Shown here: one piece after another, positions 1-64,000 of the stretch
Position numbering within the stretch: the first letter of the stretch is position 1
Layout of the letters: every line of letters starts with the position of its first letter
Origin: Clostridium sp. CAG:465
GTDB taxonomy: Bacteria; Bacillota; Clostridia; TANB77; CAG-465
Assembly (NCBI GenBank): GCA_000433755.1
Contig: FR891275.1
Span: 12,721 to 76,720 of the forward strand
Reading direction: 5' to 3'
Length of the DNA: 64,000 nucleotides
Notes under the pieces: generated by a model
What the model saw: the letters and a program-made list of their open reading frames with translations, nothing else
The model's database searches: none
Told to the model about the DNA's origin: nothing
Made by a program: the position numbers and the translations under genes

Positions 1-195
1 GTTTTTTATTTCTTCTTTAGAAGCACTTGTAATTGAAACAGCTATTTCATCAAAGTATAATTCTTCATTTTCTGCAACACTCTTTACAATCTTTTCAATA
101 TACTCTTGAATATTTACCTTTTCATCAATGTTTTCTTTTGAGAAGTCAATAATTCCTTCATCTAAATCAATATTTATCTTGCATTCTAAACTCAT
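1..195 (-). CDS. ybeY: endoribonuclease YbeY, N-terminal fragment; ATG at 195 overlaps the yqfD stop (TAATG) and the gene runs off the window
   Basis: Reverse-strand translation MSLECKINIDLDEGIIDFSKENIDEKVNIQEYIEKIVKSVAENEELYFDEIAVSITSASKEEIKN matches the YbeY N-terminal pattern (ExSxxFVDxEEIxxLN). Confidence 0.5.
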   Translation of the reverse strand, partial: MSLECKINIDLDEGIIDFSKENIDEKVNIQEYIEKIVKSVAENEELYFDEIAVSITSASKEEIKN

Positions 196-1382
196 TAGTT
201 TCCCCTTTCAACAAATTCTCCAATTTGTTCATTAATTACATATTCCACTTTTACCTTTATACCATCTTGTATATCAGATATATTTTCCGTAGTATCGACA
301 ACCGTTGGATTTACACACTGTGTTAATACATTATTTTTTAAATATTCGTCCATATCAATCTTTGCTATTTGTTCTATTTCTTCCTTTGTCCTAAATACTT
401 CAACCTCGTTATATTCACTACATTTATATATATCAAAAGAAATCGTATTTCTAAATATTTCAAACTCTTTACTATTTTTAGTTATATCATATTTCTTCAA
501 TTTATTCAAATAATTTATCATATTTTCTTTAGAATTAATAGTAATTCCAAAAGTTGTCCTTTTTTTGTTAGTATACTCTTTATTACAAACTTTATACATA
601 TACTCTTTTTCAAATGTATATATATTATCTACTCTTGCATATCCTTTTGCTGGTACCTCACCTATAATTTGCTCATTTCTATCATATACATTTCCCTCTA
701 TCAAGGTATCTCCTTTATTTACATAGTCTAAGGCTTTAAACTTGGAAGTACCACTTTCACTAACAAGTTTTGTTATGACACCAGACTTTGTAGCTTTTAT
801 ATCACCTATACTTGTTTGTTGAATATTTTTTTCATCCATTCTTGTTTTTTCCACAACTTTAACTATTGCTCTTGTTCCGTCAATTTCAATACCAACCCAA
901 GACAATTCATTTTCCATTGCTCTAAGTTCATTTACTACTTCTTTTTTATCAAGTCCAATTTTATTTCTACCTATATATAGTCCACTATCTTTCAATTTAG
1001 ATATAATAATTTCCTTACTTACTCTCTCATTTCCTACAATATCTATGTCCCATATAAAAGTTGAAAAAGCTATACTAAAAACTATTATTAAGAATAGAAA
1101 TACGAAGATTAACTTTCTTTTTCTATATTTAAATAGTGTAAAGTACAACCCCTTTTTTTCTTTTATACTGACTTTGCATTTTGTCTTCTTTGTAATACTT
1201 CTTAATTTTTTAAAGTCAGCTATATTCATTTTAAACCTTATTACACCTTTTACTATATTCCTAATTTCCCATATTTTTATGTTATTAATCCTACATAGAT
1301 TTATAAACCTTTCTGTAAAAAATCCCTCTATTTGTACTGTTATAATTCCTGTCATATTACGTATATTATTTGTTATCCCCAT
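195..1382 (-). CDS. yqfD: sporulation protein YqfD (stage IV sporulation)
   Basis: 395-aa ORF with an internal TM segment; follows yqfC as in the Bacillus/Clostridium yqfC-yqfD pair. Confidence 0.8.
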   Translation of the reverse strand: MGITNNIRNMTGIITVQIEGFFTERFINLCRINNIKIWEIRNIVKGVIRFKMNIADFKKLRSITKKTKCKVSIKEKKGLYFTLFKYRKRKLIFVFLFLIIVFSIAFSTFIWDIDIVGNERVSKEIIISKLKDSGLYIGRNKIGLDKKEVVNELRAMENELSWVGIEIDGTRAIVKVVEKTRMDEKNIQQTSIGDIKATKSGVITKLVSESGTSKFKALDYVNKGDTLIEGNVYDRNEQIIGEVPAKGYARVDNIYTFEKEYMYKVCNKEYTNKKRTTFGITINSKENMINYLNKLKKYDITKNSKEFEIFRNTISFDIYKCSEYNEVEVFRTKEEIEQIAKIDMDEYLKNNVLTQCVNPTVVDTTENISDIQDGIKVKVEYVINEQIGEFVERGN

Positions 1383-1392
1383 ATTTATCCCT

Positions 1393-1731
1393 CTACTTTT
1401 GATAATTTATACTATAAATATCCCCTTCAACAACTAAATCAAAGTCTGTTATTTCCTTAATATCCAAATCTTTTCCGTCTATTAGAATATCCATATTATT
1501 AGCCCTTATTTTTATATAATCATCATAATAATCTATAATTTGTCTATATCCCTCAATAAGAACATTATTATTTTCTATTGAAGTTAACTTTGTAGATTTA
1601 GATACAACCTCTCGAGGTAATTCTAAAAAACATGAAAATTTTTCCTTTGCATCTGATATATTCTCTTTTACATGCATATTTTTTACTAATTTTCTGTACC
1701 ACCTATTACCATTATTTTTTTTCCTTTTCAT
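1393..1731 (-). CDS. yqfC: sporulation protein YqfC
   Basis: 112-aa ORF immediately upstream of yqfD on the same strand; size and sequence typical of YqfC. Confidence 0.75.
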   Translation of the reverse strand: MKRKKNNGNRWYRKLVKNMHVKENISDAKEKFSCFLELPREVVSKSTKLTSIENNNVLIEGYRQIIDYYDDYIKIRANNMDILIDGKDLDIKEITDFDLVVEGDIYSINYQK

Positions 1732-1899
1732 GCTATTCCTCCTTTTACATTATATTATATTAAACTCTTTTTATTCTTAAGGAATATGTCGAATTTTGTA
1801 AACATGTTGTGCCACAAAAGCTTACAAATTAATTGACAAAAGCTTTTTTTTGTAGTATATTTATTTTATGTGTAAAAAAATGGAAGTTAAGGAAAAAAT

Positions 1900-2574
1900 A
1901 TGATAAAAATTGGAATGTGTGATGATAATTTAAATAGTATAAAGATTGCATCAAAATTATTAGAATCAGAAACTATAGAACAAAATTTAGATGCTGAAAT
2001 ATCAATAATTTCAAGCAATCAAAAAGAAATTTATGACGCTATATATGAAGGTAAAATTGATATATTATTTCTAGATATTGATTTTAAAAATAATGGAAAA
2101 AATGGTATAGAATTTGCCAGAGATTTAAGAAAAATAAACAAAAAATTTTATCTTGTCTTTTTATCTGCTCATCAAAGATACTTGCACGTATCTCTTACCA
2201 CAAAAGTTTTTGACTATTTGGTAAAACCTATCAATAGAGAAACACTCAGAGAATTAGTTGCAAGGTTTAAAGATGAATTCGAAACAAATAAATCTATATT
2301 TTTGCACCTAAATAAATGGGAATATGTAAGGACTAACGATATCCTATATATTGAAAAAGATGGAAAGAAATCTATTATATTTACTGAATCTCAAAAATAT
2401 ACAACAAACAAAAACTTAAACAGCTTATTATCTGAACTTCCAAAAAATTTTTTAAGATGTCATAAATCGTACATTTTAAATTCTAATAAAGTATTAAGCA
2501 TTGATAAAAAAGAAGGACAAGCCTTTTTCGGAAAGGATTTTTCTTGTCCTGTTAGTAGCCAATTTGAATTATAG
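1900..2574 (+). CDS. LytTR-family response regulator (AgrA/VirR-like)
   Basis: N-terminal receiver domain (LFLDIDF acidic pocket) and C-terminal LytTR DNA-binding domain, 224 aa. A good RBS precedes it and the kinase gene follows. Confidence 0.85.
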   Translation: MIKIGMCDDNLNSIKIASKLLESETIEQNLDAEISIISSNQKEIYDAIYEGKIDILFLDIDFKNNGKNGIEFARDLRKINKKFYLVFLSAHQRYLHVSLTTKVFDYLVKPINRETLRELVARFKDEFETNKSIFLHLNKWEYVRTNDILYIEKDGKKSIIFTESQKYTTNKNLNSLLSELPKNFLRCHKSYILNSNKVLSIDKKEGQAFFGKDFSCPVSSQFEL

Positions 2575-2606
2575 CATAAATGTATATGAAAAAGGGGATT
2601 TTTATA

Positions 2607-3938
2607 TGGAAATTTTAATAGTTAGAGGTCTAAGCTCAATCCTTGAAGCTGGTCTATGGACCTATTTTATCGTCTCAGTTTCTAAAATAATTTCAAAAGA
2701 AGAGATAAACTTTAGTAAAAAACAAATTATATTGTTCTTTATATCATTAATATTTTTAACTGAATTGCGGTTATTTAATAAGAGATCATTTTCCATTAGT
2801 TAACTGGTTAATAATATATCCTAGTATATTTATTTTATCAATCTTCATTTTAAAGTTAAATGCCGTAAAATCTATTACTATAGTTATAACAAATCTAGTA
2901 ACATTAATTATTACTGAATTAATGTCAGCATTTACATGTATGAGTATTTTTAAAATCGATTCAAATATTTTACTAACTAATTGGGTATATACAACCATTG
3001 CACTTGTTATTCAATACACATTATTTTTTGCAGTTATTAAAATAGCAAATATGATATCAAAAAACAAAAGTGAATTTAAAGATATGTTATCATCTATAAA
3101 CAAAAAAACAGTTATTACAGTACTCTCTATACTTGCTCTTTGTATTTTTCCACAAGTAATTATATATGTAATAAACAAATATAACTATCCTACATACTTT
3201 TTAATACTAAACTCAATCCAAATGATTATTGTATGTATTGTAATATTTAGCTCATTTAAGAATTCTATGGAAAAAGAAAAAGCAAAAAGTGATTTAATGA
3301 CAATAACATTGCATAATAAAACCATGACTGGAATGGTTGATGGAGTAAGAAAATTAAAACATGATTACAATAATATAATGCAAGCTTTAAATGGATATAT
3401 GTCCACAAAACAATATGATAAACTACAAGCACATATTAATTCTGTAATTGGAGAATGTAGTGATATAAATAATTTATCAGTCATTAATCCAAAGATTTTT
3501 AATGATCCTGCAATTTATGGAATAGTTGGCGCAAAATATTTTACTGCAATTGAAAAAGATATAAAATTTGAATTAGATATTTCTACAAATATTGCAAATA
3601 TTAATTTTTCAATGCCTGACCTTTCGATAATACTAGGAATTATACTTGATAATGCTATGGAAGCAACTACAAAACTTGAAAAAGGAAGATATATAAAGCT
3701 TGAAATGAGATTTGATAACAAAAAATGCGCTGATATTATTCGCGTATATAATACTTACGATACAAGCATTAATATTAATACAAAAGATGTATTTAAAAAA
3801 GGTTATTCTAGTAAAGAAGTAAAATCAGGAATAGGTCTTTGGGAAGTCAAAAAATTAATTGATAAATCTGGAAACTCTCAAATATATGCTTCAATTGAAA
3901 AAAATCAATTTATTCAAAATATAATAATAGAAAAATGA
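2607..3938 (+). pseudogene. AgrC/VirS-like GHKL sensor histidine kinase with the N-terminal membrane domain split by a frameshift near 2757-2803 (ORFs 2607..2803 and 2922..3938)
   Basis: H-box HDYNN and a GHKL ATPase region (LDNAMEAT...GIGLWEVKKL). About 7 predicted TM helices are spread over two frames. The frame of 2922 is open back to 2760 but holds no start codon or RBS. The upstream frame has a good RBS at 2595-2603. Confidence 0.6.
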
Positions 3939-4022
3939 TGATATGTTTAAACATTATCATCATTTTTTAATGTAAATATATCTCCATACTTTTATTGTAC
4001 GGAGATATAGAATGTGTAAAAA

Positions 4023-4136
4023 ATTATTTTTGTATTAAGCATCTTGGAGCTTTAGGTTGGTGAATTAATAATACAACACAACTATTAGTTGATGATCTAG
4101 CATATTTTTCGACCATTTTTTTGAAGAATTTTTTCA
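4023..4136 (-). CDS. agrD: AgrD autoinducing-peptide precursor (37 aa: MKKFFKKMVEKYARSSTNSCVVLLIHQPKAPRCLIQK)
   Basis: Small ORF directly downstream of agrB on the same strand with RBS AAGGGGGG. It has an amphipathic leader, a Cys-containing core and a C-terminal tail bearing an HQP..P motif like clostridial AgrD. Confidence 0.7.
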
Positions 4137-4326
4137 TTTCTTTCCCCCCTTATATTTGATATACCGTACAAATTATATTACTAACTTTGCACTATTAGAT
4201 AAACTTTTTAATTTATATTTCATACTATTTCATTTAAAATAAACAATATACTATCGTATATATAATTAAAAAGCAATATAATAAATACAATATATCTAAT
4301 ATTTAAAGAATAATATTTTTATTATA

Positions 4327-4980
4327 CTATTCTTTATTTTCATTATAGTATTCTTTGAATTCATCTGACTCATAACTATGTTTGCATCTTAAAATTTTAT
4401 ACATAAAGTTACTAGTAAAAAAATCAATTAAAAATACTGTGGAGATTACTATTCTTGCGTATTGTTCATTAAATCTTGTTAATACCAATGTTGAAATATA
4501 TATGAACACTATTGAAACAATTGCAGATATTTTATACTTCTTTCTTTTACCTTTATTTAAAATAGGTATTTCTTCCGTATCAGCAGGGACATGTTTATAT
4601 ATTACATATAATGAATAAATAAAAATTAATGCTGACACTATATATAAATAAATTACAGGAACATTAACAAATTTTCCAATAATTACTGGTATAAAGAAAT
4701 ATAGTGAAGTAAAAATAAAACATTCTGTATTTGTTCTTGCGTGTGCTCCTCCAACTAATACTTTATAAAGAATTGTTATTAGCAATACAACACCGACTTG
4801 AGGTAAAATGTGAAAGAATAAACTTACTATAAAAACAAATAGATATTTAGGTACATCTTCTACTATTCTTGTTATCCCAAATAACATTATTTCTCGTTCA
4901 TTTCCTTCTACAGTTTCGCCTCTATACAAGAAATGATCTAAAAGGTAATTGCTAACTTTATCAACCATTAGCCTCACCAC
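4327..4980 (-). CDS. agrB: AgrB accessory gene regulator protein B (AgrD-processing membrane endopeptidase)
   Basis: 217-aa polytopic membrane protein carrying the AgrB catalytic motif GGAHARTNTEC (His and Cys 7 residues apart). Confidence 0.85.
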   Translation of the reverse strand: MVRLMVDKVSNYLLDHFLYRGETVEGNEREIMLFGITRIVEDVPKYLFVFIVSLFFHILPQVGVVLLITILYKVLVGGAHARTNTECFIFTSLYFFIPVIIGKFVNVPVIYLYIVSALIFIYSLYVIYKHVPADTEEIPILNKGKRKKYKISAIVSIVFIYISTLVLTRFNEQYARIVISTVFLIDFFTSNFMYKILRCKHSYESDEFKEYYNENKE

Positions 4981-5068
4981 CTAACTAAATTATATATTAT
5001 TTTTTTGAATATATTTAAATTTAGTCTTAAAATGTCATATTTTGGATTTATAATCTATAATTTATTTT

Positions 5069-5099
5069 TTTAGGTCACTTTTTGGCTGGTTTAGGACAT
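5069..5099. promoter_or_regulatory. putative LytTR-regulator binding site: direct repeats TTTAGGTCAC / TTTAGGACAT with a 12-bp spacer (21 bp start to start)
   Basis: The 9-10 bp imperfect direct repeat has the spacing typical of AgrA/VirR boxes. It lies in the divergent intergenic region between agrB and the peroxiredoxin gene. Confidence 0.4.
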
Positions 5100-5165
5100 G
5101 CTACTTTTCTTATTTTGTAACAAAATATTTTTATTTATCATAATATACAAAAAAGGAGGTTATAT

Positions 5166-5345
5166 ATGCAAAATGATAATTTAGAAAAAAGTGATAGATT
5201 AGATTTTATTATTAATGACAACTTAAATGAATGTTTACATATAGGAGATAAAGCACCTTTATTTAACGCAAAAACCACTTTTGGAAACATTAAATTAAGT
5301 GATTACGCTGGGAAATGGCTTATACTTTTCTCCCACCCACGGTGA
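5166..5345 (+). pseudogene. 1-Cys peroxiredoxin (Prx6-like), 5' fragment, separated from its 3' part by an inserted element
   Basis: RBS AAAAGGAGG precedes the ATG. Translation ...[33 protein letters not shown] then hits TGA. The conserved DFTPVCTTE region continues out of frame (extra T near 5343) and is cut at about 5355. Confidence 0.7.
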
Positions 5346-5587
5346 TTTTACACCCGAATAAACATACAATTTGGGGAAATATAATAATTAAATAAATCTG
5401 CATATTATTTAGTAAATACCTAAATAAATATAACCACGGGATTTCCCGTGGTATATCTAGATATAAAATAAAAAATATATTACACAAAAATAAAACATAT
5501 ACAGAAATAGTTAATATTTAAAATAACATACTTGTAAGAAATATTAATTTTTTGATATGAAGTAACATTTCACAACAATAAAATTAA

Positions 5588-6199
5588 TTACAAAATATTA
5601 TATTTTTTGTTTATTAATTCAAAAGCTTTTTTCACATCATATTCATCAGTTATACTAATGTTACATTCTTTAATATCCTTTAACATTTCTTTTTTTGTAT
5701 TTTTAATTTCCAAAGCTGACTTTCCATCGAAATTATTCGTATTTTCATATTCGATTAAAGTACCTAGATCCTCAACAATTTGAAAGGCAAATTCTCTACC
5801 ATTTTTTTCATATACAATAACATGATACTTTACTTCTATAAGTTTGTAAAATCCCAAAAATCCAAATAAACTTTCTGCCTTTATTAAATCGTTACAATCC
5901 AAGTTTACTTTTTTTTCTGAAATAACATCTCCATTATTGTCTAATTCTTTATTTTTATATGTTATTTTTCTAATTACTTTTCCATCCAATTTTAGATTTC
6001 TTAATATTACAGAATGTTTTAATAATTTTTGTATATTTTCTTTTTTTATTTCAACATCTAAATTCGTCAAATATATATCATCAATATCACTTTCACGTAT
6101 TTTGGTAAAGCCTTCCTTTTCTAGTTTACAAATTGCATCTTCAATTTTTTCAGTTAACCTTACAGTTATTTCTACTTGTTTCATTTCTAATCCCCCCAT
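5588..6199 (-). CDS. CYTH-like (triphosphate tunnel / class IV adenylate cyclase fold) protein, cargo of the inserted element
   Basis: 203 aa. N-terminal beta-strand EITVR where ExExK is expected, DDIYL (DTYF-like), a central ILRNL...IRKITYK strand pair, and C-terminal LIEYE. Clear paralog of 30003..30581. Confidence 0.5.
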   Translation of the reverse strand: MGGLEMKQVEITVRLTEKIEDAICKLEKEGFTKIRESDIDDIYLTNLDVEIKKENIQKLLKHSVILRNLKLDGKVIRKITYKNKELDNNGDVISEKKVNLDCNDLIKAESLFGFLGFYKLIEVKYHVIVYEKNGREFAFQIVEDLGTLIEYENTNNFDGKSALEIKNTKKEMLKDIKECNISITDEYDVKKAFELINKKYNIL

Positions 6200-6382
6200 A
6201 TATTTCTTTGAGTTTTAGTATATATTAAATTTATAAATTAATCAAATAAAATGAACAAATATATGTAATTATTAAAATATTTAATTTTTCACTTTTTATT
6301 AATTATAACTTAAGGCAAAAGAAATATCCTCACTCTTTTATGCATAAAATTTATTATAAATGATATAAAGGAGTTAAGAGTA

Positions 6383-6595
6383 ATGCAGATTACAAATATA
6401 GAAATACAAAATAAAAAATATGTTCAATTTTATTTAACAAAAGAAGAACTAGAAAAAGATGAAACAAAAAATATAATTGAAAAATACAAAAAAGAAAAAT
6501 ATAACGTAGCTATTTTCTTAACTGGAAAAGAAGATTATTCCGAAGTTCTTAAAAACATAATAAAAAAACAAATGGAAGCAAATAAAGATGTCTAA
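6383..6595 (+). CDS. hypothetical 70-aa protein inside the element, immediately upstream of the recombinase gene
   Basis: ORF with RBS (AAGGAG), Lys/Glu-rich. Its position suggests an accessory or directionality factor, but no recognisable motif. Confidence 0.35.
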   Translation: MQITNIEIQNKKYVQFYLTKEELEKDETKNIIEKYKKEKYNVAIFLTGKEDYSEVLKNIIKKQMEANKDV

Positions 6596-6645
6596 TAATA
6601 TAATTCTAAATAAAGTCAAACAGGAATTTGACAATAAAATAACAA

Positions 6646-8202
6646 TTGTACGGATATTGTAGATTGTCTAGAGATGAAGACAAAGAAAATTATGCAAGTA
6701 TTGAAGAACAAAAACAAATTATCAAAGATTATGCATTAACTCGTAATTGGACTATCTCAGATTTCTATATAGATGACAATGTTTCGGGATATACGTTTAA
6801 CAGACCTTCATTTACAAAAATGATTGAAAAAGTAAAAGAAGGAAAAATAGATGTAGTTATAGCAAAAGATTTATCAAGAATCGGAAGACACAACGGAAGG
6901 GTATTAGTTTTAATAGATGAATTTAAAAATATTCAAAAAAATTTAATATTAGTTTCTGAAATGGGTGGTACTTATGATGTTTTAAACGACAGAGATGATA
7001 CTATTGGAATTACAACATGGTTCAATGAGAGATATGTTAAAGATTGTTCAAGAAAAACTAGAGACCACATGTATTCTAAACAAAAAACTGGAAGATTAAT
7101 TATGGGAAGTTATTATGGATATATAAAAGATCCAGAAGATATAACAAAACTATATGTTGATGAAGAATTACGACCTGTTATAGAATTAATATTTAAGCTT
7201 TATACTGAAAAAAGTTGTGGAAGAAGAAAAATTTGTGACATTTTAAATAGTAAGTATAGCTATCCTACTCCATCTTTATACTATCAAACAAAACATTTAG
7301 AACGTGGTAGAATATATAAACATCCAGTTCAAAAATTATGGTGTACATATATGGTAAAGAATATCTTAGAAAATGATATATATTGTGGTACACTTAGAAC
7401 CCATAAGAAAAAAACTGTATCTATAAGAGGCAAGGTTGTAAAACTTCCAGAGGAGGAACATTTTGTGTTTGAAAATCATCATGAGCCAATTATATCTAAA
7501 GAAACTTTTAACTTAGCACAAGAGATAAGAAAAAGAAAAGTAAATTCAAAAAGTACATCAAGTACAAGAAAAAGAATTTATTACTTTTCAGGACTTTGCA
7601 GATGTGGTGATTGTGGATTTGGAGTAAGTGGAATTACAATAACCAAAAAACATTCTCAAAAAGGCTATGAATGTTCTAGTTATAGAACTTACGGAAAAGC
7701 CAGATGTAAATGCCATGAAATTAAAGAATCAGATATAATTATACATTTTAAAGAATTTTTAAAATTTACAAAAAAGCAATATATTAATGAAATAAATAAA
7801 ATACAATTTAAAACAAAAACTAATGTTAAAACAAATAATAAAGAAAAAATTAAATTTAAGATCGAAGATCTAAATGCTGAACTTAAAGTCCTAATAAATC
7901 AAAAAGTTAAAGATTTAACCAATATTACAAATAATTATCAAAAAAAAATAATTGAAAATACATATAAAGAATTAGAAAAATATAAAACTAATCGTATAGA
8001 ACAATTACAAAAACTATCAGAACAACAACAAGAAGATTTAGACATAAAAAAATTAAAGACGGCAATAGAGTATTTTGATGATATTATAAAATCTAATAAA
8101 CCAAATAGATATATTTTAGAGTGTTTAATTAATAAGATATGGATTTATCACGATAAGAGTGTGAAATTTGAGCTAAAACCAGACATTAAAAAGTTAGTAT
8201 AA
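6646..8202 (+). CDS. large serine recombinase (resolvase/invertase catalytic domain, recombinase domain, zinc ribbon, coiled coil)
   Basis: N-terminal YCRLSRDED carries the Ser nucleophile. SRIGRHNGRVLVLIDEF resolvase motif. Cys cluster CRCGDCGF...CKCH. 518 aa. Confidence 0.9.
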   Translation: MYGYCRLSRDEDKENYASIEEQKQIIKDYALTRNWTISDFYIDDNVSGYTFNRPSFTKMIEKVKEGKIDVVIAKDLSRIGRHNGRVLVLIDEFKNIQKNLILVSEMGGTYDVLNDRDDTIGITTWFNERYVKDCSRKTRDHMYSKQKTGRLIMGSYYGYIKDPEDITKLYVDEELRPVIELIFKLYTEKSCGRRKICDILNSKYSYPTPSLYYQTKHLERGRIYKHPVQKLWCTYMVKNILENDIYCGTLRTHKKKTVSIRGKVVKLPEEEHFVFENHHEPIISKETFNLAQEIRKRKVNSKSTSSTRKRIYYFSGLCRCGDCGFGVSGITITKKHSQKGYECSSYRTYGKARCKCHEIKESDIIIHFKEFLKFTKKQYINEINKIQFKTKTNVKTNNKEKIKFKIEDLNAELKVLINQKVKDLTNITNNYQKKIIENTYKELEKYKTNRIEQLQKLSEQQQEDLDIKKLKTAIEYFDDIIKSNKPNRYILECLINKIWIYHDKSVKFELKPDIKKLV

Positions 8203-8367
8203 TAGAACTTTTTCAAAATAATGTGTAATATATTTAAAAGTTATTTGCAAAAAGTGGCTAAATATGTGAAAAGTCGTTTGAAAAATGTGCATATTTTCCT
8301 CAAAAGTCGTTTGATTTTTGTGAAATATAGAAAAAATAATTAAATAACAATCCCCAAATTGTAAGTA

Positions 8368-18728: not shown

Positions 18729-21350
18729 TTATTTTGAGTTAAGTTCTTTTATTCTCTTTTCAATATCATTTAGCATTTCTTCATATTTAATTACTTTCAT
18801 TTTTTCTTGTTCAACAAGATTTGCAGGTGCCTTAGATACAAACTTCTCATTTGACAACATAGATTTTGCTCTGTTTAATTCCTTTAAAACTTTTTCTTTT
18901 TCATTATTTAATCTTTCATTTTCTTTATCTAAATCAACTGCTCCAAGTAAATCTAAATATATGCTAATTCTTGGAAGTGTAATAGAGGTATAATTGTTAT
19001 TTGCCTTTTCTTCTGTATCAATATACTCTATATTCTCTATATATCCAAGTCTTTTTATATAATCTTCGCAAAGTTTAAATAATTTTTTATCATTTTCATT
19101 TTTTAGATATACTTGTGCGTTTACTTTTTTTGATCCATTTATACCTGAATTTAATCTTTCATTACGTATATTACGTATCATATTTAAAAATAATTCTATA
19201 ATTTCAGTTTCTTTTTCAAAGTTATAATTATCACAAGGATACATATCCTTCATAATTGAATTTTTATCAGTATGTAAATTTTGATATATTTCTTCAGTTA
19301 TAAATGGCATATATGGATGTAGCATTTTAATAACTTGTACTAAAACATGATTTAGTGTCCATACTGCAACAGAATATGAAAATGGATTTGTTTCCTTATC
19401 ATATAATCTTGTTTTTACTATTTCTATATACCAATCACAAAAATCTGACCATATAAAGTCATACAATTTTTGAAGCGGCACACCAAGTTCATACTTATCT
19501 AAATTATCTTTTACTTCTTTTTCAAGTTTTGATAATTTTGTTAATATCCATTTGTCAGCAGGTAAAAAGTTTTCAACATTTTCCACTGCTATATCATCTA
19601 TATACATGTTTACAAATTTAGCTGCATTCCAAAGCTTATTTGCAAAATTTCTAGCAGTTTCTAATTTTTCAGGCATATATCTCATATCATTTCCAGCTGA
19701 TATATTTTGAGTAAGTGAAAATCTAAGCGCATCAGTACCATAATTTTCAATTACTTCTATAGGATCAACGCCATTTCCAAGCGATTTAGACATTTTTCTT
19801 CCTTGTGAATCTCTAACTAATCCATGTATATATACATTTTCAAATGGAATTTTATTTGTATAATGAAGCCCTGAAAATATCATTTTACTAACCCAGAATG
19901 TTATAATATCATAACCTGTTACAAGTACTGAATTTGGATAAAAATAGCTATAATCTTCTGTATTATCAGGCCATCCAAGTATTGAGAAAGGCCATAATGC
20001 TGATGAGAACCAAGTATCTAACGTATCTTCATCTTGAACAACTTCTCCTCCACATTCACATATCGTTATATGTTCTTTTGATACTGTAATCTTACCACAC
20101 TCTTTACAATAATACGCAGGTATTCTATGTCCCCACCATAACTGTCTTGATATACACCAATCTTCAATATTTTCCATCCAATTTAAATATATCTTTTCAA
20201 ATCTTTTTGGAATAAATTTAATATCACCATTTTTAACAGCTTCTATTGCTGGTTTTGCAAGTTCTTCCATTTTTACGAACCATTGATTTGATATATACGG
20301 TTCAATTGTATGATGACATCTATAGCAAGATCCTACATTATGTACATGTGGTTCAATTTTTACTAAAGCACCAATATCTTTTAATTCCTTAACAATTTCT
20401 TCTCTTGCTTCTAACGTTGTCATTCCTTCATATTTTCCAGCTTTTTCATTTAATGTACCGTCTTCATTTAATATATTTATAATCTCTAAATCATGTCTTT
20501 TTCCAACTTTAAAGTCATTTGGATCATGTGCTGGAGTAATTTTAACAACACCTGTACCAAATTCCATATCTACATATCTATCAGCAACTACAGGAATATA
20601 TTTATTTACAATTGGAAGAAATACTCTTTTACCTACTATATCTTTGTATCTATCATCATTTGGATTTACAGCAACTGCTGTATCTCCAAGCATTGTTTCA
20701 GGTCTTGTAGTAGCAACAACAACATAATCATCACTATTTTCTATTTTATAACGTATATGCCATAAATTTGACTTTTGTTCTTCATATTCAACCTCAATAT
20801 CTGAAATTGGAGTTTTACACTCAGGGCACCAATTTACAAGTCTTTCACCTTTATATATAATGCCTTCGTTATACAATCTTTCAAATACTTCTAAAACTGC
20901 CTTTGAGCATCCTTCATCCATTGTAAATCTTGCTCTTTGCCAATCACAAGAAAGGCCTAATTTTCTTTGCTGCTCTACGATTTTTCCGCCATATTCTTCT
21001 TTCCATTTCCATGCCTCTTCAAGAAATTTTTCTCTACCAAGACTTTCTTTAGACTTTCCTTCTTTTTTTAATTTTTCTACAACTTTAACTTCTGTTGCAA
21101 TACTTGCATGATCTGTACCTGGTACATATAGCGTTGGATCTCCAAGCATTCTATGATAACGAATTAATATATCTTGAATTGTATCATCTAATGCATGTCC
21201 AATATGTAGCTTTGCTGTTACATTTGGAGGTGGCATAGATATTACAAAAGGTTTTTTATCTTTATCAATTACAGGTTTAAAATATCCATTTTCCTCCCAA
21301 TTTTTATATATTTCATTTTCTCTTTTCTTAAAGTCAAAATTTTTATCCAA
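18729..21350 (-). CDS. valS: valyl-tRNA synthetase
   Basis: HIGH (KLHIGHALDD) and KMSKS motifs, 873 aa, C-terminal coiled coil. Confidence 0.95.
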   Translation of the reverse strand: MDKNFDFKKRENEIYKNWEENGYFKPVIDKDKKPFVISMPPPNVTAKLHIGHALDDTIQDILIRYHRMLGDPTLYVPGTDHASIATEVKVVEKLKKEGKSKESLGREKFLEEAWKWKEEYGGKIVEQQRKLGLSCDWQRARFTMDEGCSKAVLEVFERLYNEGIIYKGERLVNWCPECKTPISDIEVEYEEQKSNLWHIRYKIENSDDYVVVATTRPETMLGDTAVAVNPNDDRYKDIVGKRVFLPIVNKYIPVVADRYVDMEFGTGVVKITPAHDPNDFKVGKRHDLEIINILNEDGTLNEKAGKYEGMTTLEAREEIVKELKDIGALVKIEPHVHNVGSCYRCHHTIEPYISNQWFVKMEELAKPAIEAVKNGDIKFIPKRFEKIYLNWMENIEDWCISRQLWWGHRIPAYYCKECGKITVSKEHITICECGGEVVQDEDTLDTWFSSALWPFSILGWPDNTEDYSYFYPNSVLVTGYDIITFWVSKMIFSGLHYTNKIPFENVYIHGLVRDSQGRKMSKSLGNGVDPIEVIENYGTDALRFSLTQNISAGNDMRYMPEKLETARNFANKLWNAAKFVNMYIDDIAVENVENFLPADKWILTKLSKLEKEVKDNLDKYELGVPLQKLYDFIWSDFCDWYIEIVKTRLYDKETNPFSYSVAVWTLNHVLVQVIKMLHPYMPFITEEIYQNLHTDKNSIMKDMYPCDNYNFEKETEIIELFLNMIRNIRNERLNSGINGSKKVNAQVYLKNENDKKLFKLCEDYIKRLGYIENIEYIDTEEKANNNYTSITLPRISIYLDLLGAVDLDKENERLNNEKEKVLKELNRAKSMLSNEKFVSKAPANLVEQEKMKVIKYEEMLNDIEKRIKELNSK

Positions 21351-21362
21351 CTTATATTCCCC

Positions 21363-21569
21363 CTATCTCATATATATGTATATTATTCCAAGCATACACA
21401 CACTAACAACATATCCTGCTATTTTTATAACTTTTGTAGCTTTATTTTCTTCAACATTTTCAAATCTTTTTCTTGCAATAACTCTTGCGTTAAATATACT
21501 TATTACACAAACAAGTACCACAAGCAAACATATAAATACAATCATATTTTTTACCATATTTATCACCAC
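21363..21569 (-). CDS. possible small membrane protein (68 aa) between the T-box terminator and valS
   Basis: ORF with weak RBS and GTG/ATG start. Could be spurious. Confidence 0.25.
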   Translation of the reverse strand: MVINMVKNMIVFICLLVVLVCVISIFNARVIARKRFENVEENKATKVIKIAGYVVSVCMLGIIYIYMR

Positions 21570-21589
21570 TTCTTTTACTATTTTTACTA

Positions 21590-21870
21590 TATAAAAAACA
21601 CAGTCTTATCCTTAATTTAAGGACGAAGACTGTGTTCGCGGTACCACCTTAATTCATGCTTATGCATGCTCTTAATTACAATTAACCGATTGTTTACGGA
21701 ATATACTTACACATAATATATACTTCAGTATATCAGCTCCAAAGCTACCTTCAAATACATTAGTGTTAGAAAACTTTTCAGCCACGGGTTTTCATCTCTT
21801 ATTTCTATTTGTATTTTACTCCTCTTTATCATCGCTTTTTCATTAAATTACTTTTAAAGTATACCATAAT
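21590..21870 (-). promoter_or_regulatory. T-box riboswitch leader upstream of valS
   Basis: Minus strand carries the T-box consensus AAGGTGGTACCGCG (complement of 21637-21650). A terminator hairpin follows (AACACAGTCTT...AAGACTGTGTT, 21598-21636) and then a U-run. Confidence 0.6.
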
Positions 21871-21909
21871 CTGCTACAAAAATCAATAAATATAGTAACA
21901 TTTTTTATT

Positions 21910-22083
21910 CTATTCTTCTGGTTCTGGAGCCTCTACCGGACAAACACTTCTACAAACTCCACATTCAATACATTTCTCAGGATCTATTACATATTTATCC
22001 TCACCTTGTGATATTGCCCCTACTGGACACTCCAATGCACATGCACCACATGAAATACATTTGTTAGTTATTCTATATGCCAT
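21910..22083 (-). CDS. 2x[4Fe-4S] ferredoxin (57 aa)
   Basis: MAYRITNKCISCGACALECPVGAISQGEDKYVIDPEKCIECGVCRSVCPVEAPEPEE, two CxxCxxCxxxCP motifs, RBS AAGGGGGAAA. Not in the ORF track because of its length. Confidence 0.75.
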   Translation of the reverse strand: MAYRITNKCISCGACALECPVGAISQGEDKYVIDPEKCIECGVCRSVCPVEAPEPEE

Positions 22084-22121
22084 AAATTTTTCCCCCTTAA
22101 ATTCTTATACATTTTATTTTT

Positions 22122-22952
22122 CTAAACTTCTTTACTTTTGTTATTTATAATCATATCTGCATTATACATTTCAAATCTTTCATCTTCTTTATCTTTGCCA
22201 AATTTTACTTTAACTTTTTTTCCTAATATATCAACAGATACTACCTTTCCTTCTTCTCTTTCACCTTTTACTTTTACAAAGCTTCCAACTTTAGGTAAAT
22301 ATTTTAAATTTTCTTTATATGCCTCTTCTTCATATCGTAAACAACACATAAGTTTTCCACATGCACCTGAAAGTTTTGACATATTTATTTGTAATCCTTG
22401 TTCTTTTGCCATTTTAATTGTAACAGGATCAAAGTCTTGTAAAAAAGTTCTACAACAAACTTCTCTACCACACATTCCAAGAGTGGGATATGATTTTATC
22501 TCGTCCCTTGGACCAATTTGCCTTAACTCTATTCTTGTCTTGTATTTTGAAGCCAAACTTTTTACTAATTCTCTGAAATCAATTCTATCTTCAGCCGAAA
22601 AATATACTGTAAGTTTAGTACCATCTAATATATATTCGACGGCCAAAATCTTCATGTCAAGTTTTAGTCTTTTTGCTTCTTTTCTACAAAAATCTGCTAC
22701 TTCTTTTGCTTTAAGCTCTCTTTTTTTCAACTCTTCAAAATCTTTTTTTGAAGCAGGTCTGAGAATTTTGTTTATCTCTATTTTGTTACTTAAACTATCC
22801 TTATCTAATATCTTAACTACTCTTCCTATTTCTTCTCCTCTTTCAGTCTTTGCTATAACACTATCGTTAATCGAAAATTTATATTTTAAAGGATCAAAAT
22901 ATTGCATTTTGCCTGTCTTTTTAAATCTAACTGCTATTATTTTATTTTCCAT
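22122..22952 (-). CDS. ricT: PSP1-domain protein YaaT/RicT (stage 0 sporulation / RNase Y regulation)
   Basis: PSP1 C-terminal domain with the Cys-rich GMCGREVCC...CGKLMCC stretch. Confidence 0.85.
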   Translation of the reverse strand: MENKIIAVRFKKTGKMQYFDPLKYKFSINDSVIAKTERGEEIGRVVKILDKDSLSNKIEINKILRPASKKDFEELKKRELKAKEVADFCRKEAKRLKLDMKILAVEYILDGTKLTVYFSAEDRIDFRELVKSLASKYKTRIELRQIGPRDEIKSYPTLGMCGREVCCRTFLQDFDPVTIKMAKEQGLQINMSKLSGACGKLMCCLRYEEEAYKENLKYLPKVGSFVKVKGEREEGKVVSVDILGKKVKVKFGKDKEDERFEMYNADMIINNKSKEV

Positions 22953-22961
22953 ATTCCCTCC

Positions 22962-23798
22962 TTATATTTCATCTATTATTTTTAAAATCATATTATCAAT
23001 TACTATATCATAATTTCCATTTCGTTTAAGCCTTGAAATAGCTCTTTCTACAACACAAACGCCGTTATATATTTTGTTAGAATACAAAATATATTCTAAA
23101 TATTCTAATAATTCTAAATTATCAAATTTTATATTCTGTGAAATTTTCATTGCAGATACTGAATCTTTTTTAATAACGTAATCTACCATTTTATCTACTT
23201 CTTCAAACTGCGTCATAAGTTCATTTTCTACAATATTTATAGCTTTTCCAACAGAGCCATTAATATACTCTAATATATTAGAACTTAAATTAATATTAAA
23301 TTTATCTTTTATATATTGGTTTACGCTCTTATTATCTAATCCTTCAAAATTTATTTTATTTGTCCTTGAAAGGATTGTTGTAAGTATTTTATTTATATTA
23401 GAACATATTAGTATAATAACAACAGATTTTGGCGGTTCCTCTAAAGTTTTAAGTAAAGAATTTTGAGCTGCAATATTCATATAATCTGCATCATTAATAA
23501 TATATACTTTATGATCACCTGAAATTGGTGCAATATACACATCATCAATTATTTCTTTTCTAATTTGTTCTATTATTATATCCTTTTTATCTTCTAACCT
23601 TGAAACCAATTTAAAATCAGGACAACTATCTAAATTTGATGTATTTAATATATACTTTGCAAGTTCCTTTGCAAATGTTAGTTTTCCTATTCCATCTTCA
23701 CCAAAAAAGATATAAGAATGTGATATATTATGTTTGTTTATAACCTCTTCAAAATATGTCTTTTTTTCATCATGTCCCATTATATTCTCAAACATCAT
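22962..23798 (-). CDS. holB: DNA polymerase III delta-prime subunit
   Basis: AAA+ clamp-loader fold (GEDGIGK Walker A-like, SRT motif). Conserved position upstream of yaaT. Confidence 0.85.
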   Translation of the reverse strand: MMFENIMGHDEKKTYFEEVINKHNISHSYIFFGEDGIGKLTFAKELAKYILNTSNLDSCPDFKLVSRLEDKKDIIIEQIRKEIIDDVYIAPISGDHKVYIINDADYMNIAAQNSLLKTLEEPPKSVVIILICSNINKILTTILSRTNKINFEGLDNKSVNQYIKDKFNINLSSNILEYINGSVGKAINIVENELMTQFEEVDKMVDYVIKKDSVSAMKISQNIKFDNLELLEYLEYILYSNKIYNGVCVVERAISRLKRNGNYDIVIDNMILKIIDEI

Positions 23799-23813
23799 AT
23801 ATCACCTCTATTT

Positions 23814-24683
23814 TTATAATTTACCAATTTTATTTAATGGCCATACCCTAATTACAACATATCCATTTACTTTTTCAATAGGTACGCAACCAAAGAATCT
23901 TGAATCTTTACTTGATAATCTATTATCCCCCATCATAAACACAGTTCCAGCAGGAACTACAACATCGTTATATTTATCTTTATTAGTTACTTGCTCATTT
24001 AAATATGGTTCATCTAATTTTTCACCATTTCTATAAACAAAACCATCATCTCCTATTACTATATGATCTCCTGGAAGCCCAATAACTCTTTTTACATAAC
24101 TAGACTTTCCAATTCCCATAAAGTTATAGAAGAATGAATCAATACCTGTTTTTTCAGTATAAGAGGCTATATTATTTTCATTAACTTCTAAATCATCTTC
24201 AAGTGGAGCCTCAAAAGTTACAATATCACCATATTTCAAATCTCTTTTAAATATAGTAGGTCTTGAAATAATTAATCTATCATTTTCTTTAGTAGTTGGA
24301 AACATTGAAACCTGTTTTACCCCAGATATAGTACCAACAAAATAATTTATTATTAAATAAAGTACATATGCAATAACTAAACATAGGACCCATTCTAATA
24401 TTTCTTTTATAATTGCCTTACTATTTTTCCTAACTTTAGCTCTAGTTTCATTGTTTATCTCGTCTGCTCTTATTTTATCATTTACATCTATATCATCATA
24501 AACAATTTCTTCTTTTTTAGGTGCTTCGTCTTTTTGATTTATTTCTTCTTTCTTTTCTTCAACTTTAATGTCATTATCCTTTTTTTCTATATTTTTCTTT
24601 ACCTTTGTAACTTTTCCGTTCTCATCTATATCATCAAATTCAATTTCTTTTTTTTCACTTTCGTTATTATCCATATATTTCAT
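23814..24683 (-). CDS. lepB: signal peptidase I (S26) with a long acidic N-terminal extension
   Basis: SMFPT catalytic Ser box, VKRVIGLPGD and GDNRLSSKDSR boxes. Confidence 0.85.
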   Translation of the reverse strand: MKYMDNNESEKKEIEFDDIDENGKVTKVKKNIEKKDNDIKVEEKKEEINQKDEAPKKEEIVYDDIDVNDKIRADEINNETRAKVRKNSKAIIKEILEWVLCLVIAYVLYLIINYFVGTISGVKQVSMFPTTKENDRLIISRPTIFKRDLKYGDIVTFEAPLEDDLEVNENNIASYTEKTGIDSFFYNFMGIGKSSYVKRVIGLPGDHIVIGDDGFVYRNGEKLDEPYLNEQVTNKDKYNDVVVPAGTVFMMGDNRLSSKDSRFFGCVPIEKVNGYVVIRVWPLNKIGKL

Positions 24684-24802
24684 TGCTAAATAATATTAGC
24701 AACTCTCCTCCTCTCAATATATCAACATAATAATTTTAACATAAACTTAAACAAAAAACAATATATAACTAAAAAATATACAAATTTAAGGCTGCGTAAA
24801 AA

Positions 24803-25045
24803 TTACGCAACCTTAAACATATGCATTAATGTATCCAAAGCCAAATTATAATTTTCATCAACAATTTCATAAGGCGGTTTAAATGACTTAACCGTTCCGT
24901 CTTCATATTCCTTAATGGTATCAAAATACCAGTATATAGTTTTGTTTACCTTAAAAATATACCGCTTATTTTCTCCATTATCAATCATTGACAAAGTGCA
25001 TGTTACATTATTTTTCTCTCTGATAGCTAATAATTTTTCAGTCAT
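24803..25045 (-). CDS. hypothetical protein (80 aa)
   Basis: ORF only. Confidence 0.35.
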   Translation of the reverse strand: MTEKLLAIREKNNVTCTLSMIDNGENKRYIFKVNKTIYWYFDTIKEYEDGTVKSFKPPYEIVDENYNLALDTLMHMFKVA

Positions 25046-25132
25046 ATAACATAACCTCCAAAAAAGTGATTTTTAGTTTCATATTAACTCTATAAAAGAA
25101 TTATAACATACATCGGCTATTAATTCAATAAA

Positions 25133-27076
25133 TTAATGAATATTACTTCCATTTTCTAATGAGCCCTTATTATTATCTAAAGTAAGAAGTTTTACAACAT
25201 CATAATCACCTGCTGCAAGAAGCATTCCATTTGATTCAACACCTCTAAGTTTTGCTGGTTTTAGGTTTGTAACAACAACAACTTGTTTTCCTAATAACTC
25301 TTCTTCTGTATAAAATTCAACAAGTCCTGAAACTATAGTTCTTGGTTGTTCCTCTCCTACATCAACACTTAATTTATACAACTTATCAGATTTTTCTATT
25401 CTACTTACTTCTTTTATTTGACCAACCTTAAGCTCAACTTTATCAAGTTCATCAATTGTAATTATTCCTTTTTTATTTTCTTCAACTTTTTCTTTTTCTT
25501 CATTTTTTTCTACAACTTGTTCATTCATTTTTTCTATCTCCTCTTTAATATCAACTCTTGGAAATAAATTATTACCTTTTGTTACAATTGTACCTTCTTT
25601 TAGAAGGCCAAAATTCTTTGCACAATCCCAACTTGTTATATCTTCATCAATTCCTATTTGTTTAAAAATTTCACCTGGGACATCAACCATATATGGTCTA
25701 AGTAAGATACCTATTATTCTTATACATTCAACTAGATTATATAGTACTGTATTTAGTCTATCATCTTTTCCTTCTTTACCAAGTACCCATGGCATTGATA
25801 AATCAATATATTTATTTGACTTATCAATAAGTTTCCAAATTTCTGTAATTGCATCATTTATTTTTAATTTATCCATTGATTCTTCAACCTTTAATGGTAC
25901 TTCTTTTGCAAGTTGAATCAAATCATCATCATAATTTTCAAAAGATTTTCCTTTTTTTATTACTCCATTATTATACTTAGAAACCATTGCAGTTACTCTA
26001 CTTACAAGATTTCCTAAATCATTTGATAAATCCGAGTTAGATTTTTCCAAAAATAACTCTTCTGAGAAATTTCCATCTTGTCCTAAAGTCATTTCATGAA
26101 GTAGGAAATATCTTACAGAATCCCTTGAAGTTGCATTTATATATACTCTTGGATCTTTATAATTTCCAAATGATTTTGATATTTTATTTCCATCAACTAC
26201 AAGCCATCCATGACCATATATTTTCTTTGGAAGTGGTAAATCAAGTGCCATTAAAAGTGCTGGCCATATCATTGCATGGAACCTAAATATTTCTTTTCCA
26301 ACTAAATGTAGATCTGCTGGCCAATACTTCTTAAATTTTGATTCATCACCACTTAAATATCCAAGTCCAGATATATAGTTAGTTAAAGCATCTATCCAAA
26401 CATATACTGTATGTTTTGGATCAAATGGTACCTTTATTCCCCATTTAACACCTGTTCTTGAAACACATAAATCCTCAATACCCTTTTTAAAGAAATTGTT
26501 TATAAGCTCATTCTTTCTTGAAATAGGCTCTAAAAATTCAGGATTCTCATCAAAGAACTTAAGTAATCTATCTTGATATTTTGAAAGTTTAAAGAAATAA
26601 CTTTCCTCTTTTACAAGTTCAACATCTCTGCCACAATCAGGACATTTTCCATCTACAGCTTGTGTTTCAGTCCAAAACGACTCACATGGAGTACAATATA
26701 GTCCTTCATATTCAGATTTATAAATATCTCCCTTATTATATAATTTTTCAAATATTTTCTTAACACATTCAACATGTTCTTCATCAGTTGTTCTTATATA
26801 CTTATCATATGTTATTCCTAAATCATTCCATAATTTCTTTGTATCTGTTACAATTTTATCAACATATTCTTTTGGAGTAACACCTGCGTCTTTTGCTTTT
26901 CTTTCAATTTTTTGTCCGTGTTCATCTGTTCCTGTCATGAAAAACACGTCATATCCTCTAAGCCTTTTATATCTTGCAATTGCATCAGCTACAACTGTAC
27001 AGTAACAATGTCCAATATGAAAGTTACCACTTGGATAATATATAGGTGTTGTAATATAATATTTCTGCTTTTCCAC
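25133..27076 (-). CDS. metG: methionyl-tRNA synthetase with C-terminal tRNA-binding (EMAP-like) domain; probable GTG start at 27076
   Basis: HIGH-type motif (NFHIGH), KISKS, zinc knuckle CPDCGR. RBS AAGGAG lies 8 nt before the GTG. Confidence 0.95.
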
Positions 27077-27081
27077 TTTAA

Positions 27082-27486
27082 TCACTCCTTATTTACTTTT
27101 ACTACTACTGTAGATATAGCATTATCCTTTACATGAGAAATGCTAACATCTATTTCTACCTCATGTTTATCACATGCTTTTTTTATTTCTTCATTTAAAA
27201 TATATACCTTTGGTCTTCTAGATAGTTCCTCTATATTTAATATTTCTACATCTAAGTAGCTTATTGTTAAATTGTTTTCTATTATAAATTTAGACATTGC
27301 TTTATATATTGCTTCTTTTGCAGCAAATCTTCCAGCATATCTTTGATATTTTATATCAGATTTTATTTTGTCTATATTTTCTATTTCATTTTTTGTATAT
27401 ATATTTTCCTTAAATCCTTTTGTATTCTTTACTGCATCTTCTATACGAGATACCTCAATTATATCAGTTCCACAATATATTTGCAT
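27082..27486 (-). CDS. acpS: holo-[acyl-carrier-protein] synthase
   Basis: [10 protein letters not shown] and GRFAAKEA motifs, 134 aa. Confidence 0.85.
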
Positions 27487-27498
27487 AAAATTCCCCCA

Positions 27499-28878
27499 TT
27501 AAAATTTCTTTTCAAACTTATGCTTTATCCAGCTTGCAATAAGATATGTTGGATAACTTAAAGCTGAAAAAACCATTGCTATTATTATATATACTTGAAT
27601 ATCCTCTAAATTTATTACATTTGTTAACATTTGAATACCAGAAAAACTTATATTTATAACATAAAAAATCATAAGTATCATATTTATCCTTGATTGATTA
27701 TTGCTTACAACATAATCATAATATTCTAAATATTCTTTATGAACCTCGTCATAAAGTTCTGGAAGACCAAATGCTTTTTGCCATAATTTCCAGATATCCA
27801 TTCCGTGTTCTGAGTTAGTAATTTGTCCAAACCAACTTGAATTTGTAAATTGAGTTAAATTTTTCTTTAATTTTTTAACTGCAGTTTTATCTTGTCTCAT
27901 TAAATTCTGCGAAAAATTTATAAGACTGATTCTTTGATATAGCGCTATAAGCACCATATACAAATATCTTTTTTCAAAATTATATGGCATTCTTGTTATA
28001 TCATATTTTTCTTTATCAGATACAAATACAACTCCACTCTCTCTTGAAAATCCAAACATTGAGTATTTCCATCTTGAATAAACGTTATCAAAAAGTCTAT
28101 CACATTCTTCATTAAAAATAGCACTACTTTTACTATGCATAACGTACTGAAATTTATAGAAATCATTTTGCATTTTATAAAAATCTGTATCTTTCTCCCA
28201 ATTATCTACACAAACATATGAATATGTAAACATTTTGTCAAAATACATTTTATCTAAACTTTTGCTTTCATATTCAGAAGTTATATTTCTTATAAATTTA
28301 GGAATATTAACAGTTTTACTATTTTCAACTATTCTATTGGTTGCACTTCCTTTTATTCTAGGTGTTAAATTTCTAAAATAATGGTTAAAATCTAATATTT
28401 TATTAAAGTCAATTAACTCACTTTTCTCATCAATTTGTGTTTTAAAGTCTATGAAACATATACCACCTTCAAAACATATTATTTTAATATCCGATATATC
28501 ATAATTAATAACTTTACCATCGAAATCTGTTATACTACCTTTTTTTATTCTAGCCATATTATATTTAAACGTTATACATGTAGTTTTACTAAGTTCTAAT
28601 GATCTTCTAAAAACTCCTTGCGTTTTAAATTTTTTTATATACTTTTTATCCCAAAATAAAGAAGGAAACAAAAATTTTCTCATATATGGCAAAAAGAAAT
28701 CGTACGACTCTTCATCGCTTTTATATTGATGATATACCATAGTCCACTCTTTTGTTTTCTTTAATATGCTTTCTATAAAATATGGATATTTCTCACTCTC
28801 TATTACAAACGGATATAGAAAATGAGTATACTGATATTTGGCTTTAATATGCATATTACCACCTCTTTTGTTATACAT
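27499..28878 (-). CDS. hypothetical protein: large N-terminal cytoplasmic domain plus two C-terminal TM helices (CorA-like topology)
   Basis: 459 aa. The only hydrophobic segments are in the last ~60 residues. No catalytic motif recognised. Confidence 0.45.
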   Translation of the reverse strand: MYNKRGGNMHIKAKYQYTHFLYPFVIESEKYPYFIESILKKTKEWTMVYHQYKSDEESYDFFLPYMRKFLFPSLFWDKKYIKKFKTQGVFRRSLELSKTTCITFKYNMARIKKGSITDFDGKVINYDISDIKIICFEGGICFIDFKTQIDEKSELIDFNKILDFNHYFRNLTPRIKGSATNRIVENSKTVNIPKFIRNITSEYESKSLDKMYFDKMFTYSYVCVDNWEKDTDFYKMQNDFYKFQYVMHSKSSAIFNEECDRLFDNVYSRWKYSMFGFSRESGVVFVSDKEKYDITRMPYNFEKRYLYMVLIALYQRISLINFSQNLMRQDKTAVKKLKKNLTQFTNSSWFGQITNSEHGMDIWKLWQKAFGLPELYDEVHKEYLEYYDYVVSNNQSRINMILMIFYVINISFSGIQMLTNVINLEDIQVYIIIAMVFSALSYPTYLIASWIKHKFEKKF

Positions 28879-28938
28879 ATATATTATACTGTTTTTTACA
28901 TAAAGTCAATATTTTTACAATAATTTTAACATAAACAC

Positions 28939-28967
28939 TTGATTTTTGAAACTATAAATGCTATAAT
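28939..28967 (+). promoter_or_regulatory. sigma-A-type promoter for tRNA-Pro (TTGATT, 17 nt spacer, TATAAT)
   Basis: Hexamers read from the sequence about 20 nt upstream of the tRNA 5' end. Confidence 0.4.
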
Positions 28968-28986
28968 AATTTAGTACTTGATGTAT

Positions 28987-29062
28987 CGGGGTATAGCTCA
29001 GTTGGTAGAGCGCGTGGTTTGGGACCATGAGGTCGCACGTTCGAACCGTGTTACTCCGACCA
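28987..29062 (+). tRNA. tRNA-Pro (anticodon TGG) with encoded CCA
   Basis: Manual fold: 7-bp acceptor stem (one G-U), D-arm GCTC/GAGC, anticodon loop TTTGGGA, T-arm GCACG-TTCGAAC-CGTGT, discriminator A + CCA. 76 nt. Confidence 0.85.
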
Positions 29063-29214
29063 TATTTAAGCAGTAAATTCAATTTACTGTTTATTTTTTG
29101 TTGAATTTCAATAGAATTTATAAGAAGTTAAAACCTAGTAAATATGCTATTTTCAAAGTAATTTTGAAGATCGGCATATTTTTTTATTCTAAAAAAATTA
29201 TTTTAACTGCTTAT

Positions 29215-29300
29215 AAATTCCAGAAAATTACCCTATTTTTCTCTGGAAAGAATTTCTGGAAAATTTTATATTCATTTCTGGAATTTCTGGAAAATCAAAA
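29215..29300. repeat. iteron-like cluster: at least five copies of TTTCTGGAA(A) and its complement TTCCAGAAA, directly upstream of the RepA_N gene
   Basis: Copies at about 29218, 29241, 29254, 29275, 29285, plus a degenerate TTTTCCAAAAA at 29327. The overlapping 93-aa ORF 29098..29379 is probably spurious. Confidence 0.5.
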
Positions 29301-29359
29301 ATTGTTTATTTCAAGCAGATTTATAGTTTTCCAAAAAATTGAAAGGAGAACTGAATTAA

Positions 29360-29923
29360 ATGGAATTTACCCCATATAAAATTACAGAAACATTAGAATA
29401 TATGTTTTACCAAGTTCCAATGGAATTATTTTTTAATGCTAATTATAAAAATAATTTGTCATTAGAAGCTAAAATGCTATATGGACTTCTACTTAGTCAA
29501 TTAACTTTATCTATAAAAAATAATTGGCAAGATGAAAATGGAGATGTTTATATAATACTTACAAGAGAAAAAGTACAAAAAATGCTTAATATTTCTGATA
29601 AAACTGCTACTAAAGTTTTTAAGCAATTAAATAAATGCAAACTTATTTATGAAAATAAGCAAGGACAAACAAAACTTAATCTTATTTATGTTGGAAAAAT
29701 TAATCATGATGATACTATTCAAAATATGATTCGTAAAAATTTCGATTCTAGAGTCGGAAAAAATACGATTCATGACTCGGAAAATTTACGACCTAACTAT
29801 AATAATAAAAACTATAATAATAGAACTAAAAGCAATCGAAACAATTTTGAGCAAAGAGATTATCAAGAAGGAGCATTATATTATTTATATGCTAATAACT
29901 TGGAACAATTATATGATAATTAA
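29360..29923 (+). CDS. replication initiator A N-terminal-domain (RepA_N) protein, short form
   Basis: YKITETLEYMFYQVPMELF...LSLEAKMLYGLLLSQ...NNWQDENGDVYIILTREKVQKMLNISDKTATKVFKQL matches the RepA_N family. RBS GAAAGGAG. Confidence 0.65.
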   Translation: MEFTPYKITETLEYMFYQVPMELFFNANYKNNLSLEAKMLYGLLLSQLTLSIKNNWQDENGDVYIILTREKVQKMLNISDKTATKVFKQLNKCKLIYENKQGQTKLNLIYVGKINHDDTIQNMIRKNFDSRVGKNTIHDSENLRPNYNNKNYNNRTKSNRNNFEQRDYQEGALYYLYANNLEQLYDN

Positions 29924-30002
29924 GAAATTTTGCCTTTTTTAACAAATTTATTAATTTTTGTGGTATAATAACTTAATAATTTAAAACTAGGAGGATTAAA
30001 AA

Positions 30003-30581
30003 ATGTCTGTAAAAGAGGAAAATGAAATTACAATTAAGATAACTTGTTCAAATGAACAATTAATTAAACACTTAACAGATAAAGGATTTTGCGAGGGAAG
30101 AAAATTTACACTAGATGATTATTATTTAATTCCAAAAGATTTGAAATTAGATGATTTAACAACAAGAGATATTTTATCTAAAGCCGTAATAATTAGATAT
30201 ATTGTCGATGATGGCAAAATAATTCAAAAAATAACATTTAAAAAGAAAGACATTAATGGTAATGGTGAAATTTTGAGTCAAAAAGCAATTAATTGCGATG
30301 TATTGGACTATAAAGCAGGAATAAATTTATTTAATGAACTTGGATATTACCAAATTATGAACATTAAAGAAAGTGATATAATTTATTATAAAGATAAACT
30401 TGAATTAGCAATAAAATTCATTGAAAATAGTAATACTTTAATAGAAATTGAAACTGATGATAATTTTAAGACAATTGTTGAATTAAAACAATTGGTAACT
30501 GAATTAGAAATACCAATTGAAAAAGGTAATTATTTTGTAAAAAAAGCAGAAAATGAATTGAATAAAATTTTAAAAAGATAA
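30003..30581 (+). CDS. CYTH-like protein, paralog of the element-borne 5588..6199 gene
   Basis: 192 aa. EITIKIT N-terminal strand, DDYYL, IIRYIV...IIQKITFK, LIEIETDDNF. Alignable over its whole length with the other copy. Confidence 0.5.
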   Translation: MSVKEENEITIKITCSNEQLIKHLTDKGFCEGRKFTLDDYYLIPKDLKLDDLTTRDILSKAVIIRYIVDDGKIIQKITFKKKDINGNGEILSQKAINCDVLDYKAGINLFNELGYYQIMNIKESDIIYYKDKLELAIKFIENSNTLIEIETDDNFKTIVELKQLVTELEIPIEKGNYFVKKAENELNKILKR

Positions 30582-30749
30582 AAACAAATTATAAAAATGT
30601 TAGGCTTAGTAATATAAAGGAGATTATAATGTACAATAAAATTTGTATAATTGGTGTGTATATTTGTCAATGATGCTTGATTTTTCAATTTTTGCATTTT
30701 TATTGATTTTATAAAACCTTTTTGATAAAATAATAGAAAGATTTTTGTT

Positions 30750-31220
30750 ATGGAAGATATAAGTGTTATGTTAGATGGATATAAATTTAATTATAGAGTA
30801 GCTGCTATAATAAAAAAAGATGGTAAAATTTTGTTACATAAAAGTAAGAAAGATAATTTTTATGCGATACCGGGTGGACGTGTAAAAGTTGGAGAATCAT
30901 CTATTAAAACTTTAAAAAGAGAATTTATAGAAGAAATGGGAAAAGATATTAATGTTAAAGATTTTACTGGATTAGTTGAAAACTTTTTTGAATATAACGG
31001 AAAAAAATATCATGAGATAATGTTTCTTTTCAATGTGGAGTTTGTTGATAATGATTTATATAATGTTGAAAAAATTACAGGATTAGAGGAAAACGGTAAA
31101 ATAGAATTTATATGGAAAAATATTAATGAATTAAAAAAGCTAGATGTGAGACCTGTATTTTTAAAAGAAAAATTGTTAAAAACAGAGGAAATAGGTCATA
31201 TTATAAACAATAAGTTATAA
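30750..31220 (+). CDS. NUDIX hydrolase
   Basis: NUDIX box GGRVKVGESSIKTLKREFIEEMG. Confidence 0.8.
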   Translation: MEDISVMLDGYKFNYRVAAIIKKDGKILLHKSKKDNFYAIPGGRVKVGESSIKTLKREFIEEMGKDINVKDFTGLVENFFEYNGKKYHEIMFLFNVEFVDNDLYNVEKITGLEENGKIEFIWKNINELKKLDVRPVFLKEKLLKTEEIGHIINNKL

Positions 31221-31497
31221 TAAAATATGTATTTTTGTATTTTAATTAAATTAGAATTTTATTATTCAAAACATACATTAATTATTTTTTGAAAATACAC
31301 ATAATTCAAAAACTTTAACTGTTATTTTACAATGTTCTATAGAATAAACAGCGGCTTTATACCTAGTTATTCCCATTAATGACATTTTGCAACAAATACC
31401 ATTTTTGGATAATTTTTATTAATTATATATTTTCTTAGAAATTGATTATTTAAAAAAATGTTAAAGAAATAAAAAATATGTAAGGAGAGTGTATATT

Positions 31498-31953
31498 ATG
31501 AGAGCACCGTTTCAGGTTTTAGTTATACCATATAAAATAATAAATAACGAAATATTATATGGAATTTTTTTAAGATCAGATATGAAAGTTTGGCAAACAA
31601 TATCTGGAGGTGGCGAAGATGATGAATCACCAATAGAAGCAGCAAAAAGAGAAGCAAATGAAGAAGCCGGTATTGATTATAGTGCTAACTATATTAAGCT
31701 GGATTGCACTTGTACTATACCAGTCGAATTTATTACAGGAAAATTCACTTGGGGAAAAGATGTATATGTTTTAAATGAATATACTTTTGGGGTAGATGTA
31801 ACAGATAAAAACATTGTATTATCTGATGAGCATGACGATGTAAAATGGTTAACATATGATGAAGCTAAAAAGGTTTTAGAATGGGATAGTAATATAAGTG
31901 CTTTGTGGGAATTAAACAAGCGCTTGTTAAGAAAATTGGGAAAGGATCTTTAG
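31498..31953 (+). CDS. NUDIX hydrolase (second); ATG at 31498 follows RBS AAGGAGAG
   Basis: NUDIX box GGGEDDESPIEAAKREANEEAGI. Confidence 0.8.
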   Translation: MRAPFQVLVIPYKIINNEILYGIFLRSDMKVWQTISGGGEDDESPIEAAKREANEEAGIDYSANYIKLDCTCTIPVEFITGKFTWGKDVYVLNEYTFGVDVTDKNIVLSDEHDDVKWLTYDEAKKVLEWDSNISALWELNKRLLRKLGKDL

Positions 31954-32025
31954 CAACTAGTATGAGAAAAAAGCAAAAAGCTATAAAAATTTTGGCATGG
32001 TAATTTCAATATGACTTTACTATTA

Positions 32026-32065
32026 TATAAAAAAACATTCGCAATTACTTAAATAATCGCGAATG
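32026..32065. terminator. bidirectional rho-independent terminator between the NUDIX gene and rpsR
   Basis: Hairpin ACATTCGC...GCGAATGT flanked by A-run and T-run. Confidence 0.55.
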
Positions 32066-32071
32066 TATTTT

Positions 32072-32332
32072 TTATTTAACTGTGTATGGTAAAAGCGCAA
32101 TATGTCTTGCTCTTTGAATAGCATTTGTTACTTTTCTTTGGTGTTTAGCGCAAGTACCTGTTACTCTTCTAGGTAATATTTTACCTTTATCACTTACGTA
32201 TCTTTTTAATTTTTCTACGTCTTTATAATCAATTTCATCTATTTTATCTACGCAAAAATTACAAACCTTTTTTCTTGGTCTTCTATAAGGTTTATCATTT
32301 TTTGAATTTCTTCTATTTCTAGCGTCTGCCAT
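32072..32332 (-). CDS. rpsR: 30S ribosomal protein S18
   Basis: [11 protein letters not shown]...CNFC...; RBS AAAGGAGG before the ATG at 32332. The listed ORF begins at an upstream in-frame Met. Confidence 0.9.
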
Positions 32333-32362
32333 TTTCAATTGTCCTCCTTTCAACAAATATAA

Positions 32363-32791
32363 CTAAAATGGTAATTCTTCTGTATCATCTATTGTTATGA
32401 ATTCACCATCATCTGTTGATGCAGGTGTTGAAGCATTATTTGCCATACCTGCATTTGACATGTCTGCATCTCTTCTAGAATCTGCAAAATATGCATTTTC
32501 TATAATATAATCAGTTGCATATCTTTTTTGACCACTTTGGTCTTCCCAAGTTCTATTTTGAATTCTACCCTCAACTAAAACTTGTTGTCCTTTTCTATAG
32601 TATTTAGAACAAAATTCTGCTAACTTTCCAAATGCTGTTAAATTAAAGAAATCTGCTTTTCTTTCACCATTTGCTTCTGCAAATCTTCTGTTTACAGCTA
32701 TTGAAAAAGTTGTAACTGGTGTATTAGTATTTTGAGTAAATCTTGATTCTGGGTCCCTTGTTAATCTCCCCATAAATTGAAATTTGTTCAT
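32363..32791 (-). CDS. ssb: single-stranded DNA-binding protein
   Basis: OB fold with an acidic C-terminal tail ending ...DDTEELPF. Confidence 0.9.
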   Translation of the reverse strand: MNKFQFMGRLTRDPESRFTQNTNTPVTTFSIAVNRRFAEANGERKADFFNLTAFGKLAEFCSKYYRKGQQVLVEGRIQNRTWEDQSGQKRYATDYIIENAYFADSRRDADMSNAGMANNASTPASTDDGEFITIDDTEELPF

Positions 32792-32825
32792 TAAATTTCC
32801 TCCTTGCGTACTTTATCAGTACAAA

Positions 32826-33110
32826 TTAGTTATCTTTTTTTATAACCATGTGTTTTAAAACTATATCTTCTAATCTTAGAATTCTTTCAAATTCAGATAT
32901 AAATTCTGGTTTAGCAACAAATGTAAATAGGATATAAACACCTTCAGTTTCTTTTTTTATAGGATAAGCTAATGTTTTTTTACCCCATTCATCTACATTT
33001 GTAAGTTCGCCATTTTTTGATATCATTTCTTTCATTTTTTCACCGAAAGCAACTGTTGCTTCCTCTTGTGCTTTTGCAGAAAGAATTATAACTGCTTCGT
33101 AATTATTCAT
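32826..33110 (-). CDS. rpsF: 30S ribosomal protein S6
   Basis: MNNYEAVIIL... typical S6; forms the rpsF-ssb-rpsR operon. Confidence 0.9.
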   Translation of the reverse strand: MNNYEAVIILSAKAQEEATVAFGEKMKEMISKNGELTNVDEWGKKTLAYPIKKETEGVYILFTFVAKPEFISEFERILRLEDIVLKHMVIKKDN

Positions 33111-33361
33111 GACTAAAACTCACCTCCTCTTGGACTTCTGACTCTACGACTTATGTAGAGTAAGGAAATTAACTAGAAGCATTATATCATACATTCTGCT
33201 TTTTAGCAACATTTTTTTCATAATTTAAAAAAATTACATTAATAATTAATTATATTTTGTGTTATACTATTATTGCATAAACATTGACTTTGTAACTGTT
33301 TAATTATATAATACATATACTGAGTATAAGAGAGCAAATATTTTTTCAGGAGGTGTAACTT

Positions 33362-33985
33362 ATGCAAATTGAAAAAATAAATAAAAATAAAGTAAAAATA
33401 ATATTAACTCTTGAAGAACTAGAAAAAAGAGACGTTAATATAAAGGATATAGAAAAAAATAATGAAATTGCAAAAGAATTATTTTGCGATTTAATAGAGG
33501 AGTCAAATATTGATGAAGAGTTCGAATTTGACAACTCACAACTATTAATTGAAGCAAGTTCAGATAATAATAATTTATTTATTGTAACAATAACTAAAGT
33601 AGATAATATGCCGGATTTAAAAAAGTATTCTTTATTAGAAAAAAATTCAAAAGGTAAGAATAGATCAACTAAAAATTCAATTGACTACAAGGTAGATAGC
33701 TATATATATTCTTTTGAGAGTATCGATAATATTTTAGAAATGTGTACAAAATCACAATCAGAACTTTTATTTTGGGGTAAAAATAGTCTTTATAAATATA
33801 ATGGTCTTTATTATGTTATTTTTGCTAAATCAAGTGTAAAAAACAAAAAATTCTTGAAGACTTTTATTTTCTTATCTGAATATTGCCAAAACTATTACTC
33901 TCAAGATATTTTCGCTACTGCTATAAAAGAAAAATCAAATCTTATTATTGAAAATAATGCATTACAAAAATTAAGTAAATTTTAA
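33362..33985 (+). CDS. mecA: adaptor protein MecA (ClpC adaptor / competence negative regulator)
   Basis: MQIEKINKNKVKIILTLEELEKR... N-terminus matches the MecA family (MEIERINE..TVK), 207 aa. Confidence 0.7.
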   Translation: MQIEKINKNKVKIILTLEELEKRDVNIKDIEKNNEIAKELFCDLIEESNIDEEFEFDNSQLLIEASSDNNNLFIVTITKVDNMPDLKKYSLLEKNSKGKNRSTKNSIDYKVDSYIYSFESIDNILEMCTKSQSELLFWGKNSLYKYNGLYYVIFAKSSVKNKKFLKTFIFLSEYCQNYYSQDIFATAIKEKSNLIIENNALQKLSKF

Positions 33986-34008
33986 AGGTAGTTTTTAACT
34001 ATCTTTTT

Positions 34009-34386
34009 TTACTGGAATTTTATAGGTTGTGTTCTCTTTGTATTACCTATTTTTATAATTTTAAAAGCAATAGATTCAACTTTTGATCTTAAATAATATA
34101 CATATGGAGTTAAATCTAAACATCCAACAATATTTGCAGATTTTAAATTTGATGTTAAAATTATTAAGTCACTATGTTTATATTCTTTAGTTTTAAAATT
34201 AAAACTATTTTTATATATAAATTCAAGATCATTAGATATTATAATATATAAATCAAATTTCTTGCAAGTTTGTGAAACAAAGTTTATTTCAAACCCCTTA
34301 TATTTATTTTTTTTAAGTTCACTTTTCAAATTTTTCCTAAGTTCTAACAATTCATTTTCTTTCTGGCATACTATTTTTAAATTCAT
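34009..34386 (-). CDS. hypothetical protein (125 aa)
   Basis: ORF cotranscribed with 34400..35011. Confidence 0.35.
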   Translation of the reverse strand: MNLKIVCQKENELLELRKNLKSELKKNKYKGFEINFVSQTCKKFDLYIIISNDLEFIYKNSFNFKTKEYKHSDLIILTSNLKSANIVGCLDLTPYVYYLRSKVESIAFKIIKIGNTKRTQPIKFQ

Positions 34387-34399
34387 ATATTCCCCCTTA

Positions 34400-35011
34400 C
34401 TAATTTATTATTGATATTTTAATTTTTTCTTTATCTTTCAAATTATTTATTGCCACAACCTTATCTCTTGGAGCATAAAGCATTATTTTGGATGCTTTAT
34501 TACTACAATGAATACTATTTGCATTATCATCAAACACATCAACAATCTGTACATTTTCTAAAACCATATTAGTTTGAATCTTATTGTCAAATTCCTGAGT
34601 AGAATATATATTAATAATTAAATTTTTACTTAATTTACTATTAGTAACTATATCATCCTTATTCAAATCTAAAGAAATTAGCTCCTTTTCTTTCATATAT
34701 TCGTACTCTTCCTTACTTATAAACATATCATTTGTAACAACTTGCCATTTAGTTAAATTTTTATTTAATAAAAAATTATCACTAAAATTATTTTTTATCA
34801 TATTTATATCTTCATTATAACTTTTCTTTAATATTTTAATTTTAATAACATCATTATTAGAGACACTATTTCCTCTTAAAATATCTTTATTTAAAACATA
34901 CGCATCTATATAATTATTTCTTATTATGATATTTTTATATATAACATATGTAATAATATAACAAAAGAAAAAAACTGATATAAAAGCAATTAAAAGCTTT
35001 ATTCTTCTCAT
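34400..35011 (-). CDS. membrane-anchored protein with possible SAF/CpaB-like domain
   Basis: N-terminal TM helix and a YVLNKDILRGNSVSNNDV segment resembling the CpaB SAF domain. No other pilus-assembly genes nearby. Confidence 0.35.
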   Translation of the reverse strand: MRRIKLLIAFISVFFFCYIITYVIYKNIIIRNNYIDAYVLNKDILRGNSVSNNDVIKIKILKKSYNEDINMIKNNFSDNFLLNKNLTKWQVVTNDMFISKEEYEYMKEKELISLDLNKDDIVTNSKLSKNLIINIYSTQEFDNKIQTNMVLENVQIVDVFDDNANSIHCSNKASKIMLYAPRDKVVAINNLKDKEKIKISIIN

Positions 35012-35363
35012 CTATAAAACAAAAGTCCTCCTTTCATTCATAATAAATTTAAAATGGATATAAAATAGTAAAATATTTAAGAAAAAATTTTCTTAGATTT
35101 TAAATTAATAAGTATTAAAGAAAAAATGTTTAAAGATACAAAAAATGAAAAAATAAATATTATTATATCATGTATTTTATCACCTCCCTTAAAAAGAATA
35201 TACCACTCATTTATGCTAAAGTCAAGAAAATTTCATCGCATATTATGACACAAAATTTATAAATTTAAAAATCAACAACTACATATAAAATTTTATCATA
35301 TTTTGTCGTTTTTTATTGAATAATTTACTACATTTTGATATACTCTAAATACTAGGTGATATT

Positions 35364-36374
35364 ATGAATCAAGACAATAAAAGATCAAAGATATTAATTA
35401 TAGATGACGATGTAAACATGATGGAAATGCTTTCCATAGTTCTAAAAAAATATAACTGTGATGTATCAATTTACACAGAACCTGTATCTGCAATAGAAGA
35501 ATTAAAGTCAAATGAATACGATATACTTCTACTTAATTTCTTAATGTCTCCAGTTAATGGAGATAGAATTGTAAAATTAGTTCGTGAATTTAATAAAGAA
35601 ATATATATCATTCTAATGTCAACTCATTCTGACCTTGCTCCATCTATTGAGTTAATGCAAAAATTAGAAATACAAGCATACTTTGAAAAAAGTTCAAGGT
35701 TTGATGAATTAATTATGCTAATACAAGGTGGCTTAAAATACTTAGAACAAGTTGAAAAAATTAAAAACTACAGCTTAAGATTAGAAAATTCATTAATTGA
35801 TTTTGCAAAAATATTATTAAATACTATTGGTGCTAAAGATCATTATACAGAAGAACACTCAAAAAGGGTTTCTTTATTTGCGGAAAAATTTGGAAAATAT
35901 ATAGGATTATCTGACAATGATATAATAAAATTAAAAAGAGCTGGACTTTTTCATGATATTGGGAAAATAGGAATTACAGATTCTATTCTTTTAAAAGAAG
36001 GAAAACTTACAGATCAAGAATATGAAATTATAAAATCTCATCCTATAATTGGAGCAAATATTTTTGAGTCTTCTTCATTATTTAAAGATATTGCTCAAAT
36101 TATTTTATCACATCATGAAAGAATTGATGGAACAGGCTATCCAAATAAATTAAGTGGAGATGAAATTCCATTTCTTGCTAAAGTTCTAACATTATGTGAC
36201 TGTTTTGATGCAATTGTTTCAAAAAGGCCATATAAGAATGAAACTACAGTGGAAATTGGAATTGATCAAATAAAGAAAGGTATTAATACACAATTTGATA
36301 AAGAACTTGCAAATAAATTTATTAAATTTGTAAAAAGTAACCGTATTACAATCGATGAAATATTAAAAATATAG
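35364..36374 (+). CDS. response regulator with HD-GYP domain (c-di-GMP phosphodiesterase, RpfG-like)
   Basis: Receiver domain (ILIIDDD...) plus HD-GYP motifs HDIGK and HHERIDGTGYP. Confidence 0.85.
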   Translation: MNQDNKRSKILIIDDDVNMMEMLSIVLKKYNCDVSIYTEPVSAIEELKSNEYDILLLNFLMSPVNGDRIVKLVREFNKEIYIILMSTHSDLAPSIELMQKLEIQAYFEKSSRFDELIMLIQGGLKYLEQVEKIKNYSLRLENSLIDFAKILLNTIGAKDHYTEEHSKRVSLFAEKFGKYIGLSDNDIIKLKRAGLFHDIGKIGITDSILLKEGKLTDQEYEIIKSHPIIGANIFESSSLFKDIAQIILSHHERIDGTGYPNKLSGDEIPFLAKVLTLCDCFDAIVSKRPYKNETTVEIGIDQIKKGINTQFDKELANKFIKFVKSNRITIDEILKI

Positions 36375-36400
36375 CATACTTTATATTAGTATGCTATTTT

Positions 36401-37033
36401 TTATTCAATATACATTGCCAAAGGTTTTACAACTTTTTTTGAATTTTCTAGGCAATTTATAATATAACCAACAACATTTATTTTACAAGACATACTACTT
36501 AATAAATTTATATCAGCATGAAGTTTTTCTTTATCATACCATATACATGTATCATCAATTCTAAAAAAGCCATCCTTTTCAAAGCTATTATTTTCTTTTA
36601 CATTTTCATCTCTTGTTTCATAGATAGTAATAAAACCTGAACCTTCGTATAATCTATTATTGATATCTCTATTTTTCATTTGTTCTACCTTTATTATTAA
36701 TTTATGATAAAAGCCAATATTTTTCATATCGCTTATATCAGATATATTTATATATTTTCTTTCTGTTTGAATATTACAAGACACACCTTTATCCATTCCA
36801 AATCTTATTTTTTCACTATTAAAGCTTCCCTCTTTATTTTTGCTTTTTTCAGTATCCTTAAATATCTCACAATTATTTCCATTCTCGATACAAGGATCAA
36901 CCACAAGTTTATTGTTATTAGAATAACTTTTTATAACAGAATATTCAATTACATCTATATCAAAATCAAGTTCTCCTATTGAACCAAGTATAGTTCTTAA
37001 AAAAGGCTTATCTAAATATATATAGTATCTCAT
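36401..37033 (-). CDS. hypothetical soluble protein (210 aa) downstream of comEA
   Basis: ORF only. Confidence 0.35.
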   Translation of the reverse strand: MRYYIYLDKPFLRTILGSIGELDFDIDVIEYSVIKSYSNNNKLVVDPCIENGNNCEIFKDTEKSKNKEGSFNSEKIRFGMDKGVSCNIQTERKYINISDISDMKNIGFYHKLIIKVEQMKNRDINNRLYEGSGFITIYETRDENVKENNSFEKDGFFRIDDTCIWYDKEKLHADINLLSSMSCKINVVGYIINCLENSKKVVKPLAMYIE

Positions 37034-37061
37034 ATTTTCACCTATTACAGTATATGAGGTC

Positions 37062-37643
37062 TTAAACGCATATATAATCTTTTATATTATTAAACTTTGC
37101 TTCTCCAATTCCTGGTACATTCATTATATCCTCTATCTCCTTAAATTTATTTTTATTTCTATAATTTATTATTTTATTTGCCGTTGCTTCACCTATACCA
37201 TTTAAACTTGTTAGTTCATCTTTTGTAGCTGTATTAATATTTATTTTTTCCTGTACATTTATATCACTTTCATTAGTATCTTCAATACTCTCCGTATTTA
37301 AATTTTCTTCCTTTTTAGGAATAATAATTTTATCTGAATCATTTAATTTTTGAGCTGGATTAATTTTAGATACATCAGCCTCTTCAGTAATTCCTCCACA
37401 AATATTAATTAAATCAGTTATTCTAGAGTCTTTTTTTAAATAATACACTCCTGTATTTTTTACTTCTCCTGAAATATACACACCTATTCTATCATCATTT
37501 TTTGAAATATTGGATGAATTTACAGAAAAACTTGCTTTTCTTTCATTATCTTGAATATATATTGATATACCAGATATTATAAATATACATATAAATACAA
37601 TTTGAATTTTATATTTCAGTATAAATTTTATTATTTTTGACAT
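37062..37643 (-). CDS. comEA: competence protein ComEA (SLBB + helix-hairpin-helix DNA receptor)
   Basis: N-terminal TM helix and C-terminal tandem HhH ...LNGIGEATANKI...VPGIGEAKFNNI. Confidence 0.8.
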   Translation of the reverse strand: MSKIIKFILKYKIQIVFICIFIISGISIYIQDNERKASFSVNSSNISKNDDRIGVYISGEVKNTGVYYLKKDSRITDLINICGGITEEADVSKINPAQKLNDSDKIIIPKKEENLNTESIEDTNESDINVQEKININTATKDELTSLNGIGEATANKIINYRNKNKFKEIEDIMNVPGIGEAKFNNIKDYICV

Positions 37644-37700
37644 GCAATCGCCTCCTTTTTATTTATTTTTTTTAAATTATAATATATAATATTAATTAGT

Positions 37701-38984
37701 TTGAGGTGTAAAATGAATATTAAAAAATTTAGAAAAAAGATGATCCTTATATTTTCTTTACTATTTATATATTTTTATACTTGCAATATAGCATATGCAG
37801 ATACTATTCCAGAAAATAATCCAAGATTATACTGTAATAACAATATCTTAATGGATGCAGAATCAGGAAATATATTATATGAAAAAAATGGGTACGCTAA
37901 AATTTATCCTGCAAGTACTACAAAAGTATTAACCGCTATATTAGTTTTAGAAAATTTACCATTAGATGAAAAAATTGTTGCATCTAAAAATGCTATAAAT
38001 TCTGTTCCACTTGAAAGTTCAGTAATGGGAATAAAAAAAGAAGAAATTTTTTCCGTCGAAAATCTATTATATGGTTTACTTTTATCATCTGGAAATGACG
38101 CAGCAATTGTTCTTGCTGAAGCAGTAAGCGGTAATGTTAATGACTTTGTAACTTTGATGAATACAAAAGCAAAAGAAATTGGTTGTCTTAATACACATTT
38201 TTCAAATCCACACGGATTTTATGATGATAATCACTATTCCACTCCATACGACATGGCTTTAATATTAAAGTATGCTATGAAATTTGATGAATTTAAAAAA
38301 ATAGTTGAATCTAAATCATTCGAATTACCTAGTACAAACAAAACTCCAAATACAAGAATAATAAAAAATACAAATAAATTAATTGATGAAAATTCTAATA
38401 CATTCTATAAATATGCTTTAGGTGGTAAAACTGGATACACTATAGAATCAAGAGGAACGTATATTGGTTATTCAAAAAATGGTAATAAAATTTTAATAGT
38501 TGGTAATTTTGATGGCTCACAAAATATAAATGGGAAAAATGCAAGATTTCTTGATGCAATTAGTTTATGTGATTATGGATTTTTTAATTTTGATAAAGAG
38601 AAAATAGTTACAAAAGATACTTTTAATTTTTCATTTATAGATAAAAATACTAATACAAAGTCATCTATTTCTCTTAAAGATGATATTTATTCACTGACAA
38701 GGAAAAACAACTATATTACTATTACGCCGACACTAAATTTATCAGATACAAATAATATTAAAATCAATTTAAAAATAAAAGGAAATAATTTAGATATAAA
38801 TAACACTTATGACTCAATTTGTTCTTCTTCAAATTATTTTTCTTTAAAAAATATTTTAAGCGAAAACTTCTCATACATAATACTTAGTATTTTAATAATT
38901 ATATTATACATATTAATTAAAAAACTAAGAATAAATAATAAAACAATAAAGAATAAATATAACAATAGAACAAAAGTTAAATAA
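37701..38984 (+). CDS. D-alanyl-D-alanine carboxypeptidase (PBP5/DacB-like, S11) with C-terminal membrane anchor
   Basis: STTK (SxxK), SGND (SxN) and KTGYT (KTG) motifs. Probable ATG about 12 nt inside the listed TTG-start ORF. Confidence 0.85.
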   Translation: MRCKMNIKKFRKKMILIFSLLFIYFYTCNIAYADTIPENNPRLYCNNNILMDAESGNILYEKNGYAKIYPASTTKVLTAILVLENLPLDEKIVASKNAINSVPLESSVMGIKKEEIFSVENLLYGLLLSSGNDAAIVLAEAVSGNVNDFVTLMNTKAKEIGCLNTHFSNPHGFYDDNHYSTPYDMALILKYAMKFDEFKKIVESKSFELPSTNKTPNTRIIKNTNKLIDENSNTFYKYALGGKTGYTIESRGTYIGYSKNGNKILIVGNFDGSQNINGKNARFLDAISLCDYGFFNFDKEKIVTKDTFNFSFIDKNTNTKSSISLKDDIYSLTRKNNYITITPTLNLSDTNNIKINLKIKGNNLDINNTYDSICSSSNYFSLKNILSENFSYIILSILIIILYILIKKLRINNKTIKNKYNNRTKVK

Positions 38985-39008
38985 ATATATATATATATAT
39001 ATATATAT
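38985..39008. repeat. (AT)12 dinucleotide microsatellite
   Basis: 24 nt of uninterrupted alternating AT. Confidence 0.8.
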
Positions 39009-39010
39009 TA

Positions 39011-39043
39011 TTCAGTCTGCCATTAATAGTCTAGCAGACTGAA
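39011..39043. terminator. bidirectional terminator hairpin between convergent dac-like and LCP genes
   Basis: Stem TTCAGTCTGC / GCAGACTGAA with a 13-nt loop, flanked by AT-rich runs. Confidence 0.55.
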
Positions 39044-39050
39044 TATATTT

Positions 39051-40016
39051 TTAGTTAGCAGTATTACTCTGTGTTGTCGTTTCTTCAGAAGAATTATCAA
39101 CTAATTTATTTTTTACTAATTCTTTAGTTTTTTCTTTATCCATAACAAAATATGAAATATTATTTATATATTTTGCTTCACCAGGTGCAGTGCATGATGA
39201 AATGTTGGAAGTATCTATCTTCATAGCATCTGTTGAATACTTAAGAGCTTCTCTAGCTGTAATATTTGTATCAGTATTATCTAAAGCAACGTTTATTAAG
39301 TCTGGAATTTTAGTCAAATTTTTTGCAGATAATACGGTAGATATAAAATTCTTGATAAACTGCTGCTGTACTTCAGTTCTTTGTAAATCTCCTCTAGCAT
39401 ATCCTGAACCATCATTTCCCTTTCTATATCTTACAAATTGTTCTGCTTGTTTTCCATTTAATACCTGTGTTCCTTTTTTTAAGTCAATATGTAAATTCTG
39501 AGTTGGATCATCATATTTCATTCTAACCGGAACATCTACTTCAACGCCACCAACTTTATCAACAATGTCAATCAACATTTTTGAATCAAATATTAAATAA
39601 TAATCTATATCTACCCCTATTAATTCTTCAATTTGCTCAACAAATGCTTGTGTATTTTTCCCTCTATATAAAGAATTTAATTTGTGCCCTACACAATACT
39701 CATTAGTAATATATGTATCCCTTGGAATTGACATCATTGCTACCTTACCTGTTTCAACGTTATAATTTACATACATCATTGTATCTGTTAAATTTTGATT
39801 AGTTCCTACAATTAAAGCATTTATTTCACTTTTCTTTTTTGTTGATACTTTACTATCATTACTTCCGGCTTGAGTAGCAAGTGAATCTTCACCTATAACC
39901 CTATTTACTGCATATATACTAGTCCAAAGGACTACACCAATAGCAAAAATAACAATAAAAAACGTAGTTAATTTTTGATATATATTCTTCTTTTTCTTTT
40001 TATTTTTCTTACCCAT
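39051..40016 (-). CDS. LytR-CpsA-Psr (LCP) family cell-wall polymer transferase
   Basis: N-terminal TM helix plus LCP domain (MMSIPRDT, VDVPVRMKYDD, NGKQAEQFVRYR). Confidence 0.85.
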   Translation of the reverse strand: MGKKNKKKKKNIYQKLTTFFIVIFAIGVVLWTSIYAVNRVIGEDSLATQAGSNDSKVSTKKKSEINALIVGTNQNLTDTMMYVNYNVETGKVAMMSIPRDTYITNEYCVGHKLNSLYRGKNTQAFVEQIEELIGVDIDYYLIFDSKMLIDIVDKVGGVEVDVPVRMKYDDPTQNLHIDLKKGTQVLNGKQAEQFVRYRKGNDGSGYARGDLQRTEVQQQFIKNFISTVLSAKNLTKIPDLINVALDNTDTNITAREALKYSTDAMKIDTSNISSCTAPGEAKYINNISYFVMDKEKTKELVKNKLVDNSSEETTTQSNTAN

Positions 40017-40025
40017 ATCTAAATA

Positions 40026-41015
40026 TTAAACTCCTTCTGCATTGTCAATGTTATCTGAATTTGTACCATCACTTGGAAATTTGGTTTTTATTATATTCTG
40101 AGCTTCAGATTTGTTTAATATATAAAACGACATCCAATTTGATGATTTATCTCCCACATCCTTTAAATCACCTGGAGCAGTGCATGAATACATTCCTGAT
40201 ATATCAATTTTTGAGGCATCTGTAATGTATTTTGTTGCCTCCCTAGCAGTTATATTAGTTTCTGTATTCTTTAATCCTATATTAATTAAATCAGGTATTT
40301 TTGAAATATTCTTAGCAGATAAAACTTGTGAGATAAATGATTTTATAAAATCTTGTTGTACTTCTGTCCTTTGAACATCTCCCATAGGATAGCCAACTGT
40401 CATATCATTGTTATGTCTAAATCTAACAAAGCCCTCAGCTTGTTCGCCATTTAAAACCTGTTTACCAGGCTGCAAATCAATATGCAAATCTTGACTTCCA
40501 TCGTCATACTTCATTCTAATTGGAACATCAACTTCCACTCCACCTATAGCATCAACCATTTCTTTTAACATAGAAGCATCAAACACTAAGTAATAATCGA
40601 TATTTACATCTAACATGTTTTCAACCTGGTTTACAAGCGACATTATTCCTTTACTTTGATACATATAATTGATTTTATATACAGAGCTTAATGTTGGATT
40701 AGATACAATGGATGTATCCCTAGGAATTGACATCATTCCAATTTTTCCAGTTTCAACATTGTATTTTAAATATATAATTGTATCTGTCAATTCTTCATTT
40801 TTTCCACATATAAGTGCGTTTATAACTTTTTTCTTTGATGATGAACTAACGGTAATAATATTTCCGTTTTCATCTAACTTTTCATCTTCTCCAATAATTG
40901 CGTAATTTACAGCATATATTATTCCCCATAAAGCCATGCATATTATACTAACAATTACCAGTACAATTGTTATAATTTGTATATAATTTTTTTTAGATTT
41001 TACTTTCTTTGACAT
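40026..41015 (-). CDS. LCP family protein, tandem paralog
   Basis: Same motifs (MMSIPRDT, VDVPIRMKYDD, NGEQAEGFVRFR). Confidence 0.85.
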   Translation of the reverse strand: MSKKVKSKKNYIQIITIVLVIVSIICMALWGIIYAVNYAIIGEDEKLDENGNIITVSSSSKKKVINALICGKNEELTDTIIYLKYNVETGKIGMMSIPRDTSIVSNPTLSSVYKINYMYQSKGIMSLVNQVENMLDVNIDYYLVFDASMLKEMVDAIGGVEVDVPIRMKYDDGSQDLHIDLQPGKQVLNGEQAEGFVRFRHNNDMTVGYPMGDVQRTEVQQDFIKSFISQVLSAKNISKIPDLINIGLKNTETNITAREATKYITDASKIDISGMYSCTAPGDLKDVGDKSSNWMSFYILNKSEAQNIIKTKFPSDGTNSDNIDNAEGV

Positions 41016-41025
41016 AAATACCTCT

Positions 41026-41661
41026 TTACACCTTTATATTTCTATTAATAATCTTTAATAACACGTTATTATTATACATCATTTTTGTAATATTAGTTTG
41101 TTCTATTTTATTTTTAATTTGCATTTTACTTGATGGTAATTCGGATAAAAGGGCAACGGCAGCTAAAATAATGTATATTATAACAATCGTCTTTAGTGTA
41201 CCTAAAGCCAATCCTCCAATTTTATTTATACTTTTTAAAATTGGCAAATCAAATACCAAATTTAAAACTGATTTTAAAATAAATATTATAACAAATGATA
41301 TTATAAATGTTATAATAAAGCTTATACCTCTTAATATAAACATCGTAATATTATTAGCTTGATATTCCTTTTGTTCATCAGATATTATTCCATTTATAAT
41401 CTTGCTATACATTGTATTATCTTCAGTTCCATTTTTTCTGTTTTCAACTGTATCATTTATACATTGATATACATTATCATAAATATTTTTTCCTATGTTA
41501 CCACTTTTAAGTAGATTTGCAATAGGATTTTGTAATATAAGTGATAATATAATTGCAATTATTATTGCCACGAAACCTACTAAAACGCTTATTAATCCTT
41601 TTTTATATCCTAAATAAGCTCCTAGTGAAACAATCAAAATCAAAACTACATCTATAACCAT
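41026..41661 (-). CDS. CvpA (colicin V production) family membrane protein
   Basis: 4-TM protein whose N-terminal sequence is typical of CvpA. Confidence 0.7.
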   Translation of the reverse strand: MVIDVVLILIVSLGAYLGYKKGLISVLVGFVAIIIAIILSLILQNPIANLLKSGNIGKNIYDNVYQCINDTVENRKNGTEDNTMYSKIINGIISDEQKEYQANNITMFILRGISFIITFIISFVIIFILKSVLNLVFDLPILKSINKIGGLALGTLKTIVIIYIILAAVALLSELPSSKMQIKNKIEQTNITKMMYNNNVLLKIINRNIKV

Positions 41662-41674
41662 AATTAACCTCGTT

Positions 41675-42934
41675 TTACATATTTACACAATATATTTTAT
41701 TTGAATATATTAAAGCTATTGATTTTCCGTTATTAAAAGTTATAACGTTTTTAGGTGGTAATTCAAATTTAATATTTTTAATTTCTACTCCCCATTTGTT
41801 TATAACCTGTAGACCATCTTGATAAATTAAATAATTAAGTACATTGGTATTTTTAAACATTTTAGGCGAATCTGTTATTTGGCTTGTACTTATGTTAGTA
41901 TTATCTAATCTATTTGAAATTAAAGAATACCCACTATCTTTATCATTTTTTAACTCTTTTGATATTATAGAATAATAATTATTTGATATACTTACATACA
42001 TTATTTGTGATGTATCAAACTTGTATATATCTTCCCTATCTTTTGTATCAATGTTACATTTTACTATTTTATCATCCAGTAACATTATAATATTTCGGTT
42101 TTGAATAGTCAAGTCATATAAAAAATTATTATCTAGTGTTGCAATTGTATCAATTTTTTCTCCATTTGAACTATCTATAAGTGAAATAGATATTCCTGCC
42201 TTAAAAGTCTCCGTATTTGTTTGAACTACAATAAGTTGTCTTGCATTATTTAGCATATTAACACTTACAATAGGATTTGATGACAAATATGCATTATACA
42301 AATTCTTTCCCTTTTTAGAATATACTCCTAAAACTTTTTTATAACCACTAGTTGAATATTCAACAACGTAATTTCCACTTTCGTCAATAAATATTTCATC
42401 AATTTCTCCATCAATCTTAGTATTTAGTATTTCTTTCTTATCTTCAAACAAATAAATTTTTCCATTGGAATTATTTGACACGGCCATAAATTTCCCTTGT
42501 ATATATATGTTAGGGGTAAATTTTGTACTAAGCTCGTATTCCCAAGTTTTCTTTCCTCTAGAATTATATGTTGTAATTTTTTGATTATTGTATATTAATA
42601 AATCTGAACAATATGATTCATATATATCTGAATCAGTTGAAACTATATCAATTTTATTCTTATCATCTATACCACTACCTCTATTAATACTTATACCAAA
42701 TAAAGGGCCATAGTATAAAAATACAAATAACAATATAAAAACAATTACACATATTAAACATATCAAAAGTGGATTGGTCCTTTTATCTTCTCTTGTATTT
42801 GTTTTATCTATATCTCTTTTTATTCTCTTACTTCTTTCAATCTCTTTTTGTGCTTTATGTTTATTGGCTATCTCAATCCCCTTAGATAAATCCTCATTAT
42901 TAATTTCAGAATTATTTATTCTTCCTTTTCTCAT
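41675..42934 (-). CDS. hypothetical membrane-anchored protein (basic cytoplasmic N-terminus, one TM, ~340-aa beta-rich extracellular domain)
   Basis: ORF whose start overlaps the rarA stop codon. Topology inferred from hydrophobicity only. Confidence 0.4.
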   Translation of the reverse strand: MRKGRINNSEINNEDLSKGIEIANKHKAQKEIERSKRIKRDIDKTNTREDKRTNPLLICLICVIVFILLFVFLYYGPLFGISINRGSGIDDKNKIDIVSTDSDIYESYCSDLLIYNNQKITTYNSRGKKTWEYELSTKFTPNIYIQGKFMAVSNNSNGKIYLFEDKKEILNTKIDGEIDEIFIDESGNYVVEYSTSGYKKVLGVYSKKGKNLYNAYLSSNPIVSVNMLNNARQLIVVQTNTETFKAGISISLIDSSNGEKIDTIATLDNNFLYDLTIQNRNIIMLLDDKIVKCNIDTKDREDIYKFDTSQIMYVSISNNYYSIISKELKNDKDSGYSLISNRLDNTNISTSQITDSPKMFKNTNVLNYLIYQDGLQVINKWGVEIKNIKFELPPKNVITFNNGKSIALIYSNKIYCVNM

Positions 42935-44171
42935 AATTTTTCTCCCATTTTTTTGGATTATAATATACTTTATCCTTTAACTCATCTGGTAAATATTGTT
43001 GCTTAACATATCCATTTTCAAAATCATGAGGATATTTATATCCTACACCATATCCAAAGTTTTCCATTCCACTAATTTCAGCATTTCTGATGTGCATTGG
43101 AATTTTTCCAACATCCATGTTTTTGACATCTTCTATAGCTTGGTTTATTCCTAAATAACTTGCATTGGATTTTGGACTCATAGCAACTTCTACAGCTGCT
43201 TGTGCAAGTATAATCCTTGCTTCTGGCATACCTATTTGATGAACAGCTTGCATTGCCGCTACAGCCACAATTAAAGCTTCATTATTTGCTGCTCCTACAT
43301 CCTCTGATGCTTGAATAACAATCCTCCTTGCTATAAACATAGGATCTTCTCCTCCTTCAAGCATTCTTGCTAAATAATGTAGTGTTGCATCCGGATCAGA
43401 ACCTCTCATAGATTTTATAAAAGCACTAATTGTATCATAATGAGAGTCATCTGACTTATCATATATAACCTTCTTTTGCATAATACAATTTTTTATAACA
43501 TCCATGTCTATAACTATCTTTCCATCTTCATTCATATTAGTTGTTATTACTGCAAGTTCCAAACTGTTTAGTGCACCTCTTACATCTCCATTAGAAATAT
43601 ATCCTAAATATTCTAAAACTTCATTTTTTATATCAAGGTTATATCCTCCAAGTCCATTTTCTTTATCAACTATAGCCGCTTTTAGAATTTTAACAATATC
43701 GTCCTTTGAAAGTTCTTTAAATTTAAATACAGTTGATCTTGAAAGAAGAGCTTTATTTACACTAAAATATGGATTTTCAGTCGTGGCACCAATTAAAATT
43801 ACAGTACCCTTTTCAACATAAGGCAAAAGTGCATCCTGCTGTAACTTGTTAAACCTATGAATTTCGTCTACAAAAAGTATTACTCTACCAGTTGGATTTA
43901 AAAATATATTCTGAGTTTCTTCTACAATTTTTTTTATATCTGCAACACCTGCAGATGTTGCATTGATACTTTCAAATTTATTTTTAGTTGTATGCGCAAT
44001 TATTCTTGCAAGGGAAGTTTTGCCACATCCGGGTGGTCCCCAAAATATTGCAGATGTTAATCTATCTGACTTTATAAGTCTGTATAACAATTTATCTTTT
44101 CCCACAATTTCATCTTGACCATAGAAATCATCAAGTGAAGTAGGCTTCATTCTATATGCTAATGGTTCCAT
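42912..44171 (-). CDS. rarA: replication-associated recombination protein A (AAA+ ATPase RarA/MgsA)
   Basis: Walker A GPPGCGKTS, Walker B ILFVDEIHRF, conserved C-terminal domain. Confidence 0.9.
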   Translation of the reverse strand: MEPLAYRMKPTSLDDFYGQDEIVGKDKLLYRLIKSDRLTSAIFWGPPGCGKTSLARIIAHTTKNKFESINATSAGVADIKKIVEETQNIFLNPTGRVILFVDEIHRFNKLQQDALLPYVEKGTVILIGATTENPYFSVNKALLSRSTVFKFKELSKDDIVKILKAAIVDKENGLGGYNLDIKNEVLEYLGYISNGDVRGALNSLELAVITTNMNEDGKIVIDMDVIKNCIMQKKVIYDKSDDSHYDTISAFIKSMRGSDPDATLHYLARMLEGGEDPMFIARRIVIQASEDVGAANNEALIVAVAAMQAVHQIGMPEARIILAQAAVEVAMSPKSNASYLGINQAIEDVKNMDVGKIPMHIRNAEISGMENFGYGVGYKYPHDFENGYVKQQYLPDELKDKVYYNPKKWEKNYEKRKNK

Positions 44172-44322
44172 ATAATCCCTCTTTTTTGTATAATTTTACT
44201 TATTTATTATATAATAAAACCTAACTATTAGCAATAGCTAATAATTAGGTTTTTACATAGTTTATTTCAAAAGATTAAAATAACAGGAGTAAAAAATTAT
44301 AATATATAAGAAACATATATTT

Positions 44323-44922
44323 TTAATACATTGAAACTTCAACAACTTTAAATGTAGCATTTTTCATTGCTTCAACTTTATCTGAAGATACATATGTAAA
44401 TATTTTAAATTCTTGTGTTTGTCCAGACGTTAAATCATTTGCATAAACATAACCATCATCAATTCTTGCTCCTGTACTATCTACAGCTTCTATGTGAATG
44501 TCAAATGATTTTTTATCAGATGTTTTATTTTTTACTTTAACTTTTAACTCTGTACTTGTTATTCCATATTTGCCAACACTAACTTCAAAATTTCCTAAAT
44601 TTACATCTACATCATTTTTTAGAATTTCTTCTGTACTATTTCCAACTGCTTTATCTAATTCTTTACTTGTTTTATCAAGTGAATTAGATAAACTATTTTG
44701 CATTGACAAAGTAATAATTACTGTGAAAACTGCAAGAATTATTGCTGCTGCAGCTTTTCCACTTCCGGCCTTTTTTACTAATGCTATAATTCCAAATATG
44801 AACGCTATAATTGCCATTATAAACGATAAATTATTTATAAATGGAATAAATGAAGTACAAATACCAACTATTCCTAAAACCATACCAGCAGTAGCAAGTC
44901 CACTTTTCTTTTTTTCTTCCAT
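44323..44922 (-). CDS. DUF4190-type membrane protein with extracellular beta domain
   Basis: N-terminal GLATAGMVLGIVGI... two-TM module. Probable start at MEEKKK. Confidence 0.55.
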   Translation of the reverse strand: MEEKKKSGLATAGMVLGIVGICTSFIPFINNLSFIMAIIAFIFGIIALVKKAGSGKAAAAIILAVFTVIITLSMQNSLSNSLDKTSKELDKAVGNSTEEILKNDVDVNLGNFEVSVGKYGITSTELKVKVKNKTSDKKSFDIHIEAVDSTGARIDDGYVYANDLTSGQTQEFKIFTYVSSDKVEAMKNATFKVVEVSMY

Positions 44923-45017
44923 AAAAATTCCTCCAATCAAAACTAATATCAGAATAAAAAGTATAAATAATAATATTTATATATTTTGTATATATAATAA
45001 ATGTAGTTTTTTTCTTG

Positions 45018-45260
45018 TTATCTAAGTACCCCTTCTAAAACTAACAAAGCAATAATTACCGTAAAAGTAGCAAGTATTACTCCAGATGCTGCTTTTCCAC
45101 TTCCAGATCTTTTCAATAATGATATCATTCCAAATATAAAAGCAATAATTGCCATTATAATTGATAATATGTCCACAAAAGGAATAAATGACGTTCCAAT
45201 ACCAACTATACCCAAAACCATACTAGCAGTTTCAAGGCCACTTTTCTTTTTATCTTCCAT
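45018..45260 (-). CDS. DUF4190-type membrane protein, short paralog (N-terminal module only)
   Basis: The first ~70 residues are about 75% identical to 44323..44922. Confidence 0.5.
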   Translation of the reverse strand: MEDKKKSGLETASMVLGIVGIGTSFIPFVDILSIIMAIIAFIFGMISLLKRSGSGKAASGVILATFTVIIALLVLEGVLR

Positions 45261-45412
45261 ATGATTTCCCCCAATCAAAATTAATTTTTAAATAAAAACT
45301 ACAAATACTATTTATATATTCACATTATACAATATATGTAATTTTTTGTCAACGATGTATCGTTAAAAAATAGCAAATAATATTGTTATAATGTATTTAT
45401 GAGGTGTAAACT

Positions 45413-45652
45413 ATGAATATCTCTGAAGCAATAGCTAAAAGAATAAAAAATATTTGTAAAGAACGAAATATAAGCATTAATAAATTAGCAAATCTAAGCT
45501 GTCTTACGCAATCAACATTACAGTCCATAATTGATGGAAGTAGTAATAATCCAAAACTGCTTACTATTTTTAGAATTTGTTATGGTTTAAATATTACAAT
45601 ATCAGAATTTTTTAATGACAAAATATTTGAAAATTTAGACTTAGATATATAA
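45413..45652 (+). CDS. XRE-family helix-turn-helix transcriptional regulator
   Basis: HTH region IKNICKERNISINKLANLSCLTQSTLQSI. Confidence 0.6.
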   Translation: MNISEAIAKRIKNICKERNISINKLANLSCLTQSTLQSIIDGSSNNPKLLTIFRICYGLNITISEFFNDKIFENLDLDI

Positions 45653-45685
45653 TTAAATTTAAAATTTAATATATTTTACACGTGG

Positions 45686-45718
45686 AAAGCCCCTTAGCAA
45701 AATGCTAAGAGGCTTTCT
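45686..45718. terminator. bidirectional terminator hairpin (GAAAGCCCCTTAGCA...TGCTAAGAGGCTTTC)
   Basis: Long near-perfect inverted repeat between convergent genes. Confidence 0.55.
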
Positions 45719-45730
45719 ACTATTACAAAT

Positions 45731-46639
45731 CTAAAAATTTTTTATTATTTCCTCTTTAGTAATACCATATATTTTGTATAAATTCTCAATATCGCCAGAT
45801 TTACCAAATTTATCTTTTACTCCAAACTTTATTAATTTTTTTGGATATTCTTCAGTTAAAACATTAGAAATAATACTACCAATTCCGCCAACTATACTAT
45901 GATCTTCAATTGAAATTAATTTATCAGTTTCTTTTGCACATTTAATTATGGTTTCTTTGTCAATTGGTTTTATACTGTATAAATCAACAACACGTACATT
46001 TATACCTCTTTTTTCTAATTCTTTTTTTGCCTCAAGAGCTATCCATACTGTATTTCCAACAGCAAAAATCGTACCATCATTTCCATTGCCAAATGTGTTT
46101 GATCCTCCAAGTTTAAATATATCAAGATCACTATATACATCTACAGCTTTATTTCTTCCAAGCCTTATATATTTAGGTCCTTTTTCTTGCATACATATAT
46201 CAAGTATCTTTTGTGTTGCGACATCATCTGCCGGGCAAAATACTTTCATATTTGGAATTACATTCATAAGTGCAATATCCTCGATGCATTGATGAGTAGC
46301 ACCATCTTCTCCTACTGCAAGTCCAGAATGTGTAGCACATAAATTGATATCTATATTTGAATATGCAGCTGTATTTCTAATTTGTTCATAAGCACGTCCT
46401 GCAAGAAACATTGCAAAACTAGACGCAAACACTTTTTTTCCTGTAAGTGCCATTCCACAAGCTGTTCCTACCATATCTTGTTCTGAAATTCCCATATCAA
46501 AATGTCTATCAGGAAATTCCTTTTTAAAAAGTTTAGTACAAGTAGCATTTGCAAGATCAGCATCAAACACCATAACATCTTTATTTTCAAAACCTTTTTT
46601 TACAAGATATTCTCCATATGATTCTCTTGTTGATTTCAT
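45731..46639 (-). CDS. transketolase, C-terminal subunit
   Basis: Pyrimidine-binding and C-terminal domains of a split transketolase. Confidence 0.9.
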   Translation of the reverse strand: MKSTRESYGEYLVKKGFENKDVMVFDADLANATCTKLFKKEFPDRHFDMGISEQDMVGTACGMALTGKKVFASSFAMFLAGRAYEQIRNTAAYSNIDINLCATHSGLAVGEDGATHQCIEDIALMNVIPNMKVFCPADDVATQKILDICMQEKGPKYIRLGRNKAVDVYSDLDIFKLGGSNTFGNGNDGTIFAVGNTVWIALEAKKELEKRGINVRVVDLYSIKPIDKETIIKCAKETDKLISIEDHSIVGGIGSIISNVLTEEYPKKLIKFGVKDKFGKSGDIENLYKIYGITKEEIIKNF

Positions 46640-46657
46640 ATATTTCCCTCTTTTCTT

Positions 46658-47452
46658 TTACTTTAATTCAGCTTTAGACAAATTATATTCTTCATCTGTA
46701 AGCTTTTTACCATGCCATTCGGCTTTATTTTCCATAAAAGATATTCCCTTACCTTTTATTGTATTTGCTATTATTACATTTGGCTTATTTGACTTTTTAG
46801 CGTTTGATACAGATGTTAAAATTTCATCAAAATTATGCCCATTAATTCTTTGAACATAAAATCCAAAAGAATTAAATTTTTCTTCTAAGTTATCCACATT
46901 TTTAACATCTTTTATAGTGCCATCTATTTGTAATCCATTATTATCTACAAACAAAATTAAATTATTAAGGTTATATTTACTTGAACTCATACAAGCTTCC
47001 CATATCTGTCCTTCTTCTATTTCTCCATCTCCGACCAAGCAATACACATTTCCCTCTTTACCTGATACTTTTTTAGAAATGGCCATACCATTTGCAATTG
47101 AAAGTCCCTGTCCTAAAGATCCACTTGAAACATCTACTCCATTTATTTTTATACAAGGATGTCCCTCAAGATAACTATCAAACTTTCTAAATGTTTTTAA
47201 ATCTTCATGTGGTATATATCCCTTACTTGAAAGCACAGCATAATAGCAAGATGATGCATGACCCTTTGATAAAATAAATTTATCAATTCTACTCCCTTCA
47301 TTATCTAAATTTAAGTTCATTAATCTATGATATAAAGCTACTAAGATTTCAACACAAGATAGACTACCTCCTGGATGTCCTGAACCTGCACTATATATCA
47401 TATCCACTATATCATTTCTAATATCTTTTGATATTTTTTCTAAATCTTCCAT
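46658..47452 (-). CDS. transketolase, N-terminal (TPP-binding) subunit
   Basis: GHPGGSLS and GDGE TPP-binding motifs. Confidence 0.9.
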   Translation of the reverse strand: MEDLEKISKDIRNDIVDMIYSAGSGHPGGSLSCVEILVALYHRLMNLNLDNEGSRIDKFILSKGHASSCYYAVLSSKGYIPHEDLKTFRKFDSYLEGHPCIKINGVDVSSGSLGQGLSIANGMAISKKVSGKEGNVYCLVGDGEIEEGQIWEACMSSSKYNLNNLILFVDNNGLQIDGTIKDVKNVDNLEEKFNSFGFYVQRINGHNFDEILTSVSNAKKSNKPNVIIANTIKGKGISFMENKAEWHGKKLTDEEYNLSKAELK

Positions 47453-47461
47453 ATATCCCCC

Positions 47462-48355
47462 TTAATTTATATCTTTAAATCCTGTTCCAATCGCTTCATT
47501 TACTGTTGTTATATACATTAATGCTTTACTATCATTTTCTCTAATTAATTCCTTTAATTTTGCTATCTGTGGAGTAGTTATTATACAAGTAATTGTAGTT
47601 ATCTGTTTTTTACTATGAGCTCCTACACTATTTGTTACAGTTGCTCCTCTTTTTAAATCATTTAATATTGCTGGAATTACCTTATCACTTTTATTTGTAA
47701 TAATTGTTACAACTTTTGTATAATATATTCCTTCAAAAACTACATTTACTACCTTTGTTGAAATTGCCATAGCAATTATCGAATAAAGTCCAACGTTTAT
47801 ATCCTTAAACACAATAATAATAGCTGATATAATAAAAAATTCAATTATTAATAGAACTTTACTTACACTTTGTGCTTTAGTGAGTTTATATATAAGTTGG
47901 GCTAAAAGATCTGAGCCACCAGAACTTGCTCCTGCCTTAAATACTAATGCAAGTCCTAAACCTACTATAATTCCACCAAACACACAAGAAGTAAACATAT
48001 CTAATCCTCCGAATTTTATAAACACCCCATCTTTAAATATTTCATAAAATAGTGCAAGTATAATTGTTGTAAATATTGTTTTTAAATTAAACTTTATTCC
48101 AAGTTTTATTATTGAAAAAATAAAAAGAGGAATATTTATAAAAATTATTGTAAGACCCATCGGAACATTAAAAATGTAATAAAATATTGTAGCTATACCA
48201 CTTGCTCCACCTGTTGTCATTTTGTATGGTAATAAAAACCAGTTCGTTCCAATTGATATAAGGAAAGAGCCTAAAATCATATATATTAAGTCTATAACAA
48301 CATGCATTATAAAAAGTTGATCTTTTTCCATATTATTAAATTTCATAATAACCAC
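47462..48355 (-). CDS. YitT-family membrane protein (DUF161 + DUF2179)
   Basis: Polytopic N-terminal domain and conserved C-terminal DUF2179-like segment. Confidence 0.75.
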   Translation of the reverse strand: MVIMKFNNMEKDQLFIMHVVIDLIYMILGSFLISIGTNWFLLPYKMTTGGASGIATIFYYIFNVPMGLTIIFINIPLFIFSIIKLGIKFNLKTIFTTIILALFYEIFKDGVFIKFGGLDMFTSCVFGGIIVGLGLALVFKAGASSGGSDLLAQLIYKLTKAQSVSKVLLIIEFFIISAIIIVFKDINVGLYSIIAMAISTKVVNVVFEGIYYTKVVTIITNKSDKVIPAILNDLKRGATVTNSVGAHSKKQITTITCIITTPQIAKLKELIRENDSKALMYITTVNEAIGTGFKDIN

Positions 48356-48389
48356 CTTTTAATGATTATTATTTGTATTTAAAAATAAA

Positions 48390-48851
48390 TTATATCTCTT
48401 TTCTTAATATATCAAGAAATTTTTCACTTCTAGAATACTTTTTTGGAGTAAATTCTTTTAACTTTTTAACGTAATCATCAAAATTTTCTCCATCTTTATA
48501 CATAAGTAAATATCCTTCTTTTTCCAGTTCACCTGCAACTTCTAGTTGATGATCATTTATATGTTCGTTATATTTCCCAAGTCTTGGAACAACAAGTACT
48601 CTTTTATTATTTTCTAATGCATTAAAAATTGTTCCAACTCCACCATGACATATGACAAAACCAGCTTTTTTAATATATTCATTAAATTTACTAGTATCAA
48701 TTGATTTTATCATTTTTATTTTTTTACTACTAAACTTAGTATTTCCAGTTTGTGCAACTATTTCATCATCTTTTAAAGCTTCAGAATTTTCTACCATATT
48801 AAAAATTCTTAAAAATTGTTGCTTTTGGGTACCAACTGAGACGAAAACCAT
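48390..48851 (-). CDS. glycosyltransferase family 28 C-terminal-domain protein (Alg13/Cps14G-like catalytic subunit)
   Basis: GT28 C-terminal motifs (ICHGGVGT). Its start overlaps the stop of the Alg14-like gene. Confidence 0.75.
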   Translation of the reverse strand: MVFVSVGTQKQQFLRIFNMVENSEALKDDEIVAQTGNTKFSSKKIKMIKSIDTSKFNEYIKKAGFVICHGGVGTIFNALENNKRVLVVPRLGKYNEHINDHQLEVAGELEKEGYLLMYKDGENFDDYVKKLKEFTPKKYSRSEKFLDILRKEI

Positions 48852-49315
48852 TACATTAACCTCCCTAAATATTCAGCCTTTTTATATTTTTTTGCTAAAT
48901 CTTCCCATTGAACATAAAATTTGTTTGCAAAAGGATAAACCATTTTACCAGTTACAGATAAACTATTTACTTTAGCAAGAGATTCAATATATATAACTTT
49001 TTTACCAAATAATTTTGCAAAAAAGCACATTATACCACCAACTTGTGCCCCGGTTGTTAAAACGGTTTTAGGTTTAAATTTAATAAGTATGCTTATACTC
49101 TTAAACATATTGTATATAACGGCCCCTATATACTTTATTTTATTTTTATTTGGTCCATATTTAAAAAATTCCATGTTATAATTATCAGATAAATTTTCTG
49201 TTATTTCAGTTTTTTCTGTTACTAATAAATAATCATATTCGTTAAACAATTTCTTTAACTTTAGCATTTCACTTAAATGTCCACCAGAACTACATACAAA
49301 AATTACTTTTTTCAC
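48851..49315 (-). CDS. Alg14/Cps14F-like glycosyltransferase membrane-anchoring subunit
   Basis: VCSSGGHLSEM motif. Pairs with the GT28 C-terminal-domain protein as a split glycosyltransferase. Confidence 0.75.
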   Translation of the reverse strand: MKKVIFVCSSGGHLSEMLKLKKLFNEYDYLLVTEKTEITENLSDNYNMEFFKYGPNKNKIKYIGAVIYNMFKSISILIKFKPKTVLTTGAQVGGIMCFFAKLFGKKVIYIESLAKVNSLSVTGKMVYPFANKFYVQWEDLAKKYKKAEYLGRLM

Positions 49316-50379
49316 TTATTTTCTCCCTTTATTTTTATATCTATACCATACTTTTCTTTTAAATATTTTTTATTTACCTTTTCAGGTCCAACAATTATAG
49401 AGGCATAGTTATTATTAGTATATATATTCATTTTCTTTTTTATATTTTCTTCATATTTTATATTATTTTTAGATATATATTTTTCTATGTCATCTAATAC
49501 TATTTTTGACAATACATATTCAGCAAAATTATCACAAACAGGTCCTAATATTTGTGAATTTGATGATGTTATTTCATCTGTTGTTTGAAGTCCTATTCTA
49601 ATTATCTTAACATCTGTTTTTTTACACTCTTTTAAAATATAATATACTCTTTCAATAGCATCATCTACACTAAGTGGTGTATACTCTTTATTCTCATACA
49701 TTTCATATAATTTACTATCCTTTAATACATATACTGGATAAATTCTTAAGCATTTTGGATTAAGTTTTAATACCTTTTTTATGCTATACACTTCCGTATC
49801 TAAATTACTTCCTGGAAGTCCAACCATAATTTGAATACCTAAATCTATTCCATATAAATGTATTAATCTTGCAGCACGTATGACATCATTCTTAGTATGC
49901 CCTCTTTTAGATATTTCTAATACCTTATCACTCATTGACTGTACTCCAAGTTCAATAGTTTTTACATTATATTTTTTTAAAAATGATAATATTTTAGGTG
50001 ATATATAATCAGGTCTTGTTGAAAGCCTAATACTATCTACTTTTCCTTCTTCAATATAATTATTTGCAATTTTTAAATAATTTTCCTGTAACTTTGTAGG
50101 AATCCCTGTAAAAGATCCTCCAAAAAAAGCAATCTCAATTTTTTTGTTATTTTTATTATTTTTAAAATAATCCAAATGCTCATTAATAATGTTATCCACA
50201 TCATCAACAGTTACACTTGTATCTATTCCTGTTATTTTCCTTTGGTTGCAAAAAACGCACTCATTATTGCAACCTAAATGAGGAATAAAAATTGGAATTG
50301 TGTATTGATTATCCTTATTTGTTATATTATTTAAAATTTTATTTATATCAAGTTTTAAATTATATTCTTTTAATGGCAT
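49312..50379 (-). CDS. radical SAM protein (CNNECVFC CxxxCxxC), probable start at internal ATG 50379
   Basis: Radical SAM core. Conserved position downstream of rnc. Confidence 0.75.
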   Translation of the reverse strand: MPLKEYNLKLDINKILNNITNKDNQYTIPIFIPHLGCNNECVFCNQRKITGIDTSVTVDDVDNIINEHLDYFKNNKNNKKIEIAFFGGSFTGIPTKLQENYLKIANNYIEEGKVDSIRLSTRPDYISPKILSFLKKYNVKTIELGVQSMSDKVLEISKRGHTKNDVIRAARLIHLYGIDLGIQIMVGLPGSNLDTEVYSIKKVLKLNPKCLRIYPVYVLKDSKLYEMYENKEYTPLSVDDAIERVYYILKECKKTDVKIIRIGLQTTDEITSSNSQILGPVCDNFAEYVLSKIVLDDIEKYISKNNIKYEENIKKKMNIYTNNNYASIIVGPEKVNKKYLKEKYGIDIKIKGENK

Positions 50380-51067
50380 ATGCTGCTGCTGCCTGCTCTG
50401 CACTTTTTTTATTTTTTCCAACGCCCTCACCTATCTTTTTGCCATTAAACACAACTTCTACATAAAAAGTTTTGTTATGTTCTGGTCCTTCTTCCTTCAG
50501 AAGTTTGTATTCAATTTTTACACTGCCATTTTTTTGTAAAATTTCTTGTAACTTAGTTTTGTAATCTGTGTTAAAGTCTTTTCCTTCTAATACTTCTTTT
50601 ATTTGAGTACTTAATTTTTTAAGTACAAACTCTTTAGCCTTATCATATCCTCCATCTATATATATGCTTCCAAGAATTGCCTCAAAACAATCAGCAATTA
50701 TTGCATCTTTTTTTGCAACTAAACTTTGTGTTTCACATTTGCCTAAATATATATAATTTTGCAGTCCAATTTCTTTTAACGCTAAACTTAAAGATGTTTC
50801 ACACACTATAGCAGCCCTTTTTTTTGTCATTTCACCTTCGGAATAAACCTTTTTATCATTATATAACATATCTGATATTATATGTTCTAAAATTGCATCT
50901 CCCAAATATTCGATTCTCTCGTTATAATCATTATTACTTGTAATTCCTTTTTCATAAGCATATGATTTATGTGTAAGCGCTAGTTTTAAAAGAGAAATAT
51001 CGTTATATGTATACCCAATTAATTTTTCAACTTTTTTTAGTTTTTGTTCATCAGTCACTTTAAACAC
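50360..51067 (-). CDS. rnc: ribonuclease III
   Basis: RNase III signature ERIEYLGDAILE and a C-terminal dsRBD. Confidence 0.9.
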   Translation of the reverse strand: MFKVTDEQKLKKVEKLIGYTYNDISLLKLALTHKSYAYEKGITSNNDYNERIEYLGDAILEHIISDMLYNDKKVYSEGEMTKKRAAIVCETSLSLALKEIGLQNYIYLGKCETQSLVAKKDAIIADCFEAILGSIYIDGGYDKAKEFVLKKLSTQIKEVLEGKDFNTDYKTKLQEILQKNGSVKIEYKLLKEEGPEHNKTFYVEVVFNGKKIGEGVGKNKKSAEQAAAAYAIKRI

Positions 51068-51269
51068 TTCCTTATTATTAATTCACATATATTATACCTA
51101 AATAATATATTTTTTTCAAGTAAAATGAGATTTTTACTTTACATTTTATGTAAAGTATGATATAATGATTATACATTAGTAATTGTAAAATTTATTTTAA
51201 TAAAAAAATTATTATTCTAAATTCATTTAGAAGTATATATACATATTAAAAAAGAAAGAAGGACTTACT

Positions 51270-51596
51270 ATGAATGAAAAAATCTTTTTTTTGATTGCTT
51301 TTACTGTTATTATTGAGGGACTTTTGATTTTAACAATTAAGTTGGCAATAAAAACCAGCAAACGCACTAAAGAAAAAATCATAATTTCAACCAAATCTAA
51401 CGGTACATATGAGATGAGAATCTCAAGCAAACAAAAAGAGGGAACATTTTTCATCTTCGAAAGAGAAGACGAGATTATAAGTTTTTTGCAAAATAGGTAT
51501 CACTTAAACACCTGCATATCTTTCGATGGCGAGAAATTATCATTAGCCGACCTTAAGAAAAATTTATTAAAAAAGCAACAAAATCCTCAGACTTAA
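51270..51596 (+). CDS. hypothetical small membrane protein (108 aa), opposite strand between acpP and rnc
   Basis: RBS GAAGGA 7 nt upstream, N-terminal TM helix, terminator hairpin at about 51586-51612. Confidence 0.4.
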   Translation: MNEKIFFLIAFTVIIEGLLILTIKLAIKTSKRTKEKIIISTKSNGTYEMRISSKQKEGTFFIFEREDEIISFLQNRYHLNTCISFDGEKLSLADLKKNLLKKQQNPQT

Positions 51597-51619
51597 TTGT
51601 CTGGGGATTTTATTATACT

Positions 51620-51862
51620 CTATACATTTTCTTTTATATAATCAACTACATCTCCAACAGTAGAAATTTTCTCTGCTTCTACTTCTGGAATTTCCATATC
51701 AAACTCTTCTTCAAATGCCATTATAAGTTCAACAACATCTAAAGAGTCCGCTCCTAAATCATCTATAAAAGTAGTTTCAGATGTAATTGTATCTAAATCA
51801 TCAATTCCTAATTGTTCAGCTATAACATCTTTCACTCTACTGAAGATTTCATTTTCGTCCAT
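51620..51862 (-). CDS. acpP: acyl carrier protein
   Basis: [20 protein letters not shown] phosphopantetheine-attachment motif. Confidence 0.9.
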
Positions 51863-52050
51863 ATAAATTACCTCCTCAATAAATTTTACATCTCTATTAT
51901 CTAATATTTACGTAATATTGTCAATAGTATTACATATATTTTTTTATTTTTTATATATTTTACTTTTTCGACAAAATTTATTATATCTACTTTACTATAT
52001 GAAAGAAAAGAAAAGTTGTTAAAAAAACAGAGCATAAGCTCTGTTTTTAA

Positions 52051-53253
52051 TTATTCTATTATGTTAGATACTGAACCAGATCCAACTGTTCTTCCACCTT
52101 CACGAATAGCGAATTTTAATCCTTTTTCAATTGCTATTGGAGTGATAAGTTTAGCTTTGATTGTTACATTATCACCAGGCATTACCATTTCTTTATCTTT
52201 TGGTAATTCGATTACACCTGTAACATCAGTTGTTCTGAAATAGAATTGTGGTCTATATCCTTGGAAGAATGGAGTATGTCTTCCACCTTCTTCTTTTGTT
52301 AGGATATATACTTCAGCTTCAAATTCAGTATGTGGATGTATAGAACCAGGTTTAGCGATAACTTGACCTCTTTGGATTTCATCTCTTTGAACACCTCTTA
52401 AAAGTAGTCCAGCGTTATCTCCACATTCAGCTTCATCAAGTGATTTTCTGAACATTTCAATACCTGTTACAACTGTCTTTTTAGGAGTATCTACAAGACC
52501 AACGATTTCAACTTCTTCACCAAGTTTTAATACACCTTTTTCGATTCTACCTGTAGCAACTGTTCCTCTACCAGTAATTGTAAATACATCCTCAACTGGC
52601 ATTAGGAATGGTTTATCAGTATCTCTAGTTGGTTCAGGAATGTATTCGTCTATAGCATTTAGAAGTTCTTTAATACAAGCGTATTCTGGAGCCTCTGGAT
52701 CTTTAGATTCACATTCTAGAACTTTAAGAGCAGAACCTTTTATTATAGGAGTTGTATCTCCTGGGAAATCATATTTAGATAATAGATCTCTTATATCCAT
52801 TTCAACTAATTCTAATAGTTCTGGATCGTCAACCATATCACATTTGTTCATGAAAACAACTATATATGGAACACCAACTTGTCTTGCAAGTAGTATATGC
52901 TCTCTTGTTTGAGGCATAGGACCATCTGCAGCAGAAACAACTAGGATTGCACCATCCATTTGTGCAGCACCTGTGATCATGTTTTTAACATAGTCAGCAT
53001 GTCCTGGACAGTCAACGTGTGCATAGTGTCTCTTATCTGTTTCATATTCTACGTGTGATGTAGAAATAGTGATTCCTCTTGCTTTTTCTTCTGGTGCATT
53101 ATCAATTTGGTTATAATCACTAAATTGAGCTTCACCTTTTAAACTACAATATTTAGTTATTGCAGCTGTAAGAGTAGTTTTACCATGGTCAACGTGACCA
53201 ATAGTACCAATATTAACGTGTGGTTTAGTTCTTTCAAACTTTGCTTTTGCCAT
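52051..53253 (-). CDS. tuf: elongation factor Tu
   Basis: [14 protein letters not shown] and NKCD GTPase motifs, 400 aa. Confidence 0.97.
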
Positions 53254-53379
53254 TTTAAAATTCCTCCTTAATTACTACTTTTAATGCATATAGCATTAAC
53301 TTTGGTAATATTTTACTACATTTTAAATTAATTTGCAATACATTTATTCGTTTTTTATGTTTTTTTTAATTTTTAGACA

Positions 53380-55464
53380 TTAATTGTCTTTTTTTGTTCT
53401 TTGTGCAACAATTGTTTCAAGAACAGATTTTGGAACTTCTTCATAATGAGATGGTTCCATAGAGTAAACTCCTCTACCTTGTGTTCTAGATCTTAAATCT
53501 GTAGCATATCCAAACATTTCAGATAGTGGAATAAATGAGTGAATAGTTGTAGTTCCTTGAACTGTATCCATTCCTTCCATTCTACCACGTCTAGAGTTAA
53601 CATCTCCGATAACATCTCCCATGTATTCTTCTGGAACAATGATATCAACTTTCATTATTGGTTCTAATAATACTGCTCCACCTTGACGGCAAGCTTCTTT
53701 TAGAGCCATAGATCCAGCAATATGGAAAGCTGCTTCAGATGAGTCAACGTCATGATATGAACCATCAACAAGTGCAACTTTAATATCTACAACAGGATAT
53801 CCTGCTAAAATACCAGCTTTCATTGCATCTTGAACACCTTCGTCTGTTGGTTTAACATATTCCTTAGGAACAACACCACCAACAATTTTAGATGTAAATT
53901 CATAACCTTTTCCTGGTTCATTTGGTTCAACTTCTAACCAAACATCACCATATTGTCCTCTACCACCAGATTGTCTTATAAATTTACCTTGAACCTTAAC
54001 AGGTTTTCTGATAGTTTCTTTATATGCAACTTGTGGTTTACCAACATTAGCTTCTACTTTAAATTCTCTTTTCATTCTATCAACTATGATATCAAGATGT
54101 AATTCACCCATACCAGCGATGATAGTTTGACCAGTTTCTTGATCAGTATATGCTTTAAATGATGGATCTTCCTCAGCTAGTTTTTGTAAAGCTAAGTCCA
54201 TTTTATCTTGGTCAGCTTTAGTTTTTGGTTCAATTGCAACATCTATAACAGGTTCTGGGAACTCAATAGATTCAAGTATTATTGGAGCGTTTTCATCACA
54301 TAAAGTATCTCCAGTAGATACATCTTTTAGTCCAACCGCACAAGCTATGTCTCCGGCATATACCTTTGTTATATCTTGTCTGTTATTAGCATGCATTTGA
54401 ATAAGTCTTCCTATTCTTTCCTTTTTGCCTTTATTAGCATTTAATACATAAGAACCACTTTCTAATGTTCCTGAATAAACTCTAAAGAAAGTTAATTTTC
54501 CAACATATGGATCAGTCATTATTTTGAAAGCAAGTGCTGCAAATGGTTGATCGTCTGCTGAAATTCTTTCTTCTTCAGTTCCATCTTCTAGTACACCTTT
54601 TATATGAGGTATATCAGTTGGAGCTGGCATATAATCAACAATGTTATCAAGTAATTCTTGAACACATTTGTTTTTATATGAACTTCCGCAAGTTACTGGA
54701 ACTATTGTATTAGCTATTGTTCCTTTTCTAAGACCTTTTTTGATTTCTTCTTCAGTAAGTTCTTCACCCATTAAATATTTTTCCATTAATGCGTCATCTT
54801 GTTCTGCAACAGCTTCTACAAGTTTTGTTCTATATTCTTCAGCTAATTCTTTTAAATCATCTGGAATTGGTTCACGTCTAACATCTTTTCCAAGATCGTC
54901 ATAGTGAATACAAGCATCCATTTTAACTAAATCAACTAGTCCTTTAAAAGTATCTTCTTTACCAATTGGTATAGCAATTGGTACTGCATTAGCTTGTAAT
55001 CTTTCTTTTAATTGTTTTACACAGTTAAAGAAATCAGCTCCTGTAATATCCATTTTATTTACATATACCATTCTTGGAACGTTATATTTGTTTGCTTGTC
55101 TCCAAACAGTTTCAGATTGTGGTTGAACTCCACCTTTTGCACAAAGTACAGTAACTGAACCATCTAGGACTCTAAGAGATCTTTCAACTTCTATTGTAAA
55201 GTCAACGTGTCCTGGTGTATCAATAATGTTAATTCTGTTATTATTCCAGTAACATGTTGTAGCAGCAGAAGTTATTGTTATACCTCTTTCTTGTTCTTGA
55301 GCCATCCAGTCCATTGTAGCTCCACCATCATGAACTTCACCTATTTTATGAGTTTTACCTGTATAAAATAGAATTCTTTCAGTAGTAGTAGTTTTACCAG
55401 CATCAATGTGTGCCATGATACCGATATTTCTTGTCCTCTCAAGAGGATATTCTCTACCTGCCAT
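53380..55464 (-). CDS. fusA: elongation factor G
   Basis: [17 protein letters not shown] and NKMD motifs, 694 aa. Confidence 0.97.
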
Positions 55465-55491
55465 TTATTCTTCCTCCTTTTTATCTTAGGA

Positions 55492-56001
<510 letters not shown>

Positions 56002-56081
56002 TCAAAAAGGTACTCAAAAACTTTAATTTCTGTAAGGGGCTAGAGTTTAATTTATTTTAAACTTAAGCACCTACTCTTATT

Positions 56082-56498
56082 TTATTTTTTCTTTGCTCTT
56101 TTTGCACCATATTTTGATTTTGCTTGTACTCTGTCTGCAACACCTGCAGTATCAAGTACACCTCTTACAATGTGGTAACGTACACCTGGTAGGTCTTTTA
56201 CTCTTCCACCTCTAATTAAAACAACACTGTGTTCTTGTAGGTTATGACCAATTCCTGGAATATATGCTGTTACTTCCATTGTATTAGAAAGTCTAACTCT
56301 GGCTACTTTACGTAAAGCTGAGTTTGGCTTTTTAGGAGTTTGTGTTTTTACAACTGTACAAACACCTCTTTTTTGTGGAGAAGATTGATTAGTAGCAGAT
56401 TTTGTACGAGAATTGTATCCTCTTTGTAATGCTGGTGATTTTGATTTTGTTACTTTATCTTGTCTTCCCTTTCTTACTAATTGGCTAAATGTAGGCAC
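56082..56498 (-). CDS. rpsL: 30S ribosomal protein S12
   Basis: [12 protein letters not shown]... and [10 protein letters not shown] motif. Confidence 0.95.
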
Positions 56499-56731
56499 TC
56501 TAAGTTCACCTTCCTTTCCTTTTTACTTGCATTACACAAGTAGTTTAATTATACTCTAAAATACATAAAAAGTCAATAAAAAATAGGAAATTTATAAATT
56601 AATATAACATAACATTTACATTTGGTTCCTTTATAACAATACCGCACTCACTCAATACTTTATATGTGGTGTTTTTTAAAAAAATAAAGGTAAAAGTTAT
56701 ATTTAAAGATGTTTATATACAATAATTTTTA

Positions 56732-57088
56732 ATGTATAATTTTATTGGTGGTAATATGAAAAGAATAGAAGAGCAAAATGTTATAATAGGAAAAAAACTA
56801 AAAGAATACAGAGAAAATAGAGGATACACGCAAGAAGAAGTTGCAAAAGAAATAGAGGTAAATCCAAAACATTATGGAAGAATAGAAAGAGGAGAGAATT
56901 CTTGCACAGTTTCAAACCTTATAACTCTATGTAATTTACTTGGTATCAGTACAGAAGATATTATGGGGTCTCTTACGTACACAAAACCCGATAACGGAAT
57001 AAGTAATGATTTTCAAAAATTAACCATTGAAGATAAATTATCTGTATCAAATTATATAGAATTTTTAATTTCAAGGTATAAAAATTAA
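56732..57088 (+). CDS. XRE-family HTH transcriptional regulator (probable start at MKRIEEQ, about 56756)
   Basis: HTH region LKEYRENRGYTQEEVAKEIEVNPKHYGRIERGEN. Confidence 0.6.
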   Translation: MYNFIGGNMKRIEEQNVIIGKKLKEYRENRGYTQEEVAKEIEVNPKHYGRIERGENSCTVSNLITLCNLLGISTEDIMGSLTYTKPDNGISNDFQKLTIEDKLSVSNYIEFLISRYKN

Positions 57089-57118
57089 AATTTCTATTAT
57101 TGTGGAGGCTTATATTTA

Positions 57119-57430
57119 ATGTTAATAGATGTAAACCAAACTATATCAGAGAAAAAAAACGAATTTGAAATATTGTATGAAAATAAGAGCATATATACTG
57201 CAACTCTACCTTTTATAAACATAATCGGAAGTTTTAATTTAGAAAATCTTAGAAAAATAAAAGTATATGATAAAAACAGTAATTTAAAATATAAAACAGA
57301 GTATAATTATGTTGATAATCAACTAGAAGAATTTATTCCATTTAAATATTTAATAACCAATTCTCAAAAATTTTATCAACTAAAGTTCATTAATCAAAAT
57401 AATAATGAAAATGATGTGTCAATTTTTTGA
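57119..57430 (+). CDS. hypothetical protein (103 aa)
   Basis: ORF with RBS GGAGG. A 39-aa ORF (57432..57551) follows in another frame. Confidence 0.35.
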   Translation: MLIDVNQTISEKKNEFEILYENKSIYTATLPFINIIGSFNLENLRKIKVYDKNSNLKYKTEYNYVDNQLEEFIPFKYLITNSQKFYQLKFINQNNNENDVSIF

Positions 57431-57610
57431 AATGAAGGAAGTTTGGAATGGTTATTATGTAATTAAATACAAAGATGTATTTATAATTGTTTTTCAATTG
57501 AAGATGGATACATTAGACATATATGTATATATAAAGATGAAATTCAAATAGCTAAATTATTAAAGCCTAATGTAGTAATAGACGGGAAGGACGAATATAG
57601 AATTTATTTA

Positions 57611-57934
57611 ATGGATGAATATAATTATTTAAGTGATTCTTTATCGCTATTTGAATTATATTTAGATAGAACCGAATATAATTCAAGTTATTTAAAAATT
57701 AATAGTAAGATTGTGAGTAAAGAAATCTCATATTCAAAAGTGAATAAATATTATAATCCAAATTGGGTAAAAAACAATATCAATGCAGAAGATTACTTTA
57801 ATAAAATAAATCAAGAAGTCAACAAAACAAAAAATGAAATCATGAAAAGGTTTAAAACGCTAATGATAATGATGGGACTTGGATTTGGAATATGTATAAT
57901 CATTACCATTTTATTGTTAATTATATTATTATAA
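57611..57934 (+). CDS. hypothetical protein with C-terminal TM anchor (107 aa)
   Basis: ORF with a hydrophobic C-terminus (LMIMMGLGFGICIIITILLLIILL). Confidence 0.4.
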   Translation: MDEYNYLSDSLSLFELYLDRTEYNSSYLKINSKIVSKEISYSKVNKYYNPNWVKNNINAEDYFNKINQEVNKTKNEIMKRFKTLMIMMGLGFGICIIITILLLIILL

Positions 57935-57988
57935 ATATGATATTTAGAAAAAATCAACTTATTGCAAACCAATAAGTTGATTTTTTTG

Positions 57989-60454
57989 TTATAAATTAAC
58001 GTCTATATTAGGAATACTTACTGAAAGACTTACCTTCTTATCTCTGTATGAACACTTATATTGATAACTATTTTTATTGTTACCATCTAAGTTGTTATAT
58101 AGCTTTGTTCTTTTAACATCAATATACTGTTGATTTCCTCCATAATTACTATCATATACTTCAAATTTAATATGATTATCATCGTTTATATCTATTAAAA
58201 TTTTCTGTAAACATACTGTGTAATTATCATTTAAAACAATTAATGGTACTTCGCCTTTATTCATAATATCTACAATATAATTAAAGGCTTTATCAGGTTC
58301 GCTTTCAAGTGACAATCTTTCATCTCTATTTTTTAAGATGTCAAGCCTATAAATAGCATTTACAAACTCTTTATCTTCATCTTCAAGAGTACTTTTATCT
58401 TTTTCATTTTCATTATCTGAAAAATCATTATTTAAAATATAATTTTCATATTTTTTAAACCCTGAATTAGAATCTGAATAATCTAAATAGTAATATGAGA
58501 ATCCATAATCATTCAAGTCTTTTTTATAATCTTTAGATATTTCAAGTACTCCATTATTTACAGATGTAGACATGAAATCTTTTGGAACACTTTTCATGAA
58601 AGATAAATTTTCTAAGTCATACTCATAAAGTAAAGAATATTTTGTATCCTTATCTACTTCGATTTCATAACCTGAAGCTTTTTCAGTTTCTCCAGTTTCT
58701 CTATTTTTTACAGATATACTACTCATTTTTGAAGGTAGTTTATTTTCAAAGTATAATTTTGAAAATAATGACATTCCATAAGTAGCTCCATAATTATTAG
58801 TCGTAGTTGAAAAGTTTTCTATAGGCATTCCATTCTTTTTAGACAAGAATTCATTATTTTTATATATTATACAATCATCATTTGAATCTTTATCAAAATC
58901 TACAAATCCATAGTTTATATCTGATGCTATAAGTTCAAACACATCTTCAAGGACTTCTGAACTTGATGCGTAATAATATTTTCCTCCTGTTTGGTTAGAT
59001 ATTTTTTCTAAAACCTCTGTATCAAGCTCATCTCCAAGTCCAATTGTAAACACCTTAACTCCTTTTAATTTAGCATCTGCTATAGCTCTTTCTGTTTTTT
59101 TCTCATCATATCCTGATACTCCAGTAGTATCTTTACCATCTGTAAGCAGAATAATATATTTTCTTGTATCATTATTTGTTGTATTAAATTGTTTTAGTCC
59201 TCCTTCAAGTGCATTTCCGATATACGTTCCTGTAAACTTTTCTGTTAATGTTTTTATACTATTTATTTTTTCTTTAACTTTTTCTTTATCATTTGTTAAT
59301 GGACAAAGTTCTTCATACTCATATGTAAATTTGCCAGCTCCAAATTTATAATTACCTTTTAATTTATCAATTATTCTATTTGATAAATCTACTCTTTTAA
59401 ACTGAGTATCATTTTCTTCACTTCCATCAACCATTTCTTGAGGGTACATTGAACCAGAATTATCTATAACAAACATTAACTCCGTTGAAACATTTTCTTT
59501 CATTTTTGAAGAGTCTGCTATAAAATACTTTCCTGAATCAGTTATACTCGCTGTTACTTTACTATTTGCAGTATCAACTTTAGAATTTTGTTTTACAAAT
59601 TTATTAGAATCTATATCAAGTTTATATATTGATAACGAATTTTCATCTAAACCTTTGCTAGATACTATACTTTTATCATAATTAATTAATAGATTAGCTG
59701 TATTTATTGTACCATAAGTTTTTACACTATAGACTTTAGAAACTACAGCATCAACTTCATTTATAGTTTTTAAATCATACATATCAACTGTAGTATTAGT
59801 TATATTATCTGTTCCATTAATTTGAACTTCAGCCCCTATTTTTTCCAATTTTAAATCATAGTTTAGATTTCTTTCATCATCTTGAATTCCATCACTTTTA
59901 CTTTCTTTCTCACTTGGATTTAATCCTAATACCGTCTCAGTTCCATCATTTACAATATCGCCATCTGTATCTAAGCTATTGGCATCTGTATTTGTTTTTT
60001 CATTTTCATAAGTATCACTTAATCCATCTTCATCAGTATCAATATATTTAATATTTTCGTTACTTTGTAATGTAAGATCTCCTAATTTATTAGTTAAAAC
60101 TGTAACATTTTTAGCTTTTACTTTATTTCCCGCTGTAACTTTAATTGTGTATGTTCCCTCTTCTTTTGGAAGCTCCCAAATAACTTCACTTCCCTTTGTT
60201 GTATTTAATGATCCTGCTGACACTTGCCAATTAAGTTCAAATTTGTCTTCAGATTTATTTTTAGCTTGTGCCCCAATTTTTATTTCATTAGACATTGTTG
60301 CAATTATTCCTGAATCATCACCCGTGAATGATATTTTTATAGGGTTATATACTGCTGAAAAAATAACAAGTCCAATAATTAAAGCTGCTATACAACCAAC
60401 AATAATTAAAATTATTTTTTTATAATCATCCCATATTTCTTGTATTATTTCCAT
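57989..60454 (-). CDS. large surface protein: N-terminal TM helix, Ig-like region, thrombospondin type-3-like Ca-binding repeats, von Willebrand factor A domain, C-terminal unknown domain
   Basis: vWA MIDAS motif MFVIDNSGSMYP...T...LLTDGKDTTG. Asp-rich repeats DTDEDGLSDTYE / DTDGDIVNDGTE. 821 aa. Confidence 0.8.
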   Translation of the reverse strand: MEIIQEIWDDYKKIILIIVGCIAALIIGLVIFSAVYNPIKISFTGDDSGIIATMSNEIKIGAQAKNKSEDKFELNWQVSAGSLNTTKGSEVIWELPKEEGTYTIKVTAGNKVKAKNVTVLTNKLGDLTLQSNENIKYIDTDEDGLSDTYENEKTNTDANSLDTDGDIVNDGTETVLGLNPSEKESKSDGIQDDERNLNYDLKLEKIGAEVQINGTDNITNTTVDMYDLKTINEVDAVVSKVYSVKTYGTINTANLLINYDKSIVSSKGLDENSLSIYKLDIDSNKFVKQNSKVDTANSKVTASITDSGKYFIADSSKMKENVSTELMFVIDNSGSMYPQEMVDGSEENDTQFKRVDLSNRIIDKLKGNYKFGAGKFTYEYEELCPLTNDKEKVKEKINSIKTLTEKFTGTYIGNALEGGLKQFNTTNNDTRKYIILLTDGKDTTGVSGYDEKKTERAIADAKLKGVKVFTIGLGDELDTEVLEKISNQTGGKYYYASSSEVLEDVFELIASDINYGFVDFDKDSNDDCIIYKNNEFLSKKNGMPIENFSTTTNNYGATYGMSLFSKLYFENKLPSKMSSISVKNRETGETEKASGYEIEVDKDTKYSLLYEYDLENLSFMKSVPKDFMSTSVNNGVLEISKDYKKDLNDYGFSYYYLDYSDSNSGFKKYENYILNNDFSDNENEKDKSTLEDEDKEFVNAIYRLDILKNRDERLSLESEPDKAFNYIVDIMNKGEVPLIVLNDNYTVCLQKILIDINDDNHIKFEVYDSNYGGNQQYIDVKRTKLYNNLDGNNKNSYQYKCSYRDKKVSLSVSIPNIDVNL

Positions 60455-60463
60455 AATTTCCTC

Positions 60464-61675
60464 CTACTTATTTGCAAGTAAAATATATGTATTTAAAACG
60501 TTATAATAGTTAAATCTACTTGCATTTTTGTCTACATATTTTTCATACTTATCGTCCTGAAATACATAAACCATTTTATCAGGAACAGAATTTACTTTTG
60601 AATCTACAGCAAATTCAATCAAGTTATCGTTTTCATTTTCATCTAAAATTTTTTTCAATTTAGAAACAAAATTTTCTCCCGAAGTGATATACTTTCCTTT
60701 TTTTATATAATAATTATATTTATCTGAATTTGCATGTGGTAAATTTTCCTCCTTATCAATAGTATTACTGCTCTTTATTTGTTCTGTTGTTATGTTAAAA
60801 TACGAATGAATAATCTCTTCAGAATTATTTGTTTCGTTTTTCACAGATTTATTCGATGTAATATCAACATGATACCACTCGTCATCTAAATTTACCATAT
60901 TCCATTCATGTGCCTGATCTTTAATATTTCCTGTGATAACTATATTTTTAATTCCAACTTTATCTAATGCTATCATTAATGTTTTAGATAATCCATCACA
61001 TACAGCTTTATGTGATACTAAGCATCCATATATACTATGACATTCGTCAGGCACCTGGTTTATATCTGTATATTTATAATAAGTAGCAATTTTACATATT
61101 TGGTCATGCAAATATAATTCTGCATCAAATTTATCCATTGTTTTTGCTTCAGAAATAATTGGATTTAATATACTATTTATTTCTGCTATTTTTTTATTTA
61201 ATTCAAGTTCATCTGAAATGTTATAATTAATTTCAATTTCTATCCTTTTTGAACTGACTAAATCAATAGTTGAGACTGTATATTCGTTATTTACGTAAAA
61301 AACCTCAGGATGGTCTAAAAAGAAATTTTCCATTGCTTTTTTTGCATCAGTCATAATATTATTATCATCAATATAATTATATTCTTTTACCTTTGCTTTT
61401 TTATTTAAGTTTTTTACAGCTATTGCTACTGCTTTATATATATTTTTTTGATTTTCATTTAATAAATTATAGTAAAAAGTAGAATTTTCAGGTTGCAGTT
61501 CATTAATCTTAATTTCACTAACATCCTCTGGTATTTCATAATCCCCTGTTACTTTATCATACACATCTTCAGCACTTATCACTATTTGATTTGCAAAGTT
61601 TTTATTTAATAAAATAAAAGCTGTAAACAAAATAAAAAGGAGTGTAACTATAATTGTAAATATTTTTTTAATCAT
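60464..61675 (-). CDS. secreted/membrane-anchored transglutaminase-like (TGc) cysteine protease-fold protein
   Basis: N-terminal signal/TM. Cys-His-Asp triad context KAVCDGLSK ... AHEWNMV ... WYHVD. 403 aa. Confidence 0.8.
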   Translation of the reverse strand: MIKKIFTIIVTLLFILFTAFILLNKNFANQIVISAEDVYDKVTGDYEIPEDVSEIKINELQPENSTFYYNLLNENQKNIYKAVAIAVKNLNKKAKVKEYNYIDDNNIMTDAKKAMENFFLDHPEVFYVNNEYTVSTIDLVSSKRIEIEINYNISDELELNKKIAEINSILNPIISEAKTMDKFDAELYLHDQICKIATYYKYTDINQVPDECHSIYGCLVSHKAVCDGLSKTLMIALDKVGIKNIVITGNIKDQAHEWNMVNLDDEWYHVDITSNKSVKNETNNSEEIIHSYFNITTEQIKSSNTIDKEENLPHANSDKYNYYIKKGKYITSGENFVSKLKKILDENENDNLIEFAVDSKVNSVPDKMVYVFQDDKYEKYVDKNASRFNYYNVLNTYILLANK

Positions 61676-61742
61676 ATCTTCACCTACATTATATATTTTA
61701 ATATATAATTAAAACAAATTCAATAATTTATCAAAATATATA

Positions 61743-64000: not shown

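Follow-up and report, generated by a model that had tools for sequence, protein, structure and literature searches.

The window analysed here, a stretch of 64,000 nucleotides from the gut bacterium Clostridium sp. CAG:465 (contig FR891275.1, positions 12,721 to 76,720), holds two genes for divergent proteins of the CYTH/triphosphate-tunnel type, CYTH-A (5588–6184, minus strand, 198 residues) and CYTH-B (30003–30581, plus strand, 192 residues); no third CYTH copy is found in the window. An earlier, sequence-only reading of this DNA had listed the two as proteins of 203 and 192 residues that align end to end. Both open reading frames were confirmed at those positions, and BLASTP shows the proteins to be paralogs, 35% identical over 189 residues and nearly end to end (E 1e-30). 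All CYTH-A homologs are 197–198 residues long and start at MKQ, and a Shine-Dalgarno-like run, GGGGGGA, lies 8 nt 5′ of the ATG at 6184; on these grounds the true gene is most likely 5588–6184, the 203-residue frame beginning five codons too early. A terminator-like hairpin followed by a T run lies 3′ of CYTH-A (5433–5452, minus strand; two such sites against 0.4 expected in shuffles), and 5′ of it is a weak sigma-70-like promoter match (6217–6245, minus strand), a consensus match to a type of site whose total number is not above that in shuffles. CYTH-B is 100% identical to a public protein named "adenylyl cyclase CyaB [Clostridium sp. CAG:465]". With dN/dS values of 0.09–0.19, both genes evolve under purifying selection.

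CYTH-A is the one cargo gene on a 3.0-kb element with a large serine recombinase, here element A, that splits a peroxiredoxin gene. The N-terminal fragment of this 1-Cys peroxiredoxin (5166–5345, plus strand) ends in FSHPR and a stop, the frame being shifted by +1 immediately ahead of the GDFTPVCTTE codons, and the C-terminal part (TPVCTTEF...) follows the element at 8371–8907 on the same strand; the equivalent gene of locus L001 matches AhpC-TSA and 1-cysPrx_C. Both element ends carry a 10-nt core, TTTAC(A/C)CCCG. Its left copy, attL (TTTACACCCG, 5347–5356), forms the junction between element and peroxiredoxin gene, and its right copy is attR (TTTACCCCCG, 8368–8377). The sequence also contains a terminal inverted repeat, with its left arm ACAATTTGGGG at 5366–5376 and its right arm CCCCAAATTGT at 8352–8362. 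The recombinase (6646–8202, plus strand, 518 residues) matches Resolvase (5.5e-24), Recombinase (3.2e-19) and Zn_ribbon_recom (1.8e-09), as well as a PHROG integrase (4.6e-87). Directly 5′ of it lies a 70-residue ORF (6383–6595, plus strand), kept as a 70/71-residue ORF in related elements and matching no family in Pfam, PADLOC, PHROGs or NCBIfam, which is a candidate directionality factor or regulator. Element A is a discrete insertion that only some strains carry: in six contigs of the same species (L068–L073) the site is empty, with window position 5356 joined to 8368 across a 10-nt overlap, and these empty-site alleles also have the +1 frameshift. Relatives of the recombinase, 77–89% identical to it, interrupt the same peroxiredoxin gene in other species. 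For the 77% relative the whole element is visible, with different cargo and no CYTH gene, and no CYTH gene is found in the 3.7 kb visible upstream of the 89% relative. Since its closest relatives carry other cargo, we rejected the idea that element A is a recurrent CYTH carrier.

CYTH-B lies at a tRNA-Pro(TGG) gene (28987–29062, plus strand) that is an integration hot spot, where another strain of the species has an integrase/Fic/AbiTii island inserted. Between the two are a RepA_N-domain replication initiator gene (29360–29923, plus strand, 187 residues; PF06970 7.5e-22, PHROG DnaD-like helicase loader 4.5e-26) and, 5′ of this, iteron-like repeats of TTTCTGGAA(A) (29215–29295, plus strand) that include an exact 15-nt direct repeat (29250–29264 and 29281–29295) and may act as iterons. 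Two NUDIX hydrolase genes 3′ of CYTH-B (30750–31220 and 31489–31953, plus strand) vary in content among strains and are given as context only. In related species copy B is found between RepA_N and TnpV in integrative mobilizable elements at tRNA-Pro, sometimes in tandem arrays. The gene order in these elements (RepA_N, CYTH-B, TnpV, DUF6664, MobC, relaxase and, further along, a tyrosine integrase) recalls that of Firmicutes tRNA elements with RepA_N, TnpV, a MobC/NikA-like protein, relaxase and tyrosine integrase, and the TnpV, MobC, relaxase and integrase genes are all found at the related loci L016, L055 and L074. At the window locus RepA_N and CYTH-B alone remain. TnpV, MobC, relaxase and integrase genes are absent from the window, and no second tRNA-Pro 3′ end was found there or at ten related loci (L016, L017, L021, L055, L056, L058, L060, L063, L074 and L075) when as many as 3 of 22 nt were allowed to differ; this negative is weak, as the probe was taken from the window's tRNA, which differs from that of other species. 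The window therefore holds a remnant, with CYTH-B and RepA_N as the sole surviving genes of a tRNA-Pro integrative mobilizable element.

For the clade with at least 81% identity to CYTH-B, a purely chromosomal gene beside a hot spot is ruled out, since RepA_N and TnpV flank the gene and adjoin each other directly in a sister element that has no CYTH gene. Such a purely chromosomal gene is possible for the 76% clade. B-type genes at 55–76% identity adjoin ordinary chromosomal genes (methyltransferase, DapF, LemA, ComM, Ham1 and LysR), and twice they directly follow tRNA-Pro without RepA_N or other element genes. In some strains of the species the RepA_N gene is split into two ORFs; CYTH-B has stayed intact where RepA_N and TnpV on either side of it decay, and it is nearly fixed in the species.

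The predicted structures confirm a CYTH/triphosphate-tunnel fold for both proteins, as had been proposed from sequence alone. The AlphaFold2 models are confident (pLDDT 96.2 for CYTH-A and 94.5 for CYTH-B), and the top 25 Foldseek matches in the PDB are nearly all CYTH/TTM proteins (E 1e-10 to 1e-7, TM 0.6–0.76), the best among them SaTTM, PH1819, Pfu-838710, a class IV cyclase, AtTTM3 and ThTPase. A profile of the subfamily matches the CYTH structures 2een (5.9e-11), 1yem (1e-8), 7ns8 (1e-6) and 3n0y (2.7e-4), and hhalign to a canonical PF01928 neighbour protein (locus L003) gives a probability of 93%, with E-I-T aligned to E-I-E. The Pfam CYTH model PF01928 itself finds neither copy at E values up to 10, none of the 240 homologs listed has an entry in the precomputed Pfam field, and phmmer with CYTH-A alone against PDB sequences returns noise only. 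We conclude that the two genes belong to a divergent subfamily of the CYTH/triphosphate-tunnel superfamily that had not been delimited before and is largely restricted to host-associated, low-GC Clostridia and Bacilli. Standard domain models do not detect it, and its members appear in public records as "adenylyl cyclase CyaB" or "hypothetical". Its profile matches 698 clusters overall, and the E-x-T signature described below is present in at least 100 clusters at 50% identity.

Conservation was counted over 110 relatives with pairwise identities of no more than 50% (CYTH-A numbering), and it places the motifs listed in the sequence-only reading well beyond chance. The canonical N-terminal ExExK is replaced by E-x-T, with E5 and T7 each kept in 109 of the 110; CYTH-B has the corresponding E8-x-T10. 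Since K, Q, R or E can stand at the position of the canonical ExExK lysine, the signature is E-x-T and not the ExTxK/R that the sequence-only reading had given, although the altered ExExK with its threonine was seen correctly. The same reading had listed an RxR/K strand pair, of which a single arginine of the canonical RxR pair, normally on the strand facing the acidic patch, seems to survive: R62 is found in 110/110, and its partner at position 60 is L or I. Two profile alignments, against 2een-type structures and against the PF01928 neighbour, place R62 one residue apart. The DxYY and C-terminal IExE motifs that it named are near-invariant as DxY (D36 109/110; Y38 103/110, with F in the rest) and as ExE (E145 and E147, 109/110 each and invariant in alignments A2 and A4); DxY, a motif of strand 2, aligns to EDIYY in 2een and to IDTYY in the L003 protein. 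Also conserved are K77 and K79 of a K-x-K (109/110 each) and a K185/K186 pair in the C-terminal "plug" helix (K186 106/110). From alignment to solved CYTH proteins, T7, R62 and K185/K186 are predicted to face the tunnel. The best structural and sequence matches, the single-domain archaeal and bacterial CYTH TTMs SaTTM (Saci_0718; 7ns8/7ns9), PH1819 (2een) and Pfu-838710 (1yem), resemble these proteins in size, the eight-stranded tunnel and the C-terminal helix, and they share DxY, the TYK lysine, the C-terminal ExE and the first glutamate of the N-terminal motif (motif definitions after PMC8233210). In contrast to them, the subfamily has E-x-T-x-(variable), has lost the KxR strand, the Asp that precedes the GLG turn (the canonical Asp is now Q or K) and apparently one RxR arginine, and has gained a conserved C-terminal V-K-K-A; PF01928 is blind to it.

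The public name of CYTH-B implies a class IV adenylate cyclase that makes cAMP. TIGR00318, the CyaB model, is indeed the best NCBIfam match of both copies, and CyaB (Yersinia pestis 2fjt/3n0y) is alike in fold, in length and, in one alignment register, in the replacement of the first RxR arginine by a small or hydrophobic residue, here L/I at position 60 and V61 in the Yersinia enzyme (PMC8233210); the other register shifts this by one residue. The TIGR00318 scores, however, are 32.9 bits (5e-8) for CYTH-A and 25.3 bits (1e-5) for CYTH-B, far below the cut-off of 57.95 bits. Class IV cyclases strictly replace the second ExE glutamate by Ala (PMC8233210), whereas here E147 is kept, and the ExExK motif is not intact, its second glutamate being lost. 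Moreover, the nearest structures are CYTH proteins of the archaeal triphosphatase type and not CyaB. Given the sub-cut-off scores and the retained E147 we rejected the cyclase annotation, and we regard cAMP synthesis by these proteins as highly improbable.

The conserved residues suggest how the tunnel might work. In canonical enzymes both ExExK glutamates, together with the second ExE glutamate, make up metal site 2, and Ala or Asp swaps at these residues strongly reduce or impair activity (PMC4641920). The ExExK lysine binds the substrate. In the subfamily, an eight-stranded tunnel would form in which E145, the first ExE glutamate, keeps its role in binding metal 1 and triphosphate, and D36 and Y38 would be the retained water-positioning motif. 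One tunnel arginine (R62), the lysine pair K77/K79 and the plug-helix pair K185/K186 would supply the basic residues kept, and metal site 2, which normally activates the attacking water, would be remodelled to E5/T7/E147. With this site remodelled and canonical residues lost, a triphosphate- or nucleotide-type ligand is expected to bind with altered chemistry or specificity, and the protein is not expected to be dead. Altered or lost catalysis, as the sequence-only reading had put it, is plausible, and the loss of about five canonical tunnel residues could even leave a non-catalytic binder.

An inactive CYTH-fold sensor or adaptor of this kind, binding a phosphate-rich ligand or a partner protein without turnover, would be in keeping with the replacement of the second ExExK glutamate, which is needed for the water-activating metal 2, with the loss of the ExExK lysine, apparently one RxR arginine, the KxR strand and the canonical Asp, and with the effects of acidic-patch substitutions in the canonical enzymes noted above. 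Plant TTM1/2, which are without ExExK and ExE, show changed activity (PMC8233210). Against a pseudoenzyme stands a pattern as expected for a working site: the replacement residue is an invariant threonine, and E5, E145, E147, DxY, R62 and the lysine pairs are conserved with it. The dN/dS of about 0.1–0.2 also speaks against it. We consider this explanation quite unlikely.

Do the homologs travel with mobile DNA? For this genome the placement of both copies in integrated mobile DNA, CYTH-A in a recombinase element and CYTH-B beside RepA_N and tRNA-Pro, is borne out. The sequence-only reading had gone further, to recurring mobile-element cargo with a selfish-element function, and here the survey of contexts points the other way. 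Most homologs in a set of 45 species-representative genomes stand among non-mobile genes, of which NADAR, GreA-like and asparagine synthase genes are frequent. The outcome that the sequence-only reading had named as its own refutation, mostly chromosomal homologs, is thus largely what is seen, though many of the sites look like variable regions and are not plain housekeeping surroundings. Among the 115 nearest neighbours of 36 A-type loci were NADAR (10), GreA-like (9), AsnB (6) and serine recombinase (3) genes. A serine recombinase is near only 3/36 A-type loci in these genomes, and in two of the three it is a split gene outside a conserved gene block. An integrase, recombinase or RepA_N gene lies within 10 kb in 12 of 45 loci. 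Nucleotide similarity between species often ends exactly at the ends of the coding sequence, at 84–96% identity and with otherwise unrelated flanks. Neighbours with nucleotide-handling functions are frequent (Tmk-like kinase, NADAR, NUDIX and Ham1), NUDIX genes adjoining A-type homologs in 3 species. The Tmk-like kinase and the NADAR protein beside A-type genes match the PADLOC models PDC-M51B (8.5e-28) and PDC-M42C (5.8e-16), respectively, and resemble candidate defence-system components; the NADAR neighbour also scores 6e-23, below cut-off, with the NCBIfam model "NADAR family anti-phage protein". Another neighbour, a protein of 551 residues, has no match in Pfam, NCBIfam, PADLOC or PDB sequences.

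With homology limited in this cassette-like way, integrases nearby and Tmk-like and NADAR neighbours, a role in conflict is possible: the protein might serve the mobile element or a conflict system by making, degrading or sequestering a nucleotide or polyphosphate signal, in defence, counter-defence or maintenance. This would explain carriage on two different integrative backbones, both window copies being in integrated elements. B-type elements also carry an OLD-family ATPase/nuclease, an HpaII restriction enzyme and ASCH, the neighbouring tRNA-Pro island of the other strain carries Fic and AbiTii, A-type genes often lie beside the two PADLOC-matching genes, and CYTH triphosphatases are scattered in jumbo phages (PMC7824862; CYTH proteins of phages are also among the BFVD matches). 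However, neither CYTH protein matches a PADLOC or PHROGs model, tblastn of both copies finds nothing in 72,556 plasmids or 50,697 phages, and IMG/VR viral contigs contain no relative of either. Sister elements with the same recombinase carry other cargo, the sister copy of the tRNA-Pro element does without the CYTH gene, CYTH-B has outlasted the decay of its element intact and nearly fixed, and most homologs have non-mobile neighbours. We consider a function for the element or in conflict unlikely.

A bolder version takes E-x-T CYTH proteins to be a functionally new class of tunnel enzyme, whose threonine-changed chemistry (a one-metal reaction, Thr-assisted or covalent phosphoryl transfer, or the synthesis or cleavage of an unusual nucleotide signal) is exploited in inter-genomic conflict. 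It would explain the cassette-like movement and the capture by two unrelated integrative elements, and also the linkage to the Tmk-like kinase, the 551-residue protein (with a CX3CX2C motif), NADAR and the GreA-like factor; we think it very unlikely. Our preferred reading, which we hold to be probable, is that CYTH-A and CYTH-B represent a divergent CYTH phosphohydrolase-like accessory gene that is under purifying selection, occupies variable chromosomal neighbourhoods and occasionally hitch-hikes on integrative elements. The gene is a passenger on two elements here, and the more general idea of a hallmark mobile-element cargo is corrected accordingly. The invariant Glu-to-Thr change falls in the metal site that powers the reaction in all tunnel enzymes characterised so far, and the E-x-T subfamily could inform how the tunnel fold tunes its chemistry. 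A conserved five-gene block near A-type homologs may point to the pathway of the protein.

The analysis also documented, as a by-product, that small serine-recombinase elements form a family whose members invariably interrupt the peroxiredoxin gene in one and the same codon region. Element A resembles gin, skin and SPbeta-type elements in that a small ORF precedes its large serine recombinase and that, in a spore-former, a coding sequence is interrupted at a short shared core; it is, moreover, small and non-phage, and gin, in the gerE gene of Bacillus cereus, is a non-phage gene-intervening element that encodes a large serine recombinase along with a small accessory factor (PMC5595907). It differs from these elements in its target, a peroxiredoxin gene and not a known sporulation gene, which is frameshifted in the empty-site strains too, and in its CYTH cargo. 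The host is a spore-former, and YqfD and YabP genes lie near element A.

Two CYTH-like genes lie in the window, a chromosomal stretch of low-GC Clostridia, as the sequence-only reading had proposed: CYTH-B at 30003-30581 on the plus strand and CYTH-A on the minus strand, first called at 5588-6199. Over 189 aligned residues the two proteins are 35% identical (E 1e-30), and tblastn found no third copy in the window. CYTH-B is 100% identical to a Clostridium sp. CAG:465 protein and is also on record from a Christensenellales MAG. That observation is thus confirmed with small corrections, one of which concerns the start of CYTH-A. Because its homologs are all 197-198 residues long and begin with MKQ, and because a G-rich, Shine-Dalgarno-like run lies just 5' of the ATG at 6184, translation most likely starts there, giving a predicted protein of 198 residues (5588-6184).

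Neither protein has a Pfam match at E up to 10. An exhaustive profile search retrieved 698 clusters (50% identity) at E <= 1e-3 and 359 at E <= 1e-10. A profile of 106 diverse members matched solved CYTH proteins by sequence, namely PH1819 (2een, 5.9e-11), Pfu-838710 (1yem, 1.1e-8), SaTTM (7ns8, 1e-6) and the Yersinia class IV cyclase (3n0y, 2.7e-4). AlphaFold2 models built from the family alignment are confident for both CYTH-A (pLDDT 96.2, pTM 0.89) and CYTH-B (pLDDT 94.5, pTM 0.87), and for each the top Foldseek matches in the PDB are triphosphate tunnel metalloenzymes, class IV cyclases and thiamine triphosphatases, with E values as low as 1e-10 and TM scores reaching 0.76. Sequence profile and predicted structures together therefore establish the CYTH fold for both copies.

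We examined active-site conservation in 110 members with pairwise identity of at most about 50%. In alignment with canonical CYTH proteins, the family's E-I-T falls on the E-x-E of the ExExK motif and E145/E147 (CYTH-A numbering) on the C-terminal ExE. E5 and T7 are each present in 109 of the 110 members and R62 in all; D36, Y38, K77, K79, E145, E147, K185 and K186 are invariant or nearly so. The proposal of an altered ExExK motif is thereby upheld in its E-x-T part; the K/R part is not, the site of the canonical lysine being variable (K/Q/R/E). Similarly, the DxY and C-terminal ExE elements of the proposed CYTH pattern are retained; of the RxR pair only one arginine is conserved, and the canonical KxR strand is not. 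Q135 (or Lys) aligns on the canonical Asp preceding the GLG turn.

In canonical CYTH enzymes the first ExE glutamate holds metal 1 together with the substrate, and the nucleophile-activating metal 2 is coordinated by both ExExK glutamates and the second ExE glutamate; activity is impaired or strongly reduced when the ExExK/ExE glutamates are changed to Ala or Asp (PMC4641920). In class IV cyclases the second ExE glutamate is Ala and the first RxR arginine a small residue (PMC8233210). The E-x-T family matches the signature of neither triphosphatases nor class IV cyclases. The NCBIfam class IV cyclase model TIGR00318 matches both proteins over almost their entire length, at 32.9 (CYTH-A) and 25.3 bits (CYTH-B), well under the cut-off of 57.95 bits; the cyclase-specific Ala, moreover, would occupy the position of E147, which is near-invariant here, and the annotation as a class IV cyclase is unlikely. 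The invariant threonine and charged residues point to a specialised rather than decayed site, a reading with which dN/dS values of 0.09-0.19 for the two genes agree. Most likely, a ligand of triphosphate type would be bound at a two-metal site whose remodelling has altered its chemistry or specificity. A non-catalytic role, or one in genomic conflict, is less likely.

CYTH-A lies in an insertion that interrupts a 1-Cys peroxiredoxin gene at its FSHP(G/R)DFTPVCTTE codons. Between the peroxiredoxin halves are terminal inverted repeats, CYTH-A on the minus strand with its own putative promoter and hairpin terminator, a 70-aa ORF and a 518-aa large serine recombinase. Querying metagenome contigs with the predicted repaired junction, we found six, with flanks 95-99% identical to the window, that join position 5356 straight to 8368 with a 10-nt overlap; the 3.0-kb element A is therefore a discrete insertion, present in some strains and absent from others. 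The filled arrangement also occurs in other assemblies of the species. Relatives of the recombinase at 76-89% identity number in the hundreds, and in the two inspected the conserved 71-aa ORF and the recombinase lie directly upstream of the C-terminal peroxiredoxin part. The 77% relative has a visible N-terminal peroxiredoxin fragment and carries an HTH protein, a histidine phosphatase and a ParE toxin; the 89% relative has a P-type ATPase upstream, the element's left end lying outside the visible sequence. No CYTH gene is found in the available sequence of either, and CYTH-A is therefore a true cargo of element A, one among several interchangeable ones.

This family of small elements (window 6383-8202; L077 3484-5943 and L078 2261-8231 in other genomes) occupies the same peroxiredoxin site across species, with a DUF1540 gene next after the peroxiredoxin and differing cargo, and resembles the non-phage intervening elements of gin type found in spore-formers (PMC5595907). 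The peroxiredoxin (window 5330-5345 with 8371-8907) carries a +1 frameshift (FSHPR-stop) just 5' of the GDFTPVCTTE active-site codons, in filled alleles and in all six empty-site alleles (L068-L073), in which it falls within a C run; the target in this species is either a pseudogene or read in an unusual way. An agr-like quorum-sensing set (LytTR response regulator, histidine kinase, AgrB; 1900-4980) forms its left border, and the stretch 195-1731 holds the sporulation genes YabP and YqfD.

CYTH-B follows a tRNA-Pro gene, iteron-like repeats and a 187-aa RepA_N gene, and precedes two NUDIX genes and rpsR-ssb-rpsF. Just 5' of RepA_N, TTTCTGGAA(A) recurs four to five times (29215-29295), with an exact direct repeat of 15 nt among the copies; these could be iterons or operator sites. 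Among strains of the species CYTH-B is 99-100% identical in changing surroundings, and RepA_N is sometimes split. In one such strain (L021, 1-4969) an island encoding a tyrosine integrase, Phage_rep_org_N, an HTH protein, Fic and AbiTii occupies tRNA-Pro on the upstream side of RepA_N, which confirms tRNA-Pro as a hot spot of integration. Relatives at 81-89% identity have tRNA-Pro, RepA_N, CYTH-B, in some cases a small P-loop kinase, and TnpV, followed by DUF6664, MobC, a relaxase, cargo (OLD-like, ASCH, HpaII) and a tyrosine integrase, and another RepA_N or an entire element may come next in tandem. A sister copy (L074) passes from RepA_N directly to a TnpV fragment without a CYTH gene; CYTH-B in this clade is therefore an optional passenger. 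The window holds no element gene beyond RepA_N and CYTH-B and so carries a remnant of element B. Between window 29360-30581 and the related locus L016 (5363-6579), dS is 0.20 for RepA_N and 0.86 for the adjacent CYTH-B, a discordance that points to a mosaic history with recombination between the genes. B-type genes at 76% identity directly follow tRNA-Pro (terminator, promoter, gene) without RepA_N, and the genes next to B-type genes of 38-76% identity are a methyltransferase, a MazF-like gene, DapF, LemA, ComM, Ham1 and LysR. The NUDIX region after CYTH-B (30750-31953) holds one, two or a fragment per same-species strain (L019-L022). Directly upstream of tRNA-Pro, a 459-aa protein (27499-28878, minus strand) has no Pfam match and gives PADLOC 'CorA-like' matches (E 9.4e-34, 1.6e-22).

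For A-type genes we tallied the four nearest neighbours at 36 loci in species-representative genomes: NADAR 10, GreA-like 9, asparagine synthase 6, large serine recombinase 3 and NUDIX 3. A conserved four-gene block, absent from the window, comprises a Tmk-like kinase (PADLOC PDC-M51B, 8.5e-28), a 551-aa CX3CX2C protein with no family or PDB match, NADAR (PDC-M42C, 5.8e-16) and a divergent GreA-like protein. It lies upstream of the A-type gene in about a dozen species (L034 6755-10606; also L013, L030, L032, L035-L039, L042-L044), in flipped order downstream in L044, and is ~88% identical in nucleotides between genomes with non-aligning flanks. At the other two recombinase-adjacent loci (L034, L039) a split recombinase, only about 30% identical, lies downstream of the block. 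Further contexts are holA with 2-oxoacid:ferredoxin oxidoreductase genes, SpoIVB with acyl-ACP thioesterase, and the series gatCAB, canonical CYTH, A-type gene, rpsT, hpf, ctsR, clpC. Interspecies nucleotide similarity (84-96%) is often confined to the CDS in unrelated flanks; the A-type gene therefore relocates or occupies rearranging regions, mostly outside recognisable elements.

Searches by tblastn of 72,556 plasmids and 50,697 phage genomes returned no match to CYTH-A or CYTH-B, IMG/VR held no relative, and PADLOC and PHROGs gave no match. Distant CYTH-domain proteins are present in phages (PMC7824862) and giant viruses, so the fold on a mobile element is not new in principle. Recurrence as mobile-element cargo is borne out only in this genome and its near relatives, among them the 81-89% B-type genes inside tRNA-Pro elements; for the family as a whole, where neighbours are mostly non-mobile, it is not supported. 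The E-x-T family has the look of a nucleotide-associated accessory gene in gut and oral Clostridia that integrative elements capture from time to time. In one oral lineage of Clostridiales (L003 5353-6606; also L004-L008, L033) a canonical PF01928 CYTH gene (EIEVR) and an A-type gene stand in tandem between gatCAB and rpsT. In three other species A-type CYTH genes have NUDIX neighbours, and one of these NUDIX genes shares 50% identity with the second NUDIX gene of the window.

Follow-up and report, generated by a model that had tools for sequence, protein, structure and literature searches.

Whether the genes behind the tRNA-Pro(UGG) gene of this uncultured gut Clostridium form one island, and of what origin, is the question that this locus raises. 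All of the features of the original prediction (a tRNA-adjacent repeat cluster, a short RepA_N protein, a CYTH-like paralog and two NUDIX genes) are present at their predicted positions in the 64-kb window, by which we mean the whole stretch of DNA that was analysed (Table 1). The reading that we consider very likely is that the tRNA is a hot spot collecting and eroding mobile elements, where 29063–30602 is the dead left-end remnant of an integrative mobilizable element (IME) and the NUDIX genes are a separate, older module.

Table 1. Features of the tRNA-Pro locus (window coordinates).
Feature	Position	Strand	Basis or remark
tRNA-Pro(UGG), integration target	28987–29062	+	ARAGORN; Rfam tRNA (63 bits)
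Left-end IME remnant, very likely (upstream repeats, RepA_N, CYTH)	29063–30602	+	
Element-derived start TATTTAA, hairpin CAGTAAAT-TCA-ATTTACTG, T run	29063–29099	+	read from sequence
Upstream repeat cluster TTTCTGGAA	29218–29292	.	exact and one-mismatch copies
RepA_N gene, 187 aa	29360–29923	+	PF06970, E = 7.5e-22
In-gene repeats of rep: three semi-palindromic 23-bp units in tandem, each GAnTCG - A tract - CGAnnC	29728–29796	+	sequence pattern
CYTH / triphosphate-tunnel-fold gene, 192 aa	30003–30581	+	profile and fold search
Last 21 nt common to the window and intact elements	30582–30602	+	alignment
70-bp filler between the cut-off element and the NUDIX module	30603–30672	.	holds a 14-codon ORF with AAAGGAG in front
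NUDIX module (two genes)	30673–31979	+	
NUDIX-1 module	30673–31497	+	gene 30750–31220, 156 aa
NUDIX-2 plus 26 bp	31498–31979	+	gene 31498–31953, 151 aa by called start
Start of the conserved right flank: rpsR terminator 32035–32066, then rpsR-ssb-rpsF operon	31980–32071	-	

In an Rfam scan of the island the tRNA was the sole RNA family matched, and the segment behind it, 29063–31979, which extends to the rpsR terminator, differs from strain to strain. Among metagenome contigs that encode an identical SSB protein and have flanks 99.0–99.7% identical, all variants match up to the CCA end of the tRNA and then split at 29063–29070, with at least six different contents between window positions 29062–29069 and 31980. 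The window type (L001-6 and L023) is one of these; other contigs hold a 259-aa gene with a fragment of a long RepA_N gene (L021, L024, L026, L027), an IS with another NUDIX gene (L020, L025), lysin fragments, SecB and both NUDIX genes (L019), NUDIX-1 alone (L028), or an 8.2-kb element with a long RepA_N and Mob_Pre plus NUDIX-1 (L022). The RepA_N-CYTH module is missing from most locus variants of the species. In a sister species with flanks 93–94% identical (L018), RepA_N, TnpV, DUF6664, NikA/MobC and relaxase genes follow the same tRNA-Pro, which in L017 is occupied by a long-RepA_N/Mob_Pre element; these two were all that a search of species genomes for the 459-aa flanking protein returned, too few for a genus-wide picture. 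The presence/absence polymorphism that had been anticipated is thus seen among near-identical strains, the segment being neither syntenic nor fixed in all relatives, and the occupation of one tRNA-Pro site by several different elements bears out the view of tRNA 3' ends as integration hot spots.

Both NUDIX genes encode recognizable NUDIX domains. NUDIX-1 matches PF00293 with 1.6e-10 (41.5 bits, cut-off 21.1) and NUDIX-2, which starts at 31489 or 31498, with 3.1e-12 (47.1 bits, same cut-off), their Nudix boxes (GX5EX7REUXEEXGU), GGRVKVGESSIKTLKREFIEEMG and GGGEDDESPIEAAKREANEEAGI, being preserved in the translations; NUDIX-2 also shows a NudB-like match (2.3e-17) that lies under the cut-off. 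Their distribution sets them apart from the genes upstream. NUDIX-1 is carried by L019, L022 and L028, all without the short RepA_N and CYTH genes, and the NUDIX genes are absent from intact related elements, which contradicts the proposal of one island that includes them. In addition, the 5' part of NUDIX-2 (about 31497/31499–31657) is deleted in L022 and L028, and NUDIX-1 is disrupted in L023. The NUDIX pair is an older module in its own right, and 29063–31979 is a composite of two unrelated leftovers rather than a single island. A designed operon of the CYTH and NUDIX genes was considered and rejected, as their adjacency is seen only in this deletion variant.

The left part of the segment is recognizable from its intact relatives. 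Window positions 28984–30602/30604 align collinearly, at 86–88% nucleotide identity, with contigs L029–L037, a homology that places the remnant among the IMEs. In these contigs the genes downstream of RepA_N and CYTH are TnpV, DUF6664, MobC, a PF03432 relaxase and cargo of the restriction/OLD type, and in three of them (L029, L030, L033) the element directly abuts the 3' end of a tRNA-Pro gene with other chromosomal surroundings. In the window the alignment with intact elements breaks off at 30602–30604, 21 nt past the CYTH stop codon. Related elements at tRNA-Leu (L011-13) end in a 483-aa tyrosine integrase. In L034-37 the integrase of an upstream element is followed by GTCACCTCGACCA (the last 13 nt of tRNA-Pro) and then by a RepA_N element beginning TATTTAA, and these junctions therefore indicate tandem accretion. 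None of the related elements recovered is complete from one end to the other, and for the tRNA-Pro subfamily an integrase and a right attachment site are extrapolated from the tRNA-Leu relatives and the tandem junctions.

The modules that follow in these relatives have no counterpart in the window. A tblastn search (E ≤ 1) with the relatives' tyrosine integrases, TnpV, DUF6664, MobC and relaxases found no homologs, and apart from the rep gene it returned just two hits at chance level (E 0.24 and 0.59); MobC, PF03432 and Mob_Pre had no significant match. The statement that no integrase is in view thus holds: the sole recombinase of the window is a large serine recombinase (6646–8202), unrelated and 21 kb off. 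As to the repeat of the tRNA 3' end that was expected to mark an attachment-site duplication, a 23-nt search of the whole window with up to three mismatches detected only the tRNA itself, and 29063–33000 contains, on both strands, none of the 13-, 9- and 6-nt cores (not even the hexamer CGACCA), nor copies of the 9- or 13-nt tRNA 3' end with 1–3 mismatches. Only the tRNA side of the element is present, and because the attachment site is not duplicated the window copy cannot excise.

These observations bear on the idea of a still-mobile non-autonomous element, whether a satellite or a cis-mobilizable element that relies on the integrase and relaxase of a co-resident element such as the other tRNA-Pro elements. 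The integration site is functional and is used by related elements with integrases, the left junction has the same form as that of intact elements, tandem accretion is known in the family, and elements combining RepA_N with a recombinase have been proposed as cryptic satellites (PMC7145576). Against this, a cis-mobilizable element is a decayed element that keeps both attachment sites (PMC5704250), and here no right-hand repeat of the tRNA end was found, even at 6 nt. The window holds no relaxase or MobC, and therefore no identifiable transfer origin; nor does it contain the integrase, phage-responsive regulation and packaging genes of a phage satellite (PICI or PLE-like). The exact RepA_N protein has the same chromosomal context in every occurrence found, a scan of viral contigs limited to close relatives of it returned none, and the best match in phage records is 38% identical or less. 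With neither att duplication nor relaxase, the suggested satellite mobilised in trans is unlikely, and to present-day mobility of any such kind we attach hardly any probability.

The 187-aa RepA_N protein matches PF06970 over residues 15–90 (77.5 bits, cut-off 30) and, among PHROG families, a DnaD-like helicase loader (4.5e-26). It consists of an N-terminal DNA-binding domain, a repeat-encoded linker, an Asn-rich stretch and a C-terminal motif, NFEQRxY..LYAN, and ends 41 aa beyond the linker. The C-terminal domain of long RepA_N proteins (∼130 aa) is absent, the long RepA_N of L017 having about 130 more residues. We considered and rejected a truncated long RepA_N: hundreds of relatives of 181–193 aa, intact elements included, align end to end with it (96–100% of length).

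Within the rep gene the pattern GANTCGKAAAANNTNCGA has three copies (0 expected), spaced exactly 23 bp apart, and there are none elsewhere. The block is kept in rep genes whose products are only 45–60% identical. Its overall conservation (0.79–0.85) is not higher than that of the best-conserved part of the domain (0.83–0.84), and it is the codon-position pattern alone that sets it apart: third-position identity is 0.83 in the block versus 0.64–0.66 in the N-terminal domain, which is evidence, from sequence comparison, that selection acts on the DNA of these repeats. Direct repeats that are semi-palindromic and converge on a poly-A tract are the form described for RepA_N iterons (PMC7145576), the Rep protein of pSK41 binds Rep boxes placed centrally in rep (PMC5703833), and a staphylococcal RepA_N plasmid carries 23-bp GAnTCCCAAAAGATGGGAGTC repeats at the matching place, with the same period, position and architecture. 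The central repeats at hand agree with this family pattern, and by analogy they are candidate iterons, at which replication of the ancestral element would have started.

The RepA_N domain and the pSK41-like in-gene repeats, together with 2243 plasmid records that hold a related rep gene, could also point to the remnant of an integrated theta-replicating RepA_N plasmid instead of an integrative element. On the other hand, the best plasmid match is 41% identical over residues 14–136 only, plasmid matches end at residues 136–145, and none in the plasmid records searched covers 80% or more of the protein. Moreover, the close relatives (53–98% identical) whose context was examined are all chromosomal and beside tRNA genes; mobilisation genes follow in most cases, and in the tRNA-Leu elements a tyrosine integrase lies at the end. 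Because close rep relatives are absent from the plasmids and phages searched, an integrated plasmid is the wrong source, and we regard this origin as extremely improbable; of the two sources originally offered, plasmid or integrative element, it is the integrative (mobilizable) one that stands.

The repeats upstream of the gene are of a different kind. The sequence TTTCTGGAA has five exact copies in 64 kb (0.99 expected), four of them inside 75 bp (29218 on the minus strand, 29253, 29275 and 29284), and two more copies, at 29240 and 29329 (minus strand), differ by one mismatch. The cluster overlaps a promoter-like TGGAAA-17-TATATT (29244–29272), a weak call because a promoter scan of the region shows no enrichment (23 sites, 26 expected). 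Contrary to the original prediction the cluster is probably not the iteron array, origin-type repeats lying inside the rep gene; by sequence pattern and analogy it is probably an operator for RepA_N autoregulation or a set of arm-type recombinase sites. Still closer to the tRNA, the hairpin region is kept in the alignment of related elements and is likely a terminator for the tRNA supplied by the element, judging from its form; a terminator scan made no call in this AT-rich stretch.

The 192-aa protein has no Pfam match even at E = 10 (PF01928 included), and TIGR00318 (cyaB) matches it weakly (1.1e-5, 25.3 bits), under the curated cut-off of 57.95. Used singly as a query against solved structures, each of the two CYTH-like proteins gave only noise, and neither PADLOC nor PHROGs matched them. 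A profile of the family, on the other hand, matches structures 1yem (1.6e-5) and 2dc4 (2.2e-4), and the AlphaFold model (pLDDT 88.3) was aligned by Foldseek to the triphosphate tunnel metalloenzyme of Sulfolobus (7ns9, E = 2.2e-11, TM 0.73/0.78) and to class IV adenylate cyclase (2fjt, 3.9e-9), which identifies a tunnel fold at the level of the predicted structure. In place of EXEXK the protein reads E8-I-T10-I-K12. Across 34 sequences from the two paralog families T10 does not vary, the motif being E-x-T-x-K/R, and R65, K80, K82, K130, E134, E148 and E150 are likewise invariant. The paralog near the serine recombinase (5588–6199, minus strand; an ORF of 203 aa in which the called gene begins five codons later) is 35% identical (E = 1e-30). 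The proposed paralogy is real but old; that the two proteins are cargo shared with the recombinase element is not borne out by this low identity and by the ordinary chromosomal contexts of the paralog's family in other species. The CYTH gene is a backbone gene of the tRNA-Pro element subfamily. Both ORFs of the remnant are intact, and identical proteins are on record widely (RepA_N in 171 blocks of the collection searched, the CYTH protein on 192 contigs), an observation that also fits retention for host benefit.

Such retention is central to the proposal of a domesticated module, in which the host would keep RepA_N as a regulator at TTTCTGGAA controlling the CYTH enzyme and, by read-through, both NUDIX genes as a nucleotide-metabolism or anti-phage unit. 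The intact and widespread ORFs, the overlap of the repeats with a promoter-like site, the common strand of the four genes, the match of NUDIX-1 to the candidate defence model PDC-S07 (2.5e-12) and the non-replication function suggested for the short RepA_N of streptococcal mobilizable elements (PMC5357655) are all in its favor. However, intact elements begin with this short RepA_N gene and have its repeats too, and none of its properties is peculiar to the remnant. It took a deletion to bring the CYTH and NUDIX genes together, and neither intact elements nor the other strains show this arrangement; the RepA_N-CYTH part is missing from most variants of the locus, NUDIX-1 is already disrupted in L023, and the PDC-S07 match may be generic NUDIX similarity. 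Even the dN/dS of ∼0.1 for the RepA_N and CYTH genes against intact-element copies reflects mostly evolution within mobile copies. We therefore find domestication unlikely. A joint scenario, to which we assign a low probability, would have the short RepA_N as a minimal class of initiator, the CYTH protein as a maintenance, defence or anti-defence factor, and the remnant persisting since the RepA_N-CYTH pair and the NUDIX genes benefit the host. If true, excised IMEs of gut Clostridia could replicate with an initiator that has no host-specific C-terminal domain and is made up of the DNA-binding domain, a linker encoded by the origin and a C-terminal motif of 20 aa, and an E-x-T-x-K CYTH enzyme would act on a triphosphate or nucleotide signal.

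Returning to the reading of a dead IME remnant beside an older NUDIX module, we infer the order of events, as well as any present-day expression or function. The ancestral element, RepA_N(short) - CYTH - TnpV - DUF6664 - MobC - MOBP-type relaxase - cargo - tyrosine integrase, would have integrated at the very 3' end of tRNA-Pro by a crossover in or beside CGACCA, bringing its own hairpin behind the tRNA. In the living element RepA_N, in the manner of pSK41-type plasmids, most likely bound the three in-gene repeats to start replication of the excised circle by the theta mode, with the upstream repeats most likely acting as operator. A later deletion, from 21 nt past the CYTH stop through the right attachment site, would have left the remnant with no capacity for excision, transfer or mobilisation. 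The NUDIX module, an older accessory of the same hot spot, would have come to lie beside CYTH by accident and not as an operon partner.

That integrative elements accrete and decay at tRNA genes is textbook behaviour, and this ordinary, here well documented, genome scar does not overturn current understanding. In genome annotation it would be wrong to treat the four genes as a single operon or island, and the RepA_N gene marks neither a plasmid nor an active replicon. One tRNA-Pro site in a human-gut Clostridium provides a natural series of intact element, tandem array, cut-off remnant and gene fragment, and points to an undescribed lineage of mobilizable elements whose pSK41-type replication module is reduced to 187 aa and whose intact members carry defence-like cargo; our literature search found no paper on this family.

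Its nearest known counterparts are the Firmicutes IMEs at tRNA 3' ends, which are reviewed together with decayed derivatives (PMC5704250) and surveyed in streptococci, where IME class 10 already includes short RepA_N proteins (PMC5357655). Like them, the family inserts at a tRNA 3' end without disrupting the gene, its intact members have replication/maintenance, MobC and relaxase, cargo and tyrosine integrase modules, and tandem accretion and frequent decay occur at one site. The differences are the host, an uncultured gut Clostridium (a protein identical to the CYTH protein is recorded under Clostridium sp. CAG:465), a backbone that includes TnpV (by Pfam family name a transposon-encoded protein), DUF6664 and a CYTH-fold gene, the last in the tRNA-Pro subfamily, and the reduction of the window copy to the left ∼1.54 kb, without integrase, relaxase or right attachment site. 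Among clostridial integrated elements, Tn6215 of Clostridioides difficile, with a RepA_N-domain gene and a Pre/Mob gene like TnpZ of Tn4451, resembles by description (PMC3870246) the long-RepA_N/Mob_Pre occupants of L017 and L022; Tn6215/Tn4451-family elements use a serine recombinase (PMC5704250, PMC7145576), and Tn4451 has numerous insertion sites (PMC5704250). With pSK41-type plasmids the window rep shares the N-terminal RepA_N domain directly followed by in-gene semi-palindromic A-tract repeats (PMC5703833, PMC7145576), and with the staphylococcal plasmid inspected their 23-bp period. It differs in having three repeats instead of four Rep boxes, an additional cluster upstream of the gene, a chromosomal, integrative context, and 187 instead of ∼320 aa, a short conserved C-terminal motif being left in place of the host-specific domain of about 120 aa through which pSK41 RepA_N interacts with primase (PMC5703833). 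The CYTH protein is only 11–18% identical to known tunnel enzymes, has no PF01928 match and carries E-x-T-x-K/R for EXEXK, but shares with SaTTM (7ns9), 2fjt and Pyrococcus 1yem a predicted eight-stranded tunnel with basic and acidic tunnel residues.

All features named in the original prediction (the tRNA-Pro gene, the repeats, the RepA_N gene, the CYTH-like paralog and the two NUDIX genes) were confirmed in the window, which is AT-rich throughout (G+C ~25%) and carries sporulation genes of the clostridial type (YqfD and YabP). The flanking gene was recovered in only two species genomes, both of uncultured gut Clostridia. A T-box leader (117 bits) at 21616-21841 on the minus strand, upstream of the valyl-tRNA synthetase gene (18729-21350), is ordinary.

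Features of the locus and of neighbouring or related loci (window positions unless a contig is named)
Feature	Position	Strand	Remarks
LytTR response regulator	1900-2574		agr-like locus
GHKL kinase	2922-3938		agr-like locus
AgrB	4327-4980	-	agr-like locus
Peroxiredoxin, N-terminal 59 aa	5166-5345		
CYTH-like paralog	5588-6199	-	inside split 1-Cys peroxiredoxin gene
70-aa ORF	6383-6595		inside split 1-Cys peroxiredoxin gene
Large serine recombinase	6646-8202		inside split 1-Cys peroxiredoxin gene
Peroxiredoxin, C-terminal 165 aa	8410-8907		
tRNA-Pro(UGG)	28987-29062		sole tRNA of the window
RepA_N protein, 187 aa	29360-29923	same as other three ORFs	PF06970, 7.5e-22
Three tandem 23-bp units GATTCGTAAAAATTTCGATTCTA, GAGTCGGAAAAAATACGATTCAT, GACTCGGAAAATTTACGACCTAA	29728-29796		inside rep gene, directly after RepA_N domain
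Predicted CYTH-fold protein, 192 aa	30003-30581	same as other three ORFs	no Pfam match
NUDIX-1 protein	30750-31220	same as other three ORFs	
NUDIX-2 protein	31489/31498-31953	same as other three ORFs	
rpsR-ssb-rpsF operon	beyond NUDIX-2	opposite to the four ORFs	
DUF6076 protein	L014 16417+; L017 380-1492; L022 12641-13300; L034 10605-10973		

Variants of the locus were collected as contigs encoding an identical SSB protein, each aligned to the window. Their flanks are 99.0-99.7% identical; identity is lost where the tRNA ends (29062-29069) and is regained just outside the rpsR terminator, at 31980. Between these two borders lie at least six distinct contents. The window arrangement (2.9 kb) is shared by contigs L001-6 and, minus 495 bp inside NUDIX-1, by L023. 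Other contigs carry a 259-aa gene with a long-RepA_N fragment (residues 163-236; 1.8 kb; L021, L024, L026, L027), an IS and a different NUDIX gene with the same fragment (5.5 kb; L020), endolysin fragments and SecB (4.9 kb) followed by both NUDIX genes (L019), 294 bp followed by NUDIX-1 and a 5'-deleted NUDIX-2 (L028), or an 8.2-kb element with a 299-aa RepA_N, Mob_Pre, DUF3800 and DUF6076 followed by NUDIX-1 (L022). The tRNA sequence is invariant in all variants, and divergence starts straight after CCA. The same tRNA-Pro is followed in one sister genome (L017, flank 98-99% identical) by a long RepA_N / Mob_Pre element and in another (L018, flank 93-94% identical) by RepA_N, TnpV, DUF6664, NikA/MobC and a relaxase. 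Such sharply bordered, variable contents in near-identical strains constitute the presence/absence polymorphism by which the original prediction was to be checked, and the region is therefore not syntenic and fixed in all relatives.

The relatives of the 187-aa RepA_N protein are mostly 181-193 aa long and align with it end to end, so that the short form is a family of its own and no truncation product. Relatives of ~60% identity are encoded by the first gene of elements located directly 3' of tRNA-Leu(UAA) in three different chromosomal places, with the order RepA_N, TnpV, DUF6664, MobC, PF03432 relaxase, cargo and, at the far end, a 483-aa tyrosine integrase. In elements of the same design, relatives of the 192-aa protein (81-88% identical) are placed between RepA_N and TnpV. 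Three such elements (L029, L030, L033) lie directly 3' of tRNA-Pro(UGG) in a genome context other than that of the window. The DNA of the window (28984-30602/30604) aligns with the tRNA-Pro elements at 86-88% up to 21 nt past the CYTH stop codon, where the intact elements run on into a hairpin and then tnpV. A tblastn search of the whole window at E <= 1 gave no homolog of TnpV, DUF6664, MobC, the tyrosine integrases or the relaxases of either kind, and no second copy of the tRNA end, even one as short as CGACCA, lies within 4 kb. Overall, the collinearity with intact elements, the absent modules and the lack of a second tRNA end argue that 29063-30602 is the left-end remnant of an integrative mobilizable element (IME), for which excision and transfer would be impossible. 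The general idea of a tRNA hot spot bearing the remnant of a mobile element was thus right, given the strain-variable contents and the collinear intact elements; the att duplication that was to be looked for is absent, and the satellite-like mobilisation in trans proposed with it is unlikely, the window having no relaxase.

In four further contigs (L034-37) another element lies upstream, and the RepA_N element follows its integrase gene; at the junction stand GTCACCTCGACCA, the last 13 nt of the tRNA-Pro gene, and then the same TATTTAA start. This is what tandem accretion is expected to look like (framework in PMC5704250). In another genome (L007, 8341-9397) a tRNA-Pro and the upstream region known from the window precede a rep gene of which only the first ~440 nt are left, joined in frame with a C-terminal fragment of an iron-alcohol-dehydrogenase (230-aa product, on 4 contigs). 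It is an independent, shorter decayed remnant; deletions evidently spare the tRNA-proximal end. The dN/dS relative to intact copies is ~0.1 for the RepA_N and CYTH genes alike, a value that mainly mirrors evolution in mobile copies and is no proof of upkeep of the remnant.

An integrated plasmid had also been considered as the source. The best plasmid match to RepA_N is 41% identical over residues 14-136 only, none of 2243 plasmid records covers 80% of the protein or holds a close relative, identity to phage records is at most 38%, and a scan of viral contigs, which detects close relatives only, found none. On these comparisons a plasmid or satellite source was replaced by an IME.

The cargo of the intact elements (L029/L031 11187-15726, L014/L015 11094-16355, L011-13 11636-14718) is defence-like in look. 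Among it are three sets: an OLD/AAA_15 ATPase with ASCH together with an HpaII restriction-modification pair; DUF4365 accompanied by NUDIX, a dCMP-type deaminase and an SLFN/AlbA_2 protein; and a Fic protein. On the far side of short- and long-RepA_N elements alike, a DUF6076 protein with a Cys-rich motif is found repeatedly.

The NUDIX-1 block (from 30673) and NUDIX-2 are present in strains without the short RepA_N and CYTH genes (L019, L022, L028), and the NUDIX genes are absent from the intact IME relatives; the CYTH-NUDIX adjacency is therefore a by-product of deletion. The 70 bp between the blocks (30603-30672) match neither of them. The strain distribution thus sets the NUDIX genes apart from the single island in which they had been joined with RepA_N and CYTH, and the segment comprises two independent modules. 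NUDIX-1 matches a candidate defence model (PDC-S07, 2.5e-12), which may reflect generic NUDIX similarity only. In L023 (11309-11536; window 30962-31456 absent) the 495-bp deletion cuts NUDIX-1 to 75 aa in an otherwise window-type arrangement, showing that erosion of the NUDIX module is still under way. The 70-bp filler contains a 14-codon ORF, MYNKICIIGVYICQ (30627-30671), preceded by AAAGGAG, possibly by chance.

A CYTH / triphosphate-tunnel fold is predicted for the 192-aa protein: a profile of 34 relatives matches CYTH structures 1yem and 2dc4, and the structures matched by its AlphaFold model (pLDDT 88) include the Sulfolobus tunnel metalloenzyme 7ns9 (E = 2e-11, TM 0.73/0.78) and class IV adenylate cyclases. 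The metal-binding signature EXEXK is changed to E-x-T-x-K in this protein and to E-x-T-x-K/R across both paralog families (30003-30581 and 5588-6199); the Thr is invariant in 34 sequences and other tunnel residues are conserved. The two window paralogs are only 35% identical, and in other species the family of the second has an ordinary chromosomal setting, once beside a true PF01928 CYTH gene, so that cargo shared with the recombinase element 23 kb away is not supported. That element, a ~3-kb insertion splitting a 1-Cys peroxiredoxin gene (5166-8907), recurs in contig L047 with the same split and an extra AAA_14/DUF4143 gene. It is an insertion in its own right. Two identities are conceivable: a small integrative element of the serine-recombinase kind, or, in this spore-former, an intervening element excised during development. 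An agr-like quorum-sensing locus (1900-4980) borders the split gene.

The replicon repeats had been placed upstream of rep; the codon-position and spacing evidence would place them inside the gene instead. The degenerate 23-bp pattern is present three times, the copies being spaced at exactly 23 bp, and is absent from the rest of the window (expected 0), and the block is kept in rep genes, long form included, whose proteins are only 45-60% identical. Codon-position identity is flat within it (0.81/0.80/0.83), whereas the third position drops to 0.64-0.66 in the N-terminal domain; this is the mark of selection acting on the DNA sequence as such. Upstream, TTTCTGGAA has four exact copies in 75 bp ahead of the rep gene (five in the window vs 0.99 expected), overlaps a promoter-like site (weak call) and is conserved within the tRNA-Pro subfamily; other short repeats hold the same position in L011 (AATGTCGGGA) and L017 (TTTTCGGAAC, opposite-strand reading). 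We read the TTTCTGGAA cluster as candidate operator or recombinase arm-type sites. There is a loose likeness between the upstream motifs and the in-gene half-site (TCnGRAAAA), which is no more than a lead. The short RepA_N is without the ~130-aa C-terminal domain of the long form, and the two share a C-terminal motif, N[FY]EQRxY..L..LYAN (29849-29923; L017 8677-8760), to which a host replication factor may dock.

Only two points of the locus are unusual, and mildly so, namely the short RepA_N with its in-gene candidate origin and the CYTH-fold backbone gene with its altered catalytic motif. We assign the candidate origin to the in-gene repeats because of their pattern and codon-position signal, a staphylococcal RepA_N plasmid whose rep gene has 23-bp repeats (GAnTCCCAAAAGATGGGAGTCCA) in the corresponding position, and the literature. 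According to PMC7145576, RepA_N iterons are direct repeats of semi-palindromic form that converge on a poly-A tract. The Rep protein of pSK41 binds four Rep boxes in the central part of rep; the linker that they encode can be dispensed with, and it is the C-terminal domain that makes contact with primase (PMC5703833); in contrast to these four boxes, the rep gene of the window has three 23-bp units.
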